Shown in pieces: positions 1-64,000 of a stretch of 64,000 nt of DNA. This stretch comes from Beijerinckiaceae bacterium. Its GTDB lineage: Bacteria; Pseudomonadota; Alphaproteobacteria; Rhizobiales; Beijerinckiaceae. The stretch is from the NCBI GenBank assembly GCA_947474545.1, contig CANJJI010000002.1:3623-67622 (forward strand), given 5' to 3'. A model generated the notes under the pieces. That model was not told where the DNA came from. It saw only the letters and a list, made by a program, of their open reading frames with translations, and searched no databases. How positions within the stretch are numbered: the stretch's first letter is position 1; the number at the start of each line of letters is the position of its first letter. The translations under genes were made by a program, and so were the position numbers.

Positions 1-60
1 ACACCGATACCTATGGCTGCCACCTTCAGGCATCTTGTCACGCGGCGTCTATTCATATTC

Positions 61-80
61 AATCCAATCCAATCCAATCC
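61..80. repeat. (AATCC)x4 perfect tandem repeat upstream of the SDR-hpaB genes
   Basis: aatccaatccaatccaatcc at 61-80, about 60 nt before the ATG at 142. Confidence 0.85.
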
Positions 81-141
81 GGTCAAGCCTGCAGCTCGTA
101 AAAGAGGCAATAGGTGGCCACCTCCAGACTAAGAGGGCAAC

Positions 142-945
142 ATGGCTAAAGCGTCGAGAACTCCAGCAAAGCAAGCCGAGACAACCGATGGTTTTCATGA
201 TTTAGCCGCCGTCGTGACAGGTGCAGGCAGCGGCATGGGCCGCTCAACAGCAGTTGCATTGGCCCGCCGTGGACTCTCAGTTGCCGTACTCGACCGGAAT
301 AACGAAGCCGCAAAGGGAACAGCCAGCCTCATCACTGAAGGCGGCGGCAAAGGGCGCGCCTATAAGGTCGATGTATCCCGGTCCCGAGAAGTTGATCGCG
401 CTTTTGCTCGAATTTCAAAAGACCTCGGGCCGGTTGGTTATCTCGTCAACATCGCTGGCATCGACGAATTATGCCCTCTTGAGAAGATCACAGACGAAGC
501 CTGGTCACGGATGTTCTCTATCGCTGTGAACGGTTGTTTCTATTGCTGCAGAGCCGCCCTGCCAGGCATGATGGAGCGCGGATTCGGCTCCATCGTCAAC
601 ATGTCGTCCCTGCATGCCGTAAGAGGCCAGGCTGGACGCACACATTACGCAGCCTCCAAAGCCGCCATTATGGGATTGACCAAATCATTGGCCCGGGAAA
701 AGGCAGTGTATGGAATACGCGTCAATGGAGTCGCCCCCGGCCCCATCGATACGCCACTTTGGCGCTCTGGCCGGGGCGGTGGGACGCTCACGAAAGATAT
801 TGCCGAAAGGGTCAAGATCATACCACTTGGCCGCCTCGGGACTGCCGAAGAAATAGCGGAAATATTCGTCTTTCTTCTCAGTGACCGCGCGAGCTATATC
901 ACGGGGCAGATTGTAACAGCGGATGGCGGCGAAGTCATGCCGTGA
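142..945 (+). CDS. Short-chain dehydrogenase/reductase (FabG-like)
   Basis: TGAGSGMG Rossmann motif, NIAG, YAASK catalytic motif; RBS agaggg before ATG. Confidence 0.9.
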   Translation: MAKASRTPAKQAETTDGFHDLAAVVTGAGSGMGRSTAVALARRGLSVAVLDRNNEAAKGTASLITEGGGKGRAYKVDVSRSREVDRAFARISKDLGPVGYLVNIAGIDELCPLEKITDEAWSRMFSIAVNGCFYCCRAALPGMMERGFGSIVNMSSLHAVRGQAGRTHYAASKAAIMGLTKSLAREKAVYGIRVNGVAPGPIDTPLWRSGRGGGTLTKDIAERVKIIPLGRLGTAEEIAEIFVFLLSDRASYITGQIVTADGGEVMP

Positions 946-987
946 ACTGAACGCCGCGAACAAGTTCAAGCTTTTTGGAGCATCAAC

Positions 988-2454
988 ATGGGAATTCGCA
1001 CCGGCGCGCAGATCCTTGAAGGTTTGAGAGACGGCCGCCAGCTCTATATGGACGGCGCACTTGTCAAGGATGTGACGAAAGACCCCCGTCTCGCCGGCGG
1101 CGCACGCACGATGGCCCAATTGTTCGATATGCAGCACAAGGACAGCATCATCGACGAGATGACTTACATTTCGCCAAAGACCGGAAATCGTGTGGGCTTG
1201 TCCTATTTACAACCCAAAACGAGGGACGATATTGCCCGGCGCCGTAAGATGTATAGGCATTGGCATGATCATACTCTTGGGATGTTTGGCCGGGCGCCAG
1301 ACTTTGTAAATGTAATGCTCAGCAGTTTCGCATCCGGCGCCGGGGCGTTTGGCCCTTACGCAAATAATATGACCGCCTATTACGAGAAGGCGCGCGAGGA
1401 AGACCGCATCGCCACCCACTCCCTGACTAATCCACAGGTCGACCGCACTCATAACGTTGCAGCACAAGCGAAGGATCTCGCTGCCAAGGCTGTACGGGAG
1501 ACCGATGCGGGCGTCGTCATTCGCGGCGCGCGAATGCTTGCAACGCTTGGCGCTTATTCCGATGACCTCTTTGTAATGCCCGCGCCCTCCTATCCCCTGC
1601 CGAACACAGAGGAGGCCAAGGCTTTCGCAATTGGATTCTGGATTCCCGTTGCCACATCTGGCGTGAAACTGATCAATCGCCCCGGAATGATACAACCGGG
1701 CCTCGGCTCTTCTCATGACTATCCACTTTCATCGCGTTTTGACGAAAGCGACTGCATGATCATATTCGACGACGTTCTGGTGCCCTGGGAGAATATGCTG
1801 ATGTATCGGGACATCGAGATTTTCAACAGCATCTACCGGCGCGTTCACGCGATGGGCGCCATGGGACATCAGTTCTCAGTAAAGGACCTGTGCAAGGCCG
1901 AATTCATGATGAGCCTTGCCTTCACGCTCGTCCGCAGCACGAAAGTTGATGAATTCCTACATGTGCAAGGCATGATGACTGAGCTCATCAACAACATGGA
2001 AGTGCTGCATTCCTGTATTCTTGCTTCTGAATCACAGGCGGAGACGACAAGTGTTGGCGTGATGTCTCCTGCAATGGGACCACTCGGCGCAGTACGCTAT
2101 ATTTTTCCGGAAATGTTTCGCCGGTCTTGCGAGATCATTCAGATTGCCGGCGCTGGCGGTCTTGCTATGGTTCCATCCTATGCAGAAATGTCGGGGCCAC
2201 TGGCAGGAGATGTAAAAACCTATTATCAGGCTGCCGCGGCCGATTCAGATACGCGCATCAGGTTGTTCCGGCTCGCTGTAGATGCCGCCATGTCGAGCTT
2301 TTCAGGCCGCCAGCAACTTTACGAGCGCTATTTTGCTGGAGACCCCGTGCGCGGCGCAGGCAATCTCTACAACGCCTTTGACAAGGCTCCCTATGTCGCC
2401 CGCATAAATTCGCTGCTCGAACGTTTCAAGGCAGAAGACCAGGCCTGGAATTAA
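988..2454 (+). CDS. hpaB: 4-hydroxyphenylacetate 3-monooxygenase-family oxygenase component (group D flavin monooxygenase)
   Basis: N-terminal LEGLRDGRQLYMDG, GMFGRAPDF, HSLTNPQVDR, GARMLAT, PLSSRFDESD, RQQLYERYFAGDP match the HpaB family; substrate not established. Confidence 0.85.
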   Translation: MGIRTGAQILEGLRDGRQLYMDGALVKDVTKDPRLAGGARTMAQLFDMQHKDSIIDEMTYISPKTGNRVGLSYLQPKTRDDIARRRKMYRHWHDHTLGMFGRAPDFVNVMLSSFASGAGAFGPYANNMTAYYEKAREEDRIATHSLTNPQVDRTHNVAAQAKDLAAKAVRETDAGVVIRGARMLATLGAYSDDLFVMPAPSYPLPNTEEAKAFAIGFWIPVATSGVKLINRPGMIQPGLGSSHDYPLSSRFDESDCMIIFDDVLVPWENMLMYRDIEIFNSIYRRVHAMGAMGHQFSVKDLCKAEFMMSLAFTLVRSTKVDEFLHVQGMMTELINNMEVLHSCILASESQAETTSVGVMSPAMGPLGAVRYIFPEMFRRSCEIIQIAGAGGLAMVPSYAEMSGPLAGDVKTYYQAAAADSDTRIRLFRLAVDAAMSSFSGRQQLYERYFAGDPVRGAGNLYNAFDKAPYVARINSLLERFKAEDQAWN

Positions 2455-3236
2455 ATTTCGATATCGAGATTTCGTATCGAAATTCGCGCGCCTTGCCCAA
2501 ATCTGTCCTGCGTATTGTCGGGGATGAAACCCTTGATTAACGGGTAGTCATCCGCGCGTTCCTTATCATCGCAGAGATCATCCAGAAGCGTGAAAAGACC
2601 AATTCCCACACGCAAACTGTTCCACTTCACAGCGGGCCCTGACGTTCCAATTGGCGCACCGGCTCGATCTTGCCGGCTAATGACTTGCCGGTCGACGCTC
2701 CACTCGACGATATCGGCTTGCCGATCATAACGCGTTTCATATCGCCGCCACGCGCCTTGCTGTGTAGTTACAGGGGTCAGCAGCCGGCTGAAGGCCGGAT
2801 AATCTCCCAGTGCATCACGGGCAACCGGGAGGCGCTCATACAGCGGAGTAATCCTGTCGTTGCTTATGAAAAAATCAAACACCATTCCGGTCGTGGAATC
2901 GATCAGCACCAAGGCACCAGCTGCGAGCCTTGGATCACCGGCAGGAAGACCAAAAGGATTCGCAGCGGTGCCGAATGTCTCGACCGAGATTTCAGCGCGT
3001 ACAGTAAAGCCGTTGCTGCCGCCCAGATCAAAAAGCTGGCTCGTACTCGCCAGCGCTTTCACGTGGTTGTAATGCGAGCGCGTAAACTCGGGCAGATCAA
3101 GTGTGAGTGTATTGCTCGGCGCGCCGGGACAAAGCACACGCGTTGCCGGATCCCACAGATCGGCCGCCGGGTAGCGCCATTCCACAAACGTTTCGCGCGG
3201 CCAACCGGGCTTGGCAAAGTCGTCATAGATCATCAT
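2451..3236 (-). CDS. DUF6081-like protein of unknown function
   Basis: YDDF, NHVKAL, DPRLAAGAL, GMVFDFFISNDRITPLYERLP resemble DUF6081 as recalled; start moved to 3236 (GAGGGG RBS); last gene of the ABC operon. Confidence 0.6.
   Translation of the reverse strand: MMIYDDFAKPGWPRETFVEWRYPAADLWDPATRVLCPGAPSNTLTLDLPEFTRSHYNHVKALASTSQLFDLGGSNGFTVRAEISVETFGTAANPFGLPAGDPRLAAGALVLIDSTTGMVFDFFISNDRITPLYERLPVARDALGDYPAFSRLLTPVTTQQGAWRRYETRYDRQADIVEWSVDRQVISRQDRAGAPIGTSGPAVKWNSLRVGIGLFTLLDDLCDDKERADDYPLIKGFIPDNTQDRFGQGARISIRNLDIEI
2454..2484. terminator. Perfect 10-bp hairpin inside the 3' end of the DUF6081-like gene, just after the hpaB stop
   Basis: aatttcgata (2454-2463) / tatcgaaatt (2475-2484), 11-nt loop; the convergent stops overlap in TTAA (2451-2454). 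Confidence 0.45.
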
Positions 3237-3265
3237 GATCCCCCTCAGGATCAACGGAACCGCGA

Positions 3266-3976
3266 TTAAAAGCCCAGCAACAAATTGCTCAGACGATCTG
3301 ATGCCGCCAGCTCTTTCGCAGGTCCATCGAAAGTGACACGTCCATTGCCTAACACATAGGCGCGATCAGCAATTTCCAGGGCATGATGAGCTTCCTGTTC
3401 AACGACAAGCACAGAGGCGTTCAATGTCTTGGCAACATTCCCGATTGCCTCATACATCTTGTCGACCATAATCGGCGATAATCCGCCGGAAGGCTCATCC
3501 AGAATGATCAAGCGTGGCGCAGCGATCAACAAAGCTCCAAGTGAAAGCATTTGCCTCTCGCCGCCAGAGAGTGATCCCGCCCGTGAATGACGCCGTTCGT
3601 AGAGAGCGGGAAACAGTTCCTGCACCTGCTTTATGCGGCCTGGAATCTGACTCTGATCCTTCAGCGCAAACCCGCCAAGCGTAAGATTGTCGATCACACT
3701 CAGGCTGCGGAAGGATTCGCCGCCCTGCGGAGAATAACCAAGACCTGCAATCACCTTCGCCGAAGGTGCGCTATGGGTGATATCAGCTCCCGCAAACGAA
3801 ATTGTGCCTGACACGATAGGAAGCACGCCAAAAATTGCGCTCATCAAGGTGGACTTGCCGGCGCCATTGTGCCCGAGCACAGCGACAATTTCCCGTTCGC
3901 CGACAGTAAGATCGACGCCATGTATGACTTTTTTAGCGCCGTATCCGGCCTGCAAATTATTGACTTGCAGCAACAT
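3266..3976 (-). CDS. Branched-chain amino acid-type ABC transporter ATP-binding protein (LivF-like)
   Basis: GHNGAGKS Walker A, LSGGERQM signature, ILDEPS; start moved to MLLQV at 3976. Confidence 0.92.
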   Translation of the reverse strand: MLLQVNNLQAGYGAKKVIHGVDLTVGEREIVAVLGHNGAGKSTLMSAIFGVLPIVSGTISFAGADITHSAPSAKVIAGLGYSPQGGESFRSLSVIDNLTLGGFALKDQSQIPGRIKQVQELFPALYERRHSRAGSLSGGERQMLSLGALLIAAPRLIILDEPSGGLSPIMVDKMYEAIGNVAKTLNASVLVVEQEAHHALEIADRAYVLGNGRVTFDGPAKELAASDRLSNLLLGF

Positions 3977-4736
3977 GACGCTTCCCGAGATAAGCTTCGA
4001 CCATGCTGCGATGGCCACGCACTTCCGCCGGCGTTCCGCTGGCCACCGTCGTTCCTTGCATCATCAAGACGACTTTATCTGATATGGACATGACGACATC
4101 CATATTGTGTTCGATGAGCAGAATAGTCTTCCTCTCTTTAGTGACAAGGTTCTTCATCAATTCGACAAGTTTGCCGAATGTGCTGCGATCAAGGCCCACA
4201 GTCGGTTCGTCCAGCAGGACGATGCGCGGTTCACCGACAAGCGCGCGGGCGATACTGAGAAACCGTTGCTCACCAAAGGACAATGCGCTTGCCTCTTCTT
4301 TCGCACGCGCGAGCAGGCCAACGTCTTCCAGTATCCTTTCCGCGCGTTCGCGCGCAGCCTTCCATTGCGCGTTGACCTTCGCGCCACGCATTATCGCCCA
4401 GAATGGCGCCTCGCCTTTCTGGCGCACGCCGACCATGACATTATCCAGCACAGTCATTTCTTGAAAGACCCGCGGGTCCTGAAACGTACGGGCCATACCC
4501 AGGCGGTAAATATCATGCGGCTCCCTGCCTTCGATCGGTTGCCCGGCAAATGTAACTGTTCCAGAATCAGGTTTGAGAAAGCCGGAAACAATATTGAACG
4601 CCGTAGTCTTGCCGGCGCCATTAGGTCCAATAAGGCTCGTAATCGTATGTTCTTCAACTGTAAAAGAGGCGTTGTCGACCGCAGCCAGCCCCCCGAAGCG
4701 CTTGGAAATGCCGCTGACATCAAGAACGGCGGTCAT
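3957..4736 (-). CDS. LIV-type ABC transporter ATP-binding protein (LivG-like)
   Basis: FGGLAAV, GPNGAGKT, LSFGEQR, LLDEP, IEHNM. Confidence 0.92.
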   Translation of the reverse strand: MTAVLDVSGISKRFGGLAAVDNASFTVEEHTITSLIGPNGAGKTTAFNIVSGFLKPDSGTVTFAGQPIEGREPHDIYRLGMARTFQDPRVFQEMTVLDNVMVGVRQKGEAPFWAIMRGAKVNAQWKAARERAERILEDVGLLARAKEEASALSFGEQRFLSIARALVGEPRIVLLDEPTVGLDRSTFGKLVELMKNLVTKERKTILLIEHNMDVVMSISDKVVLMMQGTTVASGTPAEVRGHRSMVEAYLGKRHVAASQ

Positions 4737-5608
4737 GCGCGCAACCCAACTTTATTGCCAACCAGCCCCTGCGGTCTGAACATCATCAACAAGATCAGCA
4801 GCAGACCATACAATGCCTCCTGAATATGCCCGATATCCCAACCCTGACCACCGATGAACCTGAACAGTTCAGGAAACAGCATCAGCACTGCGGGCCCTAC
4901 AAATGCCCCGAGCAATGAACAATTGCCGCCAACGAACAACATCGCCCATAGCAGAATGATAGTTTGCAGACCATAGCCATCAGCAGAAACAAAGCGGAAG
5001 TAAAATGCGCCCATAGCGCCGCACAATGCGGCAAACCCACCGCCCAGCGCAAAAACGATAATCTTGGTACGCACTACATTGATGCCCAGCGACATAGCCA
5101 CAGACTCGTCATCACGAATGGCATGCAGCGCCGCCTTCATCGGCGATGAAGCAAAACGCCAATGAACAAAAAAGATAAATGCGGTCATGATCGCTATAAA
5201 ACCGAGCATGCCATAGCCACTTTGCACCTGATACGAGCCTATTGAAGGGCGCGGCACTCCGCGAATGCCGAAAGGCCCATTGGTGAGCCATTCCATGTTG
5301 ATGATGAGACTGGTGACAATGAGCGAAAAACCGAACAGGGCCAGAATGAAATAGTCGCCGCCCAGACGGAGGGTCGGCAAGCCTATCAGCACAGCGATAA
5401 AGGCACCCATTGCGAACGCCAGCACCATGGCGGTGAACCAATCCAGCCCAGCGTAAACCGTAAGAATAGCAGTTGTATAGGCGCCTATGCCATAAAATGA
5501 TGCATGTCCGAAACTGAGAATTCCGGCGTGACCAATGTTAAGGTCCAGCGAAACCGTCAGGCACGCATATATCATAACCATTATAAGTAGATGCTGAAGA
5601 TATTCCAC
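4733..5608 (-). CDS. LIV-type ABC transporter permease (LivM-like)
   Basis: LSFGHASFYGIGAY, LRLGGDYF, AIRDDESVAMSLGIN; hydrophobic; 4-nt overlap with livG. Confidence 0.9.
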   Translation of the reverse strand: MEYLQHLLIMVMIYACLTVSLDLNIGHAGILSFGHASFYGIGAYTTAILTVYAGLDWFTAMVLAFAMGAFIAVLIGLPTLRLGGDYFILALFGFSLIVTSLIINMEWLTNGPFGIRGVPRPSIGSYQVQSGYGMLGFIAIMTAFIFFVHWRFASSPMKAALHAIRDDESVAMSLGINVVRTKIIVFALGGGFAALCGAMGAFYFRFVSADGYGLQTIILLWAMLFVGGNCSLLGAFVGPAVLMLFPELFRFIGGQGWDIGHIQEALYGLLLILLMMFRPQGLVGNKVGLRA

Positions 5609-5623
5609 GATCGCGCCCTTTCC

Positions 5624-6502
5624 TTAGACGCGCCGCGTCGAAAGCATATGGCCAAACAGTCCGGCCGGGCGGAATAGGAGGAAGATCAGCAAGGCGCCAA
5701 AGACAACCACATCTTGCCAACGGCCGGATAATTGCCAGAGCGACAGATTTTGCAGTAGGCCAAGCAAAAAAGCCCCTGCAGCCGCCCCGGGTAAATAGCC
5801 CACCCCCCCAACGATGACCGCGACAAGCGACACAAACATCACAGGAAAACCCATTTCCGGCCGAACGCCCAGATCGTAGGCGATCAGAGACACGGCAAAA
5901 CCCGCAAGCAACGACCCTATGGCAAAGATCAACATGTACAGGCGTTCGACATTAACGCCCCGCACGACTGAAAGCTTTGGATTATCCGCCAGCGCCCGGA
6001 TGGCGCGTCCATATTTTGTGCGCGTCAAAAACAGATGAAGGATTGGAAAAACAACAATCACGATCGCAGCGGCTATAATATGCATGATCGTTAAGCTGAT
6101 TTCTCCAATATCGTATAACGGAAGTGGCCCCTGCCTAAGGTACAGAGTATCGGTTGTGAAAATCAAAGCAAATACGGCCTGACAGAGAGTCAGTGCGCCA
6201 ATAGAACCTATAAATAATGCCGCCTCGCTGCTTTTGCGCGCACGTAAAGGGCGGTAAACCAATAAATCTATCAGGACACCAAAAGCTGCCGCAGACGCAA
6301 GCGCCACAATCACCGCAACCGGCATCGGAAGATGCAACAATTTAACGGCGATATAGAGCGCATAACCGCCAGCCGTAAAAACAGCGCCATGCGCCATATG
6401 CAATATGCGCGTGCCATTGTAGATAATAGCGAAACCAACCGCAGTGAGCGCGTAGAGCGCTCCGGATGCCAAACCGTCTATGAACAACTGAAGGAGAAGC
6501 AT
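5624..6502 (-). CDS. LIV-type ABC transporter permease (LivH-like)
   Basis: GLASGALYALTAVGF, HMAHG, GRAIRALADNP, RPAGLFG. Confidence 0.9.
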   Translation of the reverse strand: MLLLQLFIDGLASGALYALTAVGFAIIYNGTRILHMAHGAVFTAGGYALYIAVKLLHLPMPVAVIVALASAAAFGVLIDLLVYRPLRARKSSEAALFIGSIGALTLCQAVFALIFTTDTLYLRQGPLPLYDIGEISLTIMHIIAAAIVIVVFPILHLFLTRTKYGRAIRALADNPKLSVVRGVNVERLYMLIFAIGSLLAGFAVSLIAYDLGVRPEMGFPVMFVSLVAVIVGGVGYLPGAAAGAFLLGLLQNLSLWQLSGRWQDVVVFGALLIFLLFRPAGLFGHMLSTRRV

Positions 6503-6574
6503 GGTGGGACTGCGGTTCTTAACGTAAGCGCGCTATATATGGCTCGCAGAGCTGGAAGCCCCACCAGCAATTGC

Positions 6575-6597
6575 GGCGTCCGCGCGGAGCGGACGCC
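6575..6597. terminator. GC-rich hairpin between SBP and permease genes (mRNA stabiliser or partial terminator)
   Basis: ggcgtccgc/gcggacgcc 9-bp stem, 5-nt loop. Confidence 0.5.
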
Positions 6598-6608
6598 GGC
6601 TCATCAGT

Positions 6609-7715
6609 TCATGGCGTATAATCCACGAATTCGCCTCCTTTAATAACTTTGAGGATGGGCGCAATAATCGGCTCGCCACTACCATCAAACTTGAATTCAC
6701 CAACTGTGCCTTTATACGTACCAAAACTGTAAATCGTGTCCCGGACCTTGGTAGAATCGTCTGTGCCTGCGCGCTTGATAGCTTCAAACAACAACATCGT
6801 CGCATCATAATTTTTGGCCGCATTGGCGTCAGGTTCATAGCCCATACCGGCTTTGAAGCGGGCAGCAAAAGCAGAATTTATATTGAGGGTCGTGTAGATC
6901 ACGCCCTCGGATATCCCACCGCCAATCGCCTTGATTTCACGGTCTTCCACAAGATGATTGGAAAATATGTGCTTCTGACGAAGTTGCGCCTCGCTGATTT
7001 GCTTCAACGCCAGCCCCATGATGCGCCCCTGTGAGGCGATGACATAGATGGCGTCAGGACGAGCAGCCCGCAGCTTGGTCAGTTGCCCCCGCATTTCCGT
7101 GTCCTGAGTCTTGAACGTCTCATCGCCAACAATCTTGCCCCCAAGCTTTTCAAAGGCAGCAGCAAACGAACGCACAGAAATACGAATCGCCTCGTTCTCT
7201 TCGCTCAGTATGACGGCCGTTTTCATTCCAAGTTTGTTCGCGGCGGATGCAATAACCGGCCCGGCTTTTTCAGCCGTAGGCGTCATGCGCACTGCCCAGC
7301 GGCTCTTGGTCAGATCCGGATGCTCCATCGACCCGGCGACGACAATAACCTTGTTTTCTTCGGCAACCGGCAATTGTGGAAGTGTCAACGGGGTAAACGC
7401 TGTAAACACCGCCATGATCTTGTCGACATTGATGAGCTTGGTCAGCGCGGCAACCGCGCCTGCACCATCAAAGCGCGTGTCTTCAACAGTAACCTTGACC
7501 TGCCGGCCAAGTATGCCACCCGCCGCGTTTATCTCGCGTGCTGCAAATTCGGTCGGCGCCACAAAGCTGCGTTTGACATATTCGCCGTTCTGCCCGCCCG
7601 TCGGCATAGCGACGCCAATCTTGATCGGCTCCTGCGCCTGTGAGAGCTGGCTGGTCAAAACAAGAGAAGCAGCGGCGATGATCACCCGCACGCAATTTGA
7701 TTTCACGGTTCGCAT
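6609..7715 (-). CDS. LIV-type ABC transporter substrate-binding protein
   Basis: Signal peptide ending SQAQ, IKIGV, VEDTRFD, LRAARPDAI, YDATMLL; start moved to MRTVK at 7715 (GGAGGG RBS). Confidence 0.9.
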   Translation of the reverse strand: MRTVKSNCVRVIIAAASLVLTSQLSQAQEPIKIGVAMPTGGQNGEYVKRSFVAPTEFAAREINAAGGILGRQVKVTVEDTRFDGAGAVAALTKLINVDKIMAVFTAFTPLTLPQLPVAEENKVIVVAGSMEHPDLTKSRWAVRMTPTAEKAGPVIASAANKLGMKTAVILSEENEAIRISVRSFAAAFEKLGGKIVGDETFKTQDTEMRGQLTKLRAARPDAIYVIASQGRIMGLALKQISEAQLRQKHIFSNHLVEDREIKAIGGGISEGVIYTTLNINSAFAARFKAGMGYEPDANAAKNYDATMLLFEAIKRAGTDDSTKVRDTIYSFGTYKGTVGEFKFDGSGEPIIAPILKVIKGGEFVDYTP

Positions 7716-7822
7716 GTTCCCTCCATACCAGCAGATTTTACGGATTAACCTAGCCTCTGTTCCCAAGGCCTATAATCTAAGTTTATGCCAGTCCGGGCGG
7801 GAGTCAAATGCAATCGGCTCCG

Positions 7823-8881
7823 TTACTTCGCAGCGGCCAGCACCTCAGGCTCATTCATCCCGGCGATCTCCGGCATGACCTCGGTGCGGAACAGTTCAAG
7901 CGAGCGCATTTGCTCCGTGTGCGTTAACGATCCGAATGCCAAAAGCAGAACAAGGTAATTATGCCCAAATCGCTGGGCCTGCGCCTTGAAAATTTGCTTC
8001 ACTGTAGTGGGCGATCCGACAACGAGCGTACCGCTCGCCTTTGCCTGTTCAAAATTGGGAGCTATGGAAATCGGCGGCATTGTGCCACGCACTTTCCATA
8101 GCCAGGCTAGGTTTTCGAACCATTTTTCATGTGCTGTTCGCGCAATCCGGTTAGCCTCCGCGTCGGTATCCGCAACGAACATTGATCGCATGATTCCGAT
8201 GATCGGCGCCGTTACAGGCGAACCAAAAGCTGTTCGCTCGCCCTCATACATATCCCATTTCACACGAAAATCGGTAATGATCTGTTCAACCCGGTCATCC
8301 GGCCCGAGAGTCACGCCATTCATGCCGTGTCTGGCGGCAAATTCCGGCCCGTAGCCTCCTCGCAACCCGTACCAGAAGGGTGGGTGGGGTTTTTGCAGCG
8401 GCGGAATGACAACCGGTACATCCTTGAACGTATAACGAGGCGACACATAGTCTACACGATCACGCGTGAACCCCTGATGTAATATATTAAAGTTATGTTC
8501 GAAGTCCTCCGCAGCATTCTTGATGTCATCGTTATAAGCGTCAAATTCAAAAGGTGAAATGCCCTTTCCAACGCCGACATCCAGCCGCCCATCACTCAGA
8601 TGGTCGAGCATGCATAATTCCTCGATCAATCGCATCGGATGATAAAGGGGCAACAAGGTCAGCAACGTCCCCAGTCGCATCTTTGTTGTTTCACGCGCAG
8701 CTGCGGCCAGAAATATGCTGGGTGACGGCGTCATCGAAAGTGGAGTGGCATGATGTTCAGAAAGGTGATATCCGTAAAAGCCTGCAGCTTCGAGGGCTTT
8801 GAGAAGATCCATCCGGTGGCTGTAAGTACGATGAATCGGCTCGTCGCCTTTTTCGATATAGTCGAAAACTCCGAATTTCAT
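7823..8881 (-). CDS. Luciferase-like (LLM) flavin-dependent monooxygenase
   Basis: MKFGVF, LSEHHATP, SPSPSIFLAAAA, GRLDVGVGKG, LVVGSP. Confidence 0.88.
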   Translation of the reverse strand: MKFGVFDYIEKGDEPIHRTYSHRMDLLKALEAAGFYGYHLSEHHATPLSMTPSPSIFLAAAARETTKMRLGTLLTLLPLYHPMRLIEELCMLDHLSDGRLDVGVGKGISPFEFDAYNDDIKNAAEDFEHNFNILHQGFTRDRVDYVSPRYTFKDVPVVIPPLQKPHPPFWYGLRGGYGPEFAARHGMNGVTLGPDDRVEQIITDFRVKWDMYEGERTAFGSPVTAPIIGIMRSMFVADTDAEANRIARTAHEKWFENLAWLWKVRGTMPPISIAPNFEQAKASGTLVVGSPTTVKQIFKAQAQRFGHNYLVLLLAFGSLTHTEQMRSLELFRTEVMPEIAGMNEPEVLAAAK

Positions 8882-8911
8882 GCCGTGCCTCCTGGACGAG
8901 TTTCAGGCGTT

Positions 8912-10063
8912 TCAGTAATTACGCAGAATTTCGCGCGCCAGAACCCAGCGCATCAACTCGACAGGTCCTTCGGTAATCATGAAACTGCGGGTATCGCGCC
9001 ACATTTTTGCGATCGGCATCTCGTTGGCAAGTCCCATACCGCCATGGATCTGCATACAGCGGTCAGCGACTCGAAATCCAAGTTCAGTGCCTGCAATCTT
9101 CGCCATATAGCTTTCATGGCGCGCTGCAGTGCCGGCATCTGTCCGGGCGGCCAACTGATAGACCATCAATTGTGTCATATGATGTTCCATATAGCTGTCA
9201 GCAATTTTGAATTGCACGGCTTGCCTGTCGGCGAGGAGCGAACCGAATGTGACGCGCTGCTTGGCGTAACTTGCTGCCATGTCCAGGCACCGCTTGGCCA
9301 CCCCTAGACCCCGGCAGGCCTGGTAAAGTCTTCCGCTGGTGATCCATGACTGGGCGGATTTCATCCCATCTCCCTCTTTGCCAATCAAATTTTCAGCGGG
9401 CACTTCCACATTATCGAAAGCGATTTCATAGGGCGCATCGCCCATCATGGTCTCGATCCTTCCGGTCAAAGTAATGCCCGGTGTCTTTGCATCTACGAGA
9501 AACATGCTGAGACCGCCGCGGCTTCCCTTGGTCCGATCAGTAGCTGCCACCAGCTGAAAGAAATCTGCGCTCCCCGCATTGGTGATCCAGCGCTTATAGC
9601 CATTGATGATGTATTTATCTCCCTTGCGCACCGCCGTGGTGCGCATCGATCCCGGATCGGATCCTGCATCCGGTTCCGATTGCGCAAAAGCTGTCACTTT
9701 CTCGCCGCGCAAAACAGGGAACAGATATTTTTCCTTCTGCTCGTCTGAGAGGGTAAACAGAATTGGGCGCAAGTCCGGCCCGAATACGAAAGGGCCACGC
9801 GGAGGCAATGCGATGGTCCGCGCCATCTCTTCCCACACCACAACCATGCCCAGCAGGCTGAGTCCCTGACCGCCATATTCCACAGGCACTTCCAGATGCC
9901 ACAGGCCAATATCCTTCGCCTTTTTTTCGAGTCGGACCCGTACATCGGGCTTCATATTCGGCCCGTCCATCGAGGTTCGCTCAATTGGAATTAGCTCGCG
10001 ATCAACAAAATCCGCGACCGTCTTCTTGAGCATCCGCAAATCTTCGGGAAGTTCCAGATCCAT
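8912..10063 (-). CDS. Acyl-CoA dehydrogenase
   Basis: AFAQSEPDAGSD, INGYKRWITNA, YAKQRVTFG, MQIHGGMG, ITEGPVE; start moved to MDLELP. Confidence 0.92.
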   Translation of the reverse strand: MDLELPEDLRMLKKTVADFVDRELIPIERTSMDGPNMKPDVRVRLEKKAKDIGLWHLEVPVEYGGQGLSLLGMVVVWEEMARTIALPPRGPFVFGPDLRPILFTLSDEQKEKYLFPVLRGEKVTAFAQSEPDAGSDPGSMRTTAVRKGDKYIINGYKRWITNAGSADFFQLVAATDRTKGSRGGLSMFLVDAKTPGITLTGRIETMMGDAPYEIAFDNVEVPAENLIGKEGDGMKSAQSWITSGRLYQACRGLGVAKRCLDMAASYAKQRVTFGSLLADRQAVQFKIADSYMEHHMTQLMVYQLAARTDAGTAARHESYMAKIAGTELGFRVADRCMQIHGGMGLANEMPIAKMWRDTRSFMITEGPVELMRWVLAREILRNY

Positions 10064-10109
10064 AGTCACGCCTCTTTCAAACACCCGAAATCGGAGTCAT
10101 TCTTATTGC

Positions 10110-11285
10110 TTAAATCACGGAAGCCGTGCGCAGCTTCTCGACCTCTGCTTCGCCATATCCCAATTCTGCCAAAACGCTCCCTGTATCCTGCCCCAAAGTA
10201 GGAGCAGCAATATAAGAACCATCATGACCGCCATCGATCCGCACAGGACGGCGGATGGTCAGCTGCTCGCCCATCGTGGGATGTTGCAGGGTACGGAAAA
10301 CTTCCAGATGTTTGACCTGCGGATCGTCTATGACTTCGGGAATATTGTGGATAGGCGCATAGGGCACATCCTGCGCTTCGAGCAGCGTCATCCAATCAGA
10401 ACGCGGTTTTTTCAGGAATACTTCCGCCAACACGCGCGTCAATTCGAGGAAGTTGTTGATCCGCAGGTCGCGTGTCTTGAACCGCTCATCGCCAGCCATA
10501 TCCGTTCGGCCGATTGCCGTCAGCATGCCTTCCCAAAATTTAGTTTGCGACGAGAGATGCACCGCCAGTAATTTGGAGTCGGCGCAACGAAAGGCAAAGG
10601 AATGGGAGCTGGCGACGCGGGTAATTGGATCGTTCTTGATCCCCATCAGCGTATGATTGGCAAACGGGTCAGGCATAAATGATATTGCTGCTTCCATCAT
10701 ATTGAGTTCAACACGCCGCCCCCGCCCCGTCTTTTCGCGTTCATAGAGTGCGCCAAGAATGCCGTAACATGCAAACATGCCCGTAGCATTGTCAGGAATC
10801 GTTGGCCCGCAGGTCTGCGGATGTTCGGGGTCCAGCAACAGACTTGATATACCGCTGAGTGCGAGGCCAACGCTGTCATAGGCAGGACGCGCGCTGTAAG
10901 GACCAGATGTTCCAAATCCTGTAATGGAGCAGTGAATGAGCCGCGAATTAAGAGCTTTCAGCGCATCATCGGTAAGTCCAAGCCTGTCCATCACGCCGGT
11001 CCGGAAATTCTCGATCAGAATATCGGCCCGCTCCAGAAGCTTATTCAGCGCCTCCAATCCCTCCGCTTTGCGCAGGTCCAGCGCCACACCGCGCTTGCCG
11101 CGATTATAGGCGGCAAAATGCGGGCTGTATTGTCCGCCGCGAAAACTGCGAAAGGGATCTCCCCCCTGAGGGTTTTCAATCTTGATGACCTCTGCGCCAA
11201 GATCAGCCAGCATCATGCCGGCGAGCGGGGCCGTGATCATCGTACTGAGTTCCACGACCCGCACGCCCTTGAGCACTTCGGTCAT
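10110..11285 (-). CDS. CaiB/BaiF family III CoA-transferase
   Basis: LKGVRVVEL, LADLGAEVIKIE, NRGKRGVALDL, ENFRTG, IPDNATG (catalytic Asp region). Confidence 0.92.
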   Translation of the reverse strand: MTEVLKGVRVVELSTMITAPLAGMMLADLGAEVIKIENPQGGDPFRSFRGGQYSPHFAAYNRGKRGVALDLRKAEGLEALNKLLERADILIENFRTGVMDRLGLTDDALKALNSRLIHCSITGFGTSGPYSARPAYDSVGLALSGISSLLLDPEHPQTCGPTIPDNATGMFACYGILGALYEREKTGRGRRVELNMMEAAISFMPDPFANHTLMGIKNDPITRVASSHSFAFRCADSKLLAVHLSSQTKFWEGMLTAIGRTDMAGDERFKTRDLRINNFLELTRVLAEVFLKKPRSDWMTLLEAQDVPYAPIHNIPEVIDDPQVKHLEVFRTLQHPTMGEQLTIRRPVRIDGGHDGSYIAAPTLGQDTGSVLAELGYGEAEVEKLRTASVI

Positions 11286-11297
11286 CGTACTAACCTG

Positions 11298-12062
11298 TCA
11301 ATTAATCGTCTGGCCGCCATCGACCAGAATCGACGCACCGTGAATAAAGCTGGCAGCATCTGACACAAGAAAGGCCGCTGCATTGCCAATTTCATCACAT
11401 TCGCCGAAGCGGCCAAGCATGACCTTTTGCAGTGTATGAGAAGCATCCGTACTCCCGGAATCGAAATAGCCTTTTACGCGCGGTGACAGTGTAGGCCCGG
11501 GACAGATCGAGTTCACACGCAAGCCCTTGATGCCGTAGTCAACAGCCAGCTGTCGCGTCAATGACACAACGGCGCCTTTGGCCGCGCAATAAACGGGCAT
11601 TTGAGGATTACCTATATGAGCGAAGGTCGATGCCACATTGAGAATAGACGGCTTATCCGACTTGAGCAGAAGTGGAATGAATTCACGGCACATGAAATAG
11701 ACGCTGTCGATATCCACAGCCATCAACTCACGCCATTTATCAGTCGTCAGCTCTGTGAGTGGCTTGATGAAATTATTGCCGGCATTGTTGACGATAGCCT
11801 TGGCGCGCCCCCATTTGCCCTCGACGAATTCCCTGAGCTTGATGACGTCGCTTTCTTTTGAAACATCCGCAGCGAAAGTCTCAGCCTTGCCTCCAGCTTG
11901 TTCTATCCCCGCCTTGACTTCATCCAGCGTATGCTGTCTGCGCGCCACAAGTACAACCGTCGCGCCAAGCTCGGCCACGGCTTCAGCGGTCGAGCGGCCT
12001 ATCCCCGTACCCGCACCTGTGACCACAACCACTTCGCCATTGAATTTCAATTGCTTGAGCAC
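11298..12062 (-). CDS. SDR family oxidoreductase
   Basis: TGAGTGIG, NNAG, YCAAKG; GTG start. Confidence 0.9.
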   Translation of the reverse strand: MLKQLKFNGEVVVVTGAGTGIGRSTAEAVAELGATVVLVARRQHTLDEVKAGIEQAGGKAETFAADVSKESDVIKLREFVEGKWGRAKAIVNNAGNNFIKPLTELTTDKWRELMAVDIDSVYFMCREFIPLLLKSDKPSILNVASTFAHIGNPQMPVYCAAKGAVVSLTRQLAVDYGIKGLRVNSICPGPTLSPRVKGYFDSGSTDASHTLQKVMLGRFGECDEIGNAAAFLVSDAASFIHGASILVDGGQTIN

Positions 12063-12145
12063 GACGTATCTCCCCGAATTTAAACCCGCCCTGGCACCGT
12101 AATGTTGCTGGAAAACAGCCTTCCCAGCAGTGCGGCACAGAAATC

Positions 12146-13333
12146 TTATTCCGCTGCTTTGGTTTGCATGCCAGCATATTGTTTGTCTGTCAGTCCCTGC
12201 AGCGCCGGCAGAACCTCACTGGCGAACAGACGGATATTCCGTTCCGTCAGATCGCGCGGGAGCGTACCAAATTGCATGAGGCACAACAGATTCTGGAACC
12301 CTAGCATACGATGGGTTTCCGTGAACTGCCTGCGCACCGTATCCGGGCTGCCACAAACAATAATCCCCGCCTCGATCAGTGAATCCACCGTGTGCTCCTG
12401 GCCGCTCACTGAACGCTTGTGGCTGCGCATATTGGCAAGCGACTTCGGCGAGAGATAGCCCGGCGGAAACAGCATTTCAAATGGAAGCCGCAAAAGCCGG
12501 TTAAACAAAACTTCGATATGCGGCTTGGCTTCGTCGCGCGCCTTCTGATCGGTATCCGAGATATAAACAGGCGTCGACCATCCAATCTGGTCGGAACTGG
12601 CCGTGTAACCATACATGCGTTCAGCGCATTCGCGATAATAGTTCAGGAACCGCATCACAGATTGCGTTGGGCTGTAGGCCTGCAGATAGGTATACTTGCG
12701 CGAGGGATGCGCCGCCCATTCGATGGTTTCTGTCGAGCCCGTTGAGGGCGCCCAGATCGGCGGATGCGGCTGTTGATAGGGGCGTGGCCACGTGTTGACA
12801 TATTCAAAATGATAGAACTTGCCTTCGAACGAAAATGGCCCAGGCCTTGTCCATGCCTGCACAACAAGATCATGCGCTTCCTGAAACCGCGCATGTGAGA
12901 ACGCAGGATTGTTGCCGGTGGAAAAATATTCGGCCCCAATGCCTCGCACCATTCCGGAAATCAGTCGACCGCCGGTGATATTGTCGATCATCGAATGTTC
13001 TTCCGCCAGATTGAGCGGGTGCTCGCGCAGGCCGAATGCATTGCCGAGAATAGCGAGCTTAGCGGTCTTTGTCCTGCGCGCAAGCGCCGCTGCGGTGACA
13101 ACCGGAGAAGGCATCAGGCCATAAGCATTCTGATGATGCTCGTTGACGGAAATACCATCAAAGCCAAGTTCCGCTGCTAGCTCCAGTTCATCCAGGTAGC
13201 GATTGTAAAGTTCATGCCCGACCTTCGGATCATAATAGGTATTAGGCAGAACTACCCAGGCGGCCCGATGCTTCTCCATGAAGTTCATGTCCAGATTGGC
13301 ATAGGGCATGAGATGGAACGTGAAGACTTTCAT
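12146..13333 (-). CDS. LLM flavin-dependent monooxygenase
   Basis: VNEHHQNAYG, PSPVVTAAAL, GGRLISGMVRG, PYQQPHPPIW, CGSPDTV. Confidence 0.88.
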   Translation of the reverse strand: MKVFTFHLMPYANLDMNFMEKHRAAWVVLPNTYYDPKVGHELYNRYLDELELAAELGFDGISVNEHHQNAYGLMPSPVVTAAALARRTKTAKLAILGNAFGLREHPLNLAEEHSMIDNITGGRLISGMVRGIGAEYFSTGNNPAFSHARFQEAHDLVVQAWTRPGPFSFEGKFYHFEYVNTWPRPYQQPHPPIWAPSTGSTETIEWAAHPSRKYTYLQAYSPTQSVMRFLNYYRECAERMYGYTASSDQIGWSTPVYISDTDQKARDEAKPHIEVLFNRLLRLPFEMLFPPGYLSPKSLANMRSHKRSVSGQEHTVDSLIEAGIIVCGSPDTVRRQFTETHRMLGFQNLLCLMQFGTLPRDLTERNIRLFASEVLPALQGLTDKQYAGMQTKAAE

Positions 13334-14109
13334 GAGCCTGTCCTCCGGATGAATTGCGAGATTTCCTGGGCGAATTTCTGAGGTTGTTCAATGTGCGCAA
13401 GATGAGCGCAATTAGCGATCGTCGCATGGGACGCGCCCGGAATCAGTTTCTTCAAGGCTTCCCCGTAGGCCGGAGGCAGAACACGATTTTCCTCACCCCA
13501 GACGATATGAACAGGTGCGTTGACTCGATGCAGCCAGCGATCGAGCTTCGGGTTACACAGCCGCGGCGACCACGAATACTTTGCAGCCGCGGCGCGATTA
13601 CGCTCATAGATGTCTTCAAGCTCACCCTCGCCACGAATACTTTTCATCCATTCAACGCCGCCGTTCCCCGCGAATAGCATTCTGATCATGTCTTCTTCCG
13701 AGCAGACGAAAAGATCGCCACGCGGAACGTCCTTCACCCGAATACCGGCGCTGTTGACCAGAGAGAGCGACTTGAACCTTTGACCCCAGTAAATCGCCAT
13801 TTCCAATGCGAGCCATCCGCCGATACATTGACCCACCACATGCACCCGCTCGAGCTTCAGCGCGTCCATGAGATCAAGATAGAACAGCGAGAGGTCATTG
13901 ATATCATCGACGCCATCGACGTTTTCGGAACGGCCGAAGCCAGGATGATCGGGCGCAATCACCTCGAAACTCTTCGCAAGTTCGTCAAGGCCTGGCTCGT
14001 GACCATTGCGCCCCTGCAATCCATGCAGAAACAGGACCGGTTCGCCCTTCCCCGCCCGCCAGATGTTGACCTTACTGCCGCGCAGGTCGATCACCGCGTT
14101 CTCAGCCAA
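13330..14109 (-). CDS. Alpha/beta-fold hydrolase with Cys at the nucleophile elbow
   Basis: LFLHG, PDHPGFG, GQCIGG in place of GxSxG, C-terminal AHLAH; ATGA overlap with the LLM gene. Confidence 0.85.
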   Translation of the reverse strand: MAENAVIDLRGSKVNIWRAGKGEPVLFLHGLQGRNGHEPGLDELAKSFEVIAPDHPGFGRSENVDGVDDINDLSLFYLDLMDALKLERVHVVGQCIGGWLALEMAIYWGQRFKSLSLVNSAGIRVKDVPRGDLFVCSEEDMIRMLFAGNGGVEWMKSIRGEGELEDIYERNRAAAAKYSWSPRLCNPKLDRWLHRVNAPVHIVWGEENRVLPPAYGEALKKLIPGASHATIANCAHLAHIEQPQKFAQEISQFIRRTGS

Positions 14110-14267
14110 TGTGTCTCTCCCTTAATCCCGGCGCACATATTTTCGCTTGGCGTCCGGACAACTTTTTCTTAGGTTCCTATCATTTTCTCATACTGTCAAT
14201 CATGACCGATTGCGCAAATGCGAAGCGGCAGCGCCTGCCGCTTCGCCCTTGTTTCACGCGAAACGGC

Positions 14268-15089
14268 TCAGCTGCCCGCTTTTTCGTGGCCCCCGAGTCC
14301 AGGACGATATTTTCCCTGCAGAAAGTCACCAATACCTTCGCTGCGCCATGAGCCTTTTTGCCTCAAGGTCAGTTGATCCGACTTTGCGGCGGAATAATTC
14401 ATCGCCGCCTCCGAACTCATTTCCAGCGAGAACTTGTAGCCGTCTTTGCACGCAGCCAGAGCATCCGGGTCCTTGCTGGCAATGTCGCTCGCCAGTTCCA
14501 TCACTTCACGTTTCAGATCAGCCAGCGGATAGGCTTCATTGATGAAACCGATTTCCTTGGCCCGATCACCTTTGAAGGGACGGCCCGTCATTGCATAAAA
14601 CAGAGCGTCTCGCGGACGAAGCAGATTAGCCATTGATTTGCTCACGCTGCCACCGGGATAATGTTTGAAATTGATTTCAGATAGGCCAAAGGTTGCTTCT
14701 TTTGCGGCAAAGGCCAGGTCGCAGCCTTCGACAATGGAGAACGCACCGCCAAAACAATAACCATTCACCATGGCGATCGTCGGCTTCGGATAATAGCGCA
14801 ACGTGCGATAACGCCATTCAGTGGCGATGCGAAATATGCGGTCGAATTCCGGCGGATTGTCCTCCAGTTCCATGAAAAATTGTTTCAGGTCCATCCCGGC
14901 GCAGAAAGATTCACCCGCCCCGGTGATCACCACCACGCGGGACGTTGGTTCGTAACGCAATTTTTCGAGCACCTCCGCCATCTCGATATGCAGCGTCGGA
15001 CTCATCGCGTTGCGTTTGTGCGGCCGGTTGAGCGTGACAGTTGCGATAGCATTTTCAATGCTGACGGTAACAGTGTTGGATTCGGCCAT
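14268..15089 (-). CDS. ech: p-hydroxycinnamoyl-CoA hydratase/lyase (HCHL/Ech)-like crotonase
   Basis: RNAMSPTL, AGMDLK, KPTIAMVNG.CFGG, FGLSEIN, AKSDQ, KYRPGL follow the HCHL subfamily pattern. Confidence 0.8.
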   Translation of the reverse strand: MAESNTVTVSIENAIATVTLNRPHKRNAMSPTLHIEMAEVLEKLRYEPTSRVVVITGAGESFCAGMDLKQFFMELEDNPPEFDRIFRIATEWRYRTLRYYPKPTIAMVNGYCFGGAFSIVEGCDLAFAAKEATFGLSEINFKHYPGGSVSKSMANLLRPRDALFYAMTGRPFKGDRAKEIGFINEAYPLADLKREVMELASDIASKDPDALAACKDGYKFSLEMSSEAAMNYSAAKSDQLTLRQKGSWRSEGIGDFLQGKYRPGLGGHEKAGS

Positions 15090-15146
15090 GGTTCTGTCTC
15101 ACTTTACTTGCTTGAGGTTGCGATTGAAGAATTCGTATGCCGTATT

Positions 15147-15968
15147 TCAGCCCCAGCCTGCCGGACTCCCGATGGCATCCGCTGGCGTTGATTGAAGCTT
15201 TTCGGCGCTCCATTCCGAAGCGATAATCCGGCGGCCCGTCACACCGTTCGAACGGCCGGACATAAGCCATGCGATAGGCGCCATCATCGCTTCCGGCTGC
15301 ACCAGCGTCGAACGATCGACAGCTTCCGTAAAAGGGATCATGCGCGTATTGGCTGCGCCGCCCGGTAACAGCGCGTTGACGGTCACTCCGGTATGAGCGA
15401 GATCCTTGGACCAGATAACTGTTGCGGACTCCAGCGCCGCCTTTGAAGGGCCATAGGGCGAGAAGCCATCCATCATCATCGTGTAATAGCTGGTGACGAT
15501 ATTGACTATCCTGCCCCACCCCTGTTTCTCCAACACCGGCGCAATCGCTTTGGCCATCAGGAAAGGACCGTTGATATTAACGTCGATGGATTGCTTCCAC
15601 GTCGAAGCATCCACTTCATAAAAGCGTTTACGCTGTCCGACGAGGACATTGCCTATGTTTTGCATGCCCAGACCGGCATTGTTTACCAGCCCATGCACGG
15701 CGCCAAAGTGTGCGATCGTCTTGTTCACAGCATTGCTGCATTGTTCAGGATTTGTAACATCACAATCCAGCGTCAACAGATTGGCGCTCAGATTTTCTTT
15801 CGAAGCAATCTCTTTCAGCTCCGCTATTTCCGCGGCGCTGACGGGCAGGTCTGCAACAGCCACCCGAACGCCGTGACGTAAAAGCGACAAGGTCATGGCC
15901 CGTCCAAGTCCACGCGCGCCGCCTGTGACGATGACAGCAATATTTTCTGGATCTTTAGCCGTACTCAT
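15147..15968 (-). CDS. SDR family oxidoreductase
   Basis: TGGARGLG, NNAG, YGPSKAA; start moved to MSTAK. Confidence 0.88.
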   Translation of the reverse strand: MSTAKDPENIAVIVTGGARGLGRAMTLSLLRHGVRVAVADLPVSAAEIAELKEIASKENLSANLLTLDCDVTNPEQCSNAVNKTIAHFGAVHGLVNNAGLGMQNIGNVLVGQRKRFYEVDASTWKQSIDVNINGPFLMAKAIAPVLEKQGWGRIVNIVTSYYTMMMDGFSPYGPSKAALESATVIWSKDLAHTGVTVNALLPGGAANTRMIPFTEAVDRSTLVQPEAMMAPIAWLMSGRSNGVTGRRIIASEWSAEKLQSTPADAIGSPAGWG

Positions 15969-16001
15969 TGCCCGCAACTCCCTGCTTTGTTGATGACCAA
16001 C

Positions 16002-16691
16002 CTACACGCCGAGAAACTTTGCTTTGGTTGCACTGTCCGCTGCCAGTTCTGCGGGTGTGCAGGAATGAACGATTGAACCCTTGTTCATTATGAACACGAC
16101 ATCGGCATATCGCAGAGCGAAATTGAGCTGCTGCTCAATCAGCAAAATTGACGTTCCAGCCTGTTTCAACGACTCTATGGTTCGCCCGAGCTCCCTGACA
16201 ATCATCGGCGCAAGGCCTTCCGTGGGTTCGTCCATGAGCAGCAGGCCCGGATTACCCACGAGCGCTCGTCCTGCGGCAAGCATCTGCTGTTCACCGCCGC
16301 TGAGTTTGCCCGCAAGACTGCGGATACGGCTGCGCAGATTGGGAAACAATTGCAGCACCTTGTCGAAGCTCCATTGTCCCTCACCGCGTGCCGTTACCTG
16401 CAGATTTTCACGGATCGTCAGTGATTTGAAGACCTGCCGTCCTTGCGGAACATAGCCGATGCCCGCCCGCGCGATCATATGGGCAGGCATACGGGTAATA
16501 TCCTGATCCCTGAAGACGATACGGCCGCTTCTGGCTGGTGTCAGTCCCATGATGGAGCGCGCGAGCGTAGACTTGCCGACCCCGTTGCGGCCAAGCAAGG
16601 CAACCACCTGCCCAGGCTTCACCTCAAGCGAAACGCCCTGCAATATATAGCTTTCGCCATAATAGGTGTGAACGTCCTGGATGTTCAGCAT
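16002..16691 (-). CDS. LIV-type ABC ATP-binding protein (LivF-like)
   Basis: GRNGVGKS, LSGGEQQM, MDEPTEGLAP; start moved to MLNIQ. Confidence 0.92.
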   Translation of the reverse strand: MLNIQDVHTYYGESYILQGVSLEVKPGQVVALLGRNGVGKSTLARSIMGLTPARSGRIVFRDQDITRMPAHMIARAGIGYVPQGRQVFKSLTIRENLQVTARGEGQWSFDKVLQLFPNLRSRIRSLAGKLSGGEQQMLAAGRALVGNPGLLLMDEPTEGLAPMIVRELGRTIESLKQAGTSILLIEQQLNFALRYADVVFIMNKGSIVHSCTPAELAADSATKAKFLGV

Positions 16692-16695
16692 GGCG

Positions 16696-17436
16696 CTAAT
16701 CCGCTCCAAGGTAGATTTCGGTGACTTTTGGATGATGGCGGATTTCTTCCGTAGTGCCTTCCGCGATGACACCGCCCTGATGCATGACTGTGATCTTGTC
16801 CGCCAGATCGAATGCTACATCCATATCGTGCTCGATCATGAGAATTGTCATGTCTTGGGGAAGGCTGTGCACCATGCCAACCACACGCACGACTTCGGCA
16901 GCTGACAGTCCCGCTGTCGGCTCATCAAGCAGCAAGACTTTCGGCTTGCCGGCCATAGCCAGGATCAGATCCACCTGCCGCTGTTGTCCATATGAAATCT
17001 CCCTCGCGGCGTGGTCGGCGATTTCGCTCAAGCCCCATTCATCTAGCAATGTGCCAGCACGGGCGAACAAATCCCGGTCAGCTCGGATGCGAGAAAACAT
17101 CGAGAATGCGCTTTTGCTCTGTGCCTGTAACGCAAGCACTATATTTTCCATAACGCTCAAACGCGGAAACAGGTTCGTAATCTGGAAGGTCCGCGCAAGG
17201 CCCAGACGTGCGCGCGCGTTGGCGCTAAGATTGGTGATGTCCTGCCCAAACAATGTAACGCGGCCACTTGAAACCGGAAACGCGCCTGACAACATATTGA
17301 ACATCGTCGTCTTACCGGCGCCATTCGGGCCGATGATGAGATGGCGCTCTCCTGGCTCCACCGTAAATGAAACATTCGACAGTGCTTGCACACCGCCAAA
17401 ATTCTTCGACACGGCTTCTGCAACTAGGGCGCTCAT
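16696..17436 (-). CDS. LIV-type ABC ATP-binding protein (LivG-like)
   Basis: FGGVQAL, GPNGAGKT, ISYGQQR, LLDEPTAG; start moved to MSALV (ATGA overlap with livM). Confidence 0.92.
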   Translation of the reverse strand: MSALVAEAVSKNFGGVQALSNVSFTVEPGERHLIIGPNGAGKTTMFNMLSGAFPVSSGRVTLFGQDITNLSANARARLGLARTFQITNLFPRLSVMENIVLALQAQSKSAFSMFSRIRADRDLFARAGTLLDEWGLSEIADHAAREISYGQQRQVDLILAMAGKPKVLLLDEPTAGLSAAEVVRVVGMVHSLPQDMTILMIEHDMDVAFDLADKITVMHQGGVIAEGTTEEIRHHPKVTEIYLGAD

Positions 17437-18392
17437 GAACTTGCCCTCTTGTCGCGATAGTCCCGGATCAATCCCGCAATCCCGTTGGGCGCAAAGAGCG
17501 CAACAATCAGATAGATGAACCCCATCAGCATGACCCATCGTTCCGTATAGGCGCTGATGAGGTTTTCAAAGAGAACGATAATGGCCGCTCCGAAGGCCGG
17601 TCCAATCAGGGTGCCTGCGCCGCCGAGAATGACCATTAGCAGCACTTCAGCCGAGCGGGCCACGTGGATATAATCGGGGCTGACGAAGCGATTGTAGTAG
17701 ACATACAGCACGCCAGCGAGCCCGGCGAACAAAGCGGCCATTACAAAAATCGAAAATTTGTAGAGCCAAACATTATATCCAAGCGCCAGCATCCGCGTTT
17801 CGCTTTCGCGTATGCCGCGCAGCGCATAGCCGAAAGGCGATGCGACGATGCGCACCATCAAGACGGCCGCAATCGCAGCAATAAGCAGAACGAAATAATA
17901 AAAATTGACGCCATCGGCCATGGATAAGCCGATACCCAAATCTGGCCGCGGCACGTTGGGAAGTCCGTCGTCTCCGCCCGTGAGCGAACGCCAGCCAAAA
18001 GCTATCCCCCACATCAATTGTGACAACGCCAGTGTAATCATCAGGAAGTAACTGCCGCGCGTACGAAGAGCGAGTAGACCAAAAAGCACGGCGGCAAGCC
18101 CGCTCATGATCAGACCCGCAGGCAGGGCGAGCCAAACATTCCAGCCCAGTTTCAACGCAAGGAGGCCCGTTGCGTAAGCTGACAAGCCGAAATAGGCCGC
18201 ATGGCCGAGCGAAGCCATACCGGTAAAACCGATCAGGAGATCAAGGCTCATTGCAAAGAGCGCGAAGATCATCATTTTGACTGCTAAACCCAAATAATAA
18301 GGTGCCAGAATTTTCGGCAGAACCAGCAGCAAGATCACTCCGGCGATCAACGCCATGAATATCCAGCGCGAATATGAGCTTCCAGTTATCAT
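17433..18392 (-). CDS. LIV-type ABC permease (LivM-like)
   Basis: SLGHAAYFG, YFLMITLA, GGDDGL, IRESETRM, VILGGAGT; start moved to MITGSS. Confidence 0.9.
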   Translation of the reverse strand: MITGSSYSRWIFMALIAGVILLLVLPKILAPYYLGLAVKMMIFALFAMSLDLLIGFTGMASLGHAAYFGLSAYATGLLALKLGWNVWLALPAGLIMSGLAAVLFGLLALRTRGSYFLMITLALSQLMWGIAFGWRSLTGGDDGLPNVPRPDLGIGLSMADGVNFYYFVLLIAAIAAVLMVRIVASPFGYALRGIRESETRMLALGYNVWLYKFSIFVMAALFAGLAGVLYVYYNRFVSPDYIHVARSAEVLLMVILGGAGTLIGPAFGAAIIVLFENLISAYTERWVMLMGFIYLIVALFAPNGIAGLIRDYRDKRASS

Positions 18393-18399
18393 CGCCGCC

Positions 18400-19260
18400 T
18401 CACTCCCGTCCGAACAGGCCGGTTGGCCGCACAGCAAGGATCAACGCCATTGGCGCGAAGATTGTAAACAGCGCAAACTCCGGGAAAAACACTTTGCCGA
18501 AATTGTCGAGCAGACCAACGATCAGCCCCCCGATCAATGCGCCCTTGAGACTCCCCAGCCCGCCGATAATGACGACCACAAACCCCAGCAACAACACTTC
18601 GAAATCAGCGCCCGGAAAAACGCCCATAATGGGACCGCCCATCACGCCGCCTAGCGCAGCCAGGAATGCGCCCAGCGCAAAAACAAGCGTGAACAGCAGC
18701 GAAACATTGATTCCAAGAGAACGCGCAATTTCTTCGTTGTCGACACCTGCGCGAATCATCGCCCCAATCCGTGTCCCATCCTGTATCCACCACAGCAGTA
18801 GAGCAACTACGAGACCGAAGCCGATGATAAACAGCCGGTAGGACGGATAGATGAAGCCTGCAATCTGCACTGATTGGCTGAACATCTCAGGTTTCGGCAC
18901 TGTCTCGGGATTCGAGCCCCAGATCAGCATCGCAAGATCGGAAAAGATGAAAAGAAAGCCAAACGTCAGCAGCGTCTGAGGCATTTCCTGCAAATGCAAA
19001 CGGCGCAACAGGAACCGCTCCATCAAAACGCCGATCACAACAATCGCAAGCGTCGCCACGAAAACCGCCAGCACGAAACTGCCGGTCTTCTGCACCACGA
19101 CAAGCCCAGCATAGCCTCCCAATAGATAGAACGAGCCATGCGCCAGATTCAATATCTTCATCAGGCCATAGATCAGCGAAAGTCCAGACGCCAGCAGGAA
19201 AAGTAGCATTCCAAAAGAAATGCCATTCAAGGTTTGAAGCACCCAGAAATTCATTCGCAT
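18400..19260 (-). CDS. LIV-type ABC permease (LivH-like)
   Basis: NGISFGMLLFLLASGLSLIYG, NLAHGSFY, IRAGVDN, RPTGLFG. Confidence 0.9.
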   Translation of the reverse strand: MRMNFWVLQTLNGISFGMLLFLLASGLSLIYGLMKILNLAHGSFYLLGGYAGLVVVQKTGSFVLAVFVATLAIVVIGVLMERFLLRRLHLQEMPQTLLTFGFLFIFSDLAMLIWGSNPETVPKPEMFSQSVQIAGFIYPSYRLFIIGFGLVVALLLWWIQDGTRIGAMIRAGVDNEEIARSLGINVSLLFTLVFALGAFLAALGGVMGGPIMGVFPGADFEVLLLGFVVVIIGGLGSLKGALIGGLIVGLLDNFGKVFFPEFALFTIFAPMALILAVRPTGLFGRE

Positions 19261-19298
19261 GCACCTTGTACGAATTCACTTGATCAGCGGATCAGACC

Positions 19299-19319
19299 CC
19301 ATGCACGCGCATTGCATGG
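19299..19319. terminator. Hairpin between SBP and permease genes
   Basis: ccatgca/tgcatgg 7-bp stem, 7-nt loop. Confidence 0.35.
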
Positions 19320-19367
19320 ACAGTTGACCGAAAAAATTCAGCTTCACGCTTCCGGGGCGTGATGCGA

Positions 19368-20549
19368 TCAAGGAAATGCGTCGTAAGGGTCCTTCACCTG
19401 CGCCTGGCGATCGCCGCAGCGATTGAAGAGTTTGCCGTCGGCGCCTTTTTCGACTTTCAACGTATAGAAATCACCGATCATGCCGCGGTTTGCATCGAAG
19501 CTGGCCATGCCCATGGGGCCATTGACCTGGACCTTGGCCAAGGCGTTGATGAAAGCTTCTTTATCCTCAGCTTTGCCATTGATGTCCTTTAGCGCCTGGA
19601 TCACCATTTTGGCGGCCATATAGCCCATATATTGGTAGGAACCAGGCAGAGCGTTGAATTTCGATTGATAAGCCTGCACGAACTTTTTGTTTTCGGGCGT
19701 ATCCAGCGAGCCGCAATAGGTGTAGGCGCTGAAAACCCCTTCCGCTTGGGGCGGCATTGCGCCGAGAATTTCCTCGCTGGTGAACGAGGCAATGCCGAAG
19801 AACGGCATTTTCTTGCTCAGGCCATATTCCACATATTGCTGAACGATCCGCGATGAATCCGCGCCCCACATGGCCGCAAAGACGCCGTCAGCTTTGGATG
19901 GATCCATTTTTGTAACATAGGGGGCGTAATCGGACGTACCGACATTGGGAAACATCGCATCAACGATATTCTCGGCCCCAAAGACCTTTTTAAGTCCTTC
20001 AAGCGCTTCATGACCTGGAGGGGCGTTCCAGCCGATTAGATAGACCTTTTTCCAGCCCATCTTCTTGGCCGCTTCGGCGGCTGCCATCGTGTATTGATAG
20101 GACGAAGGCACAAAACGGAAAATATAAGGGCTCTTCTGGCCGCGCGTCAGGCTGGCCAGAGCGACTGTGCTGATCCAAGGCATTTTCTGTTCGTGAACAT
20201 AGGGGGCCACCGCCGCCCCAATCGAGCTGACGAGCTCTGACAGCAGAAGGTGAACCTTGTCGCGCTCAACCAGCGCCTTGATCTTGGTCAGCCCCGTGTC
20301 AGGCCGCCCCGCGCTGTCCTCGAACAGCAGTTCGACCTTGCGGCCAGCGATCACATTATTTTCTTCATCGAACGCAAGCTTGATCGCATCGCGTTCGGGC
20401 CGGCCCTGTCCTGCGAGCGGACCCGTCAAAGGGAACATGACGCCTATTTTGATGGCATCCTGGCTGAATGCAGCCTGTGGCATCATTGCAGTTGAGGCAA
20501 CTACGGACACACCGAGCCCAAGCAGCATTGCAGCGTAAAATGATCGCAT
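19368..20549 (-). CDS. LIV-type ABC substrate-binding protein (resembles aromatic-acid-binding SBPs)
   Basis: Signal peptide, IKIGVMFPLTG, FEDSAG, YIFR, NKKFVQAY; start moved to MRSFY (GAGGGAGG RBS) because the ORF-track start lies inside the tRNA. Confidence 0.9.
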   Translation of the reverse strand: MRSFYAAMLLGLGVSVVASTAMMPQAAFSQDAIKIGVMFPLTGPLAGQGRPERDAIKLAFDEENNVIAGRKVELLFEDSAGRPDTGLTKIKALVERDKVHLLLSELVSSIGAAVAPYVHEQKMPWISTVALASLTRGQKSPYIFRFVPSSYQYTMAAAEAAKKMGWKKVYLIGWNAPPGHEALEGLKKVFGAENIVDAMFPNVGTSDYAPYVTKMDPSKADGVFAAMWGADSSRIVQQYVEYGLSKKMPFFGIASFTSEEILGAMPPQAEGVFSAYTYCGSLDTPENKKFVQAYQSKFNALPGSYQYMGYMAAKMVIQALKDINGKAEDKEAFINALAKVQVNGPMGMASFDANRGMIGDFYTLKVEKGADGKLFNRCGDRQAQVKDPYDAFP

Positions 20550-20630
20550 TGGTTTCCTCCCTCTCTTATTAATACGAATACTAGATGCCTTTTTCCAAAA
20601 AGCGCAAGCTCGATTCGAAACGGGAGGATT

Positions 20631-20706
20631 TGGTGGGCCGGGAGGGACTTGAACCCCCAACCAGACCGTTATGAGCGGCCGGCTCTAACCATTGAGCTAC
20701 CGGCCC
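20631..20706 (-). tRNA. tRNA with CAT anticodon, most likely tRNA-Ile2 (lysidine type)
   Basis: 76-nt cloverleaf GGGCCGG-TA-GCTC...GAGC-C-GGCCG-CTCATAA-CGGTC-...GGGGG-TTCAAGT-CCCTC-CCGGCCC-A-CCA. G1:C72 pair excludes the initiator; Ile2 versus elongator Met is inferred from resemblance to alphaproteobacterial Ile2 genes. Confidence 0.95.
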
Positions 20707-21141
20707 CGCAGCGCATCGCGCCGAAGGAGGAGGCTCGCAATACACTCAAATCCGCATCCGGCGCAATGCTTGATTGCAGGCAGGTTGCCCCGGAACCGGC
20801 GAGCTAGGGCGAAAAGGAGCCTGCAGCGATAAGGCGCTAGTTCCAGTAATCGGCCGCCAGGCCAAGGCCGGCAATCACCGGGCACATCAACAGCCCCACG
20901 GCAATAGCGATATTTCCTCCCCGGGCAGGCCAAAGGAACATTGTCAAGGCTGAGCCTTTACGCGGGAGCGGATCGGTTGGGGTGCTATGCATGCCTGAAT
21001 GCATAAAACTCGCGGGTTACTGAAGGGTTGCCGAACGGCAGCGGCCCGTAATATTGGCCCAAATGCCACAACTCCCGACATTTTAATTTGTCGGACTTTT
21101 GACCCATTGCCCTCGCGCTAGGGTATCGCCAAAGTCCGGTC

Positions 21142-22074
21142 ATGATTTGCTCGATTTTCCAGCGCTTCGCTCCTCTCACGCTCGCCGCTGCCCTTGCTGG
21201 CTGTGCTGGCGGCGTCGGCGAAATTGCCGAGCCCTCGGTTTTTACCGGCAATCATCCCTTCCCGGTACGAGAGACCAGCCCCGGCCATCACCTCCATGAT
21301 GTCCACGGAATCGATGTCGCAAAATACCAAGGCGAGATCGACTGGCCGGCAGTTAAAGCTGCCGGGATCGGTTTTGCCTTTATCAAGGCGACAGAGGGCG
21401 CCGATCGCATGGACGATCGTTTTCAACAGAACTGGGCGGCGGCAAGAGCTGCAGGCGTGCCCCGTGGCGCCTATCACTTCAATTACTGGTGCAGCCCCGT
21501 CGAGGCACAGATCGATGCCTTTAAGCGTGTTGTCCCGGTCGAGCATGACTCGCTGCCACCCGTACTCGATCTCGAATGGAATTTCGACAGCCCAACCTGC
21601 CCCCGCAAGGTGCCCAAAGATGTGGCGCTCGAAGCCATCCACAAATTCCTGCGCGCGATGGAAGCCCATTACCGCAAGCGCCCCATTGTTTATGTGGATA
21701 TCCCCTTCTACCGCGACGTGCTTTCAGGCGGCGAATTACATGATTATCCCGTCTGGGTGCGCTCGGTGGCGGCGCCGCCGCAGGTTCGTTACCCCAACCG
21801 CCGCTGGGCATTCTGGCAATATTCAGCGAAAGGGCGCGTGCCGGGCATCAGACCGCTGGTGGACAAAAACGTATTTGCCGGCTCGCGCGAAGAATGGCGG
21901 CGGCTGGTCGCGTCGAATTTCTCGCACAGGAATGCGCCAGCCGTGGCATCCCCTGCACCCGCTCAACCCGCCCCGGCTGCACAACCGGCCGTCCTGACTG
22001 CCAGCAGCACGCCCGGGGCGGCTACGCCCACCACAGATCAAGCCGAAGCGCCAATCGTCGAAGCTAGCCGATAG
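21142..22074 (+). CDS. GH25 muramidase (lysozyme), predicted lipoprotein with Pro/Ala-rich tail
   Basis: Lipobox LAGC, GIDVAKYQ, FIKATEG, GAYHF, VLDLE (DxE), FWQYS. Confidence 0.9.
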   Translation: MICSIFQRFAPLTLAAALAGCAGGVGEIAEPSVFTGNHPFPVRETSPGHHLHDVHGIDVAKYQGEIDWPAVKAAGIGFAFIKATEGADRMDDRFQQNWAAARAAGVPRGAYHFNYWCSPVEAQIDAFKRVVPVEHDSLPPVLDLEWNFDSPTCPRKVPKDVALEAIHKFLRAMEAHYRKRPIVYVDIPFYRDVLSGGELHDYPVWVRSVAAPPQVRYPNRRWAFWQYSAKGRVPGIRPLVDKNVFAGSREEWRRLVASNFSHRNAPAVASPAPAQPAPAAQPAVLTASSTPGAATPTTDQAEAPIVEASR

Positions 22075-22084
22075 TCGCAGGTGT

Positions 22085-22188
22085 TAGAGCGTTTGCAGGA
22101 AAAGTGGCATGCGGTTTTCCGTTCGAAAATGCGTGAAAACAAAAAGTTTGAGTAGCCTTTCGGTTCAATGTAACCGCAAGGCGCTCTA
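22085..22188. repeat. 104-bp Bru-RS-type Rhizobiales palindromic repeat
   Basis: Terminal inverted repeat TAGAGCG...CGCTCTA; internal aaaagtgg...gcggttttcc...aaaatgcg...aaaacaaaaag typical of this family as recalled; supplies the TAG stop of the Bug gene. Confidence 0.75.
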
Positions 22189-23166
22189 GCGCACCTGGAT
22201 CTTCGCGTCCTTGACGATCTTCTCGAACTTGACCCGGTCCGCACGATAGACCTTTTCGAATTCCTCCGGCGTGGAACCGATCGGCTCCAGTTCGTTCTCG
22301 GCAAACCGTTCTTTCATATCGGCAGATTCAACGCCCTTTTTCATCTCGCGCGCGAGTTTGTCGACAATGTCCTGCGGCGTGCCTTTGGGCAGGAAAAGCC
22401 CCATCCAACCCCGGTTTTCAAAGCCCTTGAGCCCCGCTTCATCAAGTGTCGGCACATTAGGGAGCGTGGGCGAACGCTTCAGCGTCGTAATGCCCAGCGC
22501 ACGCAGCGCACCAGCTTCAATATGGGGCTTGGTGATCGACGACGGCACCAAGGCAACTTGAAGATCATTGCGGAACAGCGACTGAAACAACTGGCCGTCA
22601 CCCTGGAAAGGCACCATCTGGATATCGGTGCCGGTCAATTGCTTGATGAGCTCCATGGTCAGATGAAGAGAATTGCCGATGCCCGTAGAACCATAATTCA
22701 AGACACCCGGTTTGGATTTGGCAAGCGCGACAAGCTCCTGAAAGTTCTGCGCAGGGACCTGCGGATTGACGACAAGCACCGTCGATGTCGCCGCGATCTG
22801 CGTCACACGTATAAAATCGTCGTCGGGGCTGTAGCTGAGTTTGGCATAGATTGCCGGCGCGATGGCGTGACCGTTGATATTGAACAGGATCGTGTAACCA
22901 TCGGGCGCAGCTTTTGCCACGGCATCGGCGCCGATATTACCACCCGCGCCGCCTTTGTTTTCGATGATGAAATTCTGCCCCAGCTGTTGCTGCAACTTGG
23001 CTGCAACCAGACGCGCGATCGAATCCGTCGCCCCACCAGCCGGATAGGGCACAACAACTTTCACCACGCGATTGGGCCAGGTATCAGCCCCCTGCGCGAA
23101 GGCCTGCGGGATGCAGAATGTAACCGCAGCAAAGGCTAACGAAAGGCCACGAACGAACTTGCGCAT
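22186..23166 (-). CDS. Bug/TctC tripartite tricarboxylate transporter substrate-binding protein
   Basis: WPNRVVKVVVPYPAGGATD, ENKGGAGG, APDGYTI, YGSTGIG, VPTLDEAG; start moved to MRKFV. Confidence 0.92.
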   Translation of the reverse strand: MRKFVRGLSLAFAAVTFCIPQAFAQGADTWPNRVVKVVVPYPAGGATDSIARLVAAKLQQQLGQNFIIENKGGAGGNIGADAVAKAAPDGYTILFNINGHAIAPAIYAKLSYSPDDDFIRVTQIAATSTVLVVNPQVPAQNFQELVALAKSKPGVLNYGSTGIGNSLHLTMELIKQLTGTDIQMVPFQGDGQLFQSLFRNDLQVALVPSSITKPHIEAGALRALGITTLKRSPTLPNVPTLDEAGLKGFENRGWMGLFLPKGTPQDIVDKLAREMKKGVESADMKERFAENELEPIGSTPEEFEKVYRADRVKFEKIVKDAKIQVR

Positions 23167-23248
23167 AGATTTCCTCCAGAGGGCGGCATGGGCCACGCGA
23201 TTGTTACCCCGTTTGTGGAATATTTTAGACGAGCTGTCGAGATGGCTC

Positions 23249-24385
23249 TCAAGCCAGCGCAGGCACACCATCGCTTTCCCGTAAACCCATTTTGTGCAGC
23301 CGCGGCAAAACTTCCTGTGCAAAATACGGCAGTTCCAGCAGATAGTTCAGGAATGAAAAGCCGATGCCATCAAATCCCGCCCCGTGCAGCCGGGCCAGCT
23401 CATCGGCGACATCATCGGGCGTGCCGATAATATCGAAGCCCGATTGCCCATGCACCAGCGCACGCCGCATTTTGTCATAACCGGCCGGATCATCTTCACG
23501 CTTAACATCCTTTAGCGCCAACATATATTCGGCAGCGCCCCAGTCGGCTGTTTCCTCTGTCCAGTAATGCCAATAATCCCTTGCTTCCTTGCGCGTTGGA
23601 CGGCAAACTACCTGGCCGACTGTATAAACGCCAGTATCCTTGCCCAGCGCTTTGCCCGCTGCTTTCACCGTCGAAACTTCCTGCGCAGCCTCTTTCAGAT
23701 CGGGGAATCGGATCGCGGTGAAAAATGCATCGCAATTACGTAACGCATAGGCACGGCCAAGAGGCGAAGCCCCCGCGTTCATCATAAGCGGGCGGCTGCC
23801 GCCATAAGGTTTTGGTTTCAGCCGCAGCCCGCGTAACTTGAGATGCTTGCCAATGAAGTCGAACTCTTCTTCCGGGCCCCACATACGCAATATCGCGTCG
23901 ATCCATTCCTGACCATATTCATAGCGCAATTCGTTCGTCGCCTTTTGCTCGACGCCGAACATATTAAACTCGCTTTCGTTCCAGCCGATCACAATATTCA
24001 GCGCAAAACGGCCACGTCCAATAAGATCGGCCGTTACGATTTCCTTGGCCGCAAGCACCGGATTAAACAGCGGCGCATGAACGGTTGCGAAAACGGTAAT
24101 GCGTTTGGTTCGCGCCAGTTGCCCGGTCGCCCAGGTGATAGTTTCCATCGTCGTGCCCTGGTGATCAGTCTCGCCTCGATAACCACGCCAGCGCCCGATG
24201 GGCAGCATAAAATCAATACCCACCTGATCGGCAAGTTCGACAAGCTTCTCCGAAGAATCCCAATCTGCCAGCCAGCGCTCCGGCGCCTTCGTCATGGCGC
24301 GCCCGTTCGAGCAGTTTGAGCCGAACAGCCCAAGCTTGAACTTGTTGCCATTGTACATGGCAATGCGATCCTGCATCGGCGTCAT
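23249..24385 (-). CDS. LLM flavin-dependent monooxygenase (RutA/SsuD-like clade)
   Basis: FKLGLFGSN, GIDFMLPIGRW, GRFALNIVIGW, NAGASPLG, IIGTPDDVA. Confidence 0.87.
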   Translation of the reverse strand: MTPMQDRIAMYNGNKFKLGLFGSNCSNGRAMTKAPERWLADWDSSEKLVELADQVGIDFMLPIGRWRGYRGETDHQGTTMETITWATGQLARTKRITVFATVHAPLFNPVLAAKEIVTADLIGRGRFALNIVIGWNESEFNMFGVEQKATNELRYEYGQEWIDAILRMWGPEEEFDFIGKHLKLRGLRLKPKPYGGSRPLMMNAGASPLGRAYALRNCDAFFTAIRFPDLKEAAQEVSTVKAAGKALGKDTGVYTVGQVVCRPTRKEARDYWHYWTEETADWGAAEYMLALKDVKREDDPAGYDKMRRALVHGQSGFDIIGTPDDVADELARLHGAGFDGIGFSFLNYLLELPYFAQEVLPRLHKMGLRESDGVPALA

Positions 24386-24434
24386 GAAGTCCTCCCGGAT
24401 TTTCTTTTGACCTTAATTGCAAATCCCGGAGCGT

Positions 24435-25406
24435 TCACTGCGGCACGATGCCCGCACCCTTGGCCGTCTTTTCCCAATAATTGAGCTGGGAATCGATCCA
24501 TTCGCGCATTTCCTGCGGGCTCGACCATTTCACGTCAACGCCGATCTTCTGCAGCCGTTCGGCCGCAGCAGGCGTCTTGAGATAGGCGACAATCGGCGCG
24601 TTAATTTTTTCGATGATGGCATCTGGTGTGCCGCCCGGCGCCAGAAGGCCCTGCCAGCCTACGAGATAAAAGCCCCTTGCTGTCTCAGCCACCGCCGGCA
24701 CATCAGGCAGACTTGGTAGACGTTGCGGCGTCAATATCCCAAGCGCCCTGATTTTACCGGCCTCAACCAGAGGGATTCCTGGCGCTAGATCGACAAACAT
24801 CATGTTGATCTCGCCGGACATGAGATCGGTCAAAGCGGGCGCAGCGCCGCGATAAGGCACGTGGCGCAAGGTGAAACCATTCTCCTTGGCAAAAACTTCG
24901 ACGCCCAAATGAGTCGGCGTGCCGATACCGGGCGAAGCATAATTCAAAGGTTGGGGGCTGCTCCTCGCCAGATCGATGAAGTCTTGCACAGTCTTCACTT
25001 TCAACTGCGGCGACACCACCATGATATTATAGGTATAGGCCATCAGGGTAACCGGCTTAAGATCGCGCCTCGTATCGTAAGGCACATTTTTCGACACAAA
25101 CGGCACGATGCCCAACGCTGTCGGCGCGAGCAGAAGAGTCTGGCCATCAGGGGCGGCCCGTGCGACGGATGTGTTGCCGATCACACCACCAGCGCCTGTG
25201 CGGTTCTCGACAATGACATTGGCCTTGTATTCATTCTGAAGAATTTCTGCCGCCAGCCGTCCAAGTATATCGGTCGTTCCCCCCGGCACAAATGGCACAA
25301 CGATCGTGACAGGCCCATTGGGCCATTGCTGCGCCTGTGCGGCCCCTGCCGCAATCGCAGAGCCCGCGAAAATTCCGGCAGCGAAAAGCCTTGCGAAAAT
25401 TGTCAT
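24435..25406 (-). CDS. Bug/TctC substrate-binding protein
   Basis: WPNGPVTIVVPFVPGGTTD, ENRTGAGG, YASPGIGT, VPYRGAAPA. Confidence 0.92.
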   Translation of the reverse strand: MTIFARLFAAGIFAGSAIAAGAAQAQQWPNGPVTIVVPFVPGGTTDILGRLAAEILQNEYKANVIVENRTGAGGVIGNTSVARAAPDGQTLLLAPTALGIVPFVSKNVPYDTRRDLKPVTLMAYTYNIMVVSPQLKVKTVQDFIDLARSSPQPLNYASPGIGTPTHLGVEVFAKENGFTLRHVPYRGAAPALTDLMSGEINMMFVDLAPGIPLVEAGKIRALGILTPQRLPSLPDVPAVAETARGFYLVGWQGLLAPGGTPDAIIEKINAPIVAYLKTPAAAERLQKIGVDVKWSSPQEMREWIDSQLNYWEKTAKGAGIVPQ

Positions 25407-25453
25407 GTTTCCCTCCCGTTTTTTATCTGGACAAAGCGCTCACCACTGGCCGG

Positions 25454-26431
25454 CTATTCCTGCCTGGGAATATTGGCGTCCTTGACCACGCGCGCGAACC
25501 GTTCTCGGTCGGCCCGCCAGACTTTTTCGAAGTCTTCTGGCGACGAGCCCACCGGCACAAGGTCCAGAGCCGCAAGACGGGATTTCATATCGGCAGATTC
25601 CAGTGCGCGGCGGCCCTCGGCCACAACACGATCAACAATCTCACCCGGCGTGCCGCGCGGTGCGAAAAGGCCCATCCAGCCCTGCAGATCGAAGTCTTTC
25701 ACACCTTGCTCTGCAAGAGTCGGCACCTCGGGCATGGTTGGCACACGTTGCAACGTGGAAACGCCAAGCGCCCGCACATTGCCTGATTCCATTTGCGGAC
25801 GTGCTGCCGGTGCAGGCACCACGGCCAGTTGCACGTCTCCGGTCAACATCGCCTGTAGCAACGGCGCATCTCCACGGAAAGGCACCATCACGATATCTGT
25901 GCCGGTCTCGCGCTTGAAGACTTCCATGGTCAGATGCAGCGAGTTTCCGATTCCCGATGAACCATAATTCAGCACGCCCGGCCTGGCCTTTGCCAGCGCC
26001 ACCAGCTCAGGTAAGGTCTTGACCTCCAGCTTGTTGCTGGAAATCAGCACGTTCGCCAGCGACACGAAATTGGTTACGCGGATAAAGTCCGCATCCGCAT
26101 CAAACGGCAGTTTGGCGTAAATGGAAGGCGAGATAGCCAGCCCGTTGACCGCGAAGAGGAAAGTATAGCCATCAGGCGGCGATTTCGCGACGGCGTCAGC
26201 CCCTGTATTACCACCCGCGCCAGCGCGGTTCTCGACGAGGACGGGTTGCTTCAACAGTTCCTGATATTTGGCGGCCATCAGCCGTGCCACGACATCTGTG
26301 GCTCCCCCCGGCGCGAAAGCCACAACCCATTTAATGGGCCGCGCGGGCCAATTGGCGGTCTGCGCCAGGGCTTGACTGGCGAATGTCGAAAAAGCGACGG
26401 CGGCAAGGGCTGCTGCTAGGCGAAGTCGCAT
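25454..26431 (-). CDS. Bug/TctC substrate-binding protein
   Basis: WPARPIKWVVAFAPGGATD, ENRAGAGG, PDGYTF, YGSSGIG. Confidence 0.92.
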   Translation of the reverse strand: MRLRLAAALAAVAFSTFASQALAQTANWPARPIKWVVAFAPGGATDVVARLMAAKYQELLKQPVLVENRAGAGGNTGADAVAKSPPDGYTFLFAVNGLAISPSIYAKLPFDADADFIRVTNFVSLANVLISSNKLEVKTLPELVALAKARPGVLNYGSSGIGNSLHLTMEVFKRETGTDIVMVPFRGDAPLLQAMLTGDVQLAVVPAPAARPQMESGNVRALGVSTLQRVPTMPEVPTLAEQGVKDFDLQGWMGLFAPRGTPGEIVDRVVAEGRRALESADMKSRLAALDLVPVGSSPEDFEKVWRADRERFARVVKDANIPRQE

Positions 26432-26490
26432 GAATTCCTCCCGTTTGTCCCAGTGTGCCGGGAAATGGAAGGTTTGTCATCCGTAGGCAG

Positions 26491-26745
26491 TTATTTCCCG
26501 GTGAGCTTGGCTTCCAGCTCTTCGATGCGCTTGGCCAGCTTTTCATTCTCGTCACGGGCGAGGATCGCCATTTCACGGACAGCTTCGAATTCTTCGCGCT
26601 TGACCACGTCCATGCCCGACAGGAGCCTTTCCATCTGGGTTTTGACGATTGTTTCGACCTCGCGCCTCGCCCCCTGGGCCATACCAGCGGCGTCTGTCAT
26701 CAGCTTGGCGAGATCATCGAGAATGCGCGGTCCGGACTGGGCCAT
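26491..26745 (-). CDS. ubiK: Accessory factor UbiK / BMFP family coiled-coil protein
   Basis: ILDDLAKLMTDAAG, MDVVKREEFEAVREMA, coiled-coil C-terminus; start moved to MAQSG. Confidence 0.8.
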   Translation of the reverse strand: MAQSGPRILDDLAKLMTDAAGMAQGARREVETIVKTQMERLLSGMDVVKREEFEAVREMAILARDENEKLAKRIEELEAKLTGK

Positions 26746-26894
26746 GGGACGTCTCCGTTTTGAGCCCCACACATGGCCCTGCGCGAGCAAAAGAGCAAGA
26801 CGCAGGCTGCTGTGGAACGTTGGCGTTATCGCATATTTTCTCTGGTGCAAAGGCTATGGTATAAGCCACCCAGGGAACCGCGCCGGGGATAACA

Positions 26895-27995
26895 ATGAAC
26901 GAACACGTCCGCCCACCACAATCCAGCAACCGCCTTCGCGTCATCGATTGCGACATTCATCCGCGTATTGATTCGCCGCTGGAAATGAAGCCCTTTATGG
27001 CGTCGCGTGCCTGGGACCTCTGGCAGACTTTTGGCACCCGCAACCGCCATGGCTTCGCCAAGGGACACCCCTATCCCAAATCCCAGCCCGACAATGGCAT
27101 GCGCCGCGATGCCTACCCGCCAGACGGAACCATGGCCGGATCCAGCCTTTCCTTCATGCAGCAACAATTGCTCGACCCCTATGACGTGGAATTCGGAGTC
27201 ATGAACCCGCTCTCTCCAAGTGGTCAGGGCGAGATGAACCCCGAACTATCTGCGTCCCTCGCTTGTGCCTCCAACGAATGGCAACTGGAAAAATGGGCGC
27301 GTCCGGAACCGCGCCTTAAAGCCTCCATTGTCGTACCCTACGAAGACCCTGCCGCTGCCGTCGCGGAAATCCGGCGCCGCGCGGGCGACAAGCATTTCTG
27401 CCAGGTGCTCATGATGAGCCGCACCAACGAAGCGCTGGGCCGCAAGAAATACTGGCCCATCTATGAGGCAGCGGTAGAAGCGGGCTTGCCGATCGGGATC
27501 CATGTCTTCGGCTACAGCGGTTGGGCCTCCACCAGCACAGGCTGGTGCTCCTATTATGTGGAAGAAATGACCGAGCACGCAGCCTCCTGCTCAGCCATGG
27601 TTACGTCCATGATCATGGAAGGCCTGTTCGAACATCTGCCGGAATTGAAAGTCGTGGTGATTGAATCCGGCTTTGCCTGGATTCCCTCGCTAGGCTGGCG
27701 GCTCGATAAAAACTGGAAGCGCCTGAAACAGGAAGTCCCGCATCTGCGCAAGGCGCCCTCCGAATATCTGCGCAAGCACATCTGGGTGACCACACAGCCG
27801 ATGGAAGAATCCGAGCGCCCGCGCGATGTTATGGACAATATGGACTGGATCGGCTGGGACAAAATCCTCTTCGCCAGCGATTATCCCCATTGGGATTTTG
27901 ACGATCCCTATTACGCCATTCCCCCCGTCTTCGGAGAGGAAAAACGCCAGATGATCTTTAATGGCAATGCGAAAAAAGTGTTTAACTTCGGATGA
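26895..27995 (+). CDS. Amidohydrolase-2 TIM-barrel metalloprotein; candidate dinuclear oxygenase subunit
   Basis: IDCDIHP, IGIHVFG, VIESG, FASDYPHWDFD. Confidence 0.8.
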   Translation: MNEHVRPPQSSNRLRVIDCDIHPRIDSPLEMKPFMASRAWDLWQTFGTRNRHGFAKGHPYPKSQPDNGMRRDAYPPDGTMAGSSLSFMQQQLLDPYDVEFGVMNPLSPSGQGEMNPELSASLACASNEWQLEKWARPEPRLKASIVVPYEDPAAAVAEIRRRAGDKHFCQVLMMSRTNEALGRKKYWPIYEAAVEAGLPIGIHVFGYSGWASTSTGWCSYYVEEMTEHAASCSAMVTSMIMEGLFEHLPELKVVVIESGFAWIPSLGWRLDKNWKRLKQEVPHLRKAPSEYLRKHIWVTTQPMEESERPRDVMDNMDWIGWDKILFASDYPHWDFDDPYYAIPPVFGEEKRQMIFNGNAKKVFNFG

Positions 27996-28005
27996 TGGGT
28001 GGGCT

Positions 28006-28095
28006 GTCATCCTGGTAAGTCGTCTAACGATTTATCGGGGATCGCTGGAAATAGACTCACAAAGATGCCGGAACGGCTACGCCGTCCGCGATGAT
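28006..28095. repeat. Degenerate REP-doublet element
   Basis: gtcatcctgg...cgatttatcggggatc start matches the copies at 45962, 48529 and 58875; lies between convergent genes. Confidence 0.6.
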
Positions 28096-28109
28096 ATACA
28101 ACGGCGACC

Positions 28110-28739
28110 TCACACCTTCCCGTAATCGGCAAATTTCTCAATCACCAGCTTCATCTCCGCAGCGCTGAGAATAACTGGCTTCAAGGCAGCCGCCAGAATA
28201 TCCAAATATTCGCTTGCCAGATTTTCCACCTCCTGCGCCAAGATCCAACCTGCTTCAAGCGAAGTCCCCAAAGCAATGACGCCATGATTAGCGAGCAGGC
28301 ACGCCTTGCGATCAGTTAGAGCCGCAACGGCATGATCAGCCAGTTCCTGCGTCCCGAAAGTGGCATAATCGGCACAGCGGATATCATGTCCGCCCGCAAT
28401 TGCGATCATGTAATGAAACGCCGGCAGTGCTTTTCGCGCGCAGGATAAAGCCGTCGCGCGCGGCGAATGATTGTGAATGATTGCACCAATTTCAGGCCGC
28501 GCGCGGTAAATCGAGGCGTGGAACCGCCATTCGGAAGACGGCCGGTGCTTGCCTTTCAGCACGTTTCCATCGAGATCGAGATGAACGAGATCGCCGGGTT
28601 TCAACCCGGCATAAGGCAGGCCAGCAGGTGTTACCAAGAATCCTTTGTCCGTGCGCTGCGAAACATTGCCGGACTTTGAAGGGGCAAAGCCGCGCCCGTC
28701 CATCGCGCAAGCGATGCGGATAATGTCTGCCGCGCTCAT
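28110..28739 (-). CDS. Class II aldolase (FucA-like), probable methylthioribulose-1-P/5-deoxyribulose-1-P aldolase of the DHAP shunt
   Basis: [33 protein letters not shown]; ATGA overlap with mtnA. Confidence 0.8.
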
Positions 28740-29818
28740 GCGGCTTGATCGGGAAAAAGGCTACGCAGCCCCTCGCCAGTCGCCGCGCATACGCCGCGTT
28801 CCGTAATGAACCCTGTAACAAGCCGTGCAGGCGTGACATCGAAAGCGGGATTTGCCGCGCTACTGCCCGGCGCGGCGATGCGGAAAGTCTCGATATGCCC
28901 CCCCTCTGTCATACCCGTCATATGCGTGACTTCGCGGCCATCCCGTTCCTCGATCGGAATCTCGTGCAAGCCATTCGCAATCGTCCAGTCGATCGTCGAT
29001 GATGGGAGCGCGACATAAAACGGCACACTATTGTCGCGCGCTGCAAGAGCTTTCAGATAGGTGCCGATCTTGTTGGCCACATCGCCATTGGCGGATACCC
29101 TGTCGGTGCCAACAATCACCAGATCAACTTGCCCCTGCTGCATGTAATGACCGCCGGCATTGTCCACAATGACAGTGTGCCGGACACCGTGGCCGCCCAA
29201 TTCAAACGCGGTCAGCGATGCGCCCTGATTGCGCGGACGGGTTTCATCAACCCATACGTGGATTTCGATGCCTTCATCATGAGCAAGATAGATGGGCGCG
29301 AGCGCCGTGCCATAGTCAACTGTCGCCAGCCAGCCTGCATTGCAATGGGTGAGTATATTGACTCGGCCCTTGCGCGCGGCAATTTCACGAATCAACGGCA
29401 GCCCATTGAGGCCGATGGCAGTGCACGTTTCGACATCCTCATCACAAATCCGTTGTGCCTCTAACGCTGCTGCCTCCGCCCGTGCATCCGGATCTAGGGG
29501 CCGCAGCACCCGCGCCACACGATCTAGCGCCCAGCGCAGATTGATCGCTGTTGGACGCGTGCCTGCAAGGTCACCTAAGGCTGTATCCAGCGCACTGTCC
29601 GATCCGTCCACGCACATGGCGAGCACCACGCCCCAGGCTGCGGTAGCTCCTATCAATGGTGCACCGCGCACAATCATGCTGCGGATAGCATGGGCAGCTT
29701 CATCGCTTGTGCGCAGCAGAACGGTCTCAAACGCAAACGGCAAGCGGGTCTGATCGATGACACGTACACCATCGGCATCAGGCCAGATCGTGCGATAATG
29801 CGTGCCGTTGATCTTCAT
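28736..29818 (-). CDS. mtnA: S-methyl-5-thioribose-1-phosphate isomerase
   Basis: [62 protein letters not shown]. Confidence 0.95.
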
Positions 29819-29821
29819 GAA

Positions 29822-30361
29822 CTAGTGCCCGTCAAAAGACATCAATGTTCTGACTGGTACGCCCAACGCTTCAATTTTCTTGGCCCCACCCAATTCTGGC
29901 AGATTGATCACGAAACAGGCCGCAACCACTTCCGCCCCGATGGATTGCAGCAATTTCACCGCCCCTTCAGCGGTGCCTCCCGTGGCGATAAGATCGTCCA
30001 CAAGGATAACGCGGTCGCCGTTAGCAACAGCATCGCTGTGCACTTCCATCTCATCCACGCCATATTCCAGCGAATAGGCTATGGAAACGGTCGTGTGCGG
30101 CAGCTTGCCCTTCTTGCGGATAGGAATGAAACCGGCGGACAATTGATGCGCTACGGCCCCACCCAGAATAAAACCCCGCGCTTCCATACCCGCCACCTTG
30201 TCGATCCGCCGGCCGGCCCAGGGCTGCACGAGTTCATCCACCGCGCGGCGAAACGCGCGGGGATTGCCAAGCAAGGTGGTGATGTCGCGAAACATGATTC
30301 CGGGCTTGGGATAGTCCGGAATGGTGCGAACAGTTTCTTCCAGTGACGTGAAATTTGGCAT
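29822..30361 (-). CDS. apt: Adenine phosphoribosyltransferase
   Basis: [41 protein letters not shown]. Confidence 0.96.
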
Positions 30362-30412
30362 TGTGAACCCGTATGGAGATTCTGTGACGGATTTCTGACG
30401 GCCCGGCCAGCA

Positions 30413-31387
30413 TCATCCCTGCAGGACAAACAAATCGTCGATCTTCACCTTCTTCTCGATCAGGAACTGGTCTTCGAGATATTGGTTCACAGCATCAAGC
30501 GTAGGCCGGTTGACCTCGACGCCATAGGGCCAGGGATCGCCGCCAAACACATCATCGATTTCGTCAAGATCCGCTGTCATCCATGGCAGCATGTAGCGCA
30601 ATGCGCCGATGTAGCGCATCTTTTCCAGAGCGTGATCTTTGGATTTCACGCAGGCATCGTAGAGGCTCTTGGCGATGAACGGGTGCTTTTCATAGACATC
30701 CCGCCGAATGGCGATCAGATGCATGATCGGGAAAATCTTTTTGGTGCGATAAAGATTTTTCTCGACCTCGCGATAATCAGGAAAGAGCCTGACGATGTCC
30801 GGGTTAGTCTTGATGGCATTGGGCAACGTCGTGCCAATAATCGCAGAAATATCGCCGCTTTCCAGGAGGTCGCCCAAGGTCTTGCCATCGGGTTTTTTCT
30901 CGATGCGCACAGGTTTCACCAGTGGCATGATCGTCGGATTACCGTGCGAACCCTCGCCATTGATGGAGCCCTGCACCCAGGTGATGCCTGAGAGATCTAC
31001 ACCATAATCGCGTTGCAAATGACCCTTGATGAAGATCGCCGCCGTCATCGTGTAGAGCGGCACGCCAATGCGTTTGCCCTCAAGATCCTTGACCGATTTG
31101 ATATGCTTGCGATTGATGGTGATCATACCGTGACGGAACACACGCGATGGAAACACGGGTATGGCGACAAAGGTCCGGTCGCCCTGCGCATAACGCTGGA
31201 TGAATTCGGAACAGGAGAATTCGGAGGCATCGAAGGCATTTCCCCCCGCCATCCGGTCAAAAATCTCGCGCGGGGAATCCACACGCACAAAATCAAGATC
31301 GATGCCTTCGGGCTTCACGTCTCCGGTGTAGAGCGCCAGCATGCGGTCATAAAGACCTGTCGCAAACGAGAGTTTCAGATTAGCCAT
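30413..31387 (-). CDS. 4,5-dihydroxyphthalate decarboxylase-family protein
   Basis: YDRMLAL..G.VKPEGIDL, FDASEFS, AIPVFPSRVFRH, FPIMHLIAIR, DPWPYGV. Confidence 0.7.
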   Translation of the reverse strand: MANLKLSFATGLYDRMLALYTGDVKPEGIDLDFVRVDSPREIFDRMAGGNAFDASEFSCSEFIQRYAQGDRTFVAIPVFPSRVFRHGMITINRKHIKSVKDLEGKRIGVPLYTMTAAIFIKGHLQRDYGVDLSGITWVQGSINGEGSHGNPTIMPLVKPVRIEKKPDGKTLGDLLESGDISAIIGTTLPNAIKTNPDIVRLFPDYREVEKNLYRTKKIFPIMHLIAIRRDVYEKHPFIAKSLYDACVKSKDHALEKMRYIGALRYMLPWMTADLDEIDDVFGGDPWPYGVEVNRPTLDAVNQYLEDQFLIEKKVKIDDLFVLQG

Positions 31388-31404
31388 ATTTCCTCCAAGT
31401 GTTC

Positions 31405-32319
31405 TCAGCCGCCAGTTACGACAGGCGCGATGGATTTGACAATGGAGGCGTCCAGCGCCTCGTAATCGTGATAGCCTATGGTCTGATAAAGTTCGGCCCG
31501 CGTCATCATGCGCTGGACCATGCCATGCGTTCCGCCATCGCTGCGAATCGCGGCGTAGAGATCGCGCTGGGCCTTTGCCGCGACGCGCAGTGCGCTGACT
31601 GGCCAGATCACCATTTTGTAGCCCATGTCCTGAAATTCGCCGGCCTTAAAGAACGGCGTACGCCCGAACTCCGTCATATTGGCCAGTAGCGGCGCGTCGA
31701 TGGCCTTGGCAAAAGCCCTGAACATTTTTTCATCTGTCAAGGCCTCCGGAAAAATAGCGTCTGCTCCGGCAGCAAGATATCTTTTGGCCCGGGCAATCGC
31801 CCCGTCCATGCCCTCGCTGGCGGCTGCATCTGTACGGGCGATGATATAGAGATGACGGCGGGCGCGGCGGGCCGCAGCAATCTTGGCCGCCATATCATCC
31901 GCGCTGGCGAGCTTTTTGTCGTTGAGATGTCCGCATTTCTTCGGCAGCAGCTGGTCCTCGATATGAACCGCCGCCGCGCCCGCGTCCTCGAAGGCACGCA
32001 CCATATGCATCACGTTCAACGCCTCGCCATAACCGGTGTCGCCATCCACCAGCACGGGCAACCCGGATGAGCGCGCTACCTGCCGGATGAAGAAGCAGGC
32101 GTCTTCCACGGTAATGATGCCAAGATCCGGCAGGCCCATGGAAGCGCTCATGGCCGCGCCTGAGAGGTAGAGCGCCGAAAATCCCTCAGCCTTCGCTTGC
32201 GCCGCAGCAAGCCCATTATGGGCGCCCGGCATTTGCAGGATTTCCGGCTGCACCAAAAGTGTCCGAAACCGTTCACCTGCAGGTGTATCGCTCGAATTCT
32301 GTCCTTCCAGATAGGTCAT
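31405..32319 (-). CDS. prpB: Methylisocitrate lyase (ICL/PEP-mutase family)
   Basis: LYLSGAA, DGDTGYG, IEDQ..PKKCGH, ARTDA, ANMTEFG. Confidence 0.8.
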   Translation of the reverse strand: MTYLEGQNSSDTPAGERFRTLLVQPEILQMPGAHNGLAAAQAKAEGFSALYLSGAAMSASMGLPDLGIITVEDACFFIRQVARSSGLPVLVDGDTGYGEALNVMHMVRAFEDAGAAAVHIEDQLLPKKCGHLNDKKLASADDMAAKIAAARRARRHLYIIARTDAAASEGMDGAIARAKRYLAAGADAIFPEALTDEKMFRAFAKAIDAPLLANMTEFGRTPFFKAGEFQDMGYKMVIWPVSALRVAAKAQRDLYAAIRSDGGTHGMVQRMMTRAELYQTIGYHDYEALDASIVKSIAPVVTGG

Positions 32320-32428
32320 CGTCCGATCCCCTCCCAGCCTGCGCGAATTCGCAACTTGTCACGGGTGAGGCTGCAATGGCAATGTCTGCCGGAAAACACC
32401 CGGGACCGGGACCAACAGGGAGGCAGCG

Positions 32429-33406
32429 ATGCCGGACGATGCATCAAAGGTAACGCCAGAGGATTTCAACCGGGCGGCCAATATGGACGAGCTGTTCGGC
32501 TTGCTCGACAAGATCGGTGTGAACAATGGCTGGGCCAAGAAAACGCCCTCGCTCTGGCCACTGCCGAACAAGGATTTCGTACCAGCCCATTGGCGCTACA
32601 CTCAGGCCAAAGCCGCGCTCGACGCCGCCGGACGCTTCGTCAATACCGAGCTGGCCGAACGGCGCAATCTCATCATGTACAACCCCATCGAAGGCAATGA
32701 TTATGCGACGGTGAAGACGCTGATCTCGGCCTATCAGATGGTCAAGGCGGGCGAGACAGCAAAATCGCATCGCCATTCTGCCAATGCTCTGCGCCTCGTG
32801 CTCGATTCCAAGCCGGACATGTTCACCATCGTCGACGGCAAGAAAATTCCCATGGAGCCCGGCGACGTACTGCTGACGCCCAACTGGTCCTGGCATGCCC
32901 ATGCCAACGAGAGCATTGCCGACGCCTATTGGATGGATGTTCTCGACGTGCCAACAGTGCACCTGCTGGGCCCCATGTTTTTTGAACATCATCCCGACGG
33001 GATCGAAAAGGCCGAAGAGATCGCTGACGATACGCCCATGCGCTTCCCCTGGAAAGTGACACAGGCCCGCCTCGACGCAGCGCCGGATGCCGCGCCGGGC
33101 CGCCGCGAGATTTCACTCGAACCTTTCATGGACACCACTGCGCTTGAAGTCATCCGGCTCGAGGCCGGCGCTTCCATGCAGGTCGAACCCAGCACTTTGA
33201 GCGCGATCTACGCGATCATGGATGGGACTGGCACAGCCGTCATTGATGGCAAGAGTTTCGATTGGGCCCGTGGTGACGCCCTCGCCGTGCCCGCATCCAC
33301 GCAACACGTGTGGACTGCCAAGGAGCGCTGCCACCTGCTACGCGCCAGCGACCGGCCCTTGCTTCAAAAGCTGAACTGGCTGAAACCAGTCCCGGTGAGG
33401 GCATGA
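32429..33406 (+). CDS. Gentisate 1,2-dioxygenase-family cupin (ring-cleavage dioxygenase)
   Basis: AERRNLIM.NP, YQMVKAGE, SHRHS, TPNWSWHAH, WMDVLDVP; second cupin domain lacks the HxH motif. Confidence 0.8.
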   Translation: MPDDASKVTPEDFNRAANMDELFGLLDKIGVNNGWAKKTPSLWPLPNKDFVPAHWRYTQAKAALDAAGRFVNTELAERRNLIMYNPIEGNDYATVKTLISAYQMVKAGETAKSHRHSANALRLVLDSKPDMFTIVDGKKIPMEPGDVLLTPNWSWHAHANESIADAYWMDVLDVPTVHLLGPMFFEHHPDGIEKAEEIADDTPMRFPWKVTQARLDAAPDAAPGRREISLEPFMDTTALEVIRLEAGASMQVEPSTLSAIYAIMDGTGTAVIDGKSFDWARGDALAVPASTQHVWTAKERCHLLRASDRPLLQKLNWLKPVPVRA

Positions 33407-33500
33407 GATTGGAGCGCGAACCTCCCGGTCCGCAGTTGACAAAGTAAGTGCGGACCAGAAGTCCACTCACCAACAAATCACACAAGAGGAAACGCATCAT

Positions 33501-34256
33501 ATGACTGGCAAGGATCAATCTGCACTCGACAAAGTCATCGGCGAACTCGTCGCCGCCAATCGTATTCTCGGCAATGAAGGCGTGTGCGACGCTTACGGCC
33601 ACATCAGCCATCGCCATCCCCATGACCCCACGAAATTCCTGCTGTCGCGTTCGCGCAGCCCCGAACTCGTGGAGCCGGAGGACATCATGACCTTCGACTT
33701 TCAGGGCAATCCTCAGGATGGCCGTACCGATCCCATGTATTACGAACGCTTCATTCACTGCGGCATCTACGAAGCCAATCCGGACGTGAATTGTGTCGTC
33801 CATTCCCATGCACGCGGTGTGCTGGCGTTCACAATTTCAGATGTAAAGCTGGTGCCCGTTGTACACACCGGCGCCTCCTGCGGATGCGAAATGCCGGTCT
33901 GGGATATCGAAGACAAGTTCGGCGCAACCAATCTTCTGGTCGCCAATGTGGATCAGGGCCGCGATCTCGCCAAGACATTGGGCAAGAACCGCGTCGCGCT
34001 GATGCGCGGCCACGGCTTTGCCGCTGCAGGCCGGACGCTTTCCGAAGCTCTGCGCATCTCCATTTATCTACCCCAGAACGCACAAACGCAGATGGAAGCC
34101 ATGTTGCTGGGCGGCAGGTTCAAGGCGCTGACCGCAGGCGAGATGGAAGTGCGCGCGGCCGCAGGCCCCGATGGCAGCGACATCGCCCGCGCCATGCAAT
34201 ACTGGGCGCGCCGCGCCAATTGCGAGCATTTCCTGACCTACAAGAAGAGCGTGTAA
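33501..34256 (+). CDS. Class II aldolase/adducin-fold protein resembling 3-hydroxy-2-methylpyridine-4,5-dicarboxylate decarboxylase
   Basis: ANRILGNEG..DAYGHIS, YERFIH..IY...PDV..VVHSH, LMRGHG align by eye to the M. loti Mlr6791 sequence as recalled. Confidence 0.65.
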   Translation: MTGKDQSALDKVIGELVAANRILGNEGVCDAYGHISHRHPHDPTKFLLSRSRSPELVEPEDIMTFDFQGNPQDGRTDPMYYERFIHCGIYEANPDVNCVVHSHARGVLAFTISDVKLVPVVHTGASCGCEMPVWDIEDKFGATNLLVANVDQGRDLAKTLGKNRVALMRGHGFAAAGRTLSEALRISIYLPQNAQTQMEAMLLGGRFKALTAGEMEVRAAAGPDGSDIARAMQYWARRANCEHFLTYKKSV

Positions 34257-34313
34257 GAAAAAATGGTTGCTCTCTCTGTATGCTGGGAGAACAACCCTTA
34301 CCGATTGGATGCT

Positions 34314-35333
34314 ATGATGCCCAAACAGATATATTGCTCTTTTCTCGCTATAACTCTGCTGGCGGCATCAGGCGTCTCGTCCCATGCGCAATCTATAGCC
34401 GATTTTTATCGTGGCAAAACCGCCACGATGATGATCGGCGTTAGCGCAGGTGGCGAATATGATTTGCAGGCACGGCTGATCGCCCGGCATATCGGCAAGT
34501 ATATTCCCGGAAACCCCACGTTCATCGCGCAGAACATGACAGGTGCAGGCGGCATCATCATGGCCTCCCACCTTTATGGAATTGCGCCGCAGGACGGATC
34601 AGTCGTGGGCGTTATCCAAAACGGATTTCCGGCGATGCAGGCGATCGGCAAGCGCAAGGTCGCATTTGAATCGGCCAGATTTCACTGGATTGGCTCCATC
34701 AATTCCACCGTGGAAACCATGGCGCTGTGGAAGACCGCCGGTGCGAAAAATGTCGACGAAGCCCGGCAAAAGGAAATCCCCATTGGTTCGGTCGGCAACG
34801 CCAACATCACCTATGGCTTTCCGATGCTGATGAACGAATTCGCAGGCACGAAATTCAAGATGGTGATCGGCTATCGCGGCGGCAACGACATCAACCTCGC
34901 CATGGAGCGCGGTGAAGTCGGCGGCCGCAACAACACCTGGTCGAGCTGGAAATCAACCCGCAGCGATTGGCTGAAGAACAAGGATATCTATATCCTCGCC
35001 TATGGCGGACCAACCCCGCCCGACATCGGCGATGTCCCTTCGCTGGAAAGCCTCGCCAAAACTGAAGAAGAACGCATGGTCATGCGGCTTGTCCTATCCG
35101 GCACCAATTTCGGCCGCCCCATGGTCGTGCCACCTGGCGTGCCGATGGATCGGGTCACCGCCATTCGCAAGGCTTTTCTCGACATGACGAAAGACCCTGC
35201 TTTCATCAAGGAAGCCGAGACGATGAAAATAGACATCGATCCGCAACGCGGCGAGGACATGGAAAAGATCATCCGCGAAATCATGGCTTACCCCGACAGC
35301 GTCAAGGCGCGTGCAGCCGATTTTGTGGAATGA
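34314..35333 (+). CDS. Bug/TctC-family substrate-binding protein (divergent clade)
   Basis: AQSIADFYRGKT, GGEYD..AR, NMTGAGG, GYRGGND..LAMERGEV, GRPMVVPPGVP; start moved to MMPKQ. Confidence 0.85.
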   Translation: MMPKQIYCSFLAITLLAASGVSSHAQSIADFYRGKTATMMIGVSAGGEYDLQARLIARHIGKYIPGNPTFIAQNMTGAGGIIMASHLYGIAPQDGSVVGVIQNGFPAMQAIGKRKVAFESARFHWIGSINSTVETMALWKTAGAKNVDEARQKEIPIGSVGNANITYGFPMLMNEFAGTKFKMVIGYRGGNDINLAMERGEVGGRNNTWSSWKSTRSDWLKNKDIYILAYGGPTPPDIGDVPSLESLAKTEEERMVMRLVLSGTNFGRPMVVPPGVPMDRVTAIRKAFLDMTKDPAFIKEAETMKIDIDPQRGEDMEKIIREIMAYPDSVKARAADFVE

Positions 35334-35355
35334 CTTGAGAACTGGAACAAGAATC

Positions 35356-36303
35356 ATGAAAGTTGTCGTTTATGCGCAAGGCGTGCGCTCGGAAGTCGTC
35401 AATCTGATCACCGGCTCAGGTCAGGGCGATATTATAGCCGCCAAGGCAACGGAAATTGAAGCCGCTCTCGCCGATGCCGATGGTCTGGTGTTGCAGGATT
35501 TTGTGTGGACACCGGAACTTCTGGCGATCACACAGAAGTCGCCCAAGCTGAAATGGATCCAGCTGCTCACCTCGGGCTACGACCGTATGACGCAATATGG
35601 CGTGCCCAGGGACGTCACCATCTGTAATGCGCGCGGGGCATTTTCCCATTCGGTCGCAGTCCATGCCGTTGGCCTTTATCTCGCGCTGCTGCGCGGCGTG
35701 CCAACGATTCTGACCCAACAAAAAGAAAGTTCCTGGCAACGCGATTTCGCCAATGTTCTGGCCGTGCCCGCTGAATCCAGTGTCGTCATTCTCGGCTTTG
35801 GCTCGATTGGTCAGGAGATCGCCCGATTGCTGAAACCCTTTGGCCCTCACATTACAGGCGTCACCCGTTCCGGTGCGCCACATGCGCTCGCTGACAAGAT
35901 GGTCAGGGCGTCAGAGGCTCAAGGCGCGCTGCAAAATGCCGACGCCATCTTTCTCTCCATGCCACTGGACGGCGCAACGCGCCATGCCATCGGGACCGAA
36001 CAGCTCAAGAGCTACAAGCGCAACGCTGTACTGATTAACGTCGGCCGCGGCGGATTGTGGGATCAGAACGCGCTCGCACAGGGCCTGCATGACGGCCTGA
36101 TTGCAGGTGCGGCAACCGACGTCACTGATCCCGAACCATTGCCTGCAGATCACCCCCTCTGGACCGCGCCCAATTTTATCCTCTCTCCGCATGTATCGGG
36201 GGCATCGGGCGAAGTTGGCTACAAATCCCAGGCCGGTATCGCAATCGACAATATCGCGCGTTACCGGCGCGGCGAAAAACTCGAGAACATCGTCACCGTG
36301 TAG
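35356..36303 (+). CDS. D-2-hydroxyacid dehydrogenase-family protein
   Basis: LGFGSIG, INVGRG, TDVTDPEPLP, LSPHVSG; start moved to MKVVV. Confidence 0.88.
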   Translation: MKVVVYAQGVRSEVVNLITGSGQGDIIAAKATEIEAALADADGLVLQDFVWTPELLAITQKSPKLKWIQLLTSGYDRMTQYGVPRDVTICNARGAFSHSVAVHAVGLYLALLRGVPTILTQQKESSWQRDFANVLAVPAESSVVILGFGSIGQEIARLLKPFGPHITGVTRSGAPHALADKMVRASEAQGALQNADAIFLSMPLDGATRHAIGTEQLKSYKRNAVLINVGRGGLWDQNALAQGLHDGLIAGAATDVTDPEPLPADHPLWTAPNFILSPHVSGASGEVGYKSQAGIAIDNIARYRRGEKLENIVTV

Positions 36304-36312
36304 AGACTGATC

Positions 36313-37497
36313 ATGCGCATCGCCAAACTCGAAACCTTTCACGCAGATGGCGGCTGGCGCGTCTGGTCGTTCCTGAAAATCACAACGGACGACAGCCTCA
36401 CCGGCTGGTGCGAATATAATGAAGGCTTTGGCGCCGGCGGCGTAACCGAGCTCATCGCAAAATTTACGCCCATCGTCACAGGCATGGACCCGCGCGCAGT
36501 GGGCCGCATCTCCACACAGTTGCGCGCCCTCACAAGACTCGCAACCGGCGGGCTTAACCATCAGGCCATTGCCGCAATCGAAAACGCCTGCCTCGACATC
36601 AAGGGCAAGGCCGCCGGTGTCCCGGTTTATGCATTGTTCGGCGGGCCTTTTCGCGAAAAGCTGCCGGTCTATTGGTCCCATTGCGCGAGCTTCCGCGTAT
36701 GGCGGCGAGACTTCTTCGAGCAAAAGCTTGGAATGAAACCGATCCGCACGCTCGACGATGTCAAGGCGCTGGGGCGCGAAGCCGTTGAGCGCGGATTTAC
36801 CGCCATCAAGACCAACCCGCTCAATCTCTGGCCCCATTCAAAGTCATTCAATTCAGGCTTCCGCATGGCACCTGACATGCTGGAACGCCACCCCAGCGAT
36901 TTCGCTATTTCCGAAATGCGCGAAGTGCTCGCCGCTTTTCGCGAAGGCGTAGGGCCGCACACCGGCATCATGTTCGATCTCAACTTCAACCAGCGCCCCG
37001 AAGGGTTTTTGCGCATTGCCCGGGCGCTTGAAGAATACAATCTGCAATGGCTGGAAATTGATATTCACGATGCCGATGCATTGGGATATATCCGCTCACA
37101 GGTAAAAACTCCCATCGCCTCGCTTGAAGCCGTGCACGGCATGGCCGCCTATCGCCCCTTCTTTGAAAAGCGCGCTGTTGATGTCGCTGTTGTCGACGTG
37201 CCCTGGAATGGTCTTTGGGAATCGACACGCATCGCAACATTGGCGGACGCCTATGAAGTCGATTGCGCGCCTCATAATTTTTATGGCGACCTCGCCAGCA
37301 TTATGAGCGCCCATTTCTGCGCCGCCATTCCGAACTTCCGCATCATGGAGCTGGAAGTCGACGATGTCCCGTGGAAGAGCGAATTCGTATCAGTGCCACC
37401 AGTCGTGGAGAAAGGCCTGTTCCATGTGCCAACCGGCCCAGGCTGGGGCACGGATGTGAACGAAGAAGCTTTGAAGAAATACGTGGTGAAGAAATAG
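36313..37497 (+). CDS. Mandelate racemase/muconate lactonizing (enolase superfamily) enzyme
   Basis: KITTDD..TGW.E, ACLDIKGK..GVPVY.LFGG, IKTN, MFDLN, WLE, APHN, PTGPGWG. Confidence 0.88.
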   Translation: MRIAKLETFHADGGWRVWSFLKITTDDSLTGWCEYNEGFGAGGVTELIAKFTPIVTGMDPRAVGRISTQLRALTRLATGGLNHQAIAAIENACLDIKGKAAGVPVYALFGGPFREKLPVYWSHCASFRVWRRDFFEQKLGMKPIRTLDDVKALGREAVERGFTAIKTNPLNLWPHSKSFNSGFRMAPDMLERHPSDFAISEMREVLAAFREGVGPHTGIMFDLNFNQRPEGFLRIARALEEYNLQWLEIDIHDADALGYIRSQVKTPIASLEAVHGMAAYRPFFEKRAVDVAVVDVPWNGLWESTRIATLADAYEVDCAPHNFYGDLASIMSAHFCAAIPNFRIMELEVDDVPWKSEFVSVPPVVEKGLFHVPTGPGWGTDVNEEALKKYVVKK

Positions 37498-37537
37498 ATA
37501 GTCCTCAACTAAGAGGGCGGCACACCGGAGACAGATC

Positions 37538-38536
37538 ATGATCAAGCTGGGCCTCTGGACACCTCTGCCGCACACCATCAGGCCGGAGCCTGAGATTGAT
37601 CTTGCGCTCAGCGATCTGAAGACGCGGGGCCAGGGGCTCGCCCAGGACCGTTCATTTCAGTTTGCGCTGAAAGCTGTAAAAGAAGCGGAGGATATGGGCT
37701 TTGACATTACGCTTGTTGCAGAGCGGCTCGTTGCAGCAGACCTCGAAGCCTGGGTCGTTTCCTCCGCACTGGCTGTCCTGACAGCCAAAATCGAGATCAT
37801 GACAGCCGTTCATCCCGGCATCATCAATCCGCAACTGGCAGCGAAAATGGGTGCGTCGCTGGATCGTCTGACAGGCGGGCGTTTTGCGATCAACGTGGTG
37901 CCGGGCCGCCGCACGCATGAGTTCGATCTCTATGGCAACGGCGGCTGGGTCGAAAAGGGCCAGGATCACTACAAGCGTGTGGACGAATTCATCCGTGTCT
38001 TGAAATCCATGTGGACCGAAGATGATTTCTCGTTTGATGGTCAGTTTTATCACGCCACAAAAGGCTCGATGCTGACCAAATCAATACGCGAACCTCACCC
38101 TCCTATCTATGCGGCCAGCGGCGCAGATGAAGGGATGGAAATCATCGCCCGCGAATGCGCTCTCTGGTTTGTTTCATATGGCGACGGCATCGATGCGTAT
38201 GAAGAAAATGTCGCCCATATTGCGCGTGATATAACCATCATGAAAACTCGGGCAGCACGGTACGATCGCGATATAGGTTTTGGTATATCGACGCTGATCG
38301 CCTGTTCGGATGACCCATCAGCGCTAATCGAAGATGCCCGGCGGTTTGCGCAGGATCCCCTGCACAATGTGCCCATCAAGGCGCTAGGCGCGGGTCTAAT
38401 CGGAACGCCGCAGCTCATAGCGGACCGCATACGCCGCTATGAGGATATGGGGATGAGCTTGCTGATGCTGCAATTCCATCCGTTCATGGATGGACTGCGC
38501 ACCTTTGCCGACCGCGTCATGCCGCTTCTGAAATAG
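37538..38536 (+). CDS. LLM flavin-dependent monooxygenase (SsuD-like)
   Basis: EDMGFD, IMTAVHPG, GGRFAINVV, PHPPIYAA, LIGTP. Confidence 0.87.
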   Translation: MIKLGLWTPLPHTIRPEPEIDLALSDLKTRGQGLAQDRSFQFALKAVKEAEDMGFDITLVAERLVAADLEAWVVSSALAVLTAKIEIMTAVHPGIINPQLAAKMGASLDRLTGGRFAINVVPGRRTHEFDLYGNGGWVEKGQDHYKRVDEFIRVLKSMWTEDDFSFDGQFYHATKGSMLTKSIREPHPPIYAASGADEGMEIIARECALWFVSYGDGIDAYEENVAHIARDITIMKTRAARYDRDIGFGISTLIACSDDPSALIEDARRFAQDPLHNVPIKALGAGLIGTPQLIADRIRRYEDMGMSLLMLQFHPFMDGLRTFADRVMPLLK

Positions 38537-38601
38537 AGCGTTTGCAGGACCATGGATTCCGGTTTTCCGTCCGCCAACTCGGATAAACCAAGTGCTATGG
38601 C

Positions 38602-38991
38602 TCAGGCCGCGGTTTTCAGCACATTCTCGATACTGGCCTTCAACGCTGACGGGCGCATCGGCTTGACGATCAACCGGACTGCGCCGAGGTCTTTGGCCGA
38701 ACTCATGACCTTCCAGTCGCCGTCCATCGTCAGGAAGACCACCGGTGGTGCCTCTTCGCCGAATTCTTCGCGCAAATGTTCGAGGAGCTCTGCGCCGCCC
38801 TTGGGCTGCATGTGCCAGTCTGACAGAACCCATGCGTATTTCCGGTCGCGAATTTTCGCCAGGGCCTCGTTGCCATCGCAAGCTTCGTCAACGTAGAAAA
38901 AGCCCAGTTGATTCAAGCAGCCCTTGATGACTTGACGCATGGAGGCCACGTCGTCGACGACGAGGATGACCTCGTCCCGCTTGTAGCTCAT
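38602..38991 (-). CDS. Stand-alone CheY-like receiver protein
   Basis: LVVDD, LSDWHMQPKGG phospho-acceptor, FLT, IVKP; 129 aa with no output domain. Confidence 0.88.
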   Translation of the reverse strand: MSYKRDEVILVVDDVASMRQVIKGCLNQLGFFYVDEACDGNEALAKIRDRKYAWVLSDWHMQPKGGAELLEHLREEFGEEAPPVVFLTMDGDWKVMSSAKDLGAVRLIVKPMRPSALKASIENVLKTAA

Positions 38992-39094
38992 GATATGGTT
39001 TCCCTTGCTTAACTTTTTACGCGTCCCGATACCGGCAATACGCGCAGATCGTGAAAGAGCTTATGAAATGAAAGGTAAAATTTGATATTTCCCT

Positions 39095-39122
39095 TACGGA
39101 AGCGACCTTGAGGCCGCTTCCG
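39095..39122. terminator. Hairpin between the hydrolase stop and the cheY-like gene
   Basis: acggaagcg/cgcttccgt 9-bp stem; coordinates approximate. Confidence 0.4.
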
Positions 39123-39186
39123 TCCCGCCATGGTTAATGTATCCTAACAATTGGCGGCAGGATAACAGCCTGTTTATGAATGAACA

Positions 39187-40035
39187 TCAGGCAGCCACCC
39201 CCTGTAATATGGTGTCGGCGATGCCATGGAACGCGTCAACCGCCTCCCACATCACCCAATGCCCGGCTCCTGAAATGATATGAGATTGTGTATCGGGACG
39301 CAGCCCATGCAACAATTCATGTTGGGCCGCAACGCTGGGCGTAGCCGTCGGATCTTGATCGCCCGATACGGCATACATTTTCAGATCGAGCCCCTTCAGG
39401 ATCGATGTATCCAAGGTATCAATAAAAGTAGGCACTCGCAGCCGCGCCTGATCGAGATCACTGCGATAGACCTGCAGAGTCAGATCATCGGCCGATTCCG
39501 GATGGGCCAACATCAGCGCCCCCAGATTGTTGCGAAGAATCGCGTCCCGTTCGGCGCGATCCTCCACACCGCGCCAGCGCTTGAGCCGGTCTTGCGGTGA
39601 ATACTGCATGATACCCACCAAATGCCCATGCACCAGCGTAAGACTGCGCGCTTGGGCTTTAGACGCCTTGATCACCCATGGCGCCATGAAAGATCCCAGT
39701 GAAAACCCCATGATATCGTAGGTCTTCGCAGGCCCCAGAACCTGATCCAGCCCCGAGCCCATAATGACTCCGAGCGTCGCGAAACTCACGGGCTGCCCTG
39801 GATCGTCAGAATCTCCGTAGCCGGGCATATCGGCTACAATGACCCGGCGAGATTGCGCGAAATGTTCGATGTTGCGAAGCCAATGTTTCCAGGAGCCGGA
39901 TCCTCCGTGCAACAGCACCAGCGGCTCACCCTCACCCCAGATGCGCCAGACCATAGTGCCTTCGCCACAGGGCGTTTCCACGCGGCGCGCCTTGCCTTCG
40001 ATGGCGGCGACAATGGCGGCTGGATTTTGCATCAT
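39187..40035 (-). CDS. Alpha/beta-fold hydrolase
   Basis: LLHGGSG, DMPGYGDS, GFSLG elbow, GAGHW; start moved to MMQNP. Confidence 0.85.
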   Translation of the reverse strand: MMQNPAAIVAAIEGKARRVETPCGEGTMVWRIWGEGEPLVLLHGGSGSWKHWLRNIEHFAQSRRVIVADMPGYGDSDDPGQPVSFATLGVIMGSGLDQVLGPAKTYDIMGFSLGSFMAPWVIKASKAQARSLTLVHGHLVGIMQYSPQDRLKRWRGVEDRAERDAILRNNLGALMLAHPESADDLTLQVYRSDLDQARLRVPTFIDTLDTSILKGLDLKMYAVSGDQDPTATPSVAAQHELLHGLRPDTQSHIISGAGHWVMWEAVDAFHGIADTILQGVAA

Positions 40036-40154
40036 GGGCAGCATCCCTTTCAGTTCAGTGAGGCAGGCGTGTTGACAGACATGGGACTCCGGCACTTCAC
40101 TGCAAAGGCTGGCGCAAGACCGGCCGGCTGCACGCCGCACACAGGGAGATTGCC

Positions 40155-41321
40155 ATGCTTACCAGCACTGACCGCATTGTCACAACCCATGCTGGCGCCT
40201 TGCCGCGTTCCGCAGAATTGCGGCAGCTCGTTTTTGCCCGCGCCGCCGGAAGCGCCCATGACTCTGCTGAACTCAAGGCAAAACTTGCTGCGGAAACCGC
40301 TGCCTCAGTAGACAAGCAATTGGCGATTGGCATTGATAGTATCAATGACGGCGAGGTAGGCAAGACCAATTTCACCAGCTACTGCGCCGAGCGCATCTCG
40401 GGCCATCAGGAACGGATTTATGTTCATGGCAAAAGTCCGCAACCCCTCAACATCGCGGCGCGCGATGCACGCAAATACAAGGCCTATTTTGAATCGGGCA
40501 AGGGTGGATTCGCCAATCTGAATCTACCCAGAGCCCAGAGCTTTTGCGTTGAACCCTTGCACTTCACCGGACAGGCGGCTCTGGCCGAAGACATCGCTCA
40601 TTTCAAAGCTGCGCTGACGGGCAAGAATGCGCCGGAAGCCTATTTGCCGGCCAATACGCCGGGCACAATGGAGCACTGGCTCTATAATGATTATTATAAA
40701 ACCACGGAAGAATTTCTGTTCGCTATCGCCGAATGCCTGCGCGAGGAATATGAAGCCATCGTGAATGCAGGCTTTCTGCTGCAAATTGACGATCCAGATC
40801 TGCCTGATGGCTGGCTGATGTTTACTGACATGACGGTTGCCGAATATCAGACATATGCGCGCCTGCGGATTGATGCGCTCAATCACGCCCTGCGTAATAT
40901 CCCGCCGGAAAAAGTTCGTCTGCACGTGTGCTGGGGTTCGTTTCATGGCCCGCACAATGAGGACATTCCCCTCAGGGATATTGCGAATTTGATCTTTTCC
41001 GTCCGCGCAAAAGCCTTCTCGATCGAAGCTTCGAATCCGGCGCATGAACATGAGTGGCGTGTATTTGAGGACGTAAGACTGCCCGAAGGCTCAGTCCTGA
41101 TACCTGGCGTTGTCGGACATTGCACAGACTTTATCGAGCATCCCGAATTGGTTGCGCAACGCATCGTCCGTTACGCCAATCTGGTGGGAAAAGAAAACGT
41201 GATTGCCGGCACCGATTGCGGCCTTGCGCCACGCGTGGGGCATCCCAGCATCGTCTGGGGCAAGCTGGAAGCGCTGGCCGCTGGTGCGAAGATTGCTACA
41301 ATGCAGCTGTGGGGGCGGTGA
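40155..41321 (+). CDS. Cobalamin-independent methionine synthase II family (single-barrel core-MetE-like) Zn protein
   Basis: QIDDP, LHVCWG (HxC), SIE, PGVV, TDCG Zn-ligand pattern; no N-terminal MetE barrel. Confidence 0.85.
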   Translation: MLTSTDRIVTTHAGALPRSAELRQLVFARAAGSAHDSAELKAKLAAETAASVDKQLAIGIDSINDGEVGKTNFTSYCAERISGHQERIYVHGKSPQPLNIAARDARKYKAYFESGKGGFANLNLPRAQSFCVEPLHFTGQAALAEDIAHFKAALTGKNAPEAYLPANTPGTMEHWLYNDYYKTTEEFLFAIAECLREEYEAIVNAGFLLQIDDPDLPDGWLMFTDMTVAEYQTYARLRIDALNHALRNIPPEKVRLHVCWGSFHGPHNEDIPLRDIANLIFSVRAKAFSIEASNPAHEHEWRVFEDVRLPEGSVLIPGVVGHCTDFIEHPELVAQRIVRYANLVGKENVIAGTDCGLAPRVGHPSIVWGKLEALAAGAKIATMQLWGR

Positions 41322-41434
41322 GGGGTAAACACTCAAAACATTGTTTTTGCGAATAAATAATGCCAGACTAAGGCTGCTTGTATAGAACGTGCTCTGCGTG
41401 CAGGCCCCCGGAGCATTAAGCAATGGAGAATGAC

Positions 41435-41716
41435 ATGGCGCTTAGCAGATTCATCATCGAACGTGATATCCCTGCAGTTGGAACATTTGACCGTGAGGCG
41501 CTCCGTGGCGCTGCCGCCAAGTCAAACTCTGTCCTGAAGGAACTCGGTCCCGATATTCAATGGGTCGAGAGCTATGTCGCTGACAACAAGACGTTCTGTG
41601 TGTACCTCGCAAAAGATGAAGCCATTATCAAGAAACATGCTGAAATCAGCGGATTTCCGGCGACAAAAATAACCGAAGTCAAAAAGATGATCGATCCGAC
41701 GACTGCAGCAGCTTAA
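41435..41716 (+). CDS. DUF4242 family protein
   Basis: FIIERDIP, IQWVESYV, KTFCVYLA, HAEISGFPA; start moved to MALSR. Confidence 0.85.
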   Translation: MALSRFIIERDIPAVGTFDREALRGAAAKSNSVLKELGPDIQWVESYVADNKTFCVYLAKDEAIIKKHAEISGFPATKITEVKKMIDPTTAAA

Positions 41717-41741
41717 CATAAAGACGCTTCAACATTCTCGG

Positions 41742-41773
41742 ATTATCGCGCCTTGTATTTCAGGCGCGATAAT
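41742..41773. terminator. Bidirectional intrinsic terminator
   Basis: attatcgcgcct/aggcgcgataat perfect 12-bp stem followed by ttttatt; between convergent genes. Confidence 0.75.
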
Positions 41774-41797
41774 TTTTATTAGATTTGTCTTCAGGCT

Positions 41798-42208
41798 TCA
41801 AATTTCAAGGACAACGTAATCATTTTCAACAGTCACCGGAAACGTCTCTGCCACAAGCTCTTCCGCCAATTCGCCGCCGTGCTCCACATGCACATCGTAA
41901 AGCCGCACACGCATCTTTTGTGGATCGCATTGCGAACGGCCCGTGCGCACGTCAAATTCCCAGCCGTGCCAGGGGCAGCGGATAATCTCGCCATCGCGCG
42001 TCCATTCATAGGCCCCAGGCTCTTTGGCGATCACCAGGCCCGTCAGCTTGCCTGCGCAGAGCGAGCCGCCTTCATGCGGGCAGCGGTCATTCAGCGCAAA
42101 AAATTCGCCACGCACGTTGAACACGGTTATCTTGCGCTCTTCGGCTTCCACCAGTCGGCGTGTGCCCGGCGGAAAATCGGCGACGGCGGCTACCACATGT
42201 TTAGCCAT
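41798..42208 (-). CDS. Rieske [2Fe-2S] ferredoxin
   Basis: CPH...CPWHGWEFD; start moved to MAKHV, 5 nt after the amidohydrolase stop. Confidence 0.9.
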   Translation of the reverse strand: MAKHVVAAVADFPPGTRRLVEAEERKITVFNVRGEFFALNDRCPHEGGSLCAGKLTGLVIAKEPGAYEWTRDGEIIRCPWHGWEFDVRTGRSQCDPQKMRVRLYDVHVEHGGELAEELVAETFPVTVENDYVVLEI

Positions 42209-42212
42209 GGCG

Positions 42213-43247
42213 TCAGCCTCCCAGCCGTGAATAGGTGGCCAGCGGATTATCACGCATGATTTTTTTATGCAGCGCCGTGGGTATGCCCTTGGGCATGACA
42301 TCGTCGCCATCAAACTGCCAGTGCGGAAAATCCGATGCGTAAAGCAGGAAATCATCCGACTGGATCTGGTCGATGACTTTCTCGATCACCGACAAATCTT
42401 CCGGCCCGTCCAGCGGCTGCACGGTCATGCGCACATGATCGCGGATAATGTCCCCAGGCGGCCTGTCGATCCAGGGGACTTCACGCCGCACGCCGCGCCA
42501 GAATTTTGACAATCGCCAGATGAAACCAGGCAGCCATGTCACTCCGGATTCAATCAGCACTACTTTCAGGCTGGGAAACTTGACGAACACGCCTTCAGTC
42601 ACAAGGCTTGCGAGTTGCGCCTGAAATCCGAGCGATTGCGCGGAATAATCCTCCACATAATATGTGGTCCAGCCTAGCGACGTCACGGGATGGCGATAGG
42701 ACGAGCCAGCATGTATGCCGATGGGCAGCCCGTGCTTTTCCGCGGCTCGAAAAATCGGCCAGAACTGCCGCTTGCCCAACGGCGCTTCGCCATTGGCGAG
42801 CACCAGCACCTGAACAAACTGGCGATTGGGCGCGAGCCGCTCGATCTCATCCACGCAGGCCTCGATATCCTGCAACGGCAGGATGATCGAGGACGCAAGC
42901 CGCGCGTCCTTCGCCAGCCATTCCTGCGCAATCCAGTCGTTGAGCGCGCGGGTGAAGGCAATCGCCATATCGGTATTGTGAACAAGCTGGACGCCGTAAT
43001 TGCAATTAAGGATCGCGCGCTCCGCGCCCCATTTGTCAAACACCTGCGAGGTCAGGCCAGCAAAATCCAGCCCTGCCTTTTTCAGATCGGGCCGCGCGGT
43101 CAGCGGTGAGTTCGGCGGATAGGAAATGGATTCCAGCGAGGCAATGCCGCGATCGACAACCTGCTCCTGCCAATTGGCGTCCAGCCAGGGCATGAGGACT
43201 TTCGTCCCGGGAACAGCGGGATGAACGTCGCAATCAATAGGCTTCAA
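42213..43247 (-). CDS. Amidohydrolase-2 TIM-barrel protein; candidate partner subunit of a dinuclear oxygenase
   Basis: IDCDVHP, IGIHAG, LIESG, YASDFPHWQFD; TTG start with GGGGAG RBS. Confidence 0.8.
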   Translation of the reverse strand: MKPIDCDVHPAVPGTKVLMPWLDANWQEQVVDRGIASLESISYPPNSPLTARPDLKKAGLDFAGLTSQVFDKWGAERAILNCNYGVQLVHNTDMAIAFTRALNDWIAQEWLAKDARLASSIILPLQDIEACVDEIERLAPNRQFVQVLVLANGEAPLGKRQFWPIFRAAEKHGLPIGIHAGSSYRHPVTSLGWTTYYVEDYSAQSLGFQAQLASLVTEGVFVKFPSLKVVLIESGVTWLPGFIWRLSKFWRGVRREVPWIDRPPGDIIRDHVRMTVQPLDGPEDLSVIEKVIDQIQSDDFLLYASDFPHWQFDGDDVMPKGIPTALHKKIMRDNPLATYSRLGG

Positions 43248-43286
43248 GGTTTCGGCTCCCCGGATGTTTTGTTGCGCGCACCATAA

Positions 43287-43700
43287 TGGAAACGCCCGGC
43301 AATGCCCAAGGCAGAAATGTCGCGGGGAGGTCTCTCAACCCGTGGTTCCCAAGCAGCAGAAATAACCTGCCTGACTGGAGCGCGGGCCTCTGGCCCGCTG
43401 TTGCAAAAGATGTGGAACTGGAGCGCCACGCTCCCTGCGCGAATAGCTCCGCCGTGCGCACGCACGCGAGACATGAGGGCCCCGGGACGCTGGTTCGCCG
43501 TGAATGGGGTAGTAGGGTGCTGGCTTGCCAGCGTCCCGTAGTTCCGGCTTTTTTCGGTTCCTGCCAAACCACTTGCCGCTGCAGTCATAGTGCTGGGCGT
43601 TGGGAATCCAGAAAGGCCCTTGCGTTCCTTTCCATCCTGGCAGGCCGCTCCGGGATGCTTGCTCCCGGTAAGAGCAAGTCGCAGAGGCCGTGCCCCGCCC
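43287..43700 (+). ncRNA. Candidate large structured RNA (unassigned)
   Basis: No credible ORF. Helices 43291-43301/43591-43601, 43309-43314/43367-43372, 43321-43326/43339-43344, 43382-43398, 43420-43434, 43483-43493/43528-43538, 43658-43678; the imperfect pairs I checked are G-U only on the + strand. Confidence 0.4.
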
Positions 43701-43749
43701 GCCAATATGACCGCTCATGATCGGCCCCTCATTGCGCAGGGATGAGCGC

Positions 43750-43778
43750 TTTTAGAACAACATAGGAACATTTGTCAA
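43750..43778 (-). promoter_or_regulatory. Sigma70-like promoter overlapped by an alphaproteobacterial LexA (SOS) box
   Basis: TTGACA (43778-43773), 17-nt spacer, CTAAAA (43755-43750); GAAC-aacatag-GAAC at 43755-43769 matches GTTC-N7-GTTC. Confidence 0.65.
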
Positions 43779-43897
43779 GAAGAATTTTCTACATATTATG
43801 AAATATTTCCTATCAAACGGGAGAATGGCCGGCCCCGCCCGTTGACTTGAACACCTCGCTGGATGAACGTTCGCTCGCAGACTTCAGGGAGGGAAAA

Positions 43898-44920
43898 TTG
43901 GTCAAAATTGCCAACATCATGCACGGCGCAGGCGCCGCGCTCGCCATTTCGCTGATCGCAGCCAATCCGCTCGCCGCCCAATCGGCCGCCTGGGACAATG
44001 TCGTCGCGGAAGCGAAAAAAGAGGGCAAGCTCACCATCTACAATGGCACCAATTATCGCGTGGTGCGCATGGTGGCGGCGGAATTCACCAAAAAATACGG
44101 CATCCGCGTCGATGTGCTGGACGCCCGCACCACCGAGATCCGCGAGCGCATCCGCGTCGAGCAGGCCACAAACCGCACCGTCGCGAGCCTGAGTTTCAGC
44201 GGCTGGACAACCCTGTCCACCCAGCAGGCCGAAGGCGTCTGGCGTAAAGTGGACGCAATTCCCAACGTCGCGAAATTGCAGGATCCCCTTAAATCCAATG
44301 GCATGCTTGTGCCCGCAGTCACTGGCAGTTTCGCCATCGCGATCAACACCAGTCTCGTCAAGCCGGAAGACGAACCCAAAAGCTGGCACGACCTTGCCGA
44401 CCCCAAATGGAAAGGCAAAATCCTCTCCGATGATCCACGCGCGGCCGGCGCAGGCAATGTCTGGTTTGAAGCGACCTACAATGCCTTCGGCCCGGGCTTT
44501 CATGAAAAGATCAACGCACAGGGTCCCGTGTTCAGCCGCGTGTTTCCTGAAAACCAGCGACGGCTGGCGCGTGGCGAATTTGCGCTTTACATTCCCTTCG
44601 CGATTTCCGAAATCGCGGGCCTGCGCGGCCTGCCCGTAAAAGCTATCATCCCCGTGGAAGGCGCGCCCTATGTCCCCTTTGCCTGGGGCATGCTGCACGA
44701 TGCGCCCGCGCCCAATGCAGGCCACCTCTTCATCAACTACAGCCTGGAGGACGAGGCGCAGGCCGTCTTCGCCAGCGAGGGCTTCACTCCCGCCATCCCC
44801 GCCGCCCGCGAAAAAGTACCCGCGGACGTCAAGCCGCTTGTCAACGCCAAACTGCTGGGTACAACCACGGTCGGCAAGCTCGATGAAATGGTGAAGGCCG
44901 CACAGGCTCTGTATAAATAA
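43898..44920 (+). CDS. Orphan ABC substrate-binding protein (Fe3+/polyamine/thiamine SBP-like family)
   Basis: AKKEGKLTIY, PKSWHDLADPKWKGKI, ARGE; TTG start after AGGGAGG RBS. Confidence 0.85.
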   Translation: MVKIANIMHGAGAALAISLIAANPLAAQSAAWDNVVAEAKKEGKLTIYNGTNYRVVRMVAAEFTKKYGIRVDVLDARTTEIRERIRVEQATNRTVASLSFSGWTTLSTQQAEGVWRKVDAIPNVAKLQDPLKSNGMLVPAVTGSFAIAINTSLVKPEDEPKSWHDLADPKWKGKILSDDPRAAGAGNVWFEATYNAFGPGFHEKINAQGPVFSRVFPENQRRLARGEFALYIPFAISEIAGLRGLPVKAIIPVEGAPYVPFAWGMLHDAPAPNAGHLFINYSLEDEAQAVFASEGFTPAIPAAREKVPADVKPLVNAKLLGTTTVGKLDEMVKAAQALYK

Positions 44921-44947
44921 ACAAGCTCTTGATGAGGAAACGCAGCA

Positions 44948-45946
44948 ATGATCGATATCTACACCCACATTTTTCCTGATAAATTCTATGAGGAACTCAC
45001 CAAGACCTCGCCGAAACTCGGCAATATCGGCCAGCGACTGCGCGGCGTGAAACCGCTGTTCGATCTCGATATCCGCTTTCGCGACATGGACAAGATCGGC
45101 CCGGACTACCGGCAGGTCATTTCGCTTCCCAACCCGCCCATCGAGGACATTGCCTCGCCTGCGGACGGCGCACGTCTCGCCATGGTCGCCAACGACGCCA
45201 TGGCCGAACTGTGTGCGAAGCATCCGGACCGTTTCCCCGCCTTTGCCGCCGCCTGCTGCATGACCGACGTGGACGCGTCTCTGAAAGAAATCGACCGCGC
45301 TATCAACCAGCTCGGCGCGCGCGGTGTGCAGACATTTACGAACATCAAGGGCAAACCGCTCGACCTGCCGGAATTCGAACCCTTCTTCGCGGCGATGGCC
45401 AGGCACGATCTACCCATCTGGATGCATCCGGCCCGCACCGCGGAAGATTTTGCCGATTACACCACCGAGAAAAAATCCCGTTACGAAATGTGGTGGTGTT
45501 TCGGCTGGCCCTATGAAACCTCTGTCGCCATGTCGCGTATCGTTTTCAATGGCACTTATGATCGCTATCCTAATCTCAGCATCATCACCCACCATTGCGG
45601 CGGCATGATCCCCTATTACGACGGCCGCGTTGGCCCCGGTCTCAATGTGCTGGGCTCACGCACCATGGATGAGGATTATTCTGGTGTGCTGAAAGGCCTG
45701 AGGAAGCCGCATCTGGAATATTTCAAGCAATTCTACGGCGACACCGCCATGTTTGGCGCCAGCAACGGCCTGCACAGCGGCTATAAATTCTTCGGCGCAG
45801 ACCACGTAGTTTTCTCCACGGATTCGCCGCTGGGACCGGTGGCTGAATCCCTGAAAGCCATCGACGCGCTGGAGCTTTCACCCGCAGACAAGAAGAAAGT
45901 GATGTCCGGCAATGCCGAGCGGATCTTGAAGCTGAAGGCAAGCTGA
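44948..45946 (+). CDS. Amidohydrolase-2 family protein (decarboxylase/hydratase-like clade)
   Basis: IDIYTHI, PIWMHP, WPYETS, THHCGGMIP, FSTDSP. Confidence 0.82.
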   Translation: MIDIYTHIFPDKFYEELTKTSPKLGNIGQRLRGVKPLFDLDIRFRDMDKIGPDYRQVISLPNPPIEDIASPADGARLAMVANDAMAELCAKHPDRFPAFAAACCMTDVDASLKEIDRAINQLGARGVQTFTNIKGKPLDLPEFEPFFAAMARHDLPIWMHPARTAEDFADYTTEKKSRYEMWWCFGWPYETSVAMSRIVFNGTYDRYPNLSIITHHCGGMIPYYDGRVGPGLNVLGSRTMDEDYSGVLKGLRKPHLEYFKQFYGDTAMFGASNGLHSGYKFFGADHVVFSTDSPLGPVAESLKAIDALELSPADKKKVMSGNAERILKLKAS

Positions 45947-45961
45947 GAGCGGTCAAATAAT

Positions 45962-46055
45962 GTCATCCCGGAAAATCGTGCAAGGATTTATCCGGGACCT
46001 CCCGCCGCATCCAACCCAACAATCCCGGCTCTGCGCTTTGCTTGGCCGGGATGAC
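45962..46055. repeat. REP-doublet (REPIN/BIME-like) element
   Basis: gtcatcccggaaaatcg...gatttatccgggac...cttggccgggatgac; terminal inverted repeat gtcatcccgg/ccgggatgac. Confidence 0.8.
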
Positions 46056-46180
46056 GTGGCAGGCCGGAAGGTCACATCCGGAACAACCGCAGTATTTCCG
46101 CCTGCCCGCCAACCATGCTAACCACACCTTGAAGCGCCCCACCGGCGCGCCAGCTTTGACTCATCTCCAAGGAGCCCGCC

Positions 46181-48520
46181 ATGAACGAAGTCGTAAACCC
46201 GCACAAGTCGCAGCAACATTCCCGCCCGTGGAATGGCCGATATGAAGACGCAGCGCTGGTCAGCGGCCTCGGGAAATTCACCGCCGATGTGCAAGATTCT
46301 GCGCTTTCGGCGTTTTTCGTGCGCTCCCCCCATGCCCGCGCCAAAATCAAAAGTATTGATGTGTCCGCAGCCAAGGCCGCTAGCGGCGTCGTCGCGGTGC
46401 TGACGGCCAAGGATATGGAAGCAGCAGGCCTCGGCTCGGTCTCCGGCTCTATCCCCTTCCCCGGCCGCGATGGCAAAATGCCCGTGAGCCCCTTCCGTCC
46501 GGCGCTGGCAGGCACGCTGGTGATGCATGTCGGCGAGGCCGTGGCGCTCGTCATTGCAAAGACCGCCCGCGCCGCCGAAGACGCCGGTGATCTCGTAAAT
46601 GTCGATTACGACGTGCTCGAACCCGTCATCGATCTGGACAAGGCCAAATCCGGCAACGTGCAATTGTGGCCTGACGCTCCCGGCAACCTGACACTCGATT
46701 GGACGTCGCCCACCGATCCTGATGGCGCGAAACGCAACGCAACGGATGCCGCCTTCAAGGCTGCAAAACATCATGTCGCCATCGACGTCATGAACCAGCG
46801 CATTTCCGCCGTTGCGATGGAGCCGCGCGCCGCGCTTGCAAGTTATGACAAGGACAGCGACAGCTACACTATCCACACCGGCACCCAGGGCACGATGGGC
46901 GTGAAAGCGCAAATCGCCATGGCCATGAAAGTGGACATGCCGAAAATCCGCGTGCTCTCGACAGATGTCGGTGGCGGCTTTGGCATGAAGGCTTCAATCT
47001 ATGCCGAATATCCGGCGTTGCTCGCTGCAGCCAAGATCACCGGCCAGAAGGTGCAATGGACCGCCACGCGCACGGAATCCTTCCTCACCGACAATCAGGC
47101 CCGCGATTCCCGCTGGCATGTCGAACTCGCGTTCGACGATGACGGCAAATTCCGCGCGTTGAAAATAGACGGCGACCAGAATGTCGGCGCCTACATGACC
47201 GGCGTGGCCGTGCTGATCCCCACCATTCACATCGCTGGCTGCATGCCGAGCGTCTATGACATCCCCAATGTTGTCGTGGATTCCCGCTGCTATTTCTCCA
47301 ACACTGTGCCCACCGGCCCCTATCGCGGCGCCGGCCGTCCAGAAGCGAACTTCCTGCTGGAACGCGTGATTGACGCTGCCGCGAAAAAGCTCGGCATGGA
47401 CCCGGCCGAAATTCGCATCCGCAATCTCATCCAGCCCTCGCAAATGCCCTATCCGACGACGCTCGGCCCTGCCTACGACAGCGGCGACTTCCCCATGATT
47501 TTTGAATCGGCAATGAAAGCTGCCGATTACAAGGGCTTTGCCGCCCGCAAGGAAGCCTCGAAAAAGAATGGCAAGTTGCGCGGCATCGGCGTCTGCGGCT
47601 TCCTGGAAATTTCGGGTGGCCATTATCATGAGCCCGCGCGCCTGCTCTTCAAGGGCGGCAAGATCGAAGTCGGCATCGGCCCCGTGCCACAGGGACAGGG
47701 CCATATCACCGTCTTCAAGCAGATGGTGTCCAAGCGCCTTGGTATTTCCGACGATCAGATCGAAGTCCAATTCGGCGACAGTGCGAAGGATGTTCCCGGC
47801 TTTGGCGCGGTGGCTTCCCGCACGGCGATGCTGACCGGCAGCGCCGTCGCTATCGGCGTCGATAAGATGCTCGAAAAAGCCTATGCGGTGGCGCAAACCC
47901 TGCTGCAGGCTGGTGAAGGCGAAGTCAGCTATCACGATGGCCTCTTCGAGCGCAAAGGCACGGGGCAGACGATTGGCTTGTTCGATGTCGCCGCCCGTGC
48001 GGAAGAAATGAAAAAACAGGGCGCAATAGCGGAAAGCCTCGACACCGAATCAAACGCCGATACGGGCCCCTCCTTCCCCAACGGCTGTCACATTGCCGAA
48101 GTGGAGATTGATCCCGGCACCGGTGAGACTGTCGTTGTCGCCTATACCGCCGTTGGCGATACCGGCATTGTTCTCAACGAGCGTATCGTCGAAGGACAGG
48201 TGCAGGGTGGCGTCGTGCAGGGCATTGGTCAGGCGCTGGGCGAATACAGCCAGTACGACAACGACAGCGGCCAGTCTGTCGCAGCCAGTTTCATGGATTA
48301 CACCATGCCGCGCGCCCACAACGTGCCGATGCTGAACGTCATCCACCACCCCGTGCCCTGCAAGACAAACTATGTCGGAGCCAAAGGCACTGGGGAAGCC
48401 GGCACAACCGCCGCGCCGCCGGTCATTGTCAGCGCAGTAGAAAACGCGATTTCAGACAAATTCCTGAACCTGCAGATGCCCGTGACGCCGCAGAAAGTGT
48501 GGAAAGCGTTGCAGGGCTGA
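46181..48520 (+). CDS. Xanthine dehydrogenase/CoxL-family molybdopterin large subunit (form II-like)
   Basis: VRSPHARA, DVGGGFGMK, PYRGAGRPEA, GQGH, FPNGCH.AEVEID, KGTGEAG. Confidence 0.9.
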   Translation: MNEVVNPHKSQQHSRPWNGRYEDAALVSGLGKFTADVQDSALSAFFVRSPHARAKIKSIDVSAAKAASGVVAVLTAKDMEAAGLGSVSGSIPFPGRDGKMPVSPFRPALAGTLVMHVGEAVALVIAKTARAAEDAGDLVNVDYDVLEPVIDLDKAKSGNVQLWPDAPGNLTLDWTSPTDPDGAKRNATDAAFKAAKHHVAIDVMNQRISAVAMEPRAALASYDKDSDSYTIHTGTQGTMGVKAQIAMAMKVDMPKIRVLSTDVGGGFGMKASIYAEYPALLAAAKITGQKVQWTATRTESFLTDNQARDSRWHVELAFDDDGKFRALKIDGDQNVGAYMTGVAVLIPTIHIAGCMPSVYDIPNVVVDSRCYFSNTVPTGPYRGAGRPEANFLLERVIDAAAKKLGMDPAEIRIRNLIQPSQMPYPTTLGPAYDSGDFPMIFESAMKAADYKGFAARKEASKKNGKLRGIGVCGFLEISGGHYHEPARLLFKGGKIEVGIGPVPQGQGHITVFKQMVSKRLGISDDQIEVQFGDSAKDVPGFGAVASRTAMLTGSAVAIGVDKMLEKAYAVAQTLLQAGEGEVSYHDGLFERKGTGQTIGLFDVAARAEEMKKQGAIAESLDTESNADTGPSFPNGCHIAEVEIDPGTGETVVVAYTAVGDTGIVLNERIVEGQVQGGVVQGIGQALGEYSQYDNDSGQSVAASFMDYTMPRAHNVPMLNVIHHPVPCKTNYVGAKGTGEAGTTAAPPVIVSAVENAISDKFLNLQMPVTPQKVWKALQG

Positions 48521-48528
48521 GAAGGCTG

Positions 48529-48631
48529 GTCATCCCGGAAAATCGCGCAGCGATTTATCCGGGACCTTTTTGTTATCGCAAGATGCGGCAGACGGTCCCG
48601 GATAAAATGCTTCGCATTTTTCCGGGATGAC
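48529..48631. repeat. REP-doublet element
   Basis: gtcatcccggaaaatcgcgcagcgatttatccgggac...gtcccggataaaatgc...ttttccgggatgac; between convergent genes. Confidence 0.85.
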
Positions 48632-48637
48632 GGCCCG

Positions 48638-50245
48638 CTACTTCCGCATCAGGTGATAACTCAAATCTCCCGGATTGGTCAGGTCAGGCACCGTCCAGCC
48701 GTTGAGATCATATTCGCTCATGCATTGCTCGGCGAAACCCTTGAAGCGATCAGCATCGCCCGACGCCATCGCCCCGAACAGACAATAGCGGCGAATTTCT
48801 TCGGTTGAGCCCCCGTAGTTGATTTCATAAAGCTCATGCCGCCCGCCAAATTCCGTACCGAGCGTATCCCACAACAGCTTCATCAACTTCACGCGTTCTT
48901 CAGCCTTGTAGCCATTGGAGCCGCGCAGATATTTGTCGAGATAGGGTCTGATTTCTTCATTCTGGAAATCGCGCGCATGAGAATTAAGATAAATCAGGCC
49001 CGAAGCCACAGTCTGCTCGATGATATATTTCACCTTGGTGTAGGCCATGGTGGCGATGATGTGATAGGCGCTGCCCGGATTCATATTCGGCAGAACAAAA
49101 TCTTTGATCCACGGTTTGGGATCCCTGACCATCGCATCGCTCAACGCCCAGAACAGATTGCGCCAGGCGATGACCTCTCCAACATTCGCCTGCACCCCGC
49201 GAAAATCCTTCGTGCCTGAGGCTTCCACCGCCTTGAGCAACAACCCGGCAATAAAGTCGAGTTTGACAGCCAGACGTGTGCACCCATGCACGACAAAGCG
49301 TGGCAGAAAACCCGTGCGCGGGAAGAAATTATTCGCCTTCTCCACATCGCCATAAACAAACACGTTCTCCCAGGGGATGAGCACCTTGTCCATGATGAAA
49401 ACCGCGTCATTTTCATCGACGCGGCTCGACAGCGGATAATCGAAAGGCGAGCCCATTGCAGTAGATGTCATCTCATAGGATGTGCGGCAGATGAATTTTA
49501 CGCCAGGCGCATTGGTCGGCACCATGAACACGGTGGCGAATTTCTTGTCCTGCACAGGCAGCAGGCCGTGATGCGCAACAAAGGTGTAATTGGTCAGCAC
49601 AGAACCCGTCGCGACCACCTTTGCGCCAGATACAATGAGGCCAGCATCGGTCTCGCGTTCCACATGGCAACAGACATCCGACACTTCATTCGGCGGCTTA
49701 TCGCGATCAACCGGTGGATGAATGATCGCGTGATTCACGAAAGGAACGCGCTCCTGGCTATATTTATACCAGCGCTTCGCATTGGCTTCATAAGGTGCAT
49801 AGAATTCGGAATTCGCGCCAAGCGTCGCCAGAAACGCGGCCTTGTAATCGGGCGCGCGGCCCATCCAGCCATAGGAAATCTTCGCCCATTCGGCGATCGC
49901 GTTACGGCTGGCGAGCAAATCCTCCATCGACTTGGGCGCCTTGAAAAAGGCATGGGTCATGCCGCCCGAGCCGGTGTCCGTCGGCACCATGATCCCCTTG
50001 GATTTCTCCGGATCATGCATCGCGTCGTAAAGACGCGCGACCATGCGGGCCGTGTTGCGGAAGGCCGGATGAACAGTGACATCGGCGACCTTCTCGCCAT
50101 AGATATAAACACAGCGTCCATCGCGCAGCGAAGCCAGATATTCATCGCCGGTTTGTGGCTTTGTGTGGGAGCCTTGTCCGGTGCTTGCCGGCAACGTGTT
50201 GAAAGCTGCACGGGCGGCGAGATCGGCGTCTGAAAGTTCTGTCAT
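48638..50245 (-). CDS. hpaB: HpaB/PheA1-type two-component flavin monooxygenase, oxygenase component
   Basis: [62 protein letters not shown]. Confidence 0.88.
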
Positions 50246-50392
50246 AGATTTCTCCCCTTATTCCAAAAAACCAACTTCATTCTGCGGAGCGCCTGCAAGG
50301 TCCGTCTCGAAAGATGGGCAACACGTACCAACCCCGCCTTCACTATTGTCGCGCGCCGTTTCCGCACTACCCGAATTCGAGCATGATGCCCA

Positions 50393-51907
50393 CTATTGCG
50401 CCACGTGAACAATCCTGAGCTGCGGCAGGCCCCAACAGGAAACGCCCATGTCACGGGCCATCGCAGCCAGTCCCTCGGTTTCTATATATCCCTTGTAGCT
50501 GTAGCAGGGAAAATTGAGCCCGTCCCGATGGAGGTTCGCCCGCACCAGCAAGGCCGTCCCGCCTACAGAATCGACCTGTGTCAGCGGCTGCGCCTCAAAA
50601 CTGTCGAGATAACGCCGTCCCGCGCCTTCCGGTGGCTGATGCAGGCCATCCAGCATGTAACGGGGGTTTAAAGTGTCGCTTTCGCGCCGCTCAAAACAGA
50701 AAGTGTTCAAGTCAAATGTCGCCCCGTTTGGAAGCACGCAGTGCGGCACAACGATATCCTTGCCTGTCTCCAGCAAGGCCTTCAGTAGATTCCCCGGATA
50801 TGTCTCCAGATCCCCGTCGAGCCAGAGCACCCATTCCTCTTCACGCAGCGCGTTCATCAGCAATCTGTTGCGCGCCCGTGCGATTGCGGCGCGCCTGACC
50901 AATTGAATTTCAGGCTTCCATCGGGGTTCCGGGAGAATGATCCCCTGATTCCATTGGGTCAAAACAATGCGATGAAATCGCGAATCATGAAGTTGAGCGA
51001 TGGACTGGAGCGCGTCGAATGTTCCGTCTGTGCTATCCCCTTCAAGAATGCCAAGGCTCAATTTCTCCGGCGGATAATCCAGCCGTTCAAGCAGATCAAA
51101 ATATCTGGTGAGATGCTGCTTGCAATTCTTCATGGGGGTAAGAACAAGCACCTCAGGCAAAGCATCATTCTGCGGGGCGAGTGTTATGGCCGAAGTTTTC
51201 GCCCCCAGCGCCAGGTCTCCGGACGCCTCGGCCCGGAACCAGTTTCCTTCCCAATAATGGCACCCGAAAGCCTGCCTTGTCTTTGAAGTAAAAAAATCAA
51301 CATCCAGATGTCTGCCTTCCCAGCATTCATCCTTGTCGAGAGGATAAAGCACGTCCTGCGCCAATATGCTGATGTCCCTGGACGGGAAACTGTCAAGCGC
51401 CCGGGTAAAAGCGAACGGCCCGGTTCTATCCAGCACGTCCGTCGATTGGCGGCTCTTCCTTAATTGGCTGAACAAATGCGTCCAGAACGGATGCAGTTTC
51501 TCAGAGGCTATGAAGGCATTGCATACTATCCGGGAGAGGCCGGACTGCGTGAATGCAATCACTTTTGCAGAATGCGATTCTGGTTCAAGGCCTGCCACGA
51601 ATCGCTTTCCCTCGAGCAATTCATCGACAGGCCTCAGGCATTCATAGTCGAGGTCCGCGTAGATACCGCCAAACCTGTACAAGATCAGATATCGCGCCAG
51701 ATCGACACGGCAGATTGAATCTGCATACCCATGGTAGATGGTGGACCATTCCGGAAACGACGAAGCAAGCAGACCTTCTATGAGTTCGTCGGTCCACAAC
51801 CTGTATTCGTAACCCCGATTATGGCGGCGCCAGCTATCGCGCACGTCCTGCTGCCTTGGCTTCAGCTGCTCATTTTTCCAGATCTGATGAATTATTTTCG
51901 GTATCAT
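50393..51907 (-). CDS. Two-domain glycosyltransferase: GT32 (OCH1-like) fused to Anp1/Mnn9 (GT62)-like domain
   Basis: N-terminal IPKIIHQIWK, RVDLARYLILYRFGGIYADLD, TGPFAFT; C-terminal VLVLTPMKN, LDYP, RR..IARARN.LL, WVLWLDGD, DIVVPHC, FDLN, DSVGGTALLV, IETEGLA.MA. Confidence 0.75.
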   Translation of the reverse strand: MIPKIIHQIWKNEQLKPRQQDVRDSWRRHNRGYEYRLWTDELIEGLLASSFPEWSTIYHGYADSICRVDLARYLILYRFGGIYADLDYECLRPVDELLEGKRFVAGLEPESHSAKVIAFTQSGLSRIVCNAFIASEKLHPFWTHLFSQLRKSRQSTDVLDRTGPFAFTRALDSFPSRDISILAQDVLYPLDKDECWEGRHLDVDFFTSKTRQAFGCHYWEGNWFRAEASGDLALGAKTSAITLAPQNDALPEVLVLTPMKNCKQHLTRYFDLLERLDYPPEKLSLGILEGDSTDGTFDALQSIAQLHDSRFHRIVLTQWNQGIILPEPRWKPEIQLVRRAAIARARNRLLMNALREEEWVLWLDGDLETYPGNLLKALLETGKDIVVPHCVLPNGATFDLNTFCFERRESDTLNPRYMLDGLHQPPEGAGRRYLDSFEAQPLTQVDSVGGTALLVRANLHRDGLNFPCYSYKGYIETEGLAAMARDMGVSCWGLPQLRIVHVAQ

Positions 51908-51996
51908 TCAGACGGCCCGGAATTGAAGCATTGGCTTGGGCTTCACCCCGTGGATCAACCAGAAGGCAGCGATCCCCCGGGATGAGAAAACCGCCC

Positions 51997-52770
51997 CTAA
52001 CGCATCACACTTCCGCCATCGCACACCAGCGTCTGCCCGGTCATGAAATCGCTGTCGGGCGAGCAGAGGAAGGCCATGGTGCCGACCAGGTCGGACGGAA
52101 CCTGTTCGCGCTTGAAAGCGCGTGTGTTCATGGTCGCTTCTGCGCCACGCCCGGTAAGGAAGCCAGCGGCGACGACGCCTTCGCTCATGGTCAGGCCCGG
52201 CGCGATGGCGTTCACGTTGATCCCGAACTCGCCAAGCTCGCGGGCAAGGCAGCGCGTGAAAGCGACAATCGCACCCTTCGAAGAAACATAGTGGGTGATG
52301 CCCACCTGTCCCTTGAACACCGTGCCGGAAGCAATATTGACGATCTTGCCGCTCTTTTGCTTGATCATATGTGGCGCGATGGCTTTGGAAATCAGGAAGG
52401 GGCCGCGCACATTCACAGCCATCACCTTGTCCCATTCGTCTTCCTCGATTTCCCAGAATGGGCGAGTCTTCAAATTGGCAAACAAGGCCGCGTTATTGAC
52501 CAGGCCATCGATCTTGCCGTGACGGTTCAAGGTGTCGTCGACCAGATCCTGCACCGATTGCGCATCGGTGACGTCCGCCTTCATGAAATTCGCCTTGCCG
52601 GAATTGGAAATACGGTGGGCTGTGCCAGTTCCGTCCAGCACGTCGGCGATGACGACTTTCGCCCCCTCCGAGCAAAGCCGTTCGGAAAAGGCCGCGCCGA
52701 TGCCGCGCGCGCCGCCTGTCACGATGATGACCTTGTCTTCGAGCCTCCCGCTACGTTCCGGTCCTGCCAT
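51997..52770 (-). CDS. SDR family oxidoreductase
   Basis: TGGARGIG, NNAA, YVSSKG; start moved to MAGPE. Confidence 0.9.
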   Translation of the reverse strand: MAGPERSGRLEDKVIIVTGGARGIGAAFSERLCSEGAKVVIADVLDGTGTAHRISNSGKANFMKADVTDAQSVQDLVDDTLNRHGKIDGLVNNAALFANLKTRPFWEIEEDEWDKVMAVNVRGPFLISKAIAPHMIKQKSGKIVNIASGTVFKGQVGITHYVSSKGAIVAFTRCLARELGEFGINVNAIAPGLTMSEGVVAAGFLTGRGAEATMNTRAFKREQVPSDLVGTMAFLCSPDSDFMTGQTLVCDGGSVMR

Positions 52771-52889
52771 GCTTTCCTCCCCTGATTTTGATTGGCCGCT
52801 GTAATGTGCAGTCTGTCGTCTGGAATAATGGCATAACCCGGCCAATTGCCGGGCGTCTATAGCACAGAGCGTGCCTCAAGCTGAAAGGT

Positions 52890-52978
52890 GTCGTCCCGGA
52901 CGCCAAAGGCGATCCGGGATCGTAATGTTATTGGCCACTCCCGATACCGGATAATCCCTGCGCGATTTCCAGGATGAC
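52890..52978. repeat. REP-doublet element (reverse orientation)
   Basis: 3' end ccggataatccctgcgcgatttccaggatgac is the reverse complement of the REP core; 5' end gtcgtcccgg. Confidence 0.7.
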
Positions 52979-53113
52979 AAACCCCGCCAAAATCCGCGGC
53001 CCACAGCTTGCGCACAATGCCCCAGCCCGGCTAAAGAGATGCCGGGCGGGCGGCATGATGCCCGATTGAACCGGCACTCCGCCTCGCAAACCATTTCGGG
53101 AGAGAAGCAGCCC

Positions 53114-53599
53114 ATGGAAGTCAAACTTACAGTGAACGGCAAGCCGGTCACGGCAACAGTCGAACCCCGCACACTCCTTGTGGAGCTGATCCGCGAACAG
53201 CTGCGCCTTACCGGCACGCACGTTGGCTGCGACACAACCCAGTGCGGCTGCTGCGTCATCCATTTAAATGGCGAAGCCGTGAAGTCCTGCACCATCCTGG
53301 CCGCCCAATGCAACGGCAAGGACGTCTTGACCATCGAGGGCCTTGCCAAGCCGGACGGCACGCTGCACCCCATGCAGGCAGCATTCCGTGAGCATCACGG
53401 GTTGCAATGCGGGTTCTGCACACCGGGCATGGTGATGATGGGCGTCGATATCGCCCGCCGCTTGCCGGGAGCTGATGAAAAGACTGTCCGTCAGGAGCTG
53501 GAAGGCAATATCTGCCGCTGCACCGGCTATCAGGGCATCGTTCAGGCCATTCTCTCCGTGGTGAACCCCGCAGCTGTGAAGGATCATCATCATGCGTAA
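53114..53599 (+). CDS. CoxS/CutS-like 2x[2Fe-2S] small subunit
   Basis: GCDTTQCGCC, QCGFCTPG, GNICRCTGY; start moved to MEVKL. Confidence 0.92.
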   Translation: MEVKLTVNGKPVTATVEPRTLLVELIREQLRLTGTHVGCDTTQCGCCVIHLNGEAVKSCTILAAQCNGKDVLTIEGLAKPDGTLHPMQAAFREHHGLQCGFCTPGMVMMGVDIARRLPGADEKTVRQELEGNICRCTGYQGIVQAILSVVNPAAVKDHHHA

Positions 53600-54383
53600 T
53601 TTCGAATATCACATTGCCACTGATGTGAACGCGGCTGCAGCCTTGCTGAAAGCCAAGGAAGACGGCAAGCTGATGGCGGGCGGCATGACCTTGCTGCCGA
53701 CCCTGAAACAGCGCCTCGCCGCCCCGTCCGATGTCATCGACATCGGCTCGATCAGCGCACTCAAGGGCATCAGGAAAGATGGCGACAGCATCGTCATAGG
53801 CGCGATGACCCGGCATTTCGACGTCGCCCATTCCGATGTGGTGAAATCCGCTATTCCGGCGCTGGCCTCGCTGGCAGGCCAGATCGGCGATCCCGCTGTG
53901 CGCCACCGCGGCACCATCGGCGGCTCCATCGCCAACGCAGATCCCGCCGCTGATTATCCCGGCGGCTGCATGGGCCTCGGCGCAACCATCGTCACCAACA
54001 AGCGCCAGATCAAGGCCGATGATTTCTTCACCGGCCTGTTCGAAACCGCGCTTGAGAGCGACGAGATCGTCACCGAAGTGCGCTTCCCCATTCCCCAGAA
54101 AGCCGCCTATCAGAAGTTCCGCCATCCCGCGTCCGGCTATGCCGTTGTTGGTGTAATGGTCGCGAAATTCGCTGATGGCGTGCGCGTAGGCGTGACCGGT
54201 TCTGGCCCGAATGCCTTCCGCGCCAAGGATTTTGAAGCCGCGCTATCAAAAGATTTTTCCGCCAAGGCGATTGAGAACGTGAACCTCAAGGCCGATGGTC
54301 TGCTGAGCGACATTCACTTCAGCGCCGAATATCGCGCCCATGTGACAGGTGTGCTGGCGCGCCGGGCTGTTGCTGCGGCCTGA
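53592..54383 (+). CDS. CoxM/CutM-like FAD-binding medium subunit
   Basis: AGGMTLLP.LKQRLA, VRHRGTIGGS, SDIHFSAEYR. Confidence 0.92.
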   Translation: MRNFEYHIATDVNAAAALLKAKEDGKLMAGGMTLLPTLKQRLAAPSDVIDIGSISALKGIRKDGDSIVIGAMTRHFDVAHSDVVKSAIPALASLAGQIGDPAVRHRGTIGGSIANADPAADYPGGCMGLGATIVTNKRQIKADDFFTGLFETALESDEIVTEVRFPIPQKAAYQKFRHPASGYAVVGVMVAKFADGVRVGVTGSGPNAFRAKDFEAALSKDFSAKAIENVNLKADGLLSDIHFSAEYRAHVTGVLARRAVAAA

Positions 54384-54489
54384 GGGTGGGGAAACCCGGC
54401 TCTATCGACTCCTCGCATCGCAAATCCTATCATCCTCCCCAAGCGGGAGGATGTTTGCTTTTTGGCCCCTCCGCATGAGGGAGGTGAAC

Positions 54490-55521
54490 ATGGCGCATAC
54501 AATGCGACGATCCGCACTGGCTATCGCTTTCGGGCTCGCGGTTTCCCCGGCCCTCGCCCAGGACATCGACCCCGGCCTGATCGAGCGCGCGAAAAAAGAG
54601 GGACAGCTCGTCTACTACACCGATCTCATCATCAACCAGATCGTCATCCCGCTCGAAAATGCCTTTGAGAAGAAATACGGCATCAAGGTTCGCTACACCC
54701 GCGCTGACAGCGATGGCAATGCATTGAAGCTGATTACCGAACACAAGGCCGGGAAGATACAGGGCGACGTTTTCTCCATGGCGACCGGCTTCCAGTCCAT
54801 GGTCAGGGCTGGTATCGTGCGGAAAGTGGACTTGAAGAATGCGCCTGCGCTGCAGCCACAATTTCGCGATCCAGATGGTTTTTGGGTCTCCTCGAATTAT
54901 TACGTGATGACCCCTGCGGTGAACAGCGATCTGGTGCCCGAAGCTGATCGCCCCCGGACATTCGACGACCTGCTCCACCCCCGCTGGCGCGGCAAGATCG
55001 CGTGGAAGCCGAACGATATGTCGGGCGCGCCGGGCTTCATCGGCAATGTCCTCGTCACCATGGGGGAAGAGCGAGGTCTCGCCTATCTCGAAAAGCTGCG
55101 CGCACAGCAGATCGTCAGCCTGCCCGGCAGCGCCCGCGCAGTGCTCGACCGGTCCATTGCTGGCGAATATCCGCTGGTCCTGCAAATCTTCAATCACCAT
55201 GCGGCCATCAGCGCCAAGAAAGGCGCGCCCGCGCAATGGATCAAGATGGAGCCAGCGACCGTGGTCACCGAATTGCTCGGCCTCACCAATAATTCGCCAA
55301 ACCCCAACGCAGCGCAACTCTTTGTCGAGTTTATGATTTCGCGTGAAGGCCAGGACCTGTTCCAGAAGGCCGGTTATTTCCCTACCCGCATGGACCTTCA
55401 CTCGGAATTCCCCGAGCTTGAGCCCAGCACCGGCAAGTTCAAGGCCAATGTGATCGGCCCGAAGGATGTCGACGAGAGCTACCCGAAATGGGCCGACCTC
55501 TATGCTAAGATGTTCCGCTGA
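54490..55521 (+). CDS. Orphan ABC substrate-binding protein (same broad family as 43898)
   Basis: AKKEGQLVYY, FEKKYGI, DLLHPRWRGKI, AGEY; start moved to MAHTM (GGAGG RBS). Confidence 0.85.
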   Translation: MAHTMRRSALAIAFGLAVSPALAQDIDPGLIERAKKEGQLVYYTDLIINQIVIPLENAFEKKYGIKVRYTRADSDGNALKLITEHKAGKIQGDVFSMATGFQSMVRAGIVRKVDLKNAPALQPQFRDPDGFWVSSNYYVMTPAVNSDLVPEADRPRTFDDLLHPRWRGKIAWKPNDMSGAPGFIGNVLVTMGEERGLAYLEKLRAQQIVSLPGSARAVLDRSIAGEYPLVLQIFNHHAAISAKKGAPAQWIKMEPATVVTELLGLTNNSPNPNAAQLFVEFMISREGQDLFQKAGYFPTRMDLHSEFPELEPSTGKFKANVIGPKDVDESYPKWADLYAKMFR

Positions 55522-55576
55522 ATGATACAGCATAAAGTCGCTTGCCATCCCGTGCGCGCCCCGCAATAGAGACGCC

Positions 55577-56539
55577 ATGACAAACATTCTCGTGGTCCTC
55601 GCTCTGCCCGAACCTGTCCGCAACGTCTACGCAACGCGGTTGCGCGAGACTTTTCCGGACGTGCATTTTGATGTTGTGGAACACAACACAAAGGCCGGGC
55701 CTTTTCTCGGCAAGGCCGAAGCCGTCATCGCGTTCGGCGTGATGCTGTCGAACGAAATCTTCGCCAAAGGCAAGAATATCCGCTGGGTGCAGGCGATGGG
55801 CTCGGGGGTCGATGGCATCGTCGATCAGCCCGCGTATACGGACGCTATCGCAGTCTGCAACATGCAGGGTCTGCACGGCGCGCCCTGCGCGGAAGCCGCG
55901 CTCGCCTCCATGCTGGGCCTTGCGCGTTATATGCCGCGTGTCATCGGCAATCAGCACAAGTCCCATTGGGAGCGCTTTCCCGTGCGTCTGCTTGATGGCA
56001 AGACCGCAGTGCTGATTGGCCTCGGTGTCATTGCTGAAGCGCTCGCGCCGCGCTGCAAGGCCATGGGCATGCGTGTGATCGGGGTCAGCGGTGCGCCGCG
56101 CACCCTCCCCGGCTTTGATGAAGTGCGGCCGCGCAGCCAGATGATGCAGAGCGTACGCGACGCCGACCACCTTATTTTGCTCGCGCCATCTACCAAAGAG
56201 AACCATCATCTCGTCAATGCAGAAATGCTGGCGGCCATGAAGCCCTCGGCTTTTCTCATCAACATTGCCCGTGGCGATGTCGTCGATGAAACCGCATTGA
56301 TCGAAACGCTCAAGGCGAAAAAGATCGCCGGAGCAGGCCTTGATGTTTTTGATCAGGAGCCGCTGCCGCCAGATCACGTGTTGTGGACACTGGACAATGT
56401 TCTGATCACGCCGCATCTGGCCGGCTTTCACGACGAATATCCTCAGCGAGCCATGCCGATTCTGCTGCACAATGTTCAGAAATTTCTCGACGGCGACTTC
56501 GCCGCAATGATCAACATCGTCAACCCCGGAAAGGTCTAG
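55577..56539 (+). CDS. D-2-hydroxyacid dehydrogenase-family protein
   Basis: GLGVIA, INIARGDVVDE, GLDVFDQEPLP, ITPHLAG. Confidence 0.9.
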   Translation: MTNILVVLALPEPVRNVYATRLRETFPDVHFDVVEHNTKAGPFLGKAEAVIAFGVMLSNEIFAKGKNIRWVQAMGSGVDGIVDQPAYTDAIAVCNMQGLHGAPCAEAALASMLGLARYMPRVIGNQHKSHWERFPVRLLDGKTAVLIGLGVIAEALAPRCKAMGMRVIGVSGAPRTLPGFDEVRPRSQMMQSVRDADHLILLAPSTKENHHLVNAEMLAAMKPSAFLINIARGDVVDETALIETLKAKKIAGAGLDVFDQEPLPPDHVLWTLDNVLITPHLAGFHDEYPQRAMPILLHNVQKFLDGDFAAMINIVNPGKV

Positions 56540-56543
56540 AACA

Positions 56544-57743
56544 ATGGCTGTTGCACTCTCCGAACGCCTCAATACGCCCATTTCGACAGCAGAGCTCGAA
56601 CGCCGCTGGGCGGCAGTGCGCAAGGGCATGGCCGAGCGCGGCATCGACGTGCTCGTCATGCAGAACAACAATGATTTCATGGGCGGCGCAGTGAAATATT
56701 TCACAGATATGCCGGCCACCAATGGCTATCCGGTGACGCTGATCTTCCCCAAGGACGATGATATGACCATCATCGGTCAGGGCCCGTTCAATCACGACCG
56801 TCCCGTGCCGAAAGAAGGCAATGGCATGCTGCGCGGCGTGAAGCGCCAGCTGGGCGTGCCAAGCTATCACACAGCCCATTACACCGGCGAATATGACGCA
56901 GAGCTCGCCGTGAAGGCGCTTGCGGGGCACAAGGGCGCCAAGATCGGACTGCTGGCCGTGGCCTCGATCCCGCACATGTTCGTCGAATATCTCAAGAAGA
57001 ATGCACCCACCAATGAAGGCTTCGTCAACGCCTCCGACTTCGTCGACGAAATCCGCGCTCTGAAGAGCCCAGAAGAACTCAAGCTGATGCGCGAGACGGC
57101 CAAACTGCAGGATGAACAGATGCAGGCCGCCTTTGCAGCGGTAAAACCCGGCATGACCGATCAGGCCGTGAAGGCAGCAGCCCTGCATTACGGCACGGTG
57201 CGCGGCAGCGAACAGGGCTGGTACATGTGCGCTTCCGGCCCCGTGGGCACAGCGGCTGTCATGGGTCCTCCCCATCAGCAGGCGCGCGTTATCAAGGCGG
57301 GCGACCAGTTCACATTGCTGGCAGAAAACGCCGGCGCCGGCGGCATGTACACCGAACTTGGCCGAACCTGCGTGCTCGGCAAGGCCAGCCAGGAAATGCA
57401 CGACGAATTCGCCTTCGTCATGGAAGCGCGCGCGCACACGCTGAAAATGCTGAAGCCCGGCGCCTCCTGCAAGGACATCTGGGAAAGCCACAACGAATTC
57501 ATGCGCAAGCATGGCAAGCCCGAGGAAACCCGGCTCTATTGCCATTCCCAGGGCTATGACATGGTGGAGCGTCCGCTCGTCCGCTTCGATGAAACCATGC
57601 CGCTGCAAGCCAATATGTGCCTGGCTGTTCACCCGACCTATGTGACCTCGACAACTTATAGCTGGGCCTGCGACAATTTCATTCTTACAGAGACCGGCTG
57701 CGAACGCATTCACGCGTTTCCGGAGAAGATTACGGAACTGTGA
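56544..57743 (+). CDS. M24 (pita-bread) fold protein with non-canonical metal ligands; creatinase/Xaa-Pro peptidase-like
   Basis: ELERRW, IRALKSPEEL, TELGRT, CHSQG, AVHP. Confidence 0.75.
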   Translation: MAVALSERLNTPISTAELERRWAAVRKGMAERGIDVLVMQNNNDFMGGAVKYFTDMPATNGYPVTLIFPKDDDMTIIGQGPFNHDRPVPKEGNGMLRGVKRQLGVPSYHTAHYTGEYDAELAVKALAGHKGAKIGLLAVASIPHMFVEYLKKNAPTNEGFVNASDFVDEIRALKSPEELKLMRETAKLQDEQMQAAFAAVKPGMTDQAVKAAALHYGTVRGSEQGWYMCASGPVGTAAVMGPPHQQARVIKAGDQFTLLAENAGAGGMYTELGRTCVLGKASQEMHDEFAFVMEARAHTLKMLKPGASCKDIWESHNEFMRKHGKPEETRLYCHSQGYDMVERPLVRFDETMPLQANMCLAVHPTYVTSTTYSWACDNFILTETGCERIHAFPEKITEL

Positions 57744-57745
57744 GC

Positions 57746-57783
57746 GCGCAAAACTCCCGGCTGGCTCAACATGCGAGCCGGGA
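57746..57783. terminator. Hairpin after the M24-like gene
   Basis: tcccggct/agccggga stem; coordinates approximate. Confidence 0.35.
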
Positions 57784-57798
57784 TCATATCGAGGCAAC

Positions 57799-58845
57799 AT
57801 GACACGCGCCAAACTCCCCCACACATTTGAAGAATTCACCGAAGGGGCGGCCTATGAATATGGCGCGCACGAAGTCACGCGCGAGGAAATCATCGAATTT
57901 GCCAGCGAGTTCGATCCGCAGCCCTTTCATCTCGACGACGAAGCTGGAAAGAATTCTCTGCTTGGCGGGCTAGCCGCATCCGGGTGGCATACGGCAGGGA
58001 TTGCGATGCGTATGCATGCAGACAATCTTCTCCGCAGCGATATTTTTATGGGCTCTCCGGGCATAGCAGAACTGAACTGGATGAAAGCCGTATATCCCGG
58101 CGATATTCTGAGCGTCCAGGCACTGGCAAAATCGGTCAGGGTTTCACAATCCCGCCCCGGCCTCGGCATTATCGAATTTGAATTCACGCTGCTCAACCAG
58201 CATGGCGAACGCAAAATGGTCAATCGCGGCAGCACATTTGTCGCGACGAAGGACATGGATCGCACAACGCCTTTGACTGCCGTTGTTCCGCCGCCATCCG
58301 ATAACAGCCAACCCGCGCCGATGGGCCGCAACGATCCCGCAGCCTTGCCGGACAATCACTACCTGTTATCAGGTTATTGGGATGACGTGCCGCTCGGCGA
58401 TACCTGTGACATGGGCACACACACATTCGAATCGGCTGATATCATCCGCTATGCCCGCAAATATGATCCGCAGCGTTTTCACATCGACGAAGCCGCCGCA
58501 AAGGCTGGCCCTTTCGGCGCGTTGACAGCATCGGGCTGGCATACGGCGGCAGGCGGCATGCGCAGGCTTGTGCTGTCGCGCAAGCCTTATTTTGATGAAG
58601 CACGCAAGCGTGGCCTACCTCTCGCGGACAAGGGGCCGTCACCGGGATTTCGGGATCTCAAATGGACCAAGCCTGTTTATGCCGGCGACACATTGCGCTT
58701 CACTTCAACGCCTGTGAACAAGCGAAAGACATCCCGCGAAGGCTGGGGCATTCTGTTTACGCGTGTTGAAGGACAAAATCAGCGCGGCGAAAAACCGTTT
58801 GAATATGTCAGCGCGAGTTTTTGGCCTTTGCGGAAAAAGAACTAA
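57799..58845 (+). CDS. Tandem MaoC (double hot-dog) dehydratase-family protein
   Basis: Two repeats: FDPQPFHLD..ASGWHT and YDPQRFHID..ASGWHT. Confidence 0.88.
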   Translation: MTRAKLPHTFEEFTEGAAYEYGAHEVTREEIIEFASEFDPQPFHLDDEAGKNSLLGGLAASGWHTAGIAMRMHADNLLRSDIFMGSPGIAELNWMKAVYPGDILSVQALAKSVRVSQSRPGLGIIEFEFTLLNQHGERKMVNRGSTFVATKDMDRTTPLTAVVPPPSDNSQPAPMGRNDPAALPDNHYLLSGYWDDVPLGDTCDMGTHTFESADIIRYARKYDPQRFHIDEAAAKAGPFGALTASGWHTAAGGMRRLVLSRKPYFDEARKRGLPLADKGPSPGFRDLKWTKPVYAGDTLRFTSTPVNKRKTSREGWGILFTRVEGQNQRGEKPFEYVSASFWPLRKKN

Positions 58846-58874
58846 CCGAACAAGTCATCTCATGTGATTGTGGT

Positions 58875-58966
58875 GTCATCCCGAAAATGCGGAAGCATTT
58901 ATCCGGGATCGTGCGCCGCAAATCATAAAACGATCCCGGCTCTGCGCGTCGCTTGGCCGGGGTGAC
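58875..58966. repeat. REP-doublet element
   Basis: gtcatcccgaaaatgc...gcatttatccgggatc...gatcccggctctgcg...cttggccggggtgac; between convergent genes. Confidence 0.8.
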
Positions 58967-59012
58967 ATCAGCTGACTTGGTGCGACTGTGCCAAATCAGG
59001 TGCATCACGCCC

Positions 59013-60815
59013 CTACCCCTCGAATTGCTTTATCTCCTGCATGAACAGCCGCGAAAACTCCTGCAACTTCGCGGCCCCGACGCCATGCACGTCCGCAAAT
59101 GCGGCGCGTGTGCGCGGTGCTTTGGCGGCCATATCAATCAAGGTGCGATCAGAAAATATCACGTAGGCCGGCACGTTTCGCTCGCTCGCCAGGGAGCGGC
59201 GCAGGTTTTTCAATCGCGCCAGCAAGGCCTCTTGCTGTGGATCCATAATGTCATCAGATGCGGCAGGAGCCACGCGATCACGCCGCGATTTAGAACCGAT
59301 CATATCGCGGCGATAACGGAATTCCGCCTCGCCGTTCATCAAGGCGCGGCCTTTGTCTGCGATAGATAATCCGCCAAATCCGCCGGAATCCAGATGCAGA
59401 AATCCCGCGCCTACCATTTGCCGGATCAAGGATTGCCATTCCGTGCGCGGCCTGCCTGTGCCCGCGGCAAAGGAAGGCAATTCATCGTGCCGCAACGCGA
59501 CGGCCCGGTCATTGGCCTTGCCGGTGAGAATATCAACAATATGCATCGCCCCAAAACGTTCATCTGTCTGCCGCACCGCCTCGCAGATGCGCTTTGCCTC
59601 CGTGCTGCCGTCAACAGTCGCCACCGGATTGAGGCAGACATCACAATTGCCGCAGGGCTCGGAGCTTTCACCGAAATAGGCCAGCAAAGACATGCGGCGG
59701 CAAGCCGGCGCTTCGCAAAACGCAACGAGCGCATCCAGCCGTTTGTGTTCGCGGCGTTTGTGCTCATCACTGGCGTCGCTCTCATCGATGAATCCGCGGC
59801 GCATGCGAATATCGCCAAAGCCAAACACCATATGCGCGGCAGCAGACCCGCCATCACGGCCCGCGCGGCCGATCTCCTGATAATAGGCGTCGAGAGACGA
59901 CGGCAGATCGGCATGAAACACGAAGCGCACATCAGGCTTGTCGATGCCCATGCCAAAGGCAATCGTCGCGCAGACGATCACGCCTTTCTCTGCCATGAAC
60001 ATTTCCTGCGTCTGGGCGCGGCGCTCGGGCGATAACCCCGCATGATAGGGAACCGCTCTGTACTTCAGCTTGCACAGCAGCTCCGCATATTCCTCCGTGC
60101 TCTTGCGCGAGAGCGAATAGACAATGCCGCTCTGTCCGCGATGGCCCGCCAGAAAAGCTTCCAGTTGTTTTCCGGTGCTTTTCTTCGGCTCTACCGTAAG
60201 GCTGATGTTGGGCCTGTCAAATCCGGAGACATAGACATCGGCCTTACCGCCAAACAATTTCGCCACGATATCCGCACGCGCAGCGTGGTCCGCCGTCGCG
60301 GTGAATGCGCCGATGGGCACACCGGGAAAAGCGTCGCGCAACCCATGCAGCATCTCGTATTCCGGCCGGAAAGATGCGCCCCATTGGGAAATGCAATGGG
60401 CTTCGTCCACCGCGAACAAACGCACGTCCAGCCTTTGCAGCGCGATGATCATGCGCTCGGTCATCAGCCGCTCCGGCGCCAGATAGAGGATGCGCACCTC
60501 GCCCGCCGCAACGCGCCGCCAGATGTCCACATTGGCTTCGCGCGAGGCTGCCGAATTAATGGTTTCTGCCGCAACGCCAGCCAGTTTCAGCGCCGCCACC
60601 TGATCCTGCATCAGCGCTACAAGCGGCGACACGACAATCGCAAGACCGCCCTTCACCAGCGCGGGAACCTGATAGCACAGCGATTTGCCCGAGCCTGTCG
60701 GCATCACCGCCAGCACATGCCTGTCGCCAATCAGACAATCGACAATGCCTTCCTGCCCCGGACGAAAACTGTCGAAGCCGAATGTGTCGCGCAGGACGTC
60801 TGTTTTGGAGAGCAT
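59013..60815 (-). CDS. recQ: ATP-dependent DNA helicase RecQ
   Basis: MPTGSGKSLCYQ, VDEAHCISQWG, ATIAFGMGIDKPDVR, YYQEIGRAGRDG, RQC Cys cluster, HRDC (VPAYVIFSDRTL). Confidence 0.97.
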   Translation of the reverse strand: MLSKTDVLRDTFGFDSFRPGQEGIVDCLIGDRHVLAVMPTGSGKSLCYQVPALVKGGLAIVVSPLVALMQDQVAALKLAGVAAETINSAASREANVDIWRRVAAGEVRILYLAPERLMTERMIIALQRLDVRLFAVDEAHCISQWGASFRPEYEMLHGLRDAFPGVPIGAFTATADHAARADIVAKLFGGKADVYVSGFDRPNISLTVEPKKSTGKQLEAFLAGHRGQSGIVYSLSRKSTEEYAELLCKLKYRAVPYHAGLSPERRAQTQEMFMAEKGVIVCATIAFGMGIDKPDVRFVFHADLPSSLDAYYQEIGRAGRDGGSAAAHMVFGFGDIRMRRGFIDESDASDEHKRREHKRLDALVAFCEAPACRRMSLLAYFGESSEPCGNCDVCLNPVATVDGSTEAKRICEAVRQTDERFGAMHIVDILTGKANDRAVALRHDELPSFAAGTGRPRTEWQSLIRQMVGAGFLHLDSGGFGGLSIADKGRALMNGEAEFRYRRDMIGSKSRRDRVAPAASDDIMDPQQEALLARLKNLRRSLASERNVPAYVIFSDRTLIDMAAKAPRTRAAFADVHGVGAAKLQEFSRLFMQEIKQFEG

Positions 60816-60821
60816 GCCGAT

Positions 60822-61697
60822 TTATGCGCCCGCGACCCGCTTCATGATCGGCCCCAGCTTTTTCACAAGTTCGGGATCACGCACGGACGGCGCTGTCATC
60901 ACGGCGACATCGAGCGCGCAGTCTGATCCGATCGGGCAGGCTTCGTGCTCAGCGGGGAACTCGCGCAGCACATGCGCCACAACTTGTGCTGCCTTTTGCG
61001 CATTGCTGTGCATGATCGCGATGACAGAGGCGACATCGACATTGTCATGCAGCGGATGCCAGCAATCAAAATCCGTCACCATGGCGATGGTCGCGTAGGA
61101 TATTTCCGCCTCGCGCGCGAGCTTGGCCTCCGGCATCGCCGTCATGCCGATCACATCATAGCCAAGGGCTTTGTACGTCGTCGATTCGGCCAGCGAGGAA
61201 AACTGCGGTCCTTCCATGCACAGATATGTGCCGCCGCGTTTCATGGTCACCTTCTCGGCCCGGCCCGCCGCCTCGATCCGGTCTGCAAGACGCGGCGAAA
61301 CCGGATGCGCCATGGAGACATGCGCGACACAACCTTTCCCGAAAAAGCTCGCCGGGCGCAGATAGGTGCGGTCCACGAACTGATCTACCAGCACAAACAT
61401 GCCCGGCGGCAGGTCTTCGCGAAACGATCCGCAGGCCGAAACGGATATAATGTCCGTCACACCTGCATTTTTCAGCGCCCATATATTGGCGCGGTAATTG
61501 ATATCCGACGGCGAATAGATATGGCCTCTGCCATGGCGAGGCAGAAACACCGCCTGCGTCTTGCCGATACGGCCAAAGCGCAGGGAATCGGAGGGCTCAC
61601 CATAGGGCGTATCCACTTTTTCTTCGCGCAGGTCTTCCAGCCCCGGCAGGTCATAAACGCCGGAACCGCCGACAATGCCCACAATCGCCTTCGTCAT
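60822..61697 (-). CDS. mtnP: S-methyl-5'-thioadenosine phosphorylase
   Basis: GIVGGSG, FLPRHG, INYRANI, MEGPQFS, IGMT..PEAKLARE, VTDFDCW; start moved to MTKAI. Confidence 0.95.
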   Translation of the reverse strand: MTKAIVGIVGGSGVYDLPGLEDLREEKVDTPYGEPSDSLRFGRIGKTQAVFLPRHGRGHIYSPSDINYRANIWALKNAGVTDIISVSACGSFREDLPPGMFVLVDQFVDRTYLRPASFFGKGCVAHVSMAHPVSPRLADRIEAAGRAEKVTMKRGGTYLCMEGPQFSSLAESTTYKALGYDVIGMTAMPEAKLAREAEISYATIAMVTDFDCWHPLHDNVDVASVIAIMHSNAQKAAQVVAHVLREFPAEHEACPIGSDCALDVAVMTAPSVRDPELVKKLGPIMKRVAGA

Positions 61698-61848
61698 GTT
61701 GTCCTCATCGAATCTGTGCGCGGACCATAGCCTTCGCCCTGCCCCCGGCCAAATCACGGCGCGATAAAGCGCGGCTCCCCCTTACGTGATTTGCCGGGCG
61801 ATGATTCCCGCCCTAGTTTCTCCCCATATCCTCAAGGGAGTAGAAGCC

Positions 61849-62808
61849 ATGAACATAATTCGCCGCCGCGGTTGGGAGATTCCCGAGTGCGAAGCCACGC
61901 CCGAAGCCTGGTTTTTCAACCGCCGGGAGATGCTGAAAGCAGCAGGCCTTGCAGGGGCCAGCATGTTGTTGCCTTCCCTTGCCGCCGCACAGGAGGCCGA
62001 TCCCTCCGCCAGCCTTTATCCCGCCAAACGCAACGAGACCTACAAGCTCGACCGCGCAATCACCGAGGAACGCTTCAACGCTCGCTATAACAATTTTTAT
62101 GAATTCGGCGGCGACAAGGATATCTACACGCTCGCACAGGCCCTGAAGACGCGGCCGTGGATGATCAAGATCGACGGCATGGTCGAAAAGCCATTCGAAA
62201 TCGGCATTGACGATCTGCTCAAACAGGTGCAGCTGGAAGAGCGGACCTATCGCCTGCGCTGTGTGGAAGCCTGGGGCATGACCATCCCCTGGACCGGCTT
62301 TCCCATGAAGCGCATTCTCGACATCGCCAAGCCAACCTCCTCAGCGAAATACGTTGTCATGCAGACCTTCCGCGATCCCAAGATTGCGCCGGGCCAGCGC
62401 CAGGCCTGGTATCCCTGGCCTTATACGGAAGGCTGCACCATAGCCGAAGCCGCCAACGATCTCGCCTTCATGGTGACGGGCGCCTATGGCAAGCCCGCCG
62501 CCAAACAACACGGCGCCCCCATACGCCTGCACATGCCCTGGAAATACGGTTTCAAGGCGGTCAAATCTATCCAGCGCATCACCTTCACCGACCAGCGCCC
62601 CAAAACATTCTGGGAAGCCCTGCAGGCGCAGGAATATGGTTTTTGGGCCAATGTGAACCCGGAGGTCGATCACCCCCGCTGGAGCCAGGCAACCGAAACA
62701 GTTCTCGGCGAAGGCAAGCGTGTGCCCACCCTGATGTGGAACGGCTACGGCGAATTTGTCGCCGATCTCTACAAGGGCATGGAGAAGAGCGAGAAGCTGT
62801 TTATGTGA
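61849..62808 (+). CDS. msrP: Protein-methionine-sulfoxide reductase catalytic subunit (Mo, Tat-exported)
   Basis: NRREMLK Tat motif, YNNFYEFG, RLRCVEAW, PWKYGFK, YGFWANVNP..HPRWSQ; start moved to MNIIR. Confidence 0.93.
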   Translation: MNIIRRRGWEIPECEATPEAWFFNRREMLKAAGLAGASMLLPSLAAAQEADPSASLYPAKRNETYKLDRAITEERFNARYNNFYEFGGDKDIYTLAQALKTRPWMIKIDGMVEKPFEIGIDDLLKQVQLEERTYRLRCVEAWGMTIPWTGFPMKRILDIAKPTSSAKYVVMQTFRDPKIAPGQRQAWYPWPYTEGCTIAEAANDLAFMVTGAYGKPAAKQHGAPIRLHMPWKYGFKAVKSIQRITFTDQRPKTFWEALQAQEYGFWANVNPEVDHPRWSQATETVLGEGKRVPTLMWNGYGEFVADLYKGMEKSEKLFM

Positions 62809-63034
62809 GGGGGGAACAAGCTCACAACGCCGCTCAACCTGGTAAAGGTTTTCCTCATCCTGAAGAGCTCGAGCAGCGAGCGTATCGAAAGGCCGGGCAC
62901 AAGCGCGCAAACCGGTTTCTTTGTCCTTCGATACACCGCCTCCCGCCGCTACTCTGGATGAAGCAACCTTCCCCCAATTGCCCACCTCCCCGGCTTGCAC
63001 TAATCTCCGGCAATCATCCTACGGAGGGAAACTC

Positions 63035-64000
63035 ATGTTCACGCGCCGCGATCTCTTGCGCACGGCTACCGCTTCGGCGCTGCTGCCTGCAGCCCCAACC
63101 ATCTTGCGGGCGCAGGAGGAGAAATATCCATCGCGCGTAATCAAGGCGATCTGCATGTTTCCGCCGGGTACGGGCGCGGACATCCTGGTGCGCTGGTATG
63201 CGGACAAGATTGCAAAAATTTCCGGCGGCAGCGTCATCGTTGAAAATCGGCCAGGCGCTTTCGGCAATATCGCGACAGAAGCGGTCGCGCGTTCCAAGCC
63301 CGATGGCTACACGATCTATATCGCGCCGACCTCCTCGGTGCTGGCGGTAGCGCCGCATATTTTCAAACAGCTGGCCTATGATCCCGTCGAGAGCTTTGAT
63401 CATATCACCACGATTTCACGCGTCGCCTTCATGTTCTGCGTCGATGCCAAAGGCCCGTTCAAGACCATGGCTGACCTCACTCAATTTTTGCGTGAGAAAG
63501 GCGACGCCGCCAATTATGGTGGCTCGGCCAATACAGGTATTGTGGGCGCGGAAATTTACAAAAAGGCAATGGGTCTCAAAACAGTGCATATCAATTATCG
63601 CACGCCACAGGCCGGTTTTACCGATCTTTATGGCGGGCAGATCGCCTTTTACACGACCGATTACGGAACCGCCGCCGCGCCGATTCAACAGGGATTGATG
63701 CGCCCGCTGGTGATGACATCAGCCGAGCGCATGAAGGCGACGCCCGATGTGCCCGGCGCGCGGGAATCCGGCATTCCCGGCCTCGACCTCATTGCCTGGT
63801 GGGCCGTGCATACGCCACGCGGCACGCCGGAACCTATCAAGAAACAGCTGCAAAGCTGGTTCAACCAGCTGACTGCCGACCCGGAAACCGCAAAATTTCT
63901 GGCGACTGTCGGCGCTGATCCGCTGCAAGGCGACAAGCTCGACGTGAAAGATATGCTGCTCAAGGAGATCAAGGCTTGGGAGAGCTATGTGGCCCTCACC
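63035..64000 (+). CDS. Bug/TctC substrate-binding protein with Tat-type signal; runs off the window end
   Basis: Hand-translated (absent from the ORF track): MFTRRDLL...YPSRVIKAICMFPPGTGAD...ENRPGAFG...KPDGYTIY; GGAGGG RBS. Confidence 0.88.
   Translation, partial: MFTRRDLLRTATASALLPAAPTILRAQEEKYPSRVIKAICMFPPGTGADILVRWYADKIAKISGGSVIVENRPGAFGNIATEAVARSKPDGYTIYIAPTSSVLAVAPHIFKQLAYDPVESFDHITTISRVAFMFCVDAKGPFKTMADLTQFLREKGDAANYGGSANTGIVGAEIYKKAMGLKTVHINYRTPQAGFTDLYGGQIAFYTTDYGTAAAPIQQGLMRPLVMTSAERMKATPDVPGARESGIPGLDLIAWWAVHTPRGTPEPIKKQLQSWFNQLTADPETAKFLATVGADPLQGDKLDVKDMLLKEIKAWESYVALT

What the first reader, a model, noticed from the sequence alone, without database searches (positions are those of the whole stretch)
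50393..51907. Bacterial fusion of an OCH1-like GT32 domain with an Anp1/Mnn9-like GT62 domain
Seen: a 504-aa protein with GT32 motifs at the N-terminus and Anp1-family motifs at the C-terminus; no signal peptide or TM segment is evident. It stands alone between catabolic genes, with no export or nucleotide-sugar genes nearby. Known: in yeast, Och1 (GT32) primes and Mnn9/Van1/Anp1 (GT62) elongate alpha-1,6-mannan as separate Golgi proteins. Inference: a single-chain primer-plus-polymerase, possibly making a mannan-like cytoplasmic or surface glycan. I cannot tell how often this fusion has been described.
Basis: partly seen in the sequence, partly recalled or inferred. Interest (0 to 1): 0.68.

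Follow-up and report, generated by a model that had tools for sequence, protein, structure and literature searches.

The report
Two-module bacterial glycosyltransferase, GT32 plus GT62
A freshwater soil-type bacterium carries a soluble enzyme joining two sugar-adding modules otherwise known from yeast cell-wall mannan synthesis; it is a trimmed-down member of a large, unstudied bacterial family of modular sugar-chain builders.

Summary
ORF 50393-51907 (-) encodes a 504-aa protein with an N-terminal GT32 module (Pfam 8.8e-16) and a C-terminal GT62/Anp1 module (1.7e-43). It has no TM segment, and no sugar or export genes lie within 10 kb. Every tested Mnn9 catalytic residue and the Och1 DxD/D/R residues are conserved, and the AlphaFold model shows two GT-A domains on a disordered tether.

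The fusion is not rare. At least 307 bacterial species and 439 50%-identity clusters carry relatives. Most are three-module GT32-GT2-GT62 proteins, often next to or fused with further GT2, GT4, GT-D-like or sulfotransferase modules.

The window's protein is a secondary reduction. Its sister (99/100 bootstraps) is a 758-aa three-module allele at the same slot in a related MAG, and that allele's GT2 module has already lost its DxD motif. Flanking genes there are 94.5-99.4% identical, but the GT modules are only 58-61% identical, with saturated dS and sharp boundaries, so this is a swapped cassette.

Best reading: an active two-activity retaining glycosyltransferase from a glycan assembly-line family. 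The GT62 module probably uses GDP-mannose. The acceptor is unknown. "Primer plus polymerase of mannan" remains untested. No paper on bacterial GT62 was found.

The parts
50393..51907 (-). Complete gene for the 504-aa GT32-GT62 protein (stop codon included)
   Evidence: ORF list. In-frame TGA directly upstream of the ATG. Identical in 4 independent assemblies and on 5 contigs.
51236..51907 (-). GT32 (Och1-like) retaining GT-A module, aa 1-224
   Evidence: PF04488 8.8e-16. Och1 9n3s at 9e-15 by profile. Foldseek hits to Och1, YeGT, PaToxG and SetA. pLDDT above 90.
51647..51655 (-). GT32 DxD motif, D85-L86-D87
   Evidence: Aligned to Och1 D187-M-D189. D85 and D87 are invariant in 55 family members.
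51158..51235 (-). Disordered inter-module linker, aa 225-250; this is where relatives carry the ~254-aa GT2 module
   Evidence: pLDDT below 50 for residues 225-247. Pairwise alignment with the syntenic 758-aa allele P0002. 109 of 120 homologs have a ~260-aa insert here.
50396..51157 (-). GT62 (Mnn9/Anp1-like) retaining GT-A module, aa 251-504
   Evidence: PF03452 1.7e-43. Mnn9 3zf8 at 1.8e-37 by profile. Foldseek E 2.5e-20, TM 0.72 on the target.
50891..50896 (-). R338-R339, equivalent to Mnn9 R209/R210 (putative mannose pocket; R209A is inactive in yeast)
   Evidence: Alignments. R338 is invariant and R339 at least 90% conserved. Mutant data in PMC3787745.
50810..50818 (-). GT62 DxD motif, D364-G365-D366 (Mnn9 D236-A-D238)
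   Evidence: Invariant in A2. D236N is inactive in Mnn9.
50711..50713 (-). D399, equivalent to Mnn9 D280
   Evidence: Profile alignment 'rtfdlntf' / 'RPYDFNNW'. Invariant. D280N is inactive in Mnn9.
50405..50407 (-). H501, equivalent to the Mn2+-binding Mnn9 H389
   Evidence: At least 90% conserved. H389A is inactive in Mnn9.
50255..52000 (.). Divergent cassette: the GT gene plus both intergenic spacers, bounded by the SDR stop codon and the HpaB start codon
   Evidence: Sliding identity against syntenic L013 is 0.82-0.90 outside the cassette and 0.3-0.8 inside, with abrupt steps at ~52001 and ~50254. GC3 is 0.62 against 0.65-0.75 in the flanks.
51997..52845 (-). Upstream flank: short-chain dehydrogenase (conserved slot border)
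   Evidence: PF13561/PF00106. 97.3% aa identity to L013.
48638..50245 (-). Downstream flank: HpaB-type flavin monooxygenase (conserved slot border)
   Evidence: PF11794/PF03241. 96.6% aa identity to L013.

Best explanation
The gene encodes a soluble, cytoplasm-facing enzyme made of two independent, Mn2+/DxD-dependent, retaining GT-A glycosyltransferase modules joined by a flexible tether of about 25 residues: GT32 at the N-terminus and GT62 at the C-terminus. It belongs to a large bacterial family of modular glycan-assembly enzymes whose commonest form is GT32-GT2-GT62. In this lineage the central inverting GT2 module first lost its catalytic motifs and was then deleted, which leaves a two-activity enzyme. 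Each module most likely adds one alpha-linked sugar to a growing glycan. For the GT62 module the sugar is probably mannose from GDP-mannose. The glycan is probably a lipid-linked surface or secreted polysaccharide precursor at the cytoplasmic face of the membrane, and the other biosynthetic and export genes would lie elsewhere in the genome. The gene sits in a discrete, compositionally atypical cassette that holds very divergent alleles in sister species, as expected for a determinant of variable surface glycans. Shown: the architecture, fold, intact catalytic residues, evolutionary reduction, cassette structure and family context. Inferred: the donor sugars, the alpha linkages, the acceptor, the cellular location of the product, and whether the enzyme acts once or repeatedly.
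For: Domain assignments and fold. All four mutationally validated Mnn9 residues (R209, D236, D280, H389) and the E364/T365 pocket are conserved, as are the Och1 DxD, D171 and R174 equivalents. There is no TM segment or signal peptide in the query, and only marginal hydrophobic peaks (1.6-1.9) inside domains in 6 of 120 homologs. Family architecture: 109 of 120 are GT32-GT2-GT62, 2 are permuted and 9 are short. At least 307 species carry a relative, and 439 cluster representatives score E<=1e-30. Secondary loss of GT2: the window protein is sister to the syntenic 3-module allele in 99/100 bootstraps and nested in the long-form clade in 85/100. The deletion lies exactly between the modules. The GT2 DxD, VIVxD and GED motifs are already lost in the sister allele and in 21 of 111 relatives. 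Still under constraint: dN/dS <= ~0.14 against the sister allele, and the sequence is identical in lake metagenomes from at least 5 studies, 2018-2025. Cassette: flanks are 94.5-99.4% aa identical with dS 0.5-0.8, while the GT is 58-61% identical with dS above 2.2 or saturated, has sharp boundaries and has lower GC3. Glycan-assembly role of the family: adjacent GT4 in 13 loci, and adjacent GT2 in 28+7 loci across phyla. A Wzt-type polysaccharide ABC exporter is present in L159. The Gemmobacter plasmid cluster carries GT25, pyruvyl transferase, formyltransferase and GT4. Single-chain fusions exist with GT4, GT-D-like, GT1/28-like, a second GT32 and a sulfotransferase.
Against: No partner GT, nucleotide-sugar or export gene occurs in the 64-kb window, so a role in a surface-glycan pathway rests entirely on relatives. 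Most relatives' loci also lack exporters. Donor specificity is inferred from conserved pocket residues only. GT32 members use GDP-Man, UDP-GlcNAc or UDP-Gal, so the N-module donor is open. No transcription evidence exists: no RNA runs hold the sequence, the promoter scan is at chance level, and the Shine-Dalgarno sequence is weak. The dN/dS estimate rests on a saturated dS. The bacterial GT62 lacks about 9 residues of Mnn9's hairpin loop, so acceptor handling may differ from Mnn9.
Confidence: 0.55

Rival explanations
1. One reading: a self-sufficient single-chain system in which the GT32 module primes an acceptor with one alpha-1,6-mannose (like Och1) and the GT62 module then extends an alpha-1,6-mannan (like Mnn9/Van1), giving a mannan-like homopolymer.
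For: Both yeast enzymes are the best solved-structure relatives of the two modules. The Mnn9 mannose-pocket residues and the Och1 residues proposed to hold the GDP-Man sugar (D171, R174, first D of DxD) are conserved. Recombinant Mnn9 alone can extend mannose to mannotriose (PMC3787745). The enzyme has no partner GT nearby.
Against: The ancestral and commonest architecture has an inverting GT2 between the two modules, plus extra GT2, GT4, GT-D-like or sulfotransferase partners, which argues for a heteroglycan. In yeast the processive polymerase is Van1 activated by Mnn9, not Mnn9 alone. The Och1 acceptor (the N-glycan Man8GlcNAc2 core) does not exist in bacteria. Identity to the yeast enzymes is only 17-28%, and GT32 donors vary. 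Mnn9's hairpin 'ruler' loop is shortened.
Confidence: 0.15
2. A cytoplasmic small-molecule glycosyltransferase tied to the neighbouring catabolic genes. It might glycosylate a hydroxylated aromatic or hydroxy-acid intermediate, or make a mannosyl-glycerate-type compatible solute.
For: The gene is on the same strand as the SDR and HpaB genes, 89 and 147 bp away. The SDR-GT-HpaB arrangement is kept in a second species. Per PMC3787745, the closest structural neighbour of Mnn9 is mannosylglycerate synthase, which glycosylates small hydroxy-acids. The protein is soluble and no exporter is present.
Against: Only 1 of 80 related HpaB loci carries the GT. The cassette boundaries, the non-homologous spacers and the low GC3 show it is foreign to the operon. 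Family-wide partners are other GTs and never catabolic genes. Two tethered GT modules are unnecessary for single-sugar transfer.
Confidence: 0.1
3. A protein-glycosylating effector or toxin, or a modifier of a contractile injection system, that uses the GT32 module like the Tyr-GlcNAc toxins PaTox and YeGT.
For: The N-module shows fold similarity to YeGT, PaToxG and SetA and a sub-threshold TcdA_TcdB hit (21.5 bits against a cutoff of 23.6). Two short-form homologs lie within 10 kb of eCIS/phage-tail-like genes. The allele pattern is hypervariable and cassette-like.
Against: The window gene has no secretion or translocation domain, no signal peptide and no eCIS genes nearby. PADLOC finds nothing. 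The similarity to toxins is the generic GT32/GT-A core at 17-22% identity. The GT62 module has no known toxin role. The eCIS-adjacent homologs are also flanked by GT2 genes.
Confidence: 0.07
4. A functionless remnant: after loss of the GT2 module the gene is on its way to decay and persists only by chance.
For: The sister allele's GT2 is already catalytically dead. There is no partner gene, the ribosome-binding site is weak, there is no RNA evidence, and amino-acid divergence is fast (dN ~0.31-0.34).
Against: The ORF is intact at 504 codons. The deletion falls exactly at module boundaries and is in frame. Every catalytic residue of both modules is retained. dN/dS is <= ~0.14. The model is confident (pLDDT 91.5). 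The sequence is identical across lakes and years. Independent short-form clades exist in cultured bacteria.
Confidence: 0.08

Closest known systems
Saccharomyces cerevisiae Mnn9 (CAZy GT62; PDB 3ZF8), with its paralogs Van1 and Anp1 of mannan polymerases M-Pol I/II
   Same: The C-terminal module matches Pfam Anp1 over essentially the whole profile. It has the same GT-A fold (TM 0.72 on Mnn9), the same DxD and C-terminal His metal ligands, and the same R209/R210, D280 and E364/T365 pocket.
   Different: Identity is about 28%. The window protein is bacterial, cytoplasmic and soluble, not a type II Golgi membrane protein. It is covalently fused to a GT32 module and is not part of a Mnn9/Van1 heterocomplex. 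Mnn9's hairpin loop is about 9 residues shorter. Activity is untested.
Saccharomyces cerevisiae Och1 (CAZy GT32; PDB 9N3S) and the bacterial GT32 toxins YeGT and PaToxG
   Same: The N-terminal module matches PF04488. It has DxD with a hydrophobic middle residue (D-L-D, typical of retaining GTs), conserved equivalents of Och1 D171 and R174, and fold hits at E ~1e-9.
   Different: Identity is 17-19%, with only moderate TM scores (0.38-0.47 on the target). The Och1 acceptor (an N-glycan core) is absent in bacteria. There is no toxin delivery domain. The donor sugar cannot be read from the sequence.
Bifunctional tandem GT-A polysaccharide synthases, e.g. E. coli K4 chondroitin polymerase K4CP (PDB 2Z86/2Z87)
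   Same: One soluble chain carries two GT-A catalytic modules, each with its own DxD site. It is retrieved by fold search over both domains. This is the best analogy for how the protein may work, with two different transfers by one protein.
   Different: The K4CP modules are both inverting GT2-type enzymes using UDP-sugars. Here both modules are retaining (GT32, GT62). Alternating polymerisation is not shown here. There is no sequence-family relationship beyond the GT-A fold.
The uncharacterised bacterial GT32-GT2-GT62 family (e.g. Azospirillum lipoferum 4B WP_014189957.1, Streptomyces ~800-aa proteins, annotated only as 'glycosyltransferase')
   Same: The N and C modules are orthologous (50-59% identity). 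The sister allele sits at the same chromosomal slot.
   Different: The window protein lacks the ~254-aa central GT2 module and has no adjacent GT2 or GT4 partner gene.

Membership tests
CAZy GT62 / Pfam Anp1 (PF03452) | Full-length match to the family profile above the curated threshold | tested here: met
   149.4 bits against a cutoff of 28.8; profile positions 20-262 of 263. All 10 homologs scanned also match.
CAZy GT62 / Pfam Anp1 (PF03452) | GT-A fold closest to Mnn9 | tested here: met
   The AF2 model (pLDDT 91.5) has 3zf8 as its top Foldseek PDB hit: E 2.5e-20, TM 0.72 on the target, rmsd 3.7 A.
CAZy GT62 / Pfam Anp1 (PF03452) | Catalytic residues shown essential in Mnn9: R209, D236 (DxD), D280, H389 | tested here: met
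   R338, D364-x-D366, D399 and H501 align to them and are invariant or at least 90% conserved in the family. The mutational data come from PMC3787745.
CAZy GT62 / Pfam Anp1 (PF03452) | Mn2+-dependent alpha-mannosyl transfer from GDP-mannose | not testable with these tools
   Indirect only: the mannose-pocket residues are conserved, and a Lys (K260) sits at the guanine-capping position, as in the GDP-Man enzyme RmMGS.
Fungal mannan polymerase subunits (Mnn9/Van1/Anp1 as cell-biological entities) | Type II membrane anchor, Golgi-lumenal location, hetero-oligomeric M-Pol complexes, hairpin loop I262-N283 | tested here: not met
   No TM segment. The organism is a bacterium. The hairpin region is about 9 residues shorter. 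Complex formation is not testable.
CAZy GT32 / Pfam Gly_transf_sug (PF04488) | Profile match above threshold, with DxD carrying a hydrophobic middle residue | tested here: met
   58.8 bits against a cutoff of 23. D85-L86-D87 aligns to Och1 D187-M-D189.
CAZy GT32 / Pfam Gly_transf_sug (PF04488) | Och1 donor-site residues D171, R174 and C-terminal His (H463) | tested here: inconclusive
   D69 and R72 align clearly and are invariant. H217 is invariant, but its alignment to H463 is low-scoring (domain 3).
CAZy GT32 / Pfam Gly_transf_sug (PF04488) | Fold similarity to solved GT32 structures (Och1, YeGT, PaToxG) | tested here: met
   Foldseek E 1.3e-9 to 2.8e-8, probability 1.00, TM 0.38-0.47 on the target.
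Bacterial GT32-GT2-GT62 modular family | Orthologous GT32 and GT62 modules in one chain | tested here: met
   All 120 best homologs carry both modules. The window protein nests within the family tree.
Bacterial GT32-GT2-GT62 modular family | Central (or C-terminal) GT2 module | tested here: not met
   A 26-residue linker takes the place of the ~254-aa module. No such module is present elsewhere in the window. Hence the protein is a reduced variant.
Tandem GT-A bifunctional polymerases (K4CP type) | Two catalytically competent GT-A modules in one soluble chain | tested here: met
   Competence is inferred from the conserved motifs.
Tandem GT-A bifunctional polymerases (K4CP type) | Alternating, repetitive transfer that produces a polymer; GT2-family modules | not testable with these tools
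   The modules are GT32 and GT62, not GT2, so the protein is not a sequence-family member. Polymerisation needs an assay.
Glycosylating toxins (TcdA/TcdB GT44; PaTox/YeGT) | Toxin GT profile above threshold plus a delivery or secretion module | tested here: not met
   TcdA_TcdB scores 21.5 bits, below the 23.6 cutoff, and over 38 residues only. There is no extra domain and no signal peptide. PADLOC finds nothing.

The most novel reading that the evidence does not exclude
Bacteria possess a widespread, unstudied single-chain counterpart of the fungal outer-chain mannan machinery: GT32 and GT62 modules working together on GDP-mannose to build alpha-mannan-type chains in the cytoplasm. If so, GT62, treated in the literature as a fungal family, would have a deep bacterial history, or would have been exchanged between bacteria and fungi. 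The window's minimal two-module enzyme would then be the simplest natural version in which to dissect priming and elongation.
Probability: 0.15. Interest if true: 0.7.

Novelty: new variant of a known kind. Interest (0 to 1): 0.45.

Why it matters
GT62 is discussed in the literature as a fungal cell-wall family; a 2017 survey found PF03452 only in fungi (PMC5225481). No paper on a bacterial member could be found here. Yet hundreds of bacterial species encode GT62 modules, almost always welded to GT32 and usually to further GT modules. Characterising one member would assign function to a large 'glycosyltransferase' annotation class and could reveal new bacterial glycans. It would also give a soluble, bacterially expressible model for Mnn9- and Och1-type chemistry, since Och1 itself could not be expressed in bacteria (PMC12312940). 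The window's copy is the most reduced form, with two active modules and no partners, so it is a convenient minimal test object. The locus also gives a clean natural example of module inactivation followed by module deletion, and of cassette-like allele replacement inside a conserved gene neighbourhood.

Tried and rejected
(1) SDR-anchored scan of JGI metagenome contigs, to find more occupants of the slot or empty slots. The best SDR hit was only 69% identical and no locus was syntenic. Dead end.

(2) Exact-peptide scan of GTDB genomes with the window protein found only one distant partial hit. The alignment-based scan was needed.

(3) RNA runs: none hold the gene, so there is no expression evidence.

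(4) An intermediate-divergence variant for an unsaturated dN/dS. Runs with partial word share turned out to hold the identical allele at low coverage.

(5) Promoter and terminator scan of 48.4-53.2 kb. Counts are at shuffle level, so it is uninformative.

(6) Defence-system and phage libraries. PADLOC finds nothing. The only PHROGs match is an unannotated family, to the GT32 module.

(7) NCBIfam has no meaningful hit.

(8) Literature searches for bacterial GT62, Anp1, Mnn9-like, OCH1-like and COG3774 returned only fungal or plant papers and metagenome CAZy counts. The GT-A fold-wide analysis does not treat GT62 or GT32.

(9) Considered that the 504-aa form was an assembly artefact or a truncated gene. 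Rejected on four independent assemblies across the junction and the complete flanking genes.

(10) Considered that the short form was the ancestral state. Rejected for this lineage by the tree, although a basal Hyphomicrobiales/Rhodobacterales short-form clade may be ancestral for the family.
Full report
**1. The observation**

The window has an ORF at exactly 50393..51907 on the minus strand, encoding 504 aa. An in-frame TGA immediately precedes the ATG, so the N-terminus (MIPKIIHQIW...) is fixed, and it coincides with the family's N-terminus.

- Pfam finds Anp1/PF03452 at E 1.7e-43 (149 bits against a cutoff of 28.8; residues 250-469, covering profile positions 20-262 of 263).
- Pfam finds Gly_transf_sug/PF04488 at E 8.8e-16 (residues 18-103).
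- The generic GT2 profile scores far lower (2.5e-8) and lies inside the Anp1 region.
- The nearest solved structures by sequence are yeast Mnn9 (3zf8) and yeast Och1 (9n3s). With a profile of nine short-form homologs the E-values become 1.8e-37 and 9e-15.
- No 19-residue window exceeds a Kyte-Doolittle mean of 1.32, so there is no TM anchor or signal peptide.
- The 19 genes called in window 40393-61907 are catabolic, transport or housekeeping. They comprise a Mo-hydroxylase, HpaB, an SDR, amidohydrolases, solute-binding proteins, RecQ and others.
- Four independent lake-metagenome assemblies reproduce the gene, including the inter-domain junction, with zero differences.

**2. Structure and catalytic competence**

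An AlphaFold2 model built on a 55-sequence alignment has mean pLDDT 91.5. Residues 225-247 are disordered and pTM is 0.56, so the model shows two confidently folded domains without a fixed mutual orientation.

Foldseek against the PDB puts Mnn9 first (E 2.5e-20, TM 0.72 on the target). It recovers Och1, YeGT, PaToxG and SetA for the N-module. It also recovers tandem GT-A enzymes such as chondroitin polymerase K4CP and LH3 over both domains.

I used the residue numbering recovered from the alignments (chain index + 90 = Mnn9 number). The four Mnn9 residues whose mutation abolishes activity (R209, D236, D280, H389; PMC3787745) correspond to R338, D364, D399 and H501.

- The proposed mannose-pocket residues R210 and E364/T365 correspond to R339 and E476/T477.
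- The guanine-capping Q124 corresponds to K260, and the GDP-Man-dependent mannosylglycerate synthase also has a Lys (K9) at that position.
- In the GT32 module, D85-L-D87 aligns with the Och1 DxD, and D69/R72 align with Och1 D171/R174.

All of these are invariant or at least 90% conserved across 55 family members. One difference from Mnn9 is that about 9 residues of its distinctive hairpin loop are missing.

**3. The fusion is common, and usually larger**

A search of 5.8 billion proteins returned 418 hits among the scored candidates. All of the best 120 contain both modules.

- 109 carry an insert of about 260 residues between the modules, which Pfam recognises as GT2.
- Two carry that same GT2 module at the C-terminus instead (51% identical to the central module of an Azospirillum protein).
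- Nine, including the window's protein, are two-module short forms.

These include Azospirillum (often on plasmids), Streptomyces, Amycolatopsis, Caulobacteraceae, cyanobacteria, Planctomycetota and Verrucomicrobiota. They also include a separate short-form clade in Mesorhizobium, Aminobacter, Hoeflea, Kaistia, Nitratireductor, Prosthecomicrobium, Bauldia and Rhodobacteraceae.

An exhaustive HMMER pass over 1.84 billion cluster representatives found 439 at E<=1e-30 and 4,766 at E<=1e-10. Public annotation calls these proteins just 'glycosyltransferase'.

No paper on a bacterial GT62 or on this architecture was found. A 2017 survey reported PF03452 only in fungi.

**4. What the family does, judged from its partners**

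I clustered all ORFs within 10 kb of the gene in 88 loci. The only neighbours conserved beyond a single genus are other glycosyltransferases.

- A GT4 lies immediately adjacent in 13 loci of the Hyphomicrobiales/Rhodobacterales-type short-form clade.
- A GT2 of about 320 aa lies just downstream in 28 loci, mostly Streptomyces.
- A different GT2 lies downstream in 7 loci (Azospirillum, Parabeggiatoa, Planctomycetia).

One locus also has a Wzt-type polysaccharide ABC exporter. On a Gemmobacter aquarius plasmid the short form sits in this cluster: formyltransferase, GT25, polysaccharide pyruvyl transferase, Mur-ligase-family protein, GT4, [GT32-GT62], GT25.

Larger single-chain relatives join the same modules to further ones:

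- GT32-GT2-GT4-GT62.
- GT32-GT2-GT-D-like-(GT4)-GT62.
- GT1/28-like + 2xGT32 + GT2 + GT62 (1,757 aa).
- GT4-GT62.
- GT62-sulfotransferase.

The GT4 that is a neighbour in some genomes is therefore a fused module in others. Taken together, these modules behave as parts of assembly lines for complex glycans. Export genes are usually not adjacent, so the final location of the product is not established.

**5. The window's protein is a reduced allele in a swapped cassette**

Searching with the neighbouring HpaB gene found a 7.3-kb contig of a related MAG, L013, labelled Rhizobium sp. Q54 (Hyphomicrobiales). It is syntenic with window 47996-54606.

- The flanking proteins are 94.5-99.4% identical: FAD subunit, 2Fe-2S subunit, SDR, HpaB and Mo-hydroxylase.
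- At the same slot L013 carries a 758-aa three-module protein whose GT32 and GT62 modules are only 61% and 58% identical to the window's.
- The length difference is exactly the 254-residue central module. The window protein passes from ...HYWEGNWF through a short linker straight into LPEVLVLTPMKNCK.
- Nei-Gojobori estimates give dS 0.51-0.78 and dN/dS 0.005-0.056 for the flanks. For the GT they give dS 2.2 (N-module) or saturated (C-module), with dN 0.31-0.34, so dN/dS is at most ~0.14.
- GC3 is 0.56-0.63 in the GT against 0.65-0.75 in the flanks.
- Sliding identity steps from 0.82-0.90 down to 0.3-0.8 exactly at the SDR stop codon (~52001). It steps back up at the HpaB start (~50254), so both intergenic spacers belong to the divergent segment.
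- None of the other 79 HpaB loci has the GT.

On a tree of the shared GT32+GT62 columns, the window protein is sister to the syntenic long allele in 99/100 bootstraps. It lies inside a clade of long forms, free of other short forms, in 85/100.

The sister allele's central module has already lost the GT2 hallmark motifs: WDDDD has become WISGSY, VIVxD has become VIVAS, and GED is gone. The same is true of 21 of 111 module-bearing relatives, among them P0003 and P0005, whereas the related P0004 keeps WNDDD.

The most economical history is a three-module ancestor at this slot, followed by inactivation of GT2 and then its clean deletion in the window's lineage. The excess synonymous divergence and the sharp boundaries indicate that the two alleles are much older than the surrounding genomes. 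That fits cassette exchange by recombination in the conserved flanks, as at loci for variable surface glycans. A locally elevated mutation rate cannot be excluded.

The short allele is identical in lake-water metagenomes of at least five studies from 2018-2025. The long allele occurs in other freshwater samples, including samples from one of the same studies.

**6. Mechanism proposed**

*Shown.* The protein has two independent GT-A modules, each with a complete metal/DxD site, on a flexible tether. It is soluble. It is under purifying selection. It is a member of a family whose modules co-occur with other glycan-building enzymes.

*Inferred from the known stereochemistry of GT32 and GT62 (both retaining families).* Each module forms an alpha-glycosidic bond.

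*Inferred from the conserved Mnn9 pocket.* The GT62 module uses GDP-mannose. The GT32 donor is open, because characterised GT32 enzymes use GDP-Man, UDP-GlcNAc or UDP-Gal (PMC12312940).

*Inferred from family context.* The acceptor is a glycan intermediate, probably lipid-linked at the cytoplasmic membrane face. The remaining pathway genes would lie outside the window.

Whether the two modules act once each or alternately and repeatedly (as in K4CP-type polymerases) is unknown. I put about 0.55 on this general picture.

**7. Rivals**

It conflicts with the family's ancestral inclusion of an inverting GT2 and its varied partners. It also conflicts with the fact that in yeast Van1, not Mnn9, is the processive enzyme.
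- A small-molecule glycosyltransferase serving the adjacent catabolic genes (about 0.10) is suggested by strand and spacing. It is contradicted by the cassette boundaries and by the lack of any such association elsewhere.
- A toxin or effector role (about 0.07) rests on generic GT32 fold similarity and on two eCIS-adjacent homologs. The window has no delivery features.
- A decaying remnant (about 0.08) is contradicted by the intact motifs, the in-frame boundary-precise deletion, the dN/dS value and the stable population-wide sequence.

**8. Comparison with the known, and novelty**

The C-module meets the sequence, fold and catalytic-residue criteria of GT62. The N-module meets those of GT32. 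Neither activity was or could be tested.

The protein is not a fungal-type mannan polymerase subunit: it has no membrane anchor, no Golgi location, a shortened hairpin, and is fused where those subunits are complexed. It works most like tandem GT-A bifunctional synthases, but it is not a sequence relative of them.

It is a reduced variant of an abundant but uncharacterised bacterial family. I therefore rate it a new variant of a known kind, with moderate interest (0.45). The architecture is already visible in databases and the chemistry is conventional. Against that, bacterial GT62 is unstudied, the minimal two-module form is an attractive experimental handle, and the inactivation-then-deletion trajectory inside a swapped cassette is unusually clear.

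Noticed in passing
L005 1-12093 and the P0100 contig (no DNA held): Two short-form GT32-GT62 homologs (P0081, P0100; 46-47% identical to the window protein) lie within 10 kb of contractile-injection or phage-tail-like genes. These include an AAA+ ATPase with a WHD domain, a 1,519-aa eCIS_core/DUF4157 protein, a run of ~181-aa paralogs, and a Tail_P2_I/NHL baseplate-like protein. Both homologs are also flanked by GT2 genes. It is unclear whether the GT glycosylates the particle, is cargo, or is just a neighbour.
   Followed up: partly
window 46181-48520 (+) and 53039-54383 (+): The large (MoCo) subunit gene of a CoxL/xanthine-dehydrogenase-type molybdenum hydroxylase is separated from its 2Fe-2S and FAD subunit genes by three minus-strand genes (HpaB, the GT and the SDR). 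The same split arrangement is present in L013.
   Followed up: partly
P0006 and P0012 (734-738 aa; metagenomic): A circularly permuted architecture, GT32-GT62-GT2. The C-terminal GT2 is 51% identical to the central module of Azospirillum proteins and keeps its DxD motif, so the module has moved within the chain.
   Followed up: partly
21 of 111 long-form relatives (e.g. P0002, P0003, P0005, P0029, P0049, P0074): The central GT2 module has lost its DxD, VIVxD and GED motifs in whole clades (notably the Caulobacteraceae-type proteins) yet is retained at full length. It may serve as a pseudo-enzyme spacer or scaffold.
   Followed up: partly
P0121, P0124, P0131 and others (1,100-1,837 aa): Giant single-chain proteins combine up to five glycosyltransferase modules: GT1/28-like, two GT32, GT2, GT-D-like, GT4 and GT62. 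One GT62 is fused to a sulfotransferase (P0181). These look like glycan 'megasynthases'.
   Followed up: partly
window 51908-51925 vs 50246-50265: The GT has no obvious Shine-Dalgarno sequence before its ATG (…ccgggccgtctgaATG), whereas the downstream HpaB has a strong one (aaggggagaaatctATG). This could mean low translation of the GT.
   Followed up: no
L007/L254 (Azospirillum plasmids), ~370 bp upstream of the long-form GT, opposite strand: A NUDIX hydrolase with an NDP-sugar-hydrolase-type N-domain (PF28549) is conserved next to the Azospirillum GT genes, along with PhoX and toxin-antitoxin pairs. It may regulate nucleotide-sugar supply.
   Followed up: no
window 52050-52196 in read-laying output: Apparent 'joints' and many loose ends in the SDR gene come from short conserved SDR motifs shared with abundant paralogs in the metagenomes. 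They are not rearrangements of this locus.
   Followed up: yes
window 20631-20706 (-): The single tRNA gene in the window is tRNA-Met (CAT). It is not near the GT cassette, so it is no evidence for tRNA-targeted integration of the cassette.
   Followed up: no
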